In this document: positions 1-64,000 of the stretch, piece after piece
How positions within the stretch are numbered: position 1 is the first letter of the stretch
How the letters are laid out: each line of letters opens with the position of its first letter
Origin: Protoeuglena noctilucae
Taxonomy: Eukaryota
Reading direction: 5' to 3'
NCBI GenBank assembly: GCA_958009085.1
Contig: OY253683.1
Span: forward strand, 248,001 to 312,000
Length of the DNA: 64,000 bases
Made by a program: the position numbers and the translations under genes
Notes under the pieces: model-generated
Seen by the model: the letters and a program-made list of their open reading frames with translations, nothing else
Database searches by the model: none
Told to the model about the DNA's origin: nothing

Positions 1-146
1 GTCCCGGCGCTGTTGCCCACGGCCACGCGGTCCCCTATTGCCATGCCTGACGGCATGCGCGCCCCAGCCTAGCAACTCCCGTCTTCGCAAGTGCAGGACC
101 AAAGTCATTTTCAACGCTGACACATCGGAATGCTGCTTCAGTGTTA

Positions 147-183
147 AGGGTTCTACCCTCTGGCGCTGCAGCACAGCTGGCCC
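147..183. repeat. 37-bp dispersed repeat, copy 1
   Basis: agggttctaccctctggcgctgcagcacagctggccc; 35/37 identical to 48977-49013. Confidence 0.8.
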
Positions 184-443
184 GCTCTAGAGCTTGCGGA
201 TGCCTTGGGATCGGTCTCTTCTCAATGGACCAGTGGACGAGTAGCGTATCTTCGCCGCCTACAAGGATGATGGACATCGACCTCGAGAACCCGTGAGCCA
301 GCAGCCCGTGTTATCCGAGCTAGAGCACCCGTAGTGCGGCCGTGGGGAGGTGTTTCCCCGTCTGGGGCAGAACCCGTATCATTCAGGGAGGATGCTGACA
401 CGTGCTGACACTTGCGATCACTTGTGGTCGCTCCTATTCAGTA

Positions 444-1645
444 TCATGCGCCCACACCCGGCCCGTAGAAGTCGACGGTCCTGTCGTTGAGGGGCTGCGT
501 GTTCCGGAAGTTGAGGTAGATACCGCGCTCCAGGCCCGAAGACTGGCCCACGTACCTCATGAACTGCAGGACCTGCCCCGCTGCAAGCACCGCACGAGGG
601 GCCTTCCGGGCATGTCATCTGGCGCTGGCCGCCGCAGGGCAAGCACTGCCACCACCCTCACCCGAGACCAACACGGGCTGCAGGTAGACGAACCACCTCA
701 CGCCTTGCGTGCATGGTGGCGTGGTCAGGGAACCCACGTACGCCGCGGCGGCAGAGTCCACGGGTAGCAGCGCCCGTGGATCGATGGCCCCGCCACCCCG
801 CGTGTCCAGTGTCGCTGCCCCATTCTTAGCCTGCACGGGCAGCACAACACACATGCAGGGCGTCGGTCCCAGAGACCCCGAGAGTGAGCTGGGTGCACAT
901 ATCCCATATGCTCAGCCCCGCACACCTGGTCCAGGGCCGCTTGCACGAACGCATTGGCCTTCGGTCCCTCCTCCAACAAAACGCCCACGACCGCCACGGT
1001 GCCGTCGTCAACAGCCTCGTGAACGCAGTGCGCCTCCATCACGTGACTCGTGCCCTGGACTGTGTGCTCTGACGGCACGTGGAAGTGGATCTGGCGTAAC
1101 CTGGAGCCATAGCAGCTGTCGAGCGTCAGGAGCGGGACGCGTGCTGCACCGGATGAGCGCCACGCTGCAGGGCTCACGACGTGATCGCGCCTCCTGAGCA
1201 TACGGCGGACTCACGTGAATGGGCTCCCGGCGATGAGAGTCTGTATTTCGTGCTCGAACGTGACCACAAACGTGCCGTGGCCCGAGTCCGTCACGTTGGC
1301 GCGCGAGGGGAGCCAGAGGTGCTGAAGCGGCACGTCTGGCCCCGCGTGATGGGCGTGACTCCCGCTGGGGTCCAAATCGATGGGACTCTGCGCCCTGCCC
1401 CCTCGGCACACGCCCCGCCACAGCTGCGGCCCTGCCAGGTGCCCGTAGCTCCACCCCTCCGCGTCTACACGACCGCGAAGGGCCTTGGCAGCATGCTTGG
1501 CACACACCATGCATGCGATGAGCACGAGAGCCCGCGAAACCCAGCGGAGGGCCGGGATGGCGGGCTCGGGCGGGGAGGCCTGCCCAGAAGGCTCGCCCTC
1601 CTTGCCCAGCACGGCCGCCTCTACATCTGAGGCTTCTGTCTTCAT
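444..1645 (-). CDS. Alpha-type carbonic anhydrase with an N-terminal hydrophobic segment (multi-exon)
   Basis: Spliced exons give GWSYG..GPQLW, QSPIDL, Zn-ligand motif QIHFHVPSEH, EAHCVH, GSLTTPPC and NFRNTQPLNDR; stop TGA at 444-446. Confidence 0.92.
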
Positions 1646-1966
1646 CTCATACTCGGCCTATCTGGGGACGGGTCGAGGAATGCGGGCCTAGCTTGAGCCG
1701 CTCAGGCCCTTCAACGTTGCGCCAGATCTCGCAGTGCCGCTGAGTCATGGATTCGCGCCGCCCTGCGCAGGTGGGTGTGCCGACATCAGACAGTCTTGAA
1801 TGGCGTGTGCATGGCCGCTGAGAAGTTTTTGCGTGCACAACAAATTTGCTTGGACACACACTGAACGCACGTGGCGGTCCCTGGGGGCGTGACGGATCTC
1901 AGCAACCTCGCGGATCGCCCGTAGTTTCCAAGACGTCGCTCAGGCTGGCAGAGGAGGCCCTGAAAG

Positions 1967-4005
1967 ATGGGGAAGCTCGCGGAGATTTTGAGCCATCCAC
2001 GTGAGCACGCAAAGCGCGCCGCGCCCGCCGCATGGCGCCATGTACGCGTGGGCCATGTCAGCAAGCATCTTGATGACCGGAAACAGCCGACACCATGTGG
2101 CAACGACTCGTCGGCGGCCTGGAATTCCCCCGCAGATGAGATCCCGGCCCTGGCACGGATGTGGTGGGCGAGCTACCTCGCCACGCGCCTGCCCTCCGAG
2201 CCCAACAAGGCATTTTGGTAAGCCCTTCGTCTCTCGACTCCTTGCGCGATTGTCGCAGGGGATGCGCGCCGACGTCGGCCCTCTCCCGTGCCCTCAGCTA
2301 CGGCATGCTGAACCGCGTCTCCCGCTCCTTCGCCATCGTCATCCAGCAGCTCCCCGTGGACCTCCGTGACAGCATTTGCGTCTTCTACCTCGTGCTGCGG
2401 GCGCTGGACACCGTCGAGGACGACATGGCCATCCCCGTGGCCACCAAGGTCCCCGTCCTGCGCTCCTTCTTCGAGCGCCTCTCCGATCCGGAGTTCAAGG
2501 TGCGCACCTTCGTAACGTACCCTAGCGCTACCGCCCGCGCCGCAGCTTTCTTCGCTCCGGGCAAGGGCGCCACCGGCACATCAATGACCTTCAGCCCCCG
2601 CTGTGCCCCGCAGTACCCCTGCGGCATGGGGCCTTACGTGGACCTCATGGACCAGTACCCCAAGGTGACGGCGGTGTACCTGACGCTGCCCCAGAAGCAC
2701 AGGGAGGTGATTGCCGACATCACGCGGCGCATGGGCAATGGCATGGCGGACTTCATCGAGTCGGAGGTGGTCTCTGAGAAGGACTGGGACCTGTACTGCC
2801 ACTACGTGGCTGGCCTCGTGGGCGTGGGCCTCTCCGACCTGTTCGTGGCCAGCGGCCTGGAGGGCAGCGAGTTCACCACGGACCGTGGGTATGCCCTGGC
2901 CAACGACATGGGCCTCTTCCTGCAAAAGACCAACATCATCCGGGACTACCTGGAGGACATTTGCGAGGAGCCCGCCCCGAGGTGCGCGGTTGTGGGTTGG
3001 GATGGGAGGCTGACAGTCAAAACATGATGAACCCCGGGTGGCGCTGCCACTGGGGTTGTCAAGCCATCCATCGTCTTGCCTCCCTGTGCGAGCAGGATGT
3101 TCTGGCCGCGCGACGTCTGGAGCAAGTACGCGAGCCGGCTGGAGGACTTCAAGGAACCCGGGAACATCGACGCGGCCGTCGGGTGCCTGAACGAGCTCAT
3201 CACCAGCGCGCTGCAGCACGCGCGCAAATGCCTGACCTACATGGAGGGCCTGAGGCACCCGTGGGTGTTCCGGTTCTGCGCCATCCCGCAGGTCATGGCC
3301 ATCGGGACCCTGTCGCTGTGGTGAGGGGCCGGAGGTGTCGGCAGGGTTGGGCGAGCTGTTCTGGTGGTCTTGGTGGCGTTAAGGTGCCCCGGCTGCTCAA
3401 GGAAGCCCCTTCCGTCAACTGATTGCAGCTACAACAACCCACAAGTGTTCAAGGGCGTCGTCAAGATGCGCCGGGGCCACACGGCGTCGCTGATGGTGTC
3501 GCTCGTCACGATGGTTGACGTGTACGGGGCCTTTGCTGGCTTTGCCAAGGACATCGCCGCGAGCTGCGAGGCTGGCGGGCTGCACAAGGTGACTTGTAGT
3601 GGCGCTGAAAGCTGCTGCAGCTGCGTGGGCAGCCTTGGCGCTCTCCTGCCTGAGCTTTAACAGCGACGAGATGGGTTGCCGCCGCAGACGGCCGTGGGGC
3701 AGCGGACGATGGCGACGTGCAAGGAGATTTTGGAAGCGTGCGCCAAGGGGACGGGGAAGGCGAGGAAGGCGCCCAAGGGCAAGGGCCAGGAGGCGGTGGT
3801 GCCGATGGCGTTGCGTGTGGCGCTGCTGGCCGTGTTCGGCGCGTACTTCGCGTACGCGTGGGGCTTGCCGGGCCTGCGTGGCACGCTGGTAGGGGCGGTG
3901 GGGCAGCCGTCGAGGTCGTTCGCACTCATGCAGCAAGCGCTGGCCACGGTGCTTCTGGCAGTGTTTGGCTACGTCGCCGTGACGGGGCGCCGCGTGTCTT
4001 TCTAG
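1967..4005 (+). CDS. SQS: Squalene synthase (multi-exon)
   Basis: Motifs [55 protein letters not shown]; hydrophobic C-terminal anchor; stop TAG at 4003-4005. Confidence 0.97.
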
Positions 4006-4100
4006 AGGTGCGCGGAGGGCTGCGGACGCGCCCAGCGTGTCTTTCCTTCCCCTGCCTTTCACACGTTGCGTAGAAGAGTGCGCGTTGGCGACGCATGCCG

Positions 4101-5503
4101 TCACGCCTTGGTCGCAACCCCGGTAGATGCGTGCCCAAGACTGAAGCGCGTTGCGGCCCCGACAGCTGCCCCGACGACGTGCCAGACGATGTAGGCGAGC
4201 CAGGTGGCGACGGACACGGCCGCAGAGAGCATCCCAATCAGCACAAGAATAGGGAGGGCGAAGACGAGAGCCCCCAGCAGCACCAGCACCACCACCGCGA
4301 GGGCGGTGTCAACCGCCCCGATGAGGGAGGACCTGCCCCGCGATGTCAGCACGGCCAGCACCAGCGCTGCGGTCCCCAGAACTGCGAGCGTGGGTCGGGG
4401 AACTGGGTGGCTGAGAGGGGGCCTGTGTTTGCCGTCTGACCTATGAGCTGCGAACGAAGTGCTTGCAGTTTAAACAACTCAACGCCGCTCGCTCACCTGT
4501 CAGGGCGACGCGCAGCTCCACCTCTGCCCACACGCTGACGGGCAGGTCCCCGGCCTGGTATGCCTCTCGCATCAGGCGAGCCGCCACCAGCAGATCTGCT
4601 TTCCGCTGCCGCACGAACGAGATGAACAGATTCACTGCAGCCACAAGGTACGCTGCGGGTCTCGAACCTTACGCGGGGCGCAGTGGCTTCCCCCACCGTC
4701 ACAACTGCTCACCGAACACGACCAAATAGCCCCAGGCGTCGCCGAACGGGATCACTTTCAGGAAGATGGCCTTCGTCCACGCCCAACATTGCCAAAACAG
4801 CGCCACCATATCCTTCGCCCTGCGAGGGGAAGGCCAACGTCTGTCAAGCCATGGCTGCCACATCTCCCCCGGCATCCCTGCCATCCGATCCGCGCCGCGT
4901 TACTGCGCACCTGAGGCCTAAGACCTCCAAGCTATCAAGGACCGACATGATTGGCCTTTCCAACCTCTCGCAAGCCCCAAATGGTCGTTCGCAATGCCGG
5001 AGGCCTCAGTGCTGCTGTGCTAGATGTGCTTTTAGCCTGGCGGTTGTCACGGACAAGCAAGTACCACATCTTTGCACATAAATTTTGCGAAGGAGGCCCC
5101 AGAGAGCCCGCCGTGCGGGGGCCTGACGCGACGCCAGAGCGTGCAGCTCCAGCGCTGGCGCCAGAAGCGTCGCAATCAGAGCCGAACAGTCGAACGCGGT
5201 GAACACATCGGTGCATGAGCCGCTGCTCTTGCCCGGAGTCAAGGCGCGGGTGGCGAAGGATTGTCGTTTGCACCAACACGCTCCTGGGGAGCCCTTGTTG
5301 TCGCAAGGCTTGGCGTGGCAGACGTTCAGCGAGTAGCTTGTAGTGCGACGATCGGCATCAGCAGGCCGAGTCTCTTCGCGGGGGGCCCGGCCCGGCAGCA
5401 CGCAGAACCAGCTGCTCTCGACGGGCGTAGCGCCTCGAAGGGGCGCGCGGGGCGCGGCGCCATGGACGCAGACGGTGCGTTGTTGTAGACCGATGGTACT
5501 CAT
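4101..5503 (-). CDS. Hypothetical membrane protein (exon structure and start uncertain)
   Basis: Protein-like minus-strand segments at 4441-4644 and 4101-4361; the latter has two hydrophobic helices (LAVVVLVLLGALVFALPILVLIG). No family recognised. Confidence 0.4.
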
Positions 5504-5592
5504 GGAGCTCTTGACGCGGTTGATGCAGCCGGGCGTCAGGGCCACGGCTGCCCCTGAAATCCGACGCAGGGCCGGGAAATGACGCCAAGAGG

Positions 5593-8500
5593 ATGGAAGA
5601 GCTGGATTTGGAGCTCGCGCGGAAGCTTCAAGAGGAACTCGATGCAGAAGCCGGCTTCCAAGGTGCCGCGGCAGCTGTGCTTGGGGACTGGGCAAACACG
5701 GGCGTTTGCGCACCTCCTCACCCGCCCAGCGGTTGGAAGCGGCAGTTTTGGTCACCCGTACGTTTATGTTTTGTCGTTGTGCGCGTACGCAGTGCGAACG
5801 CGGCGGATGCGCCAGGCGCCGGCCAGCACGACCCAGTCTATGCCGAGCACTGCGCACGGCCGGGACCCGGCGGCCGGGAAGGGCGCCCCAGAGACCTCCG
5901 CGTCTGCGCCAGCTGCGTCGGTTCGATTTCGGAGCAAGCCGAGCCAGAGCGCGGAGTCCCCGGTGAAGACTGAGGGTCGCGACGCGGGCCCGGGTTCAGA
6001 TGGGGACTCGGATGGGAGTGCCGATGAGAGCGAGGGGGCCGGCCAGCGGGACGCGGCAGCGCGGCGAGGTCATCGGAAAGCCGCGGCGCAGGCGGCAGAG
6101 AAGATGCGGCAGCAGCAAACACCGGAAGCGCCGGCGGCCAAGCCCGCGGCGTCGGGTGCTAGCGACGGGAAGGAGGAGTTGGGGACGCGGGCGGCGCCGG
6201 CCAAGCCAGTGTCCTCCAAACGGGCAGAGGCCGCGGACAGCGCTCGAGGGGCGCAGGGGGAGCCCGTTGCCCGTGCGGACCAACCCTCCGCGTCGGCGGG
6301 GCAGCCGGAAGGGCCGCCCCGGGGTGCCGGCAAGAAACAGGCGCAGGGCGGCAAGCCGCGGCACCGTGGCGACGGCAAGGCAGCCTCGCACCCGCCCGGG
6401 GAGGGCTCCGGCCGCGTGTCGTGCCCGGTGCGCGCCAACCCGATGATCCGCAGGGACGAGTACTGGTACCGCTGCCGCGTGGTGTCCTCGTCTGCCGAGC
6501 GCATCCTGGTCAGCTGGTGCGGGTACGACAACGTGTGGAGCGACGAGGTGGGAACGGCGGGTGCTTGGCGGGCGCGGCGAGGTCGTACTGGGGCCATGCG
6601 ACGAGCCTGGATGTGTGTGAGCCTTGACATGCCGCTCGTTCACTCGTCCCTCGCAGTGGCTCGACCGCACGTCGGACCGGGTCTGGCGAGGGTCGCACAA
6701 GGGCCGGCACTGGGAGTACATGGGCGGGGGCGCGTGGCGCCCCAAGCCCCGCGTCTACAACAAGGAGCCGACGCGGGCCGGGGGGCGTTCGAAGGAGGGC
6801 GGGACGGCGAGCACCGTGGACGAGGGCCCGGGGAGCCACCAGCCGACGCTGTCGGGCGCCACGCCGGACGGCGCCAGCGACGGCGAAGAGCTGGGGGCGG
6901 CGGCCGATGCAGGGACCGATGCGGGAGAGGCGTCGGAAAGGGCGGGGGCGCAGGGGACGCGGCGGCGCGCGGCCGGCCGCGAGGGGCAGCCGCGGGCGGG
7001 CGGGGACCGGGCAGGGGCGACGGCGGGTGGGCGGCCTGCGGAGGGGCAGGGGGCCTTTGAGGAAGGCGCGGGGCCGCCAAACGTGGGCAGCCGCGAGGAT
7101 TCGCAGGGCGGGAGCGCGGGGAGAGCGGGGCCAGCGCGGGGCCGGGAGTCCCGGCGTGGGCCTGCGGAGGGTGTTGCGGGTGCAGGTGCGGGTCGCGAGG
7201 GTCGGGCCCCCCGGGGCCACTCTCCCCGCTCCCGTGGCGTCAAACGCCCAGCTGAGGACCTGAATTCGGATATTTGGGGCGAGAGGGACGCAGAGCTCGA
7301 CAAGCCGGGGGTGGCGGGTGTCGTGGTCACTGCAGAGGCGGCGGCCGTGTCGATAGAGACGCGCCACCCGCACCAGTCGGCAGACGCGGAGATGAGCGAG
7401 GGAGCGGCCCGGCATCCCGCGGCGGTCGAGGATGGGGAAGAGAAGGGGCCGGCGCCGGGGCCGGCCGAGACGCGACGCGAGGTGCGGGGCGAGAGGGTGA
7501 GAGAGGCGGATGGGGCGCGCCCTGCCGCGTCTGGCAGAGCGGGGGACGGGCCTGGCGGGGACGGGGACGTGGCGATGGCCGCGAACGACGCGGACGGGCG
7601 GGGCGGGAGCGAGGGCAGCGATGGCGACCAGGGAGGCGGGGATGCGGACGCAGACAAGCGAGGGGAGGCGGAGCATGAGGGCGGGGCGGAGGAGGGGGCG
7701 GGGGAGGAGGGCGAGGGGGACGGGGGACGCACGGGGCACCCGAAGCGCGTGCGCCGGGCCAAGGTGATGTTCTCAGAGCTGGAAGAGGCAGCACCTGCAA
7801 CAGCAATGGGGGCGAGGAAGGCGCGCAAGATGGGTACGGGGCGGGGGGCGACGGGCGCGGCCGACGCGGGCGCGGCGCGGGTGCCGCGGGGGGCGTCGAG
7901 GCAAGGGGCCGCGGCGGAGGCGATGGCGGCGCTGGGGGTGGACGACGTTGGGCCAACGGAGGTGGTGGAGGCGGGGCGCGGTGGGGGGCGTGGGGCGGGT
8001 GCGGCGCGGCGTCGGGCCGGCGGGGGCCGGTGGGGAGCGGGGAAGGGGGACGTGGCGGGTGCGGGGGTGGCCGCGGAGGGTGTGGGTGGGTCGCCGACGG
8101 GTGGCCGGGGCAGGTGGGGCGAGCGGCGGGGCGGGCGCGGGGGCGGGCGGTGGGGCAGCCGGGCGCGGGCGGCGCGCGCGTGGGATGCGGAGGAGGGCGC
8201 GGAGGTCGCGGGCGGCGGTGTCAGCGAAGACGAGGACGACCTGGCTGCCGTGCTCGTGGGGATGGCCTCAGCCCCGATGGTGGACGACAAGGGCAGGGAC
8301 TGGGAGGGAGAGGGCCCGGAGGTGAGTCGTTGGCGTGTGCTGCGATGGCGACGAGTGGATTGCTGTTGCGCGGGCTGCGTGGCATGGACACCCGTGCCCG
8401 TGTGCGTTAGCGAGAAGACGTAAACTTTGGCCGCTGCGCGCAGAGCCCCGCTACTCACGAGCTGCTGGGGCGCGGGCAGAGTGGGAGGCGGCACCCGGGT

Positions 8501-9273
8501 GGTCGCGGGCTGAGGGATGCCTCTGGGGGGTTTGCCTCGCATCAGCCCCGCGGTGCGTCGCGTGTCTCTCGCCACACGGACGAACGCACAGACGTCGCGG
8601 CTTGGGAGGACCCGCCCGCTCCCTCCCGCCACGGCGTGCCGGGATTCCGAGGCGAGCGCTGCGCTCTGACGACCGCTGGCTCCTGTGCGCTTGATCTGAG
8701 ACCCCAAAGGGGCATCGGGAGGGGCCAGGCACGCATGTGCATATCATGAGCCCTGGGCAGACGCGTCCAATCGCTTCCCCCGCGCCGCAGGGATGTCGGC
8801 CGCGCCCCGTAGGCTCCCTGGCGTTCCGCAGCTGATGGAGGAGTTGGATCAGGCGGAGGGTCCTGCCATTGACCACATGGTGGGTCCTCTGGCCAGACAC
8901 CACGTGGCGATGGTGGCGGCCATGTCCAGGGACTTTAAGGCCTCCGAGAGCCCCCTGCCCGCGACGAGGGTGCACGCAGAGCTGCTGCAGGTGCGTGCGT
9001 GTGGCGTGTCGTGGGGCCGCGTCGCACAAACTGGCACGGACGCTGGCAGGCTCTTTCGTCCCGTCGCATTGGCCACCGCGTGACGTCGTCTGTTTGTCTG
9101 TATCCGCGCAGTGCCCGGCGGAGGCGTTCCGAGTGGACGGAGCGCAGATGGCCCAGCTGGTGACGCCGCTGATGGGCCCTGCCTCCGGGACGCTGCTGCA
9201 AGGCTCATGCTCGCTCCGAATCCTCTTCCCGCCCGCGCCTCCCGTGCCTCCGCTGCCGCTTTTCCAGCATTAG
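5593..9273 (+). CDS. Large, mostly low-complexity protein with an N-terminal MIU-like helix and a Tudor/Agenet-like barrel
   Basis: Exon 1 reads MEELDLELARKLQEELD; spliced segment DEYWYRCRVV..ILVSWCGYDNVWSDE|WLDRTSDRVW; a long G/A/E/R-rich exon at about 6657-8321; last exon ends with TAG at 9273. Confidence 0.6.
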
Positions 9274-9426
9274 CGCGGCGCGGGCGCCTCATCGGCATTT
9301 GAACGGACGCGCATGTGAAATTCTAACCCTAGCGTCAGGTGCCAGCGCAGCAGAGAGCGACCGAATGGTCGCCGCACGACGCAATTCCCGTTTATCGCCG
9401 GTCGCGTGACGGCAACGCCGCCCAGG

Positions 9427-10960
9427 ATGCCCAGGATGTCGTCCCTCTTTCGGGACGCTGGGCCGGCAGGGGCGGGCAGCCCATCTGACCTCCTCCGTCT
9501 GTTGCCGGGCTCCCCGCACAGCGTGCGTACGTCACGCTGGACGTGGAAGCTGGAGGAATCGGAGTCCTTGTTCCATGGCGACCAGATCGCAACAGCTACC
9601 TATCCGCTGAGCCCCAATGGCCCGCTCATCCCTTGCCTCTTGTTCCCCGGTTTCCTGATGTCCCCGACGTACTACGCCCCGTACATGAAGGCTCTGGCCA
9701 GCCTGGGTTCCTCGTTGTGGCGGTGCCGGTGCCGCGGTCGTCCCATGGCCCCGCAGCCGTCGCCGTCATGAGAGCGCTAATGGCTCAAATCCGGATGCGG
9801 GCTTGCGAGATCCCAGGTGAAACCACTCTCATGGCGGTGGCATGGCGGCGCGATGGAGCGGAGGTTCGCGTGAGGCGTGCCTCCGCCTACCCGCGTGCAG
9901 CACGTGGTCTGCATTTGGTACTGTTCTTCGCCCCGATTTGCGGGGTGTTCAGGGCGCGGATCGTTTCATATGTTGCGAGTTGATTCAAGTGTCGTTGCCT
10001 CCGAGCTGCCGGCCGTCTCTCGCACCTGCCGCAGAGTTGGCGGGCGCCCCATGGAGCGACCATGCCGTGGCTGTGGGACACGGTTCCGGCGCCCAGGCGG
10101 CGGCGCTGGCTCTGTTGGGGGACCAGGACAGTCCGGTCGTGCAGGCGGCGTGCCTCCTCGACCCGGTGGACGGCCTGCCCTCCCGGCCCCGGCAGGCAGT
10201 GCGCGACGTGCAGGACGCCCTGTCGAACCCTGCGGTCCTCGGCAGCGCCGACGAGAAGCGCGCGCTGCGGGCGGCGCTGGAGGCCATTGCGCAGGGCCTG
10301 CCCGAGGAGGAGGAGGAGGGCTCCGGGTCACCTGTCCTGCCCCTGCTGGCGGCCTCCCGTGAGATGGCGGCGAATGTGGCGGCATCGCAACGCGCTGCGC
10401 TCCAGGTCGGCCTTGCATTGGCGAGGCTCCTGTCCCGGACGCGCCACTCACCGCGCGCATCGACGCTCGCTGCGCAGGTCCGCCCCTGGCCATCGTGGGC
10501 GGGGAGCGTTCACCGCTGTGGAACCCGTCGGGCCGCAACTGGCGCGACTTCGCCGATGCGGCTGGCCCCGGGAGTCGCGTGCTGGAGCTTCAGGCCGGCC
10601 ACGGCCACTTCGCCAAGCCCGACAGCCCGGTACTGGAGTTGGCCATCAGGTGCCTGCTGACTGCATGACGAGTGTACGGCCAGTGTACGGCTTGTGCATG
10701 GCTGCAGCAGCCACTGCAGTATGTATCAGCCATTTCCCTGTGAGCTTGTTTTAGTTCGCTCTCGCAGGTACGCCTGCGCCCCGTTCATCTTCACTCCAAA
10801 CGACTCCGTGATTGAGGCCACCGTGCCCGTCATGCTGGGGTGGTTTGAGGAGAGACTCCGCCCTCCTTTCACGCTCGGGGCCAGCGGCATGGACGACGCC
10901 TACCGCGACCTCCGCTGTGGGCCCATGCGCGTCACGTATCGTGTGACGCCCGAAGAATGA
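9427..10960 (+). CDS. Chlorophyllase-like alpha/beta hydrolase with an apparent 1-nt frameshift and no canonical nucleophile Ser (possible pseudogene or assembly error)
   Basis: LLFPGF..YY..LASLG/GFLVVA, AVGHGSGA, LLDPVDG and AGHGHF resemble chlorophyllase-family motifs; reading frame breaks at 9705-9707. Confidence 0.7.
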
Positions 10961-11435
10961 GGCAAAGCCGTGATCGCCGGCGCCGATCTGCACCTTCCAA
11001 CGCCCCGTCATCTTCCGCGTCACGCCTGAGGTAGGGTCCTGACTGGCGGCACCAGTCCGCCCCAGCCTGACCCTCCATGGACCCTCGGCTGCGCCCTAGT
11101 TGACAACCCAGTCTCCATGTTTGCGGACCCGGACCCGGACGAAGCCCCTCCCTCATGTACTTGAGTGGCTCCCTTGCTTCATTCCCCACACGTTGCGGAT
11201 GGCCTGGTCTTGCCCCGTGGCCACCGCCAGCCGAATGGCCCACTAGCATGCATTCGATGCCTAATACCTGTGTCATGGCGTGCTGCCAGCGTGAGTTACT
11301 CGTCGATGCGTGCGACGTGCTGAGAGCGTTCAACGATGCGTGGCCAGCACAAGAGCGGGGCGTCAGACGACATAGGCCCCGGGCCCAGGGACGGTGGCGT
11401 TCTCGGGCTGAGGGAACCTGGCTCTGCGAGGAAGG

Positions 11436-12718
11436 TCATGAGAACACTGTGTGAGTAATTGTATTACCCTGCTGGGGTACTGGTGATACCGCAGCATCAC
11501 TGACGCATGCCATGCGCGGCTCGCACCCGATACTGAAGCGCCACGAGGGGTAGGTGCTCTTGGTTGACAAGAGCTGCTTCCCCAGCGAGTCCGACACGCG
11601 GAGCTCCGTGGGCTTCCTCGTCAACGCCTCCTCCCTCAACAGCGCGCTTAGAGAGTTCTCGTCCTCCCCGCGCGCCGACCGACTGCGAGTGACGCGAGAA
11701 AGGGAGCGTTGGTTGCGGCAAATGCGCTGGCTGGCCCTTTCCACCTCCGAACGCTCGGCTAGGCCTAGTCAGAATGTGGTTTTCAGCACACACGGCCTAT
11801 CAGTCATATGGTGATCACGGCGCTCACCCGAACGAGTAAGCGGGCCGGTTGATGGCGGCCCCTCGGTCTGCGGCGTAGTCTCCCGGTCCCGGCATGTCCC
11901 CCGCGCGCTTCTCCTCCGGGTTGGGCTTCCGCGGGTCCGTGGCCCGCAGCTCCCGGCCAAACGAGTAGCCCGGGAGGGTCGCCTTGGAGTCCACTTGCTT
12001 TCCAATGCCTGGGTAGGCCCGGTAGGACCCGGGGCCCCTGCCTTCCCTGCAGTAGAAGCCCTCCTCCATGCCCTTGTGGCACACGCGGTTCTCCCTCTGC
12101 AAGGGCCAGGGCGGTCGCATGTGAGGCGCCGCCGCCCATGTGAGCGCGTGCTGCGGGCGGCCCTGTGCGCCACGATGTGAGCTTCGCAGCCCTCCGAGCG
12201 GCACCTCAGAGAATCCGAACGGGGCGGTTCCCGCGTGGATCTTGGTGGAGAGGACGTGGCCGACGTCGCGCGTCCGGTACTGCCCCGGCCCTGGCAGGCG
12301 CCCGTCCGCGCTGTCGAAGCGGGTGCTGTGCGAGAAGGAGAACGGACCCAAGGTGCGCTTCTCCGACTGCGGCTGGGACCCCATCGCGCCGCCCTTGGGG
12401 TACTGCCCGGGCCCGGGCGTCCACACGGGGATCTGGCTCGCGCTGTGCTTCTTGGTGATGAACTGGGTGTTTTTCGGGTCGAATCGGGACGCGGAGCCGA
12501 AGCCGATGGCCGGGGAGGACCGCTGCGGAGGGCGGGGAGGGCGCGAGTGGCGCTGAGAATGGCGAACGAGCCGCGACCGTGCCGTGCATGGGCCTACGCG
12601 AGGCACTTGCCTTGATGGACTCGACTTGGGGACCCATCTGCGGTCTCCGACCCCCGACGGCCTTGAACGCGGGCTCGAAGGTCCGGTCGCGCCGGCGGGT
12701 GGGGCTCACGGGGTCCAT
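11436..12718 (-). CDS. STPG/SHIPPO (sperm-tail PG-rich repeat, ODF3-like) axonemal protein; may have further upstream exons
   Basis: Repeated PGPG[Q/D]Y motifs (TPGPGQY, LPGPGQY, GPGSY, MPGPGDY) alternate with P.[Y/F]SF motifs. Confidence 0.8.
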
Positions 12719-13316
12719 GGCATACTCCTGCAGATGCGCGAGGGCTGGGCGTCGCGGAGCGGGAAGACAGGGCCCTGACAGGAACCGCATGGATGCAGAA
12801 AGAGTCAAAGGACAGAAGGACCTCGTCGCGGCGTTTGGGGAAGGGCCGCGCGTCGGAAGCGGGGCTCACGGGTGCCGTGCGCCATGCCAGGGCCTTGTGG
12901 GGCGACACGCGGCCCTCCTCTCACCCTGCGCCCTGCGCTCACGCTTGGCAGCTCCGAACTATCCTCCGCTTCCCTAACCTCGCCCCCGGGATGAGCCATG
13001 GCGGCGCGCTGCCCCTGCACCCTCCGCGAGCCTGGCCAGAGTGGGCCTCGCTGGCCGCAAGACAAGCGGCGTTGCCGTCAAGGATTTGTTTCACTCGATG
13101 AGCAACAGCAGCGTGCCGGGCTCGTGGAATTCGCGCTTTGCTCGGCGGCCACGGGACCCTACATGTGAGGACACGGGGCCGCCGATGTGCACGCTTGCAG
13201 ACACAGACCAGCGTCTCCGCGCGCTGCAGGGAAGCTGAATTTGCCACGGTACGGCTCAGCCCGAGCCAGGCAGCCTTGAGTGCCCTTTCTGACACTTAGG
13301 GTTTGGAAAACACCTT

Positions 13317-13467
13317 CATCGGGAAAACCCGGCGATTTGACGTCACTCGGATCAGAAGGATCGCGGGAATCACTGGATTCATCCCAGTGATCCCCGGGAA
13401 TCGCCGGGATCATCCCCGTGATCCCGGCGATCCCCGCCACTGCCGCAGTGATCCCAGCGATCCCGGG
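13317..13467. repeat. Left TIR and subterminal GATCCC repeat array (about 9-bp periodicity)
   Basis: 13-bp perfect TIR extending imperfectly to about 37 bp, followed by gtgatcccc/gcgatcccc/gggatcatcccc units. Confidence 0.88.
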
Positions 13468-14008
13468 CCGCGGCCCTGACGCGCGTGCGCGCCCCCGCGT
13501 TTGCTCAGGGGGCTCGAGAGGAGGCGGAGAGACCGCACATTTGCTAGTTGGTGCTAATGACTGCCTCGGAGGCCCCTCTCGCGTCCTAAAGCTTGCTCCA
13601 GCATGCAGACGGGGGCCGTCGACGCATCCGGGGTCCGCTTCCCCTGCGCCGCCGCTGTTCAACGTGAGATGTCCATATCTATGCGATGAGCGGGAGCTCG
13701 CGGGCTCGCCGGGCCCCCGGGGGCGCCGGGGAGGTCCCCGTGCTCGACCAGGCCTACCGCCGCCGCGGCCGCGATCGGGCACGCAGCGCTTGGCCTATGG
13801 ATTGAGGTGACCTAAATCTCGCTAGCTGCGGCGCCTTTGCCGGCTACGCCGCACGGAGGTGGCTGCTGCATGGGAGGTGAGCCGTCCCCGCCGTCATGGC
13901 GCTGCGGATGGGGGCGCGGGGCTGGCTTCGGAGAATTATCTCGATACAGATGACATCGCCGGCGTCGGGGACCTGGCACCGCGAGCATCGGGGAGCTCCT
14001 GGGGTCAC

Positions 14009-17000
14009 CTACTCCTCGCCGCCGCTGGCGTGGTGCTCCCAGACCTGCTGCACGTGGCCGCAGTGAAGAAGCTTCCCAGCAACTTTCACGGCGTGAAGCT
14101 GCCGCCGAAGGTTGCGGAGGGGCACGCACTTCAGAGCCTCGCCCTCCGCAGGCTCCAGGAGCGACAGCTGGGGAGGCTGCAGCGCTCCCAGGTTGGTGTA
14201 GAACGACAAGCACTGGTTGGACAGGTACCTCAGGTCGCATGGGGCCCTGTGCACCGGGGCCACCAGGGCGCAGAGGAAGGTCCCGGCACCGGAGCTGGTC
14301 TTCGCCTCAACCCCGCACACGACCCTGCCCGTCTGCAGCGTGCCCCTGTCCGGGAGGTACTCGACGAAGGACAGGGTCTCGTCGGTGGCGACGATCCTGG
14401 CCCGGTCCCCGCTGGCCGTCCTGATCTCGACCGTGGAGGTCAGCGCGACCTCGCCCAAGACGTGGCAGGGAAGCCCCGCGCCCTTGAGGGCGTTCAGGAG
14501 GTCCGCCTTAGAAACGAAGTCTTCCGCGCGTCCCTCGCTGCACAGGTCGTTCTTCTTCAGGACGGTCTTCACGCCCTTCACTTGGTCCTCGGGCTGGGAC
14601 GGGACCGGCTGCTCCGCCCTCGCCCGGCTCTTGATGACGGAGGCCGCCCTCTGAGAGATGACGCTGGTGCTCGCCTGCGACAGGGCTCGGGGGTCAGTCC
14701 AGCGCGGCTCAGCATGGCACGCGGGTCGAGCGCCGTGCGACCGCATCGAGACGTGTGAGTCGCAAGAAACGCGTCCTGCGTGGGCTTCCCCGCGTCGCCT
14801 ACGCTGGGCGGCGCTTCTTGCCTGTACCTGCACGTCGCCCTTGCCGTTCGTGCGCGCGTTGGCAATGGGCTTGTGCATGCGCTCGGCGTCGTTCATGCTG
14901 CCCAACATGATGGAGCCGTTCCTCGCCACCACTGCAGGGAAATGCGAAAGCGCGTGGCACTTCTGGCTGTTCTCGATCTTGCTGAAGAGGGGCTTCTCCG
15001 TGCGGACGATTTCGTGGCCACGCAGCAGCGTCTTGAGCACGACCTGCGGCGACACGGCAGCGACAAGGCTTCCAGAGTGAGTAAGGGGCAGCGAACGATG
15101 GGGCTGGTGTTGGAGAAGGCCTCACGTGGAGGACCTTATTCAGCTGCGCGTCCGCCGCCTGCGCCCCTGCGATGGTGGCGCTCTCCAGGGACCATTCGGC
15201 ATAGAGCTGAAGGCATGCCAGGGCTACGGCCACGAGCCCAACCCTCTCGTCGTGCACGTCTTTGCTGCCCGTAGGCTCTGCAAGGGATGTGGTGGTGGGG
15301 AAACACTCCCGGGGTTCCCCGGCCCGCATCGCGATACCCGCAGCTCCTCCCGATGCCCTCGCAGCGCTGACTGTCGGCCTCGCCTCGAGAGAAGAGCTCG
15401 ACGAGGGCGAAAGGCAGAGCTTGGATCAAGAACCTCGCCTCGTACGCCTTTATCTTCCCAAACGGGTCCACGAGGCTCAGCACGATCTGGAAGGTCTCGC
15501 CCCACGGACGGGCGTGGATCCATGCCGGGGCCTGCGCTCCACCCACACGACGATGGACATGCCAGGTGAATACCGAGCAGCTGCGGCGCCACTGCAGGCA
15601 ACGCACGCCATTGCCTGACCTGCAGCTCACCTTGGCATCCGCAATGATCGATGCGAACGCAGCCAAGAGGGCGTTTGCCTTTGTCGCAGACTCTCCCGCT
15701 GCCGCGTTGTTGTAGAGGACGGTCAGTATGCAGAAGGGAACAGTCTTGCCCAACATTCCCAGTTCCACGGTGTGCATGGGGTCAGGTGCTTGGCCCTGAT
15801 ACAAGTCCGACCCGAACTCGTCCCAGTACGACAGGGCAGGAACCACAGGATGAATTTTGCTCTCCCTGGCTTGTTCGTTGGCCCTGGCCGTCCCCACGTC
15901 CCTCCTCAAGCGCAGGATGTGCTGCACCTGGAGGCGATGCAGCGCGACGGTGCGAGGCGTGCGGCAGTCATCCTGGAGGCACAGCGGGCACGACCTGACG
16001 GCCAGCGTGGACGAGTTGGCCATCATGTCGTTCAGCTGCGCCGCCAAGACGGGAAAGACGATGACTCTCCCGACGTCGGGGAGGGTCATCCACACCCCAC
16101 CGGACCTCGCCACGCCAATCAGCTGCCGGTCCACGGCAGCCAGCCGCCGCTGGATGGCCTCTCTGTTGTTCAGGTCTGCCTGTGACCCCGGAGTGATCCC
16201 GGACACCTGCGGGGGCCTCGAGCGACAACTCATACACGCGGCGTGGTGGTGGACGTGTGGGCTGCAACGCCGGCAATCCTCCTCTCGCCTTCATGGACTC
16301 GACGGTGGCCACGGTTCGCGGCGTCCCTGTCCTCACGGCCTTGCAAGGCGACAGGAGGTGCATGTGGATGGGCGTCGTCGATGCGCCCTTGGTCATCTCC
16401 ACCCCGTCGATGCTGTACGCGACGGGCACGAGGAGCAGCCGGGCGTGCAGCTCGGGGCGGACTTTGCCAGCGACAGCCTCGGCTATGTCGCTATACCCCT
16501 TCGCCCGGGAGAAGGTGAGCTTCTCGTGGATGCTGGGATGCGTCTCATGTGGTCTCGCCCGCGCCTGGCGTGACCGTTCCCGTGCCTCGCTGAAGTCTCG
16601 CATCAACTTAACGAGCGTCTTGGGCTTGATCTGCTCCGCGTGCACCAGCATGTCCCTCAGCACCGTTATCGTTTGGTAGATGATGGTTGTGCTGCCCTCC
16701 TCTTGCAAAACCTGCAGGCCGTGCGTGCACTGGTTGGCGTCAGCCCCCTCGGCCGCGTCCGAGGCCCTCGACACAAGCGGCACCGCGGCGTGACGCACCT
16801 CGTACTGGCCATGGATGCTGTTGAGTGAGGTGTGGAACGTGCGGTGGGAGCGCCCGAGGTCGAGAAGGTCGTCGCGGATGTCGGGGCGCAGCTTCACGAA
16901 GCAATCGAAATGCGCTGCCGTCAGCGATGCCATGAACTGCGCCCCTGCTTCAAGTTGGCTCAGGTACTCATCGTCACTGTCCCTGCTCCTGGCCCGCCAT

Positions 17001-17512
17001 GCCTCCAGGTCCTCCGGCAGCTTCAGCGGTTCGTACTCCCCGGGCGCAGGAAGGTAGGAGACTCCAGGAGCGTCCTCTTGGGGCGCATCATGCGCTCCGG
17101 CGCTCTCGGGCGGTTCACCCCTCTCCGAGTCAATGTCCACGTCCATGTCCACGTCCGTGTCGGCGTAGTGGAGCCACGCGAGTCCTACATCTTCGCTCTC
17201 GCCATCACTGCCCGCAGCAACGTCCGCCGTCCCGTCTTCCTCCCGCAGTTCTTGGTCTGGTCCCGCGCTGGCGCTGTCGCGTGCCAGCCCGTCCGAGCCT
17301 CGCAGAGACGGAGAGACATAGTGTTCGTGTGGGGCGGCGGGGCGGGGTGCTTCCTGGCGGCTCTCCTCGCCATATCTCCAGCCCCACAGCGCAGGGCATC
17401 TTTGCTGATGCCGGGCGAGCTTGGCCGGGGTATCGAATTGCGTTCCACACGCGTCGCATTCGAGCATGGTGAGCTGCAGCGCAGGTTGCGATGCAGGGTT
17501 CAAGGCGGGCAT
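14009..17512 (-). CDS. DDE transposase (Plavaka/CACTA-like) with an N-terminal zinc-finger-like motif; about 6 introns, roughly 950-1000 aa
   Basis: CDACGTQFDTPAKLARHQQRC; D in YSIDG (16406-16408); D in LNDMMA followed by CPLC (16027-16029); PDPMHTVELG; KCHALSHF; E in DAERMHK (14882-14884). Predicted introns: 16712-16798, 16207-16288, 15532-15630, 15278-15383, 15044-15125 and about 14675-14821. Confidence 0.85.
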
Positions 17513-18728
17513 GGTGAGGGCGTGGAAGCGGAGGTGAGGAAAGTCCAGCGCGCGCTCTGTGGGTCAGGCAGGCTCAGGGGTCGTCAGTCCTCCAGGCAAG
17601 CGGGGGTGGATTGCAGGGCTGCAGCGACAGCACCGCGCACAGGCGAGGCTCGGCGCTGCTGGTGCGAACAGCGCTGGATCATCGTCCCTCTCTAGGGTGA
17701 GAGTGCAGCCTGCTGCTGAGCCATCTGCGAGGTGTGCTGACGTGGCTGGGGAGGGGAGGGGCCAGCTCCCGTGAGGTGAGATGCAGCATACGCATGACTA
17801 GATCAGGTCGGACATTGTCGCTGTCCCCGAGGTGCGCGGTTGGTCTGCTGCGCTACCGGTGGGGTCTGCGACACGGTCAGGTGTGCAAGGGGGGGTTGGT
17901 TGGCTGGGAGGGACGAAGGGCTGGTCCGCCAGCGTGGTATCTCTGTACTTGCTTACTGTACCTGGCACCGTGCCTGCACTCTCTCACCCCGAGACTGACT
18001 CTAACTTCGCCTAACAAGCACGCAGGCGCACGTGCCACCTCGTCCCAAGTTCCGGCGCTGGTCGGGTGCTGGCCGGGCCCGCCATGGCTCGTCCGCCGAC
18101 CCATGCCCCTTGTCTGTCGTCTGGCGTCCGCGGCGCCCCGCAGCGGTGGTCATCGACTCCTGGGGCGGCCGTCGGCACGGCGGAGTCGCGCACGCCACCA
18201 TCTCCCGAGTGCCTGGCCCGAGTGCCGGAGCGCCGCTCCCCGATGGAGCGGCAGCGTCCGGAACAAGCGGTCGGTGTCTCTGGCGGTGGTCGCTGCGCGC
18301 TCCCGTCGCGCCTGCGGCCGCCCGAGTCCGGCTGCATGTGCGTGCATGAGTGCGTTGCCTAGAGCGTCACGGATGGTCATGTAACCTCGGCGTAGGGATT
18401 GAAATACCAATAGCTACGCTAGGGAGCGATTACGGGCCGAACGGAGCCCCCCGGGCCGCGCGGGCCCCGGAGCGCGCGTGCCCAAAAGATGCGTCCGATC
18501 GCGATCAAGATAGGTCCGATCGCGGCCGAGAAGGAAGATAGGCGGCGGGATAGCCTCGGCTAACGCTTCCGGCGCCGCTGCGCTCCCGAGTGGGCCCCGC
18601 TCCCCGCGATCCCCGACCACGACGAAATGCCGCGAAACTGCTCCCAGCGGCCTCTCGCATCCCGGGTGCGCCGTGGCCGTAACCGCGCCGCGTAAAACGG
18701 CCTCCCCAGGGAGATCGGGCGCGCGGCT

Positions 18729-18889
18729 GGAATCACTGGGCTCAATGAGGGTTTACATTACAGTCTGTGTCGTCAGTGGGATCACTGGGATGATCCCTCT
18801 GATACCCCCGGATCAGCGGGATGATCCCCACGATTCCTGGGTATCACGGGGATGATCCTACTGACGCCAGACTCGCGGTTTTCCCGATG
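18729..18889. repeat. Right subterminal GGGATC/GATCCC repeat array and right TIR
   Basis: Units ggaatcactggg, gggatcactgggatgatccc, ggggatgatcccc and ggggatgatcc mirror the left-end array. Confidence 0.88.
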
Positions 18890-19201
18890 TTAGCAGCACT
18901 TCTTGAGCCCTTCCTTTCCAACACATGCGCATGGGTGCTTTTTGTCTTGGGCACTTTGCTGTTTCAGGGCGTGGTTTGACAACTTCTGCACGGCGCGGGA
19001 GGCAGACCACACACAGATTCTGCGTGGTTCTCGAGGGAGAACATCCAGCAGCGGAGGAGGTTGTTGCTTGAGTTGTGACAAACTACATAGTGTCCCCATC
19101 GCGGCCATCAGAGCATCATCGGCACTCGCGGGACGCGCTCTTGTGTGGGCACCCTTCCGTCGGCGCGTGCGCTCCCATCGTCATCGCTTTCCATCGAAAC
19201 C

Positions 19202-21013
19202 ATGGCGAGCCCCAACGAGGTAGTGCTCTACAAGATGCGGGAAGGCAAGATGGCTCTGTTCGCGTTCCCCTTTGAGCGGTGCCGCCCAGCGCGCGTGAAG
19301 CCTGCCTCGTTCACCCCGCCCGGACCTTTCCAGGAGCTTTCAACACCCGCTTTCGCGCTCTCGCTCAGGGTGGAGCATGCCATGCATAGGTCCGGGGTCC
19401 CTCGCCGTCGAGGCGTACCTGCGCTTCACGGGCAAGCCCTTTTCGGTGGAGGTGTGCCCGTCGCACCGATCCTCGCCCACGGGCCATCTCCCCTGCCTCG
19501 AGGTGACTGGCGTATGTGGCGATACATGAAATCTCGCCAGCCCGGTGCCGGGAACGCCGCGGATCGGCCCCACATGACCCTAAGCGTGGCTGCAGTGGGG
19601 CGACACGCTGGTGGGGACCCCCGCGCCCGCCGTCATGTCGGACGAGGCGGCGCTGGAGGCCCAGCCCGACGACCAGTGGGGCCTCGGAGGCATCCTCGGC
19701 GCGGCCAGCTGCACGTGGAGCGAGTTTGACGCCGCGCTTGTCTGTATCCGCTTCCTGCGAAGGAAAGTCGTGGACCTGGACGCGCACTTAACGGCGCGCG
19801 ATCGGGGCGTGTGCGACGCGCTGCACGCTCTCGTCTCGGCCAAGCTCGTGCCCGCCGTCCTGCACGCGACCTGGGTGGACCGCACGGCTTTCGCCAAGCA
19901 CACGTCCAAGGAGTATTTCGCCGCGCTGCCCTTCCCGCTCAACTGGACGCAGCCGCGGGCCACCCGCGGGGCCATCTGCGCCATGCTGCGCACCCTGCCG
20001 GCGGTGAGGCGTCCGATGCGAGCCATGCGCGGTCTCCATCGCAGCCCCCAGTGCCTGCCCACGTGTGCTGCCTTATAGTCGCGTCGCAGGAGCAGCTCTA
20101 TTCGGAAGCCTGCGCGGCGCTGGAGGCACTGGAGCACACCTGCGCGGGGTCTGGGGGCTATTTGATGGGGCAGCGACCGACGTCCATCGACGCCTCGGTC
20201 CTCGCCATCGTTTGGTTCATGCGCAACTTCCCAGGCGAGCCATCGACCATGTCCGTGAACGCTTCATTTCTACGCTGGTTCTGACTCAATCCATTGTCTT
20301 TTGATCCTTTGACATGGGTCGAGACAGAGGACGCATGGGCAGCTCCCCACCCTGTCTGTGAGCACCCATTCTGTGAACATGTGTGACGCTAGCACCCGTC
20401 GACCTCGCAGGCTTGCCTCGGGACCTCGGGGAGGCCGTGCAGTCGTGCCCTTCGCTGAACGCCTACGTGGACCGACTGGCTGCCGAGCACTTCGCCACGG
20501 CCGCACGCCCGGCGGACCCCGACCGGTGAGGACGCGTGCTTTCGCATGCTCGCATCATCACCGCGTTTGTCAGCACTGCCTCTCGCGTTTACCTGGCGCG
20601 CTTGTGCTGTCAAACCCAGGCACTACCGGGGGGACACGCCTGTGCGTGGCAAGCCACCCATGACGCAATCCGAGGCGGCGCATCGGCGAGGCAACGTGAT
20701 GTGGCTGCTGGGGGCGTCCGCGGTCGTGGTGGGGTACTTCTTGCTGGGAGGGATGGTGACGCTCCCCATCGGGGCGTACGAGGTAAGTTGTGTAAAGAGT
20801 CTACTCACCCTTGGAGCATGCGCAGGTGCCTGTTTGGGTGCTACACCCGTGCTGCAGAATCCAGCATGGGGGCAGCACGTTCTGATAACGTGCTACGTGA
20901 TGCTCTGTGCGCTGCAGTCCGTGGTGGAGTCATTGGCGGAGGGCGGCGGGGACCTGGACGAGGACGGCATGGGCGCCGAGGATGACATCGACGACTTTGC
21001 CGGAGACGAATAG
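19202..21013 (+). CDS. MTX: Metaxin (mitochondrial outer-membrane SAM complex, GST-like fold)
   Basis: SLAVEAYLRF..SPTG, YFAALPFPLNW, YSEACAALEALE..YLMGQRPTSIDASV; C-terminal TM helix and acidic tail. Confidence 0.85.
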
Positions 21014-21187
21014 GCGATGCCAATTTGCAGACCCGGCCTGCTGCTGAGGCGCCTCACGTGTTTGAAACGTGCTGAAGGGGAGACGCTTTCAAGCAAGTGA
21101 CGAGTTTCAGTTCCATTCCAGCTCCACGATGGAACAACACGCCAGCTCATGTTGCAGAATGTTGCTGCACATTGCAAGAGGTGGCTC

Positions 21188-22311
21188 TCAGCTCTCCCCG
21201 CCCTCGTCTTCGTCGTCCGACTGACTTGGCGGCAACAGAGCCGGGTCCACGTAAGCGTCGTCCTGGCCCCCGGCCCTGGGGATGAACGCCTCGCTATCCA
21301 CCAGGCCCGTCTCTGAGTCTGGGTCCCCCGGGATCCTGCAAGCATCATTGGACATGCATTGTTACTGCTACAGTACAACTGTAACATTCCGTACCATGTA
21401 GCATATGCTACCACATAGCCCTCTGCTCAATAGCAGCCTGTGCAGCGCTGACAGTGCAGGGCGTCGCGGCCTGCAGGGGCGCCGTGTGCGCGCCCCATCC
21501 CAGAGCCGGCCTCGCCTGGGCACGCGTGATGCCTGCGCCAGGAACTGCGACTGCACGGCGAGGACCTGGTCCGAGGTGCGGCACGAGGCGTATCGGTCGA
21601 GGATGTCCGCGTTGATGGAAAAGAAGGAGTGGCCCCATTTGAAGCGGCTCAGCACCTCCACCGCCTCCTCCTGCCACCCGCAGACGAAGAGGGCCGCCGC
21701 CAGCGCCTCGGCGCACGACAGCTTGCAGGGGCGGCCCCAGTTGACTGCGGTGCGGCGGGCGGCGTGACCGATGACGAGGCGCGGGGGCTGGTGGGGCGCG
21801 ACGCAGCGTGGAGTGGGGCGTACCTGGGTTGGCGGCGAGCAGCCATGGAAGGAGTCGGGGCGCTTTGGATTTGCACTGCCCAAAAGGGACCTCGTCGAGG
21901 CGATTCCACGAACAGTCCACCACCGAGAGGCCCCGCGCGCGCATCAGCTCTCGGTCCTCCCAGGACACCGGGGCGCGGCCCACGGGAGTCAGGCAGACGC
22001 CCGGATGGCCAGCTCCCAACCGCAACTCCCTGCAAGAGATGAAAGTGAAGAATAGCGGTCGTCGCTTGCCGGCGCAAGCGCGGCACGGCGCGCGCAGTGC
22101 CCAGGCCGGCCGGCCCGCGAGCAGCCCCTCACTTGATGAGCCCCTGGCGCGCGAGGCGCGTGCCCGTGCACCGGTTGCGATCACACTGCCCCAGGTCCCA
22201 CATGGCCAGCTTGACGCGGGGGACGAACTCGCTCCCATCGGCCTCGGCGGCGGCCGCCGACCCCGGGCCTGGCTCAGCTTCCGCCCACACGCGAGCCTTG
22301 GGTCGTGGCAT
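21188..22311 (-). CDS. TSR3: 18S rRNA aminocarboxypropyltransferase
   Basis: [60 protein letters not shown]. Confidence 0.95.
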
Positions 22312-22826
22312 TCTCGCCCACGGCCCTCAGCAACGAACGCTCAATGTACTGCCCGCGACCAATGCTTCGGCAAGCACGCGAGGAGACACGGGTGCAAGAG
22401 GCGGAAGAGCAAGGGTGGTGCGTAAAGAAACCGAGGGGACGACGTTGGACGGCAACGCTCGACTCTGCTAGGCGCGTAGTGGAAGTGGCGGTCGAAATGG
22501 TAGGCCAACTAGCGCAATCCAGCGCGCAGCCGGAGCGCCAGACCCTGACGTGCTGACTGGCGGCAGCCCCCGGCGCCAGCTCGACAGCTGACCCTGCGCT
22601 GATCACCGACGTGTACTCGCCATCTTCCGGCCCGCGCCAGTCTTTCGGAACTGGCCTCTTTTTGTCCAAGCGCCCCCGTTTGCAGCGGCATGAGGACGCG
22701 TTTCCCGCAAGCTTCAGCATAGGAGTTTCGCGACTGTGTTCTGTTTTCAGTGCGGCCGCGGGCCCGTCCATTCCCACGTTCTTGGGGTGCTGCCTTCGGT
22801 CAAATTGCACGCCCCGTCCGGCCAGC

Positions 22827-25215
22827 ATGGCGTGGCGGTCCTTGCGCCATCGGTGCCCGCGAGACGCTGGCGATGCTGCGCTGGAGTGCTGGTCTCGTGG
22901 CTTGCTCGGGTCCGGATCCCGAGTTGCCGGCAGCGGAGTCGCGTCGACATTGCCGCCGAGCCACCCTGGCGTTCGACATCTCCCGCCCGTCGGCCCAGCC
23001 AGCAGCGCTGAAACGCTTGCTGGTCGGATGTACCACGCACGGACTGTGTCATCGTCGGCAGACGCGTCCTGTCGAGCTTCCCAATTCAGTGCGATGGGCG
23101 CAACGCCACACTACAAGGTGACTGGCCGCGCCCTGGGGCCCGCATCGGTCCCTCGCTGCCGTCCATGACGACATCGATGCTTCTTTGCCTTTGCATCTGC
23201 CCTCTTTTCCCGAATCACCCGCTTCTTCGCGTTCCTGCAGCGTCTCGTGGAAGTGCAGGAGGCCGGCGATGCGGTAGAAGTCCGCGAAGGCCCCCTGGCA
23301 GCCTACCTCGCGGGCGTCAAGGAGGGTATATACCGCCGGGACGCTAGGCAGGAGGTGAGCCTGTGCCGAGCACGTGACGCATGCGACTGCAGCAACGCCC
23401 CACCGGTCTCTTCACATCGGAACGAGGTGCCAACCCACCGCTGCAGTCGGCGATGGAGCACCTCCAGCGCCTGTACATGGACATCCGCCGGCGGGTGCGG
23501 CCGGACGGTCGGCCCTCGGGGCTGACCGTGGTCGAGGCCAAGTCAGCGCAGGACCAAGGGTGGCTGCTGTCGATGTTCTCCCGGCGGCGGGGCGAGGACA
23601 GCCCCGTGCGCGCGGCCCTCGCTGGCGTCCAGGGCCTGTACCTCTACGGCGGTGTGGGCTGCGGCAAGACGATGCTGATGGACGTCTTTGTGCGGGTGGC
23701 GCCGGAGGGGTTCAAAGTCAAGTGAGTGCGCGGACAGAACGGAGGGTGTGAGGCAGGCCCCACCCCGGCGCTGCGAAGGGAGCCGCAAGAGCCGCACTGG
23801 ATGCCGCGTCGCAGGCGGGCGCACTTCCACGACTTCATGCTGGACGTTCATCGCCGCCTGCGGGACTGCGAGTCTCAGAAAGACCCTCTGAGAGAGGTGG
23901 CGGAGGACCTGGCCATGCACATGCGCGTTCTGTGCCTGGACGAGCTCATGGTGAGTCCCCGGCGTTGCGGTGGTCGTGTTTGCGCGGTGACCGCGCTCGC
24001 TCCTCAAGCGGGCCCCGCTTCTGCATTCGCAGGTGACGGACGTGGCGGACGCGATGATCCTGGCGAGGCTCTTCAGCCAGCTCTGGGACCGGGGGGTCGT
24101 GCTGGTGGCCACGAGCAATCGCGCCCCGCAGAAGCTCTACGAGCGGGGCCTGCAGCGAGACCTCTTCCTGCCCTTCATCCACGGGCTGGAGCAGAACTGC
24201 GTCGTGCACGACATGGCGAGCAAGACAGGTGCGACGGATGGCGAGGCTGCCACAATGCTGCGCATAGCAATGTGACGACGTGCTCTGCCCCGACCCTCAG
24301 AGGAGCCTCATCAGTCTCTGAGAACCCCGCCCTGGCCGCAGACTACCGCCGGCTCGCGCACCACACCCAGGGCGCGTTCCTGGTGGGCCCTGCGGCTGAC
24401 TCAGGGATCGAGGAGGCGTTCTTGGACCTGAGTCGGGGCGACGTGGCGCACAACGCAACGGTTGAGGTCATGATGGGCCGGATGCTGCGCGTCCCTCGCG
24501 CCGCCGCGCGCGACTCGGTGTGCCTTTTCACCTTCAAGGAGCTCTGCGAGGTCAACGTGGGCGCCTCGGACTACCTCGCCCTGGTCAGCCGCTTCCACAC
24601 GGTCCTGCTCAAGGGCGTGCCCGTCTTCATCCAGGCCAACAAGTCCGCGGGGTTCCGCTTCGTGACCCTCATCGACATTTTGTACGAGGTACGGTGATGC
24701 GTGTTGTGACGGACATGGCGAGAGGCATCGCAGACCCTCGTGCGTAGCGGTGCATCTCTCTAGCAACCCACTCTGTGCCCTGCACGTGCAACGCAGGCCC
24801 GTGCCCGGCTGCTGTGTTCCGGTGAGGCCCCGCCCGCGTCCCTTTTCGAGAACGTGCTGACGCACGCGGAGTTCACGGAGCGCCGCGCCGCGGACCCCAA
24901 GATCGACGATGCTGCGCTGGTGGTGGACGACAACCTGGGATTTGTCAAGGACCGCACCGTGTCGCGGCTCACGGAGATGGTGAGATGGCGGTATCGGCAT
25001 CGAGAGCAAGGTCAACAATCTTACTGCGCGGGGTGCATCGAAGGCCTGCCTTGCCCATGCGTGTCGGTGACCGTGTGACGAGCTCAGAGTGCGTCCTTGT
25101 TTTTCAACTGCCGCAGGGGTCGTTGGAGTACCTCCGCAGCCACGCGGAGCTCCACGCGCCCGAGCTGCTGCTGGCCGTGAGGGAGGCGATGGACAAGATG
25201 CAGGCATCCGGATAG
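22827..25215 (+). CDS. AFG1: AFG1/ZapE-like mitochondrial AAA ATPase
   Basis: Walker [28 protein letters not shown], Walker [37 protein letters not shown]. Confidence 0.95.
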
Positions 25216-25397
25216 CGCAGGCGGCGTCGTGGCAGCCGACGCTTGCGTCATTGATCGGCGTCCCCTCTCTCTCCCGTTTCACCCTTCACACCACTTTCTC
25301 TCCACTCTGCACTCTCTCTGCCGAACGAGCGCTGCTTCATGGCGCACGGCCTGCCCTCAGAGAACGTGCTATGCCGGCCAGGGCGTGACCTTTGCTT

Positions 25398-27122
25398 TCA
25401 AAGACTCTGCAGCAGCGTCTCCACTGGCGGCGTGACGACGATGTGCTTCTTGACGTCCCTGCACGCGAGACAAGCGAGATGTGTTACGCAAACATTGTAC
25501 GTCGCCCAGGCATCCCTGCAGCAGCGCAGTGCCGCGATCGCCCCATCGAAACCCCCGCATCCACTCACCCCAGGAACAGGCACACGTGGTCCTCCACACT
25601 GAACGTCACCGCCTCCTGCTGGACCCCAGACAGCGTCGCCGGGCTCACTTCCAGCTCTGCGGCACCGACGAAGCACAAACTTACTGTTGGCAGCTCATAG
25701 TCGCAAATCCGCTTTCTACGAAGCTGGCGCCATGGGCACCCCAGGACCACGCCCGCCCTCGCACCTACGTCCCCGACTCTCAGCCCCACGGTCCCGTCGC
25801 TGTACTCGACCAGAGTGCCCAGCCTCGACTTGGGCGCCGTCTCCATCCGCACCGGGATGCCCCGGCCACGCACGGGCGCTGGACCCGCCTCTGACGCCCC
25901 AGCAGAGCCACCCGGGTCCTTGGTAGGAAGATACGCCGGCAGTATCTCCGGCATCTGGACCAAAAACAGCTCTCCGACGTCGTCCTCCGAACGCCTGCGC
26001 CAGCAAACGACCTCGCGCGATGCGGTCGTTGACCCTGCCAGCAGCACACCGGAAGGCGCATGCGGGGCTGGCGTGCGTTGCGCCCACTCACGCGTTCCCC
26101 AGCCCCAGCCCGCGTGCCGCGTCTTGCGGGAGTGCGTCGACCATGGGCTCCAACTCCGGGAAGGTCGGCTTGCCTTTGGCTCGCGGAGGGCGCTCCCCCG
26201 GCGGTACGAGCGGCAGCGTGATGGGCGCGTTGGGCCCGACATCCGCATAGGCCTCCTGCCCCTCATCCTCCGCGTCACTGCGCAGCCGAAAGCAGCTAGG
26301 ATATGACTGTGCATCTCTCAACTGCCCACGTGCCGTGGCGTGCCAGGGCACCCCTGGCACCCGGGCAAGGATAGGTACTGTGTCTGGCGTAGCACAAATC
26401 ACACTGCACCGGACCCCACCCAATGCATTCCCTCCCAGCCCCACCTGTCCATTGGCCCGTCGTGGCCCTCTCTAAATGCCAAGGTGCCGTCCGGCGCCTT
26501 CCTGACGCTTGTGCCCCCTTGCCTCCCAGCCCCAGACCCTTCCCCGGTCCCCGACCCCGACGGTCCCCTCTTCACCGCACGCGTGGCCTTCGCGCTCTGG
26601 TCCCCCGTAAAGAAGGAAGTAACAGCTGCGTCAACAAGGAGGGCGGAATCGCAACGCCGCTGCTAGGCCCCGACTCATGCTGCGCTTGCCGGGCGACACC
26701 GCTCCAGTTGCCCCGCAGCGGCGCACCGAATCCGTCCCGGCCTCCCTGTCCCGTCCGCTTGACTGGCCCCGCGCGGTTGATGCCTTTGTCCTGCTCCTCC
26801 GCCCTCGCTTTCAGGTGCTTGAACACTTCCTCTGCAAAGTGCGGAGTCGGGAACCCAGAGCTGGCCGCTGCGCCCTCGCTGCGGCATGACACGCGCATGG
26901 TCCACTCCCCACACGTCAAACAAGCGACATTGACCGACCGTTCGACGAGGAAATCGGCAACGTGCCGGCTCCAGACGCCGAGGGCCCCGGCTCCTGGCCC
27001 TCGTCCTTGGGCTGCACGGGCTTCCGCCTGGCAGCCGGCGCCGTGGGACGGAAACGCATTTTGCTGCCTCCTAGCTTGGCGGCGCTCGACGAAGGCCCGG
27101 CATCGTCGTCCCCCCCAGCCAT
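25398..27122 (-). CDS. RPC4: RNA polymerase III subunit C4 (RPC53/POLR3D)
   Basis: MRFRP..AARRK, PITLP, ELFLVQMPEILP, GTLVEYSDGTVGLRVGDV, LG|DVKKHIVVTP. Confidence 0.88.
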
Positions 27123-27566
27123 TTTGAGGCCGCCTGCGTGCTTCGAGCTGGGACAGTCATGCTGCCGACAGCCAGTGCTCATGCTTGTTGAGTAGCTCAA
27201 TCACATCCTTCATGGACAGCCAGAAACTGCATTGGGGGCGTGAGAAAGTGCCTAGCTGCGCACCTAGCCGCCCCTCGGGGGGCTTCCCGGCCACGGGCCG
27301 CTTGGAGGCGCTATCTTTGTCCATGTCGTCCACCAGACGGCGTCAACGGTCGCGATGCGTCCATCGGGTGACACTGACGAGCAAGAGCTTGCCTGGCCTT
27401 CTGGCCCGAGCGGGCGCCGCGCCAGGAGCGTGCCAGTCGCGAGTCCATTAAGCAACGCGCACCGTTCAGTTCGTCCACTATCTCAAGCATTGCATCCATC
27501 TGTGCCAAACGGCAGTCGTCCATCGGGGGGCGGCCCTCCTACCTAGTGCCGCGTGCGTCGCTGACG

Positions 27567-29124
27567 ATGAGCGTCCCAATGCGCTCTAGTTCCATGCAGG
27601 CGTCGCTTCCGTGCTCCTCACATCTAGGGACATCGCGGCCAGCGCTGCGGCCGGTCTGGCGCCCGCGTGTGTGCCCCAGAGCGAAGGTAGGAGGCGCCGC
27701 GGTAGTTCAGCTGGATGGCGCGGGCCAGAGCGGCGGCGGCCAGCGCTTTTGACACGTGGCTGTCTATCTGAGGCTCCGCTGGGTTCGTATATTCTGCACG
27801 ACAGCCTCCCCGCAGCCGGAGGGTGGGAAAGAGATTGGCCTGGCCGCGCCGGATCTGAAGGCGGATGGTGGTAGCAGCGACACGTCGGGGAACGGCTCGA
27901 AGTGAGTGAACTGGACTGGGCGGCGCGGGCAACGGCGCCCCGACGGCTGCGGGTTCTCCCTCGTCTCCGATAACATCTGCCGCGACGGCTGCTCCTTCCC
28001 CCCGCTCACAGCTCGAAGGGGAAGCCGGTCGGCGAGGATGGGGAGCGGAAACCTGATTGGTGCCCCCAGTTCCTGTGGGACAACCGCGACGACGTGGTCA
28101 CTATCGTGGGTGCGCTCCTTGTCTCGTACGCGATTCGCATCTGCATCGCCGAGGTGACGCTCGGCGGACGCGCGTGGGGGCCGCGCATCCCTTGCGCTCC
28201 TAGCTTCTCACGCGCGCTCCCGCCGCACCGCGCCGCAGCCGCGCTTCATCCCGTCGCTGTCCATGTACCCGACCTTCGACATTGGGGACCGTCTCGTGGC
28301 CGAGAAGATCACCTACCGCTTCAAGCGCTCCCCCGAGGTCGGAGATATCGTCATCTTCCACCCGCCAGCCAATGCCTACCCCGAGCGTCACACCCCCGCG
28401 CTTTTCGACGGTGCGTCTCGCCACGCATGCTTTCCAGCCGCAGCCGCGATTCCTGCTTTCGCCGATTCGGCCCGAGCACCGGATTCCTCGCGCCGTTCGT
28501 AGACGACGTGTTCATTAAGCGTGTCGTGGCGGTCGCCGGGGACGTGGTCGAGGTCCACGACGGCACGCTGATCGTCAACGGCCGCGCCAGGGTGGAGCCC
28601 TATCTGAACGAGGTGAGGCGCTGGCGACGAATGGCAGACGCGCATATCCGTCAGCTGAGCTATCGTTTGCGGCGACAGGGACGTGGCGTGCGCGCGAGTC
28701 TCACTGCAGAGTGGCTCCTCACGCCTGGACCACCTCGCGTTGCCTGCGCTTGCATCTCCCTGGCCGCTCTTCGCCGTGCGCAGAGGCCCGCGTACGAGCT
28801 GCGCGCGCTCCGGGTGCCAGACGACTGCGTCTTCGTGATGGGCGACAACCGCAACAACTCGTACGACTCGCACGTGTGGGGCCCTCTGCCGCAAAAGAAC
28901 ATTTTAGGCCGGGCGACGTGGAAGTACTGGCCGCCCACGGTAAGCGACGCGGCGCTGCGAGCTGCAGAGGCACTGGGATAGAGAGGCCACTGCTCATGAC
29001 TAGGTGTGGTGTCACGGCTCTTTGCATGTACTTACACAGCTCGTGCCTGTCGTGGCTGCAGAAGTGGTTCGATGACCTGGCGTACAGTGGGTCCGAGACG
29101 GCTCCCCAAGCCAAGCTGGACTAA
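27567..29124 (+). CDS. Plastid type I signal peptidase (thylakoidal processing peptidase/PLSP1-like)
   Basis: [20 protein letters not shown] (catalytic Ser), FIKRVVA (catalytic Lys), [19 protein letters not shown]; transit-peptide-like N-terminus. Confidence 0.93.
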
Positions 29125-29368
29125 CAGGTCAACATGATCCCCGCGCAAGTGGCCGTGTCAGAGACCTGGAGGTCCCCGTGACTCCCACTGTCAGACACGG
29201 GGCGTGGCTGGCTTGTCTCTCGACCGTCGTGTTGAATGTCGGCAATAACCACGCCTCGCTATGCCTTTTTGGCTCTGCGTGGCAACATTGCCCCTAGATG
29301 TGCAGGGTTGAAAGTATGGTCAGCCACTATCGGCTTGCAAGGGGCGCAGACCGTCGGTGCAAGCTGTT

Positions 29369-32300
29369 TCATGCCTTGTCCTCTCCCTGTCCCTTCTCTG
29401 GTGTCCCCGGATCTTCAGACTCGCTGCCTCCAGCTCTTTCACCGTCGCCACCGTCATCATCATTCTCATCGTCGTCATCATCAATGCCATCCATGATGCC
29501 CTCGTTGTCTTTCGTCTCCTCGAACAACGCCCCCGAGCTCTCGGCCCTCCCCGGCAGAATGGCGTACAGCTGCCCTGCATAGGCCCAACAGGACAGACAT
29601 TGGGCACACCATGCCTGTTCCTTAGCAGCCGGGATGTGCTTGGCCCTGCGCCAATGCAGTGGCCAACACCTGCCCAGTCATGACGGCAGCACCGGGGCAT
29701 GACCGCAGGCACTAGCCACACGATCGAGAATGGCACCAGCAGCCCTCTGCTCACCAGCCAGGACTTCCTCAACACCCTCCGCCCCCCCTTCCAGGCACAT
29801 CTCCATCAGATCCACCTCAGAGGGGGGTATCACCCAGTTAACACACATGCTCACGATCTGCAGCTCCTTCCCACGACCCTCCATATCAAATTGCGCCGAG
29901 CACTGGGGAGGCAGCGAGGCGATGGGCGCGGTTTTGACAAGTGAAAAGGCATCGCTAATCCATATTCATGGTCTATGAATACATTTACAACAGTCAGGGA
30001 CCTCAGCTCCCGCTCCACTGACAGGCAGTGGGCAGTGTTGGGTCTATCGCGCCTTGCCCTCATATAACCCCACCATGCATTCGTCGACACCTCACCAGCA
30101 TGTCCACCGTGCCGTCAAACTCGTCCCCGGGAATGCCCCACTTCTTCTCCGGGCCGGTCCGCTCGCTGTCGGGCTTGCGCGGCCTCGCCCTGGCTCGCAG
30201 GTGATCCGCAGGGATGGGTGCCGTCCAGACCCAGTCAAACACGATGTGGTAGTCGGGCTGGACCTCCTCCCGCGGTGGCCTGAGGGAGCCACGTTGACAC
30301 AGGCCAGGTCACACGCATAGGACATGTCACACAGAGGCAAGGTCACATGCACATGCCACATCACATGCGCGGCCTGCCTTGCTGGAGTCGCCCTGCGTCA
30401 GGGGTGGACAACCTCTGGGTGACACTATGATCGTGTGATTGTGACACGCACAGTCGCTCTTTGCACCCATCTAATTACTCACCAGACGCGGAAGTTCGAC
30501 GGTTCGCCGTCCTTGGGGTCCTTGTATTGCGGGAAACGCGCGTACCAAAGCCGCTGCGGACAGAGAAGCACAGCGACGCTGGCTCGCTCGCCCCCACATC
30601 ATCACCGACACTCCCTGGGCACCTCGACTTGCTCAGTCCCCGAACTGCCGACCATGGCATGCATGACGCAGTACTACTCGCATGTGCACGCCAACCACAG
30701 CAAGCATCGTCACTCACTGCCATGCATCGCTATGCGGCGTCACTCAGCCACCCATCCCGCCCCACCTTCGGGTGCAGCGTCCAGTCCATCTCGTCAAAGC
30801 CACCCAGCACGGCCTCCGCTGCATCGAAACCGACGACCTCGCACCAGTTGTCCGAGTAATGAAGCTCCTCGTCGACCAAGCCCCGGTCGTGCAGCACACG
30901 CAGGACGTCGGCCAGGGTGCCGAAGCGGTCGGCGCGGCCCCGGGTCAGCACCGTGTTGCGGATCGTGTACATGGCGCCCCGGATGCGCGTGAACTCGTCC
31001 ACCTGCGCACCAGGCGGTGAGCAGGCGTGTCGTGACGACTGCTTCACATCAGGCCGCTTCTCATCAGGCCTCGCCAGCTACCCTCTCACACATTCGGAAC
31101 ATGACATGCCAGCAGCGCCACCGCCCTCGCCTGGTGCGGCTCGACGTCCGGCGCAGCCACGTTGGGGTACGTGTCATCGTAGATAAAGTCCGAGGATCCC
31201 ATAGCATCCATGAAGTCCCCAGGTCCCAGCGGGGGCACCTTGCGGCCCGGGGGGGCCTCGGGGTCGCCCTGGTAGCGATTCCAATCGTCAATGCTATTCT
31301 GGGAGCACAGAGGGTGTGTTGATGTTGTTGTTGATAGCGTCAAGGCAAGGTGGGTTGATGGGGACATTACACTGGCAAGCACATCTACAGCTCGCCTGTA
31401 TGCGCTGTAGAAATTGCTCCCGTGGCTCCCCCGGCAGCTCCCCCGGGGGGCCGCGGTAGGGCAGACGGTCCACCTCCATCCGTGCCGCACGCTCCCCGAC
31501 CTCCTGCACCCAGTCCGGGTCCGACCCCTTCCCCGACTCCGTGTACAGGTCCGGCTCGCTCCACTCCTCCGACGGGGGCCGCTTCGGGCCAGATGCGGGG
31601 TCCACAGGGTACCCCATGTCTAGCCACGACCCATACCCCGCACGCTCCACCCGCGTCACATACCGAGCCCTCCCGCCATCGCCCCCCGCTGCTCTTCCAC
31701 CGCCTGTCGTCCTGCCACCCCCGCCACTACCACCCGCCCCGCTGCCGTCCCGTGACTGCCGCCCTTGAGCGCTCTCTGCGCCAGGCCACTCATCCGCACC
31801 CTCCCCATCCCGACCCTGGGACCCCGCGTCGCCCTCATCGAGATCAGAAAGCGGCTCCGCAGAGTTCATGAAATTACGCGGCCGGCGGATCCCCGTGTGC
31901 AGGGACGTCTCGCCCTCCGCGTCCTCGCTCAGCTCCGGAGGCAACTCCGGCCCAAACATGGCCTCCCTGCCAGTGGCCCCGCTGCCCACCTCGGGCCCAC
32001 CCCATGCGCCTTGCCCTGCCGAACCCGGCCCAAACACGTGCTCGTGCATCTGTCCCACCAAACCGTGGCCCAGACCACCCAGCGCCTCACGGAGGGTCGC
32101 CCCGGTGCCCGAGTCCGGGCCGTCCCATGGGTTCTTGGCGCCCGTGTAGCCCTGTCTCCGCCCATCGCCATTTGCATCAGCACCTGGTTTAGGCCGCGAC
32201 GCAGAAGTGGCACCCGATGACCGGGCACTTGAGGACCCAACACCCGATGACCCAGCCTCTGCTGCATCCGCATCGGTGGCACGCTCCTCGCGTCTTGCGG

Positions 32301-33638
32301 CCGCTTCCCGCTTGCGCCTCCGGATGTCCTCCACGCGCCCCATCATGCTTGCCTCCTGCGCCATCGCCATCTCCACCGTGTCGTCGAACATCGCCCCCGG
32401 AGTGAACGGCAGTCCTGAGACGTTCAGCGCGTCCTCGAACGTCCCAGGAGACGCCTCCGCGATCATCGCCTCCACCGCCTCCGCCTCCTCAGTCGTCAAG
32501 TACCTGGGACAAGGAGCGGTGTCGAGTATGAGCTGAGAACATGACCAAGACTGCGGCCTGTGTTTTAAAGACGCAGGCCCACATCCACATCCCCGACTGT
32601 CACTCACCTCGCATCCGGGTTCCCCAGCATGCGCCACGCCTCCAGCGCGTCGATCTCCGGGTCATTCAGTCGCATCAGATTCTGATACACGCGGCGCCGC
32701 TCCTGCAGTGCACCACACGATGCCCAGACATCTCGAACACATCGGCACCCCTGCAAGGGTGCCCGCCACTTGTCACTTGTGAGCACCGGGACCGGGAGAT
32801 AACACACCGCAGCTGCGGCTCACCTCTGGGGTGGGGTTGATCCCCGACTCGAGACCGAGCTCTTGGTACAGAAGGGACTCCGCGGTGGCACGCTCGGGCG
32901 TGCCGTCCCACACCACCGGCTTGTCTGCCTCCAGCAAGCCCGTTTCCCGGTACAAATCCTGCTGGGCAGGGCAGAGGATACGTAGCGATGCAAGGCCAGC
33001 GTGCCGCTACCTCAGAGCAACTGCAGCGCACGCGTCGTTCGTGGGTGAGGCAACGCGCCTCCAGGTTCCTTGGCAGGTCTCGGTACTCTGTGTGGCGTCT
33101 GATGGCACCCGAGTTATTGGCCCAGTCCACGAGCTCCTGCTCCTCCGGGGTGAGCGGGCGGGCCACCGCTCGGGCCTCCTCGAGTGTCCTGCGGCGTCGC
33201 ATACGACCCGACGTGAAATCTAGGCTCAGGAATACACGACAGAAGCCCGTGCGACCGGCGCGCACCTCTTGGCTAGGATCGCTGCCTCCCTCTCTGCGCG
33301 CTGCGCCTCCCGGGCCGCGCTCAGGACGTCATTCAAGCCCGCAGCCTTGGCACGAGCTTTGGACTCGGACACTTCTGCGGCGGCGAAAGTCACTCTCGCT
33401 TAGCCGGCTCCATTGTCATCAACGCAAGGTAGCTGCGCACGCCGATACATGACGGGGCACCTGCATCCTCCGCCCAGAAGCCCGGCGCCCTACTTGACGC
33501 ATCACGACCGCTTTCCGGGTCCCCTGGACCTCGCTCAGCACGCGTCCTCGTGGCGATCCGATCATGGCTTTTGATATGCGTGCAGAGGATCTCCGAGCGC
33601 GCCGGAAAGGTCGCCAGGGGCGCGCGCAGGCCAAGCAT
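29369..33638 (-). CDS. Large hypothetical protein, probably organelle-targeted, with a possible C-terminal SnoaL/NTF2-like domain
   Basis: A chain of protein-like spliced exons (ELVDWANNSG.., LYRETGLLE.., YLTTEEAEAVE.., LHYSDNWCEVVG.., IVFDWVWTAP.., LQIVSMCVNW) ends in an acidic tail. The fold call is pattern-based only. Confidence 0.55.
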
Positions 33639-34042
33639 GGCAGCTACCAGGCCCCCCGCGTGGGCCCTGAAGCCCGTGCAAATGCAGCAGGGCACCAGCG
33701 TCACCGTGGTAAGCAAGTGAGTGCGCGGCCATCGCTTGAGAGGCCGTCGGGAGGCCGCCGGCCTGTTTGAACCCTACCGTCAGTCCCATCGCCAGCATTT
33801 GAGCTGGAACGCTTCATTGCCCGTCAAATTATCATCTTTGCAAGTACTGCTACGACAGACTGGTGGCGCTGCCTGCCGCCGCGCGCGTCCGTTATTCTGC
33901 CGCCCCACGGTCGGCAAAGCCTTCGCGCGACGTCAACCGGCGTTCGGAGATTGAGGGACTTATTGGGATTGTTGTTTGGCTAGGCATTTCGTTATATCCG
34001 TGTCTTCCGTATCGTGATCCGACCTCGCCCATCGCCGCCGAG

Positions 34043-35830
34043 ATGGCGGGCTTGGGCGATGCGGTGGCTGTGGCGGACATCCCTGGCCGCGGGAGAGGCC
34101 TCATCGCCGCCAGAGACATCAGGGAGGCAAGTGGCGTGATTCTAGTCGCATAGATTGCATTTTGAAGTCCCCCACATGTCAGCGACGGCCACCTCTCGTG
34201 CGTTTCTGCCGCAGGGCGAGGTCGTCCTCCAGGACTGGCCAGTTCTCGCGGTCCCCAGCGCCGAGATGAGGCACGCCGTGTGCGGAGCGTGCCTGAGGAT
34301 GTGTGATCCCGGGAGCGGGGCCGGAGCGACGTGCACGGGATGCGGACAGCAGGCTTTCTGCAGCGAGGTGGGCCCGCGCCCATGCTTGCGTCGTCATGCT
34401 CTCTCGACACCCGTGCGCCGACCGAACGGCACATCGACTCCCGATCTGCAGTCCTGTCGGTCTTCCGCGGATGCCCCAGGCGCGCATCACAGCGTCGTGT
34501 GCTCTGGGTACCGTTCCATGAGTGACATTCAGGGCATGACTATCGACGACAAGGAGGCTCTCACGGTGCTCATCCACGCCCAGGCGAGTCTATGAATCCT
34601 AGCGGATTCGTTGCCGCATGCGCTGGTTCTCATTGGCGGCATTGCACCATGGCAATGTGTCGTGCATCGCAGTCCCTGCGGTTGGCTGCGGAAAACGGCG
34701 ACGAGCAGGCGCGGCACAAGTACCAGGCGATCCTGGCGACGTGCGGGGATGGGTCTGGCCGTGACGCGCTGGATTCTGGCGCCATGCACGCCGCGCTGCA
34801 GGCCTGCATGCCTGGGGTCCCAGGTGAGGTCCGGTGCACAGGCGTGCCCTTTGGCGCATCCCTTGCGCCACTCGCGCTTTGCCCGCTCGCTAAGTGCGAC
34901 TGCATTTCTAATGGGAATTGGCATTTGTGGTCTCTGCGGATGCGATGCGCAGATCGCCGACGGTGGGTGACGGTGACGGTGCAGCTGCTCGCCTGCCCCC
35001 GCAGTGATGCCCTTGCCGGAGATGCGAGCGGTGTTGGACAAGGACGCCATGAACTCATACGCTTTCCTGGCCCCTGTCGCCCCCAACTCGGGCGCACAGG
35101 AGCGCAGGGTGCGGGGCTCTGCCGTGTTTCCAGTCGCCTGCCTGGTGAGGAGCCGTGCGCACCATGCGGCCTACACTACGCCGCCCTCTCGAAATGCTCC
35201 CCTGCAGCATGGAACACGTTTTCGTGCTCCCAGGCGAACCACGAGTGCACGCCGAACGTGGCACGGGTCGACAACCCAGACGCCACGGGGCTGGCGATGC
35301 CTTTGGTGAGGGTCAGGGTGCGCATCCACACCTGCGCAATGCACGAGGTCATGACGTGACTCGTTCCCATCTATTCATCTCATGCAGGTCGCACTGCGCG
35401 ACATCCCGGCAGGACAGGAGTTGCAGCTGTCGTACGTGCCGCTGCACTGGCCGCTGACAGACCGTCGGGAGCGATTGGAGCAAGAGTATGGCTTCACGTG
35501 CCAATGTGACAGGTCAGCTGGGTGACATGCGGATGGGGCTTGGCAGGCGCACCCAGCGCTGCCGTCGCTGGTGCAAGGAGGTCTTGTTATGTGACTCGAC
35601 ATGATTGTCATCGCTGCAGGTGCCAGACAGAGGAGCTCTGGGGCGGCGAGGAGCCTCGCCTCGACTCCGAAATGGACTGGGCGGTGCATATCTTCCTGAC
35701 GCGGTACGTGTGCCCCGGCTGCGGAGGGACGATGGTGCCCGTGGGTGTTGGGGCAGCGGGCGGGGTGCAGTGCAACGTTTGCTGGGAGAAGCGGGGCAAA
35801 GACGACTGGATGCGGGAGATCGAGGGTTAG
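34043..35830 (+). CDS. SET/MYND-type (SMYD/ASHR2-like) lysine methyltransferase
   Basis: GRGRGLIAARDIRE|GEVV, MYND-like CxxC clusters, ANHECTPN, ALRDIPAGQELQLSY, post-SET YGFTCQCDRC. Confidence 0.92.
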
Positions 35831-35907
35831 AAGAGCCATATATGCTGCATATCCACTTTTGAACTTCGCGTGTACTATCAGTCACCTGAGGTTCAGACAA
35901 ACAAGCG

Positions 35908-37391
35908 TCAGGGCGGCGTGCCGTCCAATGACCACACCACTGCCTTCCCGTCGGCCCCGGCCGTGCACATGGCCTTGCCGTCCGCGCGCACATCGAGCGA
36001 CGTGACGGCCAGATCGTGGGCCCGGAAGCGCAGGAGGGGCGGGCCACCCATAACATCCCAGAACGTGACTTGGCCATCCTCGCCCCCCGCGCAGAGGTGC
36101 GCATCGAGCGGCAGCCATGCCCCGTCCGTCTTCGTCCCCTTGCTGACGTGGCCCGTGAACACCCCGAGCACCTCGCCGGTCCTCCGGTCCAGGCACCTGC
36201 GATGCGAGGGCGTTGCGACTGTCTCACAGTGCGGAGGGAGGGAAGAGCAAGGGCAAACGCTGCGCAGGGTCCCAACAGAGGGCGCGGCGCTGCGCGAGAC
36301 AAAGAGGTATGACTCACCGCACCGCGGAGTCGGCGCATGCCACCAGGATGAGGGCACCGTCTTCCGAGAAGCGCACGCACACGACGGGGGCGCCTACGGA
36401 GTCGGTGGTGAGGGTGCCCTGCCGCACGTCGAAGATGCGAACTGCATGCGCGCGGCAAGGGCGGTTGATCCCGCAAGGCCGGCCACGGCGAGTGCCACGC
36501 CACCTGCGCTACTCAGCCGCCTGTGCATCGGCTGCACCGCGTCACCTGTGCCGTCGACAGACCCTCCGCAAATCTCGGGGCGGGTCGGCGACACCGAGAC
36601 GGACATGACGGTGTCCTTGAAGGGCTGCATCGACTGCACCGCTTGGTAATTCTTCGACTTGGTGTCCCATATCTTGACAAAGCGGTCGTCGGACCCCGTC
36701 ACGATCAGCTGGTCCTCTGCCGCGAACTGCATCGGCGCAACACGCGTTGGAACACTTCATGATTACGGATCGCCGCAAGCATCGCCTCCTGCGCTGATGG
36801 AGGGGGTCTGCTGAGCACACGCCCCATCACCTTGCAGCAGTTCATCGGGAAATCGTGGCCCTGGAAGCGCTTGATGGTGCGCCCGGTGGCGACGTCCCAG
36901 TAGAAAATCTGCTTGTCGACCCCGACGGACACCAGCTTGGCGTTGTCGCCCGTCACGTCGCAGTCCTGTGGCCAAGGACACGTCGTGAGCGTTTGGTTTC
37001 GCCTCTGGAAGGGGCGGAGGCCTAGTCTGCAGATGCCGATGAGCTCTCACCCGCACTTCGAAGCCGTGGGACTCGTAGGTCTTGATGCAGAGGCCCTTGT
37101 ACGGGTTCCAGAGGCGCAGCGTCCGGTCCTTGCCGCACGTGAGGGCGTACTGGCCGTTCCTGTTGAACCGCACCGCCAGGACTGGACCCGAACGACCCAC
37201 CATGGTCCCACACTGCGACGATGCGAAGTGCGAACTTCCCCAGGGCTTGTGCTCAGCACTGCTCCCAATGCGCGAGGACGCAAGCGAGGTGCGCGGCGGG
37301 ATTCGCGACGCCTTGCCTTCTGCTTGGGAAGCTTATCGACGATGACGACTTCAGCATCCTCCTCCTTGGGTGCGGGGCCAAACTCGACCAT
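35908..37391 (-). CDS. WDR83: WD40-repeat protein 83 (MORG1)
   Basis: VLAVRFNRNGQYALTCGKDRTLRLWNP..IKTYESHG, FYWDVATG..RFQGH, KIWD..FKDTVMSV. Confidence 0.9.
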
Positions 37392-37842
37392 GGCGGCAGA
37401 CCCCGTCCCTACCAGCCCCGTGTGGGCGTCGCCGGGCACCTACATGACCCGCATCCAGCTCTTGGTCAACAGATGAAGTGCGGAGAGCAAGTGAAGAATG
37501 CAGATAGCCCCAAGTGCGAAAGACAGGCGAGAAGTTTGCTTGCACCGGGGCATACACAGCTTGGGTTCCGGGTTTCGAGGCGCGTCGCGGGTGCGCGGTG
37601 GACCAGACTGTACGCGCGTGTGATGCGGAGGTCGCAGTGAGCGTGCGTGAGACGCTGGACGCTGAGAGAGCCATTGGATAGCTTTCCCCAAGCTCAGTGC
37701 CCGCCCGGCCTCCGCCCTGGCGACGCTATCGCCCGGCGCGAGCTCAGCGTCGCGATTCGTACTGCGGATGGCTTGTTTGTCTCGTCGCCTGTCGGAATCA
37801 ATCGCTGCTTTCGCTCGTTTTCGCGGCACGACTGGCTGGAGA

Positions 37843-41197
<3,355 letters not shown>

Positions 41198-41343
41198 ACG
41201 TGCAGCGATTCACGGCAGCAGTGCCCGGCGGTCCGAGACCGTCGGGGCGGAGGGCTGCGACTGGCCGGAGTGCCTTTGCATGCATGCCTAGAGCCTAGTC
41301 GGCCGTCGCCACTTGCAGCGCGTCCGCCCTCCCTGCGCGCGTG

Positions 41344-42725
41344 TCAGCTGTCCAAGTCAGCCACGCCGTCGTCGTAGGTCACGTCAGCCACGTTAGCGTC
41401 GTAAGCCTTGACGAACTGATCGAAGTCCACGCCGAGCTTGAGGTCGATGTGGCCGCCGCCGAGGAAGAAGAAAGAGGGCAACAGCTTCCTGCAGTGAAAA
41501 CAGACACCGACTCGATGGTGATTGCACCACTCGACCCGATGGGACCCCTCAACACAGTGCACTTCGTCCAACCCACGCCTGTTGAAAGGCCGATCAACAG
41601 ACACGCTAAGACCAGTGACGCACCCAATGCGATGGGACACCACGATGGGGACAGGGTGCGCCATGGCCACGGGGGTCACGCCGTTCTTGACGTAGCCCGT
41701 CAGCTCGTCCGACGCCTCCTCGGGCGCCAGGCGGAAGTTGAAGTGCTTCTGCAGGTGTGGAGACAAGGGACCATCGTTGGCGGGGTCGCGTGGGCGCACC
41801 ATCGCTTTCCAACAGCGTAGTGTGATGTGGTGTGATAAAAGCATGCCCAGACGGGGTCAGGAAGCCAGGCCTGGGGCCAGATGGTAGGACCAAACACTGC
41901 GTCGCTCGCCCGATCGCCTGTGAGATCTTGCGCTTGTTCAGGTCGTTGAAAACCAGCTTGGCCATCTTCTCGGCATTGAACCGAGCCACGTATTGCACCA
42001 CCACCGCATAGTACCGACTGTTGTTCCGGTCCTCGCACCCCTTGACCTCGGGTGAGGCCCGCGTGTTCTCCACGACAATGGTCTTGCACAGGTGGTGCAC
42101 GCTGAAGGCGTTCAGCACGTCCCGTCGCCACTCCAGAGGCTTCTCGTAGTAGTACGAGGGCACCCACGTAAGCCTGGCCTGCGAGCAGCCGACTGTACTT
42201 AGCCAGGGCCCTGGCACAGCTTATGCGACGCGCCGGAACTGCAAGGAGCGACGACTGCTCTGAGGGGCAACATATGCGATGTAGCGCACTCGCCTGGTGG
42301 ACCCCGTGCGCGCGCAAGTCCTTCGTCAGCCGCTCGACGAGAGCCGGATCCTGGTTCTCGTAGATCGTGGACGGGGCGCAGGGCACCTCCACCTCGGCAG
42401 GCGGCTCGTCCGTTGCAGGGACTTTGTACGGGCGAGGCTCGCTCGTCGACGGCCCGCAGATCCCGAGCCGATGCTCCACAGCTGCTATGGCAGCCAAGAC
42501 TTGTACTTGCCTGCGAGCGAGGGCCAGGGAGCCGCATCGGCGCCGGTTCTCGCGAGTTTGTCACCGTCCATCCTTTGGAATCCGTGCACGCACGCACCGG
42601 AGCGCGACATCCCTCGCCGCCGGTGGAAGTGTCTGAATGTCGTCACGTGCGTTGCGCAGGCCCAACAGCTTCTCCACTTTCCCGATTCGGGCGAGGACTG
42701 CCTCCTGCCGTGCCGCCAAGGCCAT
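41344..42725 (-). CDS. YbaK/aminoacyl-tRNA deacylase-domain protein
   Basis: VPSYYYEKPLEWRR..HLCKTIVVEN, VVQYVARF, FNFRLA..LTGY..NGVTP, FLGGGHIDLKL. Confidence 0.85.
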
Positions 42726-42926
42726 CTCCCGCAATTCTCGATATCCTTGCAGCTGTCTCTACACCCGTGCTTAACACACGCCGCTTCTACGCCCAAAACT
42801 CGATCGTATCTCTAACGTTACTGCGCAGAAAGGGGCCTTTTGCTGCCAGAAGCAATGGCTGTGGGAAGCGCAGACCCGCTGCGGCCCGATGGCCGTCGAT
42901 GGAAGGAGGACAACATGCACCATGCA

Positions 42927-43649
42927 TCAGAAACAGCACTCGCAATCGAAGGGGCACAAAGGCGTCTCTCCTGAGCCCGGCATGTTGATCTTGAGGTCGC
43001 CCTCCTTGTAGATGGGGAAACCCTCCTGCGAGCACCGGATTTTGCAAAGTTTTCCTCCCAAACAACTCTTGCTGATGAAGCCGCAGTCCATGCAAGCAGG
43101 CGCGTCACCTCAGTGCGGCCGCGCACTTCAGCCCCGCCCTCGCCAAACAGGTCGTCCTTCGACCCCTTCACTTTGGCTGGCCTGGGTTTCCCCTCTTGTC
43201 CTTGCCCACCCTCTCCGGCGCTTGTCGCAACCTCCTTCTGCTGCTGCTGCTTTTTCTTCCCTGAAAGCTCGAAGCGGACGGAAATGAGCGATGCCTGCCG
43301 GCAAGCAGGCATCAGCACCCGCGTCCCGGCCGCACCAGACGCGAAGATGTCGTCAATGTCCACAGATATCTTGGTCGTGCCGCCAGGAGCCTTTACAGTC
43401 CCCTTGCTCGGCTCCGCGGCGCCCTTTTCGCCTGCAGGCGAGCAAGCATGCGCACACTTGCCCGCAGCGCCTCCGCCTTCCTGTATATCCAAGCCCTTTT
43501 CGCAAATTCGTCACACCTTCCTTAGCAGCTTTGGAAACCCCACCCTTGGGCGCCTTGGTCGGCTTTGCTGGCTTCGCCACGCCGCCCACGACGCGGTGGG
43601 CGTCTGCCTTACCCCCCTGCGCCTTGCCGGCCTCCTTCGTGGAGCCCAT
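42927..43649 (-). CDS. DUF1764-family protein
   Basis: DIDDIF and C-terminal RTE|EGFPIYKE..GETPLCPFDCECCF*. Confidence 0.85.
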
Positions 43650-43897
43650 GACGCGCAAACCAGTCGCCTCTTGCAATGTGTCCCCAACAGAGGCGGGCCA
43701 AGCGACTCAAGCAGCTGCCAGGCGTCAGGCTCCTGGCAGCTGCGCTGACACGGGTCATTGGCGGACCAGCGGGCCAATAGGGCGTCAAGCGTGACTGCGG
43801 ATGGGTACAACTGACATTATGCCTCCTTCGCACGCTCTCTTCGCTCCGTCAAGCTCGTGCCTTGAAGTTGCAGGCCCATTTGCAAACACGCGGCACG

Positions 43898-46049
43898 ATG
43901 GCCGCCGTGCGCGTCGCGCACCTGCGGCGATGGCTCGCGGGCCCCGCCGTTGATCTTGCATCGAACCAACAGACGATGCGGTGGTCTTCGGGCGCGCAGT
44001 CCGAGTCCCTCGTCGATCAAATGGTGGCGTTCACACGGTGACAAAAGCCAGCGCCCGCCGGTCTGCCCGCCTCCCGTAGTTTCTCGTCCTCTCTCCATGT
44101 CATCTTCGCTCGTGTCTCTGCCTAGTGGCCAATCCGTGAGCCGAATGGTGCTATCATCGAGGAGCCGCAACGCGAACCTTGTCGCGACTGGGCCTGCTTG
44201 GCAATTCCCGCACGCAGGAGCCCCGAGCAGCGCTCGAACCCGACGATGGCGCAGGACATCCTCGAGGGCGGGATACGTCAGTGCGATGGCGACCCGGTCG
44301 CGTCGTGCCGCCTCAACGCGGCGCTTTCCGAGTTGCACGCCTTTCAAAGCCAATGGAAGCTCGCGGCCCTGCGCGCGACCGCCGCGATCGAGCAGGCGCA
44401 GCTCCCCACCTCGCGTCCCGGGGAGGAGTCGCCCGTGGCGGGGCCATCGGCGGCTGTCCGGCAGCAGGCTCTCATGCACGGCCTGTGGACCCGCCACGTG
44501 GCCCTCGTCGCCCTGGGCCAGGACGACCTGGCCCTCAGCAACGCTGCCACTGCGGTCGAGGCGGTGCAGCGGGGTATGGAATCCGCAGGAGGGTGAGGGA
44601 GCTTGTCAGCGCCCGTGCCTGAGTCCCATAGCACCGTGCCATCACTCGATCTATTGGCACCCACCGTGCCTCTTGGGCCAACGCAGCGCTCGTGTGCCGC
44701 TTTTTTTCCTCAGAGCCATGGAGATCGGGTTGGTGAGCTTGGAACGGGCGGGTGCGGTGGCCTTACGGGGCATGCACGCACACGCGCTGGCTTTGCATGG
44801 GGAGGTGGGACGCGCCAAGGAGGAGCTGAGTCAGGCCCTGACGCCTGGGGTCGACCGGACAGACTCCATTGTAGGGAGCAAGCTGGACGAGGTGCGTTGT
44901 TGGATAGTGCCGGCCCAGAGCTGGCTAACGCTATGCACAGATGCAGTGCAGATTCGTGCGCCATCCGCCACCATTCGTGCGTCCAGCTTCTCCCCGAGTT
45001 GCCTTCGGGGGCCCTCGCTCTCTTGGGTGGCTTGATGACCGTGGCCAACCCCGACGTTTCTGGCATCGCGGGTGTTGACCTCATCCAGATGGAGGCGAAG
45101 AGGGCCAAGGCGTCGCTGGACGCCGGGCCCAGCCCAGTGGCGGTCTTGGGGTCCGAGAGGGCCCTCAGGGCAGCGCTGGCAGAGGCGGGGGCGTCTCTGG
45201 CCCAGGTGCACACCGGCTATGCTATTGTGGGGTGCCATCGTTAGAGTGGGGTCACCGCAGTCCCCTCAGTTCCCTCGTTACTTTCCCAGGGTTTCGTTGG
45301 CCCATCCTTGGCTGCCTGCCCTCACCGCAGGTTCACATGCGGCAGCGTGAGTGGGCTGAGGCAGAGGCGTGCCTGGAGTGGGCACTGGAGAACGCAGAGA
45401 GAGCGTACGGCGACAAGCACCCGTCCACTGGCCTCGTCCTCGCCCTCACCGCGTGGATGTGCGTGCAGACGCAGCGGTTCGCTGTCGCCGAGTCCCTCTT
45501 CCTGTGAGTGTCTGCGAGCACCCTGCGGAACGTGCTTGCGTCGTTTGCGTGAAACGTGCTCAGCCTCCTGCGCTCATCTTTACCGCCATGCGCATGCACA
45601 GGAAGGCCGGGAAGCTCATGGGCATGCATCTGGAGGACTTCATGCACGGGCAGGACAGCCGAGTGTACGTGGGCCTGGTCAGCCATCGCTCGGCGGGGGC
45701 CTTTGTGCTGCACCGATATGGGGACATGCTCAGCCTCATCCAGCAGCGCGCCCACCACGGCGAGCGGCTCCATAACCTCGCGGACGCCCTGTGGACCGAG
45801 CAAGGCGAGGCCGGTGGGCGCAGGGGGCGAGACCCACCACCCCCCACACCCGTTCCAGACCCTACATGTGGTATCTAGTACCTGAGCTCCTCCATCCTTG
45901 CAGGCAACACGAAGGCCCCACCACTCAAGGATGCTCTACCCAAGGCCACGTCCCCCGCATCGCGCCCCCATCGCGCGCTCCTCCGCCTCACAGAGCAGCG
46001 CCTGCTGGTCGCCTTCCCTTTGCCACTGTTCGAGCCACCTCTGGCATGA
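43898..46049 (+). CDS. TPR-like helical repeat protein, probably mitochondrial
   Basis: R-rich presequence; repeats such as EWAEAEACLEWALENAERAYGDKHPSTG and RFAVAESLF. Confidence 0.65.
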
Positions 46050-46239
46050 GGCCCAAGGAACTCGATTGAGCCATTAAACCCGTTTGCAACGTCTGCCGCC
46101 CGAGGTTCAAAACCAACCCGAGCGAGGAGCAAAGCGCTGGCAAAGACGCCAGGACGAAAAATGAGCGGGTCGTCAGGAAATGACCCCAAAAACATCTGCA
46201 CCCAATTCGCTGCTACACAAACTCGGAACGACCAACCTC

Positions 46240-48835
46240 TCACTCTGCCCCCCCTCTCTTCCACAGCGCCGACAAGCGCTGCTGCCCTGCCGCTCCTGCC
46301 CGGCCCCGAGGGGCCCTGCCCCGTGCCCCACGCCCTCTGGCAACCCCGGTCCGCCCACCACCACCGGCCCGCGGCCCCGAGGAGGCGTTCGTGGCCACAG
46401 CTGTTAACGCCCCCTTGTTTGCCAGCTCCAACAGCCGCCGCTGCTCGTCCAAATCGACGCCCAGCTCGGCGGCCAACATTAAAACCTCCTCGTCAGCTCC
46501 CGCCAAGCTGCCGTCCCGCTCCACACACCCAAGTGACTGCTCCACTCCGTCGGCCTCGCCCTCTCCCTCCTCTCCCTCCACAGCACCCGGCGCGCCCTCT
46601 GTTCTCGCCGCCACAGGCCCATCCCGCTCCTCTGCCCCGTAGGGCGCCCCTCCCTCCACAACCGTCTCCACCGCACCTAAGCTCTCCCAGAACTCCTCCT
46701 CTGAGTCGGCACCCTGCTCAGAGCCGTGCATGGAATCATCACCGGATTCACCACCGGTGCCCTCCTCAGCACCGGTGCCCTCCTCTCGCCGCCACGGGCG
46801 CCCCGCGCTTTCGTGTCCCGACGACCGAGGGGCGCGTGCCGGCGGCGATTCGGACCCAAACACCTCCGCAAGCAGCGAAGCCTCGTCTTCCCGGCTCATC
46901 CCGTGCGCCGCACCCTCGCGCAGCCGCTCAACGACCGGACCCCCGCCGCCACTCTGTGGCGTCGACGCAGGCACATGCCCCGCCTCCACCACTCCCGACC
47001 CCCTGCCGCCCCCGTCCCCGCCCTCGGGCTCCCCGGCCAGCTCATGTGCCCGCCCATGCCCCGCAGAACCCCAACTGGCCCCCGCAGCGCCCCCATGACC
47101 CGGTTCCCCGCCTCCCTCGCCTCCCGCCCGGCGACCAGCACCCGGAGCAGCGGGCTTAACCAGGAACCGCTCCAGTGCTTCGCTGGCCTTTCGCTTCGCA
47201 GTTGGGCCCTTGATCGTCGAGGCAACGGCTGGGCCGGACCGCGGCTCCTCTCGGAGTGGCGCAGACGGCGCCCCGACCATGGCCGTGCCGCCCTCGGCAC
47301 CCCGCCCGGCGCCCGTCGACAGGAAGCGGGCCATGGCGGTGGGGACTTGGTTCCTTTCCACAAACTCGGTGGTGGAGAGGGCGAGGCGCGTGCACGGGAA
47401 CGCGTCCGCCGCGCAGTGGCGCTGGAAGGTGGCCCAGGCCGCGTCAGCGATGATCCCACAAAGAGCGCTCTCCTCGACACCCTCGGTGGCCTCGCGCGGG
47501 AACGGGCCCCGGCGGGACCGACCGTCGGGGCCACCTGCGCCGCCCAAACGCCGGTACTGGAGCACGAGGTTCTTGGGCCACCTGCAGCGGACATCAGAGC
47601 ACGTTTGCAACCAACATGGGCATGTGGACAGGACGTGTCGCCAGGGTGCGCCCCGCACCTGTGGTGCCGGTCGTGGTCATCGAGGATGCGCTCGGCCAGC
47701 TCCCGGCTGAGGACGCGCAGCCACCGCGCGACGTCGCCCCGGTCGTTCGTAGCTTGGAAGCTCTTGGCGGCCAGCATGCTCTTGGGAGCGCCCTTCTCTC
47801 GGACCTCGGAGCCACCCACGCCGCGAACGGCACGCGCAACCCAGGCCGCCGTGGCAGCGTCCATCACGCGCGTCAGCGCTCCCTCCGGCAGCGCCTGCAC
47901 CTCCCCCGCCGTGGAGCAACCCAGGGAGGCGAGGACGTCGCCCAGCTTGCCCCCGAGCCCACTAATCTTCTTCAGCGGCATGTCGCGCATCAGGCCGTCC
48001 ACCGCGCGCGCCGGCACCACCGTCTGCTGGTTGGGCTTGTGCATCGCCGACCCGATCTTGCTCAGGAGGCGGTTGTGGGAGATCCCCGCGCTGCACGTGA
48101 ACGAGAGCTCCTCGCGCATGGTGCCGCGGATCCGGGAGGCCAGCCAGGCCCCCACCGCCAGCCTCCGGTCATGCTCGAGGTCCGCCCGGAGCGGGCCCGC
48201 GAGGACGTGCGAGCCGAAGTTGTCCAGCGCGCCAGCGTCGTCCGCCTGGAGGGCCTCTGGGTGCAGGCCAGCGACGGCGTCCTCCACCAAGGCTGTGACA
48301 TCCACGTAGGCTTCGTCAATCGACGCGCGTTCGATCGGGCAACGAGGCCCGACCACGCGCGAGATGACCGCCATGACCTCGCGCGACGCCCTTCTGTATC
48401 GTTCGAGCGACACTTTCTCCGATCCGCGGTCCCGGCCCTGCGCAAGGCTCTGCAGAGAGTAGAACAAGGTTGTCGGAGTTCACGACCAATCGAAGCACGC
48501 GCGGGAACAGCGCAGGGACGCTGCGCTGTGCACCAATGCATCGTCGCTCAACGCACCGATGCGTCCCTGTCCTCATCGCCCTCGACGACCACTCCATTCT
48601 CGTCGATGGTTTGCACATGGACCAGTCGAATCTCCGGGCAGAGCCGGAGGGCTTCCTGAGCGGTGGCGTGCCGCTTGATGCCCCTTGCTCGTGCTGGGTA
48701 ATTCACCGCGATGAGCCCCTGCCATTGCTGCACCGCCAGCGGCACGTCTTGCGGGATGGCGAGTCGTCGATGCTCGACTTGGCAGTAGAAAGCATCCAGG
48801 TCGCAGTGGATCACCACGCGCGCGTCCTCCACCAT
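46240..48835 (-). CDS. POLH: Y-family DNA polymerase eta
   Basis: HCDLDAFYCQVE, AVQQW..IAVNYPAR, KVSLERYRRAS, SIDEAYVD, SAGISHN, HKPNQQT, GLGGKLG; C-terminal PIP-like QQRLSALW. Confidence 0.95.
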
Positions 48836-48976
48836 TTGCTGTGGCGGACAAGCAACCTGGCCAGCTGAAGGCCGGCCATTTCTTTCAAGCTGGATGGTGA
48901 TCGGTCACAGACTCTGGTCAGAGTTGCGCGGCTCTATTGTCGAATGAGCCCCCGAAGGACACGCAGGTATCTGTGG

Positions 48977-49013
48977 AGGGTCCTACCCACTGGCGCTGCA
49001 GCACAGCTGGCCC
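48977..49013. repeat. 37-bp dispersed repeat, copy 2
   Basis: agggtcctacccactggcgctgcagcacagctggccc; 35/37 identical to 147-183, same orientation. Confidence 0.8.
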
Positions 49014-49024
49014 TGAGGCCCATC

Positions 49025-51115
49025 CTACTTGACTGGAGCTTGGACGAGATCGATGAGCCAGTTGAGGTGCGCCCGCAGCTGGCGCGCTGCAGGGTACGAC
49101 ATGTCACGTGGTACCCCCACCCGGTCCCGCATGTACCCCAGGCTGGCTGGGACGGGCGAGGCGTCCAGGAAGCCCCCGCTGCCCCCACCGGCCCCGACTT
49201 GGATGGCAGCGGCGTCCACGCCCGCCAGCAGCGCATGGGCCACGTGCCTGAGCGCCGCGTCCACCTCTCGTGACTTGCTCAGGTCCGGCACCGCCGTCGG
49301 GTCTGCCAAGGGCGCTGCGTGACAGGGCACAGAGACACGTGTGTCAGCGTCCCCTGACGACTCCCCGCTTGGCGCGATGCACCATGGCCTCGTCTGCCAT
49401 CGCGCAGTCACCCATCACAGGCCTCGGTCCAGGCTTTCCCACGCCCCTGAGGCAGAACTTGACTACAGCCTCGTGGTTGCCCACCAGCCGCGCAGCTGCC
49501 TCGGTACGGTCCCTCTCTGGGTTGTCCCCGGGGCTCCACGCTTCCATGGACCGCTCTGCGTGTGGCCGAGTGTTGCTGACCATCGTTCGCACTCGTCAGC
49601 AAGTGAGACCCTCCTGAGCAGGCCACAGAGCGATGAGAGACGACTTGGGATGCGTTCGTCACCGGAGAGGGGCTCCAGGGGCAGGCACCACGCGCCAGGT
49701 GCCTGGCCGTCGATCGCCGCCGCAAAGGGCTCTCCCTCAGGCGTCATGCCGCAGCCCCCCAGCTGCGGCGGCAGGTCGTGCGAGTGCGTGAAGTGGTCCG
49801 AGCGCGTGCCCTGGTACGTCTCCCGGGCCTCCATCGCCCAGAACCAGGCCTGCGGGGAGGGCACGTGGCAGCCATTACAGCCAAGCGGCGCTCAGCCGAG
49901 CGGCACCAGCTCGCACGGGGGCATGCGCCTCACGTCCAAGTGGGGGTAGTCCCCGCCGCGCATCTGGAACCCCTTGTAGTACAGCAGGCTGGCGACCATG
50001 CGCTCGAGGAAGGGCGCAAACACGAGGTCCACCATGCTGATGCGGTCGCCCAGGAAGAAGGGCCCGGCACGCGGCTGCCAGTCCAGGCCGCCGGGCAGCG
50101 ACCCCGCCGCCGCCTGGCCGAGCGCCGCCTCCACCGTGTCGAGCCCGGCGCAGAACTGCTTGCGCATGGAGGCCTGCGGGGGACCCACGGGGAGCCTGGT
50201 GTGGCCTCCCCTGCATGACACACGCCAGCTCATGGCCAGCCTGGTGACCCTCAGATACAAAGGACGAGCCGTGCATTCGACATGGGCCTCACCTGGTTGT
50301 AATCCGAGCAGAGCCAGTTGAGCCACAGGCCGAAGAGGCGCCGCTCGAGGCGCAGGAGCTGGTCCGCGTGGTCCCTCAGCATCGTGCGTGGGGGCGGCAG
50401 CATGGCAGGGAAGCCCTCCTCGGGACCGTAGAGCTCCTCGATCAGCAACATGATCCGCTCCGACTCGGTGACGACCTTCCCATCGATCTCCAACACCGGC
50501 AGGAGGCCGCTCGGCACCTTGGCCATGAAGTCCTGCGGCTTGTCGCCGTAGCAGCGCATGTTGATCTTCTCGATCCTGAGGCCATGGGAGATGATCCGTC
50601 CGCATCGAAACGGGAGCGGTAGCCCGAAAGCATTAGAGACCTCGCGCCATGACAATGCCTCACCTGTAAGGCACGCGCTTCTCCTCGAGCAGCAGCCACA
50701 CTTTGTGGCAGTATGGGCACCAGGCCGCGTGGTCCCGGTAGAGCTTGATGCGCGGCTCCCCCTCGTGGCCGAAGGTCCGCAGCAGCGCCTTCGCATTCGT
50801 CGGGCCGGTGACGGGGTCCGTGTCCACGAACCCAGTAGCTGCGCGCCGATCCTCAAGAAGAGCACCCAGCGCCTCCCAGGACGGCGCATTGTCCGTAAAC
50901 GTCACTCTGGATGTCATCGCGGCGGTAGGCGTTGCTCTGGACCCGATCCGCGCGACGCTCCGGCCCTTGAGTGATGCTGAGGAGACGGCAGCGCCCTGAC
51001 GGAGACGGAAGCGGCCTGACGGCGGGCGGATAGCACCAGGGACGAGGTCCTTCCCGGAGCAGATGGCGGGCGCAGCGGGGGCCAAAATCCTCGCCAGCCC
51101 CAGGAGCCCACTCAT
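49025..51115 (-). CDS. Cys-type glutathione S-transferase (lambda/omega/DHAR-like) with a transit peptide
   Basis: [53 protein letters not shown]. Confidence 0.9.
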
Positions 51116-51467
51116 CGTAGCACGTGTGATCCCGCCAGCAGCGCCAACCGTGGACCGCCGGGGGAACGATAGGGTCAAGTACACCTTCCTGCTGAGAACA
51201 GGCAACCACACTCACCGCTCTATCAGAATCGTGGGCGGCATGGCCTGACGAGGGTGGCGCGTCAGTTTTCCACTTTTGGTCCCCTTCATTCACGCCCGCA
51301 TTGCCCTGTGCACGAGATGTGGAGTACTCTGCGCCAGCTATCTTTTACGAAGCCCCTGTCGCATGCACACACTGTTTAGCACACATCAGGCACCGCATCG
51401 CAGATAGGCCAGGCCAGGTCCCGAAACACACTGCACACAGCTCCCTGGGTTGCTGAATAGAAGGGGC

Positions 51468-52334
51468 ATGGTGGAGATCGAGCGAGAGCCCCTCGTCGCG
51501 CGGGGGATGGAGCGCGGGGCGCCCGGCGTTTCGGCCAGGTGGGCGCGGGGATGCCGTCGATCTCGGGCGTCTCGGTTCCGCAACGTGGACTTACGTGGTT
51601 GATCTCTGACCTGGCACCGTCTTGGCGCCCCTCCACGGCCGCAGCGACTATGTGCCCACTGGCATCTCGCGGGAGGAATACGAGCGCCTGAGGAAGAAAT
51701 ATCTGGGGACCTCGCCGGCGGGGTATGTGCACCAAGTGAGCGTGACGTCAGCCACGAGCTCGACGTCCATGCGCAGCGTATCTTGTGTGGCAGGCCAGGG
51801 AGGGGCATGCTTGGCATGACCTTTCTTGAAGAAGGGGGGGCGTTTTGGCGTCGCAGGTGCTGTGGATCCTGGGGGCGCTCTTCCTCATCTACTTTGGGAA
51901 CGGCTCGGCGGACCTGGTCAACCTGATGTTCCGAGACGTGCGGGTCATCGGGTGGGCGCGCGCCGGCTGGGCTGCGTGCTTCCTGGGCAACGTGGGAATC
52001 TACATCTACGTGTCCTGGATCCTCTGGGCCGTGCACAAGAGGGAAGTCGACTACGAGGAGGTACCCTGGAGCCTCCCCGTCGCTACGGTGCTCGGCTTCG
52101 GTGCCACGGGTTTCTTCTGCATCGCGCTGGTGAGCGCAGCGCGGGTGGTAGGACCGGGGGAAACGGTTTCGTTCGCACGCTCCAAGGAAAGCCACGCATC
52201 ACGTGCTCGGGTCCCCGCAGTGGCCCGTGTTCCACATCCTGGTCTTCCCCGTCTTCTACGTGCTCTTCATGGGGATGTTCATGGCGCTCACGCTCTTGCC
52301 TAGCGACGCCTCCGAGGGTGCCAAGGCAGATTAG
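51468..52334 (+). CDS. Small four-TM membrane protein (TMEM128-like)
   Basis: Four hydrophobic segments, with motifs DYE..WSLPVAT and IAL|WPVF. Confidence 0.6.
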
Positions 52335-52424
52335 GGAGTTAGGGTGGGTCCTACTTAAAACGTGTGTAGCAACCAACACACCTTGTGGCGACCAACAGCG
52401 TCGTTCTCGTGCCTAGATTGCCGC

Positions 52425-53693
52425 CTAGAAGCGCAGCCCCACGCGGCCGAGGACACTGCGGCCACGCCAGGAAGCTCGCCGCGTCGCACCGGCTACGGTC
52501 AGTTGCTTTGAACGCTGCATACCCCACCCCTGCCACGCCCCTCACCTGAGTAGCCGGTAGTAGAGTTTCTTGCTCTCGTGGCTGTCGCGGCCCTTGTCGA
52601 GGTACTTGGGAACCCTCCAGTCCTCCCCGTACCGCCAGACCAGGGCAGCCTCCGTGCGACCGGGGACAGGCAGGTCCCGGCCACGCCAGTGCTTGCAGCC
52701 GAGCGGGAAGACGAGGCGAGCGGGGATGCTGTTCTCCTCCCCGCGCCCGACGTCCAGGGACACCATGGCAGCCGCCGGCGTGTCCTCGGGGGCTCTGCGG
52801 AGACGTTGCACGGCACGTTGCAAATCCCTTGGTCAAGAACCCCGCGCGAGCCCTTTGCTGAGCAACTCACTTGAGACACGATGTCAGGAGATTGCGGGCC
52901 TCTTCGACGCGGGCCACGTCGCCCGGCTCCGGCGCCGCCCCCACACCGGCCACCCCCTCGCGCCCCTCCGCCCCCGGCTTCCCCCCGTCGCCCATGTACA
53001 GGTGCGCGCCGTACAGATCGAGCATCACGACCCCGAATAAGGTGACCCGGATCCACGTCTGTGAGGGGTCCTCGCTGGGGTGCACGTAGTCGACCCTGTA
53101 CTTGCTCCCGACGGCCGCCCGCAGCGCGTCGAGTATCGTGGGCCAGTGCGGGTCGACGACAACCACGTCCACGTCGTTGTCGTACTCGATCAGGTCGTTT
53201 TGCCTGCGCGGGTGGAGGTGGCGGGGGGCCTCGTCTCCCAAAGTGCTGCTGCAGGCGGATTGGCGCATCGGGGACCCCCGGGCGCCCCCAACCTCGCCTG
53301 TGCAGTCCCAGGAGCGTGCCGAAATCTATCCAGTACACAGAACCGAGGCGCTCCAGCACGGGCACGACGTCGAGGAGCATCTCGCGCAGCTGTCCCTGCC
53401 GGTACCCCGTGAAGACCTGCGGGATCGAAAGCTGGCGCTCTCGTGCGTCGAGAGGGGTCGAAGATGCTTGCGGCCCCGCAGCAGCCCGCGTCGCGTCACG
53501 CGTGCGCCCACTCCAGCACCACGAGGAAAGTCGCAAAGTGCATCCTCCGCCGACGGACCTTGGCGCCGACCCAGGACGCCGCGTAGAGCGCGACTGCAGC
53601 TGTTGCGGCGACGCCAGCCGGCACGAGGGCGGCATTGATCTTCTGCTCGCGCGCCAGCCCCCGCACGCCCTTCGCGCGCGTGACCCCCGGCAT
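52425..53693 (-). CDS. LicD/fukutin-family phosphotransferase
   Basis: YWIDFGTLLGLHR|QNDLIEYDNDVDV and C-terminal P..TEAALVWRYGEDWRVP; N-terminal hydrophobic stretch. Confidence 0.88.
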
Positions 53694-53863
53694 GGCGCTG
53701 CGTTCGCCGTATATCCGATGCGCTGAACCCGTTCGACAGCTCACAATCTCCAAAAAATGCTGGGACAGGGGTAATGGAGGCCTCGAGAGAGCCCTGACCG
53801 CGGATGCAGGCCGTTGGGCGAAAAAACGAGCGAAGTCGCGCGTGCGGGGCCTTGACTCGGTAT

Positions 53864-54865
53864 TCAGGTGACGTGGATAATAATTTTATCCGCGAATCGT
53901 GTCCAGGTGGCTTCCCGGGATTGCTGGTCTAGCTGTTTCAACCAGCTGACGCGGTCCTGGTGTCGGTCTGCAGTCCTCGAGCTCCTAAAACGTCCCCCGC
54001 GACGCCAACTCTCTCTTCTGTCTTCGCATGACCGGGCGGGACCTCAAAACACGCAGCGGTTCTTTCCGCAAGTTCTTACCGACCTCCGCCGGCGCCCGGC
54101 GCTTAGCCGCCCCCCCGCCCACCTCTTCCTTTTCCTGTCATTCATATCTTCGTCGCTCGGCGTGAGAACGGGTCTCGGCTTTAGCTGCTGCGACGCAGGC
54201 CGTTCGTGGCCCCGGCGGGGGCAGCAGACGAGCAGGTGACGGTGCGCGATGCTATCTCCACGTTGTTGGATCCATAGGCTGTGCGAGCGCACGAGCGGCG
54301 TCGCCCCCCGGCACCCCAGTTGCACGTGCTGACCTCGCTGGTCGCCCGCCCACATCCATCGTTTCGCGAGCCCCGAGCCGGGCGACGGCCCGTTTGCCGC
54401 AGGCGCGCTTGCGCATCCGTCGTGTCTTCATGTCGTGGCTGCTCTCGCGTTCTCTCAGCGCCTCGCGTGACGCGGGCGGCCTCAGAAGGCGGGGCAGGCC
54501 GCGTCAGCACCTCCCACGGGATGTGTGCGATGCGGCGCGTATATTCGACCCCGCAGGTGTATCTGACGTGTCGAGAATGTTGTCTCTCCAAGCTGGAACA
54601 GCCTCACTTCGCCCCGTGTGCCTGGGCGCGACGTGCGGATGCGACGGCCGCGGCATCTTCAGGTGCGCGCCGGCGCGCCGTTCGACTCCGCCGCGGGCCC
54701 ACTCGGCCACGGCTCTTGTATGTGTGGAGATACTCATCGCTTGAAAGGCAGCATTGGTCGTCCCGTGCCGCTGCGGCGCCAGGCGGTCCACCCTACAACC
54801 TACGCATGCCCGCGCAGAGCGACGCCTCGCCCGCCAGCTGGGTTCGCATGGCGGAAGGCAGTCAT
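53864..54865 (-). CDS. Possible small hypothetical gene
   Basis: Plausible last exons EKEEVGGGAAKRRAPAEV|DRHQDRVSWLKQLDQQSREATWTRFADKIIIHVT* joined at a GTAAGA donor; upstream exons unresolved. Confidence 0.25.
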
Positions 54866-55124
54866 AGAGCTGGGGGACGTGCGCGGGAGGGTCGGAGGGC
54901 TGTGGGGGGCGCGTGCGGGTCGTCGCCTCAACTGCCGCGTGCAGGCGTACCAGTGGCCGGGGTCGTCCGGAGCAGAAGAGAGCCGCACCGGTGAGGGCTC
55001 GGTGCGCATTCGTGCGCCAAGGAGCCACGGGTTGAGAGAGCAGAGCGTCGTTGTGACCGAAAGACGCTTTCCAACCCTCACAGTGACGACCCAGGCTGCC
55101 CAGCGTGCCGTCCCCTTCAACCGG

Positions 55125-57046
55125 ATGGGTGCCCGCCGCACGACCGCCACTCCCGTGGGCCCCGCGACGGCCTCGCCGGGCTCCCCGCGCCTCCCACCCA
55201 ACCGGCCCCCGACCCCGACGTGAGCGCGTGGGGCCGGGCCACCAGTCCTCTTTGCTTAAACCATCCGCATCTCACTCTGAACTGTCCCTCGCTCCTCGCA
55301 GAAGGGACCGGCCAGCGGGTGGCGCGTCGCTGCCCTGGCTCGTGCAGCACCGCGTGATGCCGGCGTCCTCGGAGGCGGGGCGGGCGCTCGAAGCGCTGCG
55401 TGAGAAGGAGCGGCAGCGGGCGGATCGCAGCGCGGCGCGGCCCCGCGAGGCCGTGGGCGCGCAGTCGCCGACGCGGGTGATCCGGGGAACGGTGTCCAAG
55501 GCCCCTGCAACCCCCCCCGCACGTGCGGGCAAGGGCGTGCAGATGAAGAGGCTGGTGCAGGAGGTGGAGCTGGAGTCCATGAAGGGCCTTATGGAGGGGG
55601 TGGGCGCGGAGCTCCTGTCGGCGGAGAAGTGGAGCTGGTTGAAGAAGCAGGCGAGGGTTGGGACGGCTCGCCTGTTGACGTTGGCGTTCCACCCCAAGGG
55701 GAGGCCCGGGCGCGACGTCTGGCGCGGTCCTGGTTCGCAGATCTACTTGGAAGAGTGCTGGCGGCCGCAAGTGTCCCTGCTGGTGTCGGTGGGGTTCAAG
55801 GCGCCGGATTTGGAGAGGCTCGTGGACGCCCGCTCGGACATCCTCGACTTCAAGCCGCAAGTGAGGGTCGTGCGGGGTCCTCGTTGCGGGCCCGCGACGG
55901 TGTGGTGCCTGCGCGGGTGGCTAAGAGGCAGGCCAAGGGTGACGGCAGGGCGCGGACTCGTTGGGTCGTGTCCCAACTTGGTTGGCTTTTTTGGTCGTAG
56001 GGCCTGAAGGCCAAGTTCGATTTCATGAAGGAGGAGCTGGGCTTGCCGGCGGAGGACGTCAAGCGGATCGTGCTCAAGTGCCCTCGCATCCTGGAGTACA
56101 AGCCCAACCGGACCATCGCACCGCGCCTGGCGTGGCTGGTGGAGGAGCTAGGCATCCCCAAGGCGGAAATGGGCAAGATCGTGCTGCGGGCGCCCCAGGT
56201 CATGTCCCTGTCGCTGGAGGAGTCGCTCAAGGCACGGGTCGACTACCTGGTGGCAGGCGCGGGTGTCGACCGGGCCGCGCTGGGCAAGGTCGTCCGCAAC
56301 CATCCCCTCGTGCTCACCTACTCGGAGGACAGCATGCAGAAGCGCGTCGAGTACCTGGTGCGTCCCTCCCTGACAGTGATGGTGCTGTTGACCGCAGCCT
56401 CGCCTGCATTGCAGGTTGTTGTCTGACTGGGCCCGAGCGGTCGCCTGCCTTTGCCCTTTTGCCACGCCGCCGTGTCTCCCTCGCTCTCAGTCGACGCTGG
56501 GGCTGACACGGGCGCAGGTGGGCAAGGCGGTGACGGCCCACCCCCATGTCCTGCACTACCGCATCCCGGCCATGCGCAAGCGGGTGCTGTTCCTGGAGCA
56601 GCAGGCCCTGTCGCGGGAGCAGATCGTGGACGTCTTGGTGCGCATGCCCCAGGTGTTCTCCCTGGACATCGAGGCCAACCTGAAGCCCAAGGTCGAGGTG
56701 TGGGCTGGCTTGCTGGCTTGTGGGCCGAAGCGTGTGGAAGCAGCGCAATGGCTTACCTCCCTGCCCCCCCGCTCGCTTCCCGCAGTATCTGAGGACGCAG
56801 ATGGGGGCGACCTCGGAGACCCTGGTCAAGTACCCGGGGATTTTGACGCTCAGCCTGGCCAACCGGATTGTGCCGCGCCACAAGTTCATGGCCGAGGTGG
56901 GCTACCCGGTGATTCACCCCCTGCCGCCCAACTTGCTCAAGTGCAGCGATCAGGAGTTCGCGGAGAAGCTGGGCACCAGCGTGGAGGCCTACGCCGAGTT
57001 CCGCGAACGCATCGCCAAGCGCCTGACGCAGGAGGGCATCCAGTAG
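55125..57046 (+). CDS. mTERF-family organellar nucleic-acid-binding protein
   Basis: Tandem repeats of about 36 aa: KCPRILEY..IAPRLAWL, RAPQVMSLSLEESLKARVDYL, RMPQVFSLDIEANLKPKVE, KYPGILTLSLANRIVPR. Confidence 0.93.
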
Positions 57047-57205
57047 GATGTCTGTGCGGCGCCAGGCTCATTAGATTGTAGATTTTGCTCTAGCCCAGGG
57101 TCCTGGGCCTACAGACTACGGGAAAAGCTTGCACCTTTTCCCTCCCCCTCTTGTGAATACTTGTGACGACTCCGCCGCGATCCCCGCCAGCTTTCTTTGA
57201 GCAAC

Positions 57206-59292
57206 ATGTCGTGTCGGGCGGCCCCGAGCGGCGCGCAATGCAGCTCCAGCTTCGGGGCGGTTGCGGCCGCCCGCGTGGCTTCCCCCATAGCCTCGCTCCG
57301 GCTCGGGCGGCACGTTCGCTGTAGGAGGAATGGAGGCGGGCGCGAGAGGTGCGGTGCAGCCCCGAATGCAGCCCGCTCGACCCCGTGCTATCCGGTGCAC
57401 GTATCTGCCGTGTGCACGCCGGCCGATCACCGGATTCCGTCGTCGATGTTCCTGCTGGCTCACAGATGGCTGTGATGGTCATTGGCATGATGTCGGGGCG
57501 ACCGCGGTGGCTGCACGAGGACGAATGCCCCGCCGTTCCCGCGCAGGTGGGTGGAGGCCCAGGCGGGGCCCAAGACCCCGAGCTGGCTGGACAAGGCCCT
57601 CTCCAGAGGTTACATGGATGTCAAGGAGCTCTCTGGCGTGCGAGTTGTGGTGGACGCGAAGGTCGAGGAGGAGGTGGACCGCGAGCTGCAGAACCCGGAC
57701 CTGAGCCCCCAGGAGCGGGCCAAGGTCCAGGCCAAGGCCCGCCCGAGGGTGGAGTATCTCGTGGAGTGGGCCGACGGAAGCGAGGTGAGCGGCCAGCTGC
57801 GCCTGGGCGGGTGCCCAGGGCCAGGCGATGCAGCGGGCGTCGCAACACAAGTAAGACCTGGCTTCTTGCAGGCGACGTGGGAGCCGGCTTCGAACCTCTC
57901 GAAGGATCTCCTGCGCGACTTTGAGTCCAAGTGGTGGAGGGCCTGCCGCACAGGTGCGTAGGGTAGGGAGGGCTGGATGGACACCCTCCCCGCGTGCCTG
58001 GCCCCTTCTCATCTGATAGCCTCTCCGTCCCATCGCACCGCAGGGGACGCGCAGACGATCGAGAAGATGCTCGCGACCGGTGGCACCCTGCTCGGCAACT
58101 CCATGGACGAGAACAGGCGGGCGGCCATGCACTTCACGGCGGCGACCAACAACCTCAAGTGCACCGAGCTCCTCGTGCAGTGCGGGGCCGAAGTCGACAT
58201 CGCGGACAAGGGTGCGGGCTGTGGGCAACTGCGACGGGTCCCACGCACTGCCCCGTGGCAGCCGACGTGTCCCCTGCCCCGCCCACGCAGACGGCTACAC
58301 GCCCCTACACATGGCGGCGGGCTATCTCCACGTCGACATGGTCAAGCTGCTGCTTCGGTACGGCGCAGACCCGGAGCAGCCGGACGCCAAGGGCCGGTCG
58401 CCCCTTGAGCTCGTGGAGGACCTCCGTCGGCAATACGAGGTCATGAACTCCCCGGCGCTGCTGGCGCGGCGCATGGCCCTGGAGGAGGTGGCCAAGGTCC
58501 TGACGGGTGCGTCCCAGCCTCCTGCTTCCCATGTGCATTGGAGGGGGAAGTTGGCTAGATGTGCATCCACGTCTGTTCATGGGTGTCTCGAGGGGATGTC
58601 TCTGCGTTGACCTGGCGATGACGAGACACGCTTCGTCTGCTGCGCAGAGAACACGTACGAGGAGATTGCGCCCGCGGCGGTGCTCGAGGCGCGGACCCGC
58701 GAGGACGGCACCCGGGAGTTCCTGTGCCAGTGGGAGGACGGGCAGGAGGACAGCTGGGTGGCGGAGAAGCACGTGTCGGTGGACGTGATGAACGACTTTG
58801 ACCAGGGGCTCGAGTACGCCGTGGCAGAGGCCGTCCTCGAGGAGCGGACGGACGCGGAGGGTGCGCGGGAGTTCCGCGTGCGGTGGGCCGACACCCGCGC
58901 CGAGACGTGGATTCCAGAGGTGGGTCGAGGAGGGCGTGTGACAGGGGGGGGACCGAACCGGGGCGTGTGGGCCGTTGGGAGAGCGCCCTGCGTGCTGGTC
59001 GCCCTCTCAGATGTACGTGTCGGAGGACATGGTGGTCATGTGGGAGGCGCAGAAGGCGGGGAAGGACCCGATGGCGGCCTGGCGGCAGTGGATGACGGAC
59101 CGCCTGGAGCAGCAGAGGCTCGACGACGAGCGGGCGCAGCTGGAGGCGAGGGCGTCGGCGATGAACCTGCAGCAGATGGCGCAGGTGCAGCAGATGGCGC
59201 AGGCGCAGCAGGCGCGGGAGATGGCGGGCGTCGGCGTGGGCGCCGGAGCTGCGCCCTCGGCGGCACTCGAGGCGGAGCTCGGGAGGCTGTAG
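57206..59292 (+). CDS. cpSRP43: Chloroplast signal recognition particle 43-kDa subunit
   Basis: Chromodomain (EYLVEWADG..TWEP), ankyrin repeats (RAAMHF, GYTPLHMAAGY, GRSPLEL) and two further chromodomains (EFLCQWEDG, EFRVRWAD). Confidence 0.93.
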
Positions 59293-59300
59293 GCTTCAAG

Positions 59301-60149
59301 TCAGGAGGCTGCTGCTTCGCGGCGCCTCAGCACGAAGATGCTGCCCTTGTTGGCGCGAAGGACGCGGAGGTTGGGGTCCACGTAGAGGATCTTCCACGTG
59401 CCGGCAGCGTTAGGCGCGCGGCGCTCGAACTGGCGCGACGTCAACGTGACGCCGAAGAGCGAGAAGCGCACGCTCTCGAAGTTGACGCGCACCTTGTCCC
59501 CTGCCAAAATGTCGAAACTTGCCTGGAGATCGGCCCTGCGCGGTGTGGTTGGCGGGTGGGCCCACTCAGCTAGCAGGCTGGGGCAGCCAGAGACGCTGGG
59601 GCCGCGCTGTGCACCTGAGGGCGCGCACCTCAGCGGACCGAGCACGGCCGAGTTCACGAGCCGCGACGGAAAGTCCTCGATCCGCTGCGACACTTCGGAG
59701 GCCGTGAAAGGGCCGAACCGACCGGCGCTGCTCCCCGTATTGGTCGAGAACAGCAAGTCGTGCGTCCCGTTGAAGAGCGCCGGCTCAGAGGTACACGTCT
59801 GAGCGCGGTCCGAGCTCTGCACGAGCGCGTCGATCAGCTCCTTCATCCTGGCCGCCTGCTCGGCTGTCGGCGTGCCACCAATGGGGCCAATCGCCTCGCA
59901 CAGCGCGATCAGCTCGGTCTTGTGCGTGGACGACGATGCAGCTGCAACGAGAACCCTTTAGTTATCACTCAAGCGCCCCGCACCGCGAAGGCGGCCCCTC
60001 CCGGCGATCTAGAGCATGACGAAGCTCCGCTCACCATCCGTGGCGACCACAGCTCGGGCGAACGACGCTAGGCGACGATGTGGTCGGTGCGACACCCCCC
60101 GCAGAGTGCACGGCAGGTGGGTGCTTGGTACGGGTGCCAAGGACAACAT
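59301..60149 (-). CDS. PAP/fibrillin-family plastid lipid-associated protein
   Basis: KTELIALC..IDAL, LFNGTHDLLFST, WKILYVDPNLRVLRANKGSIFVLRR. Confidence 0.85.
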
Positions 60150-60516
60150 TTTTGTGCGTGGAGACCGTTGTTGGGTGTAACCAGCAGCAGCTCGTAGCTT
60201 TCTAAGCGCAGAGCTTGCGGATGCAACGCATGCACGCCGTAAATTGGGACATGTGCTTTCTTGCTTGACGTCGTTTGACGGAAAGAAAGGCGCCAAGGCG
60301 CCAGACAGGTACCAGCAACGTCAGAGTCGCTCGTCCCCCCACCATCACTACGCGACCCTATCCACATCCAAGCTTCAAACGTCTCACTCCTTCTTGACAG
60401 GCTGCGTCCTGCATGGGCAAAGGGCGTCAAGCGTCTTCACACACTCCTCCTCGCCACGCCTGATGCGGCACCGGAGCGAATGGCGCCGCAGAAGTGCAGA
60501 GCCGGCCCCAGCCCGC

Positions 60517-61181
60517 TCACCTCTTCTCTGGGCCGCCCAGGCTGGGTGGTAGCGCGCTCTGGAGCACCGGGAGCGTCCCCTTGCTCCAGTCCTGAGCTGC
60601 CCCCCACCGCGCCAAGTTGAACGTCTGGACGCTGACATTGGACGTGTGGCACGCGAGCAGGAGGTAGTTGCGAGGCTTGACCATCCAGGCGAAACGCATG
60701 AAGAGGGAGCTGCGGGGAGACAGCAAGCCGGCGAGCATGCGAACCGGACCAAGGGAGCCGCCCTGCGCCAGCGGGTGACTGCCCCGGCGCACCTGTAGAC
60801 GGCCATCACGGCTGTCATGCTGGGAGAAAGCTGCTCGGGCGGCTTCTGGCTGTCGATGGCGCCCTGCAAGTTCACGAACGAAGAAAGAGTGTCCTCGACG
60901 GAAACCCCGCGTCCTGGCACCGACAATGGCGACACGCGCGGGCGATGGCATCGTCGACAAGAACGAAGCCATCGAAGAGGTTTCCAGCCGGCCCCTGCCC
61001 CTTGATGCAGCTGGGCAGCGTCGGTTAGCACATGAGGGCCGCAGCGCGCAAGCGCCCGGGCACTCACCGCGATGACGAACCCCCAGTTAGCGACAGGACC
61101 CCAGAAGTGAGTCGTCCGCCAGCCTTGCGGGCCGGTGAGCCACGCGCGCAGCGCGGACTGGCCGGCCGTGCCCGCGGACAT
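60517..61181 (-). CDS. MPC1: Mitochondrial pyruvate carrier subunit
   Basis: [49 protein letters not shown]. Confidence 0.93.
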
Positions 61182-61527
61182 CCCTCCCCACCAGCCCAGC
61201 TCCCGGCTCGCAGCCCGCACGCCCTACGCGAGGACGCAAGTAAGGTCGTCACGCCAAATCACCAAATCTCGGGCCCGGTTCCACCGGATTCGGCCAAACA
61301 CCACTGCAGGTCAGCCCGCAAGCCACAAGAGTCTGAAGTCCCGGCAGCGGCAGAAGAAGCGAGTGATATTTGAACCCGCCCCGCACTCCGAGGAGCGCCT
61401 GGCTTCCGAGGAGCTTGCGTCAGAAACAGCCAGTCCTTTCGTGTCGCCACGCCGCGGAACAGAGGACCGCCCCGGGACACCCCGCCCTTTTCTCGAGTCA
61501 TAACGCTGGGCATTGTGACTCGCGGCC

Positions 61528-62677
61528 ATGTCGGACGTCCAGGCCGTCCAGACCTTCGGGCGGAAGAAGACGGCTGTGGCCGGTACGTGCGCGGGCGCGC
61601 CCCGCCGGCAAGCGTGCGTCGCCGACTCCTTTCACAGGCTTTCCGCGCGAAGGCGCTGGGGCGTCAGGGGGCGCGGACGGGCTCCCGGTCGGGCGGGGGG
61701 CCCGAGCTGAGGCGCCGAGCGACGCGCGAGCCTTCCTGCCCGCAGTCGCCCACTGCAAGCGGGGGAGGGGGATCATCCACATCAACGGGTGCCCCCTGAC
61801 GACGGTGAAGCCCGCCGTTCTGCAATGGAAGGTCTTTGAGCCCCTGAACCTGCTCGGCAGGCAGCGGTTTGCGGACCTGGACATCCGCGTGCGGGTCAAG
61901 GGCGGCGGGAGGTGCGTCTCGGGCGGGGAGGGCTGGCACCATCGCCGGCGGGCCACCCCGGGCCTTCTCTGGCCCCCGCTTCGCGCCCGCTCCGTTCTTT
62001 GGATGGTTTTGTGCCACCTAGCGCCGCCGATGGCGTGGAGCGGGACCCCTGCGCTCCGTGGGGCGTGGGGGAAGGTCTCCCAGCGCGGGGGCCGCGCTGG
62101 CGGGGACCCCGCGGTCACCACCCGATGGCTGGGTCGCGGCATGTTGCGGTGGCGCGCTCGGCCCGGCGCTTGCGCCCTGGAGCGCGGCATCCGGGGCACG
62201 GCCGGCGCGCGCCGATGAACGCGTCTCGCCGCGCTCGTGGGGCCACGCCGCCGTCGCCCCGAGCCCCCGTGCACATTAGGGACGTTCGCAGAGCGCAACC
62301 CCGCCTCCTTCCGTCGCGCAGGATTGCCCAGATCTACGCCATCCGCCAGGCCATCTGCAAGGCCATCGTGTCCTTCTACCAGAAGTACGTGGACGAGTCG
62401 TCCAAGAACGAGATCAAGGCGAGCTCCCGCGCCAGGGGCCTCCTCGCGCCGCGCCCTGGGCACGCACACGCCGGGGCGATGGAGCACCTGCATGGCGCTG
62501 TGGACGTCGCAGTGGCAGGTGGTGGCGCCGCGACGCAGCCCATTCGCTTCCCATCATCTGCAGGAGGTGCTGCTGAACTACGACCGCTCCCTCCTGGTGG
62601 CGGACCCCCGCCGGTGCGAGCCCAAGAAGTTCGGCGGCCGGGGCGCCCGCGCCCGGTTCCAGAAGTCCTACCGCTAA
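61528..62677 (+). CDS. RPS16: 40S ribosomal protein S16 (uS9)
   Basis: [59 protein letters not shown]. Confidence 0.98.
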
Positions 62678-63010
62678 ACGAGGTGAGAGGAAGTGGCAGG
62701 CTCTGTGCATTTTGAGCCGCTATTGTGTCGCAGCAGCCCCAGGGGACGAGCTTGACCTGGGCTCGCGCATCGCTCGCAGGACTGTGGGGCGGGGGGCGCT
62801 CAACGGTAGCCAGCCACCAGGGTCGGAGCCGAGCATCGCCCTCTCGTTCGGCGCCGCCGCGCTGCCTGCCTGGCCTGGCTGCGGTCCCTTTGCCCGCCCA
62901 CCCGCATAGCCTCTCGCTCCTGGTGCATGTTCGTTGGCCAGGCGACACCGCATGGGGTGAAGACGGGCGGGCCGCCCGCTTTTGAAGCCGTGGACTACTT
63001 CACACGCTCG

Positions 63011-63882
63011 CTAGATTCGCATGTCCGACATGTATGCCTCGGTGACGCCGCGGTGGATGGCAGATTCGAGCGCCTGCGGATCCACGCCCCGGCTCAGCGT
63101 GGGCTTGGGGAGCTCCCGCCGCCTCTCGACCCCGCCGCCCACCCCGGCCTTCACGGCGGCCTGCTCGATCAAAAGGCCTTTCATTCGCTCCTTCAGCGCC
63201 CTCTTCCTGCACGATAGTAAGGTGGGGAGCTCAATCTCGGCCAGCCCCAAGTCACCGACACCACCCGGAGACCGGAAAGGCCTGGCAGAACGCCCCGCGC
63301 ATGTCAGCGCCCGATACTCACCGTGCCTTGGAGCCCAGGCCCTTGGACGTCGTGCGGCTCTGGGAACGCAGCTCCCTCATCTTCGATCTTATGGCGCGGC
63401 TCATCCTTACTCCCAGCCTGCGAATCCAAGAGAGGCAGCTCGGTCACGCCGGCAGGGTCGCGGCTGCCCACCGCCCTGCACGCTTGGCCCCGCCCCTTGC
63501 GCCCGCACTTGTGCTTGGCGCGCCCAGTGACGGGCGGCTGTTCTCGGGACGTGGACGGAGGGGACTCGTCGTTCGGCGTCGTCGGAACCCTGCTTGTCAC
63601 ATCCACGCGCTCCAGGTCGTCCGTTGCCATGGCCTCGTCGCCCGACTCGTCCGAATCGTCCTCGCGCACGGCGCGACCGCCCATGCCTGGGAACGGCAGA
63701 GCGGAGTTGTCATTGACGCACGCAACGGCATCGATTCTTGTGCCCCAGCCAACCCGGCCCCCGTCGATTTCACCTGTCAACTCAGCCGCCGCCGCCTCCT
63801 GATCATCCCCCGCATCTTCTCGCCGCGCCTTTCTGCTGCGAGCGCGCTTGACCTTCTTGCGCTTCGCGTAACCAGCTTTCAT
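63011..63882 (-). CDS. Hypothetical protein with a basic N-terminus (start uncertain)
   Basis: K/R-rich start MKAGYAKRKKVKRARSRK, acidic middle region and protein-like last exon ELPTLLSCRKRALKERMK..MSDMRI*. Confidence 0.4.
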
Positions 63883-64000
63883 CCCCCAAACTGAGCCCTG
63901 TTGACGCAAAAGCTCGGGCCAAGCACGTGCTGTATCCTGCCGCTGCCAAGTGCGCTAGCCGAGCCCTGACGACGATGGCAGCTTTGGATGACATGGAGAA

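Follow-up and report, generated by a model that had tools for sequence, protein, structure and literature searches.

The window, a stretch of 64,000 nucleotides from Protoeuglena noctilucae, contains a 5,573-bp element (positions 13317–18889) that is, with high probability, a DNA transposon of the CMCT clade and the PlavakaB kind, autonomous in type, cut-and-paste in mechanism and equipped with a single gene. It is a new member of the already described Plavaka kind, not a new kind. The same explanation, judged highly probable as a whole, holds that all young copies go back to a single founder that spread in one short past burst, without later multiplication and with neutral decay since. The first-pass annotation had described a CMC-clade, Plavaka-like DDE transposon, and this assignment is upheld by the CATC..GATG ends, the 2-bp target-site duplication (TSD) and the motif set.

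A perfect 13-bp terminal inverted repeat (TIR) bounds the element. The left copy, CATCGGGAAAACC, occupies positions 13317–13329 (plus strand), its reverse complement is found at 18877–18889 (minus strand), and the identity between both ends stops at base 13. TT flanks the element on each side (13315–13316 and 18890–18891). Both features had been recognized correctly from the window alone. Genome-wide, 48 exact matches to the TIR were found and 48 of 48 lie on copies of this family; a reversed-pattern control gave 0 matches. The genome contains 22 copies of full length, all with intact TIRs. A perfect 2-bp TSD is present in 17 of these 22; when the right flanks were shuffled among the loci in 100,000 rounds, such a match arose in 4.5 copies on average and never in more than 14, which bears out the 2-bp TSD annotated for the window copy. 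None of the 22 has a TSD of 3, 4, 5, 8 or 9 bp. The C21 copy and the old C8 copy likewise have a 2-bp TSD. Among the 17 perfect duplications the dinucleotides are AT (5), AC (4), TT (3), GT (3) and AA (2), with TA in 0 of 17, and the insertion target is S-AT-S-like.

Repeats with a GATC core adjoin the TIRs on the left (13349–13464) and on the right (18729–18858). The terminal 200 bp contain 8 and 6 GATC motifs at the two ends versus 0.5 per 200 bp internally. These repeats are likely binding sites of the transposase. The suggestion that MITEs share the ends of the element found no support, as an 11-mer search gave 59 matches, 49 of them on known copies and 10 unpaired versus 7 in the control.

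The transposase gene is located on the minus strand. A model of seven exons yields a transposase of 964 residues in one frame with a single terminal stop. About six short introns had been proposed to join the broken open reading frames. The three frame-restoring ones that had been named, predicted introns 2 (16207–16288, GC-AG, 82 nt), 4 (15278–15383, GC-AG, 106 nt) and 5 (15044–15125, GT-AG, 82 nt), are present, and together with three predicted in-frame introns they give the 964-residue frame; the splicing itself is inferred. The in-frame introns are GT-AG and comprise intron 1 (16712–16798, 87 nt), which is the least certain because its codon score resembles coding DNA, and introns 3 (15532–15630, 99 nt) and 6 (14675–14827, 153 nt), both with low codon scores. 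For intron 6, an alternative GC donor lying 6 nt further downstream is compatible as well. Thus, two of the six predicted donors are GC. Both host introns bracketed by Pfam hits (2/2) use GT, and a single GC-AG intron was observed in a host gene, to which the Pfam search gave no name.

Exon 1 (16799–17512) comprises an uncertain start codon, a C2H2-like zinc finger (zf-C2H2, E=0.088) and an acidic linker. Since a splice acceptor is located upstream at 17557, an additional exon is possible. Exon 2 (16289–16711) carries the first catalytic residue, D340 (codon at 16408), which is assigned by motif alone. Exon 3 (15631–16206) contains the second catalytic residue, D439 (codon at 16029), C452xxC455 and D521xxH524. 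Exons 4 (15384–15531) and 5 (15126–15277) are, like exon 2, part of the model and supported by the codon scan. H701xxxH705, the catalytic E725 (codon at 14884) and H728 are found in exon 6 (14828–15043). Exon 7 (14009–14674) has a host-like codon score and encodes the C-terminal domain and the stop; compared with the old C8 copy, 4 of its 312 nonsynonymous sites differ versus 36 of 691 non-coding sites (p=0.003). Splice joints were found for 0 of the 6 predicted introns in four runs compared as contigs, which drop rare forms; the two RNA runs look like DNA, and the element is present there unspliced, with no spliced contig. A codon scan of the element revealed no coding segment besides the transposase gene, and its two side ORFs have no significant Pfam match.

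The only Pfam family matched by exon 3 is Plavaka (PF18759; E=0.0072, profile positions 198–317 of 325). The profile match that had been called for is sub-threshold, with 16 bits against the curated cut-off of 26.3 bits. The Pfam search of the raw ORFs, a genome-wide PF18759 search and the 808-residue natural frame of copy L015 gave no Plavaka match. In the ESM Atlas, 23 of the 30 clusters nearest to the catalytic core carry PF18759 at 0.92, with recognition scores of 2146 and 2272 (the tool's level being 2300) and 149–154 shared features versus 170 typical among family members. Under the intron model, C(2)C and H(3)H are located between D439 and E725, matching the definition of the clade. Single-sequence AlphaFold models (mean pLDDT 37.4 and 39.5) are unusable for recognizing an RNase H fold of the catalytic core. 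Among 1.84 billion proteins no true homologue was found; of the two matches, one is a variant of the element itself and the other, a tandem-repeat protein, was taken as spurious. Viral contigs, metagenome contigs and PDB sequences returned the element itself or nothing.

This distance could also mean that the element belongs to a separate lineage of the CMCT clade outside Plavaka, its ends resembling PlavakaB by descent from the CA..TG ends common to the whole clade. The missing database homologue and the sub-threshold Pfam score fit such a lineage. Unnamed Atlas clusters fit it as well: they make up the other 7 of the 30 neighbours found with the core, and with the C-terminal part as query all 30 neighbours are unnamed and carry no Pfam family. 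However, the ends match far beyond CA (12 of 13 bases in the available end sequence of one fungal family), and both profile-type searches of the core place Plavaka at the top as the sole transposase family with a name. A separate lineage is thus quite improbable.

As a PlavakaB-type transposon, the element would depend on the host spliceosome to remove the six short introns. The DDE transposase would then bind the subterminal repeats, cut at the CATC ends and insert the element with a 2-nt stagger, the repair of which would produce the TSD. The burst from one founder sequence would account for all young copies. Their present decay would be neutral and is probably shaped by CpG methylation, and their survival in front of genes may reflect a preference for open promoters, selection against other sites, or both.

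In total, 24 young copies and one older deleted copy are present in the 26-Mb genome. The host is an alga, as had been supposed, since 21 light-harvesting matches were found. The 22 full-length copies are 99.8% alike, and the family is young, as proposed. Near-identical repeats of 5.6 kb are hard to assemble and 5 of the 22 copies have no perfect TSD, which might point to assembly collapse or segmental duplication instead of transposition. However, the flanks of the copies are mutually unrelated, similarity ends exactly at the TIRs and 17 of the 22 copies have their own TSD. Furthermore, in independent runs the element is covered at about 20- to 40-fold depth, and its junctions recur there together with the private variant of one copy. 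For the family as a whole, this artefact is already refuted and its probability is negligible.

The copies form a star. Their private substitutions number 122, which amounts to 5.5 for each copy with a variance of 4.8; no two copies are identical, the smallest pairwise difference is 5 and no sub-clade of private mutations exists among them. Coding changes comprise 16 synonymous, 38 missense and 2 nonsense substitutions (pN/pS 0.81, p=0.44 against neutrality), and a catalytic Asp is lost in three copies. C>T changes are concentrated at CpG (27 of 46, p=0.0002) and C5-methylase genes are present in the host; the copies are probably CpG-methylated. Three sites are hypervariable among the 22 copies.

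The first-pass annotation had called the element potentially active. Present activity is not supported, because no identical pair exists, the private mutations are neutral and CpG-biased, and the insertion sites are common to other samples. The empty site that had been sought was not found in four contig sets, which drop rare forms. The window copy may still be competent for transposition, as it keeps the frame and the triad and has a single missense change outside the catalytic core. Conceivably, the element is still mobile through one of 15 intact copies, with new insertions that seldom occur, are somatic or are lost to selection. These 15 of the 22 copies retain an open frame and the complete catalytic triad, copy L003 has no coding change at all, and related elements are described as segregating polymorphisms in Auxenochlorella (in the part of PMC12633428 consulted). 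Against continued mobility stand the star of copies and the unspliced contigs of the two DNA-like RNA runs. Moreover, all five terminal loose ends examined from other runs match the assembly flanks (9 of the 13 loose ends were covered, and the runs are perhaps not independent of the source strain). Continued mobility is therefore unlikely, and a past burst is the preferred reading.

The copies are mostly located just in front of host genes. According to a codon model, a neighbouring gene reads away from the element in 22 of 22 copies; 14 of 22 lie between head-to-head genes and 0 of 22 between tail-to-tail genes (control about 36% and 16%). The modelled gene direction agrees with Pfam in all 13 flank directions with a Pfam match. 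On one contig, the TSDs of two copies in inverted orientation are exchanged with each other, as is characteristic of an inversion. A tentative and rather doubtful proposal is that the Plavaka transposase aims upstream of genes, above all at shared head-to-head promoters. Through such aim, 24 copies of 5.6 kb may have become established during one burst in a 26-Mb genome dense with genes. Subsequent recombination between the two inverted copies may have flipped about 170 kb of a chromosome and re-paired two bidirectional promoters. Titles and abstract beginnings in the literature gave no report of Plavaka targeting upstream of genes. In the five copies without a perfect TSD, the dinucleotides on the left make up the same set as those on the right (p about 0.01). 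This had suggested that C6, C7 and C8 took part in a three-way translocation, a reading that was dropped. L002 carries a GT duplication of its own, offset by three additional bases, and its own flanks together complete an alanyl-tRNA-synthetase-like C-terminus; L015 is readable likewise, and L022 is not explained in this way. In this GC-rich DNA, the length of an open frame over re-joined flanks has no discriminating power.

The element provides a clean case outside fungi, a compact single-gene PlavakaB-type transposon for which one genome defines the ends, the TSD and the target motif along with 22 near-identical copies. No biochemical study of this lineage was found in the literature searched, and the near-intact transposase is a candidate for an excision assay. 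The 22 same-age copies constitute a natural mutation-accumulation set, which displays the CpG bias and the three hypervariable sites. The location of copies at promoters and their part in an inversion are testable claims; if true, the targeting bears on the persistence of large transposons in algae with very compact genomes and could be put to use for tagging.

Plant CACTA/EnSpm elements have short TIRs with subterminal repeats, a CACTA/CAC end, a 3-bp TSD and a separate TnpA-like gene. The element shares the short TIR with subterminal repeats, the catalytic motif set and the mode of action, but has CAT ends and a 2-bp TSD (3 bp in 0 of 22), and no TnpA-like gene was found. ESTA duplicates a TA target, which is absent from the element (0 of 17). 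The literature search gave no match for an algal EnSpm with a 2-bp TSD. In the available part of one source (Kojima 2025, PMC12730594), the CMCT clade has CA..TG ends, a 2–5-bp TSD, and C(2)C and H(3–4)H between the second D and E. Fungal EnSpm has CAC..GTG ends with a 3-bp TSD, and PlavakaA has TGT..ACA termini, which the element lacks. PlavakaB has CATCA..TGATG ends with 2–3-bp TSDs, and 30 of 35 PlavakaB-type entries examined from the supplement begin with CATC. The non-CACTA CATC...GATG termini that had been highlighted are present but not new, being the published PlavakaB signature. The element (CATCG..CGATG) agrees with that motif in 4 of 5 bases, the fifth being G and not the usual A. 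Twelve of its 13 TIR bases are the same in PlavakaB-1_RuGr, and its first seven, including the fifth-base variant, in PlavakaB-1_AuCo, which begins CATCGGG. The C(2)C and H(3–4)H spacing and the 2-bp TSD are likewise shared with fungal PlavakaB. Unlike the fungal autonomous-size entries examined (about 6–24 kb), the element measures 5.6 kb; no TET/JBP or other second gene was found, the host is an alga, and one exon is too divergent for the Pfam cut-off.

Plavaka is also known from green and red algae, with elements described in Auxenochlorella (PMC12633428), Spirogyra and other Archaeplastida (PMC13519894) and Bostrychia (10.1101/2025.02.11.637652), as far as the accessible parts of these sources go. 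These algal sets were compared by size, gene content and uniformity, and CATCG ends may already occur among them. The Bostrychia elements are 17–19 kb long, contain three accessory genes and are mostly degenerate, whereas the present element is single-gene and 99.8% uniform, with no PAG1-3 accessory genes in the codon scan. With these algal families it shares a Plavaka-type transposase in a photosynthetic eukaryote, and with Auxenochlorella also the presence of young families in a compact genome (PMC12633428).

The element spans window positions 13317–18889 (5,573 bp, GC content 66.0% versus 66.1% for the remaining window). It is bounded by a perfect terminal inverted repeat (TIR) of 13 bp, with identity ending at base 13, and has TT on either flank. 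Both subterminal regions are dense in repeats with a GATC core. Its host genome has 26.3 Mb in 27 contigs and contains 22 full-length copies; 21 matches to light-harvesting proteins identify the host as a photosynthetic eukaryote. One further copy on contig C13 has an unreadable left end, one on C21 is interrupted by an insert of 4,085 bp and an older one on C8 (94–96% identical) carries an internal deletion. All 48 exact TIR matches in the genome lie on these 25 family copies (control, 0). A perfect 2-bp target-site duplication (TSD) flanks 17 of the 22 full-length copies (AT 5, AC 4, TT 3, GT 3, AA 2), and none of the 22 has a TSD of 3, 4, 5, 8 or 9 bp. In 100,000 shuffles the chance mean was 4.5 and 17 was never reached. 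The dinucleotides flanking the C21 copy (TT/TT) and the C8 copy (AT/AT) are two further 2-bp TSDs. The symmetrised target site is S-A-T-S (18 sites). Therefore, the ends and TSD that the first-pass annotation had read from the window copy are valid for the family. A MITE family with these ends, suggested as a check, was not found in the genome.

The C21 insert (L033:1063–5147; G000 C21:625562–629646) is single-copy genome-wide, is flanked by a 3-base duplication and terminates in an A-rich run. None of its seven tested ORFs has a Pfam match. In the old C8 copy, the deletion is replaced by 274 bp of foreign DNA (L034:3881–4154). Inspection by eye showed tRNA-like T-loop motifs in this filler; ARAGORN reported no tRNA.

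Five full-length copies have unusual flanks. In L002 and L015 a normal TSD is readable behind three extra bases, and L022 is flanked by AC/GT. L010 (G000 C12:709173–714745, CT/TT) and L012 (G000 C12:882166–887738, TT/CT) are inverted on the same contig, 173 kb apart, with exactly swapped flank dinucleotides. This is the pattern expected from an inversion (~170 kb) by recombination between both copies, to which we assign roughly even chances. The swapped join restores a palindrome with 7-bp arms, reached by 3 of 484 joins (a post hoc observation). Counting against the inversion, CT is missing from the 17 normal TSDs, and a misassembly would look the same. All four genes flanking the two copies read away, so gene continuity is uninformative here.

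The mean pairwise difference among the full-length copies is 0.225% and the least different pair is 5 sites apart. With three hypervariable sites excluded, the copies carry 122 substitutions relative to the majority sequence (mean 5.5 per copy, variance 4.8), as for copies of the same age. The family was already in the genome before this burst, as the old C8 copy shows. At a mutation rate of 4–10 × 10^-10 per site and generation, a divergence of 0.10% would place the burst ~1–2.5 million generations ago. Coding changes comprise 38 missense, 16 synonymous and 2 nonsense substitutions (pN/pS 0.81, neutrality not rejected). The frame is broken by a stop or frameshift in five copies, and another two lack a catalytic Asp; frame and catalytic triad are intact in 15 of 22, including the window copy. 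C>T changes at CpG are in excess (27/46, p = 0.0002) and C5-methylase genes are present in the genome, which suggests methylation. In three other sequencing runs, all five listed terminal loose ends match flanks of the assembly copies L002, L012, L014 and L020, and none of the five is a new insertion junction (13 loose ends in total, 4 unlisted; the runs may come from the source strain of the assembly). The element had been described as potentially active. Overall, a single finished burst is a better fit to these data than ongoing activity.

The hypervariable sites of the otherwise star-like copies are window 17954 (T14/A6/G1/C1), 18477 (C15/G6/T1) and 18859 (T15/G7; C in the old C8 copy). They are mutually unlinked; recurrent mutation, inter-copy conversion and assembly error are candidate sources. 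In run X11, the left-flank contig (window 12300–13343) is covered at roughly half the depth seen on the right-flank contig (18862–19900; 100 vs 216), and the element itself contains two loose ends (15403 and 18481). Perhaps one flank is hemizygous and additional rearranged copies exist, although depth of contigs is a weak measure.

According to the nearest coding segment per flank, called by a codon model, the neighbouring genes are head-to-head at 14 of the 22 copies, tandem at 8 and tail-to-tail at none. An earlier run of the model, for which only the window served as training data, yielded 12, 10 and 0. The control comprised 398 overlapping positions, none nearer than 100 bp to coding DNA, drawn from the window and from 20 stretches of 10 kb; of these, 36–38% are head-to-head and 16–24% tail-to-tail. 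The resulting p values (0.008–0.015 and 0.002–0.023, respectively) are rough, as control positions are non-independent. Pfam matched 13 of 32 flanks (16 loci), with strands treated alike, and all 13 directions agree with the codon model. The window copy has a SHIPPO-repeat gene on one side and a metaxin-like gene on the other, both directed away. Surviving copies do not distinguish between targeting and selection as the source of this gene-front position. The L002 insertion (contig C6; L002:932–1500) disrupts the 3' end of the coding region, at the final codons, in a gene resembling alanyl-tRNA synthetase (DHHA1 domain), altering the C-terminus of the protein; its junction is also present in run X13.

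The right end of the element, the promoter side of the transposase, faces an outward-reading gene in 21 of 22 copies (tandem sites: 7 versus 1, p = 0.07). An ordinary host gene for ribosome biogenesis (Ribo_biogen_C, E = 7e-16) is located at window 21408–22337 (minus strand).

The minus-strand transposase gene had been proposed to become one frame upon splicing. Indeed, removal of six predicted introns (82–153 nt; four GT-AG, two GC-AG) gives a 964-aa frame. The predicted protein contains a C2H2-like finger (E = 0.088) and the motif residues D340, D439, C452xxC455, D521xxH524, H701xxxH705, E725 and H728. In support of this gene model, a host-trained codon model places coding segments in all seven exons; introns 3 and 6 score low, though intron 1 has a coding-like score. 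Also in its favour, exon 7 and the old C8 copy differ at 4 of 312 nonsynonymous sites, whereas non-coding sites differ at 36 of 691 (p = 0.003; the comparison of synonymous with nonsynonymous sites by itself gives p = 0.21). Counting against it, the proposed RNA check gave joints for 0 of 6 introns in contigs of the sequencing runs, including two DNA-like RNA runs. In the latter the element is present as unspliced contigs, one starting at the left TIR, at a depth far above that of the flanks, as expected from DNA carry-over. Splicing is therefore inferred. One GC-donor intron was seen in a host gene that has no Pfam match; two host introns bracketed by Pfam matches have GT donors. No second gene was found within the element by codon scan or Pfam searches of ORFs. 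The database protein P0001 consists of exon 3 continuing into a downstream frame and apparently derives from a family member with a short internal deletion that was not seen in the present assembly.

Against 24,736 Pfam families, exon 3 matches solely Plavaka (PF18759, E = 0.0072), the assignment proposed earlier, at 16 bits and below the cut-off of 26.3; longer raw frames gave no Plavaka match. In the ESM Atlas, PF18759 is found on 23 of the 30 clusters nearest to the transposase core (score 0.92); as recognition lies below the level set by the tool, this is a lead. The 30 neighbours of the C-terminal part have no family, DUF6830 being nearest (0.88). Protein, viral and metagenome searches retrieved no true homologue, and hence no phylogenetic tree was built. 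The element does not qualify as EnSpm/CACTA proper, PlavakaA or ESTA.

The class of the element is settled by its ends. It is real and well defined, and its kind is already known. Three features raise it slightly above the ordinary: a burst of a single age, copies that sit ahead of genes, and a possible inversion. Plavaka elements are known from chlorophytes, streptophyte algae and red algae (PMC12633428, PMC13519894, 10.1101/2025.02.11.637652). Non-CACTA ends with a 2-bp TSD, initially taken as a surprise, are the published PlavakaB signature, given as CATCA..TGATG termini with a TSD of 2–3 bp (PMC12730594). At places 1–43 of 71 in the supplement of that paper, 30 of 35 PlavakaB-type entries begin with CATC. 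Among fungal elements listed there, PlavakaB-1_AuCo starts with CATCGGG and PlavakaB-1_RuGr shares 12 of 13 TIR bases with the present element, which very probably is, and functions like, a PlavakaB element.
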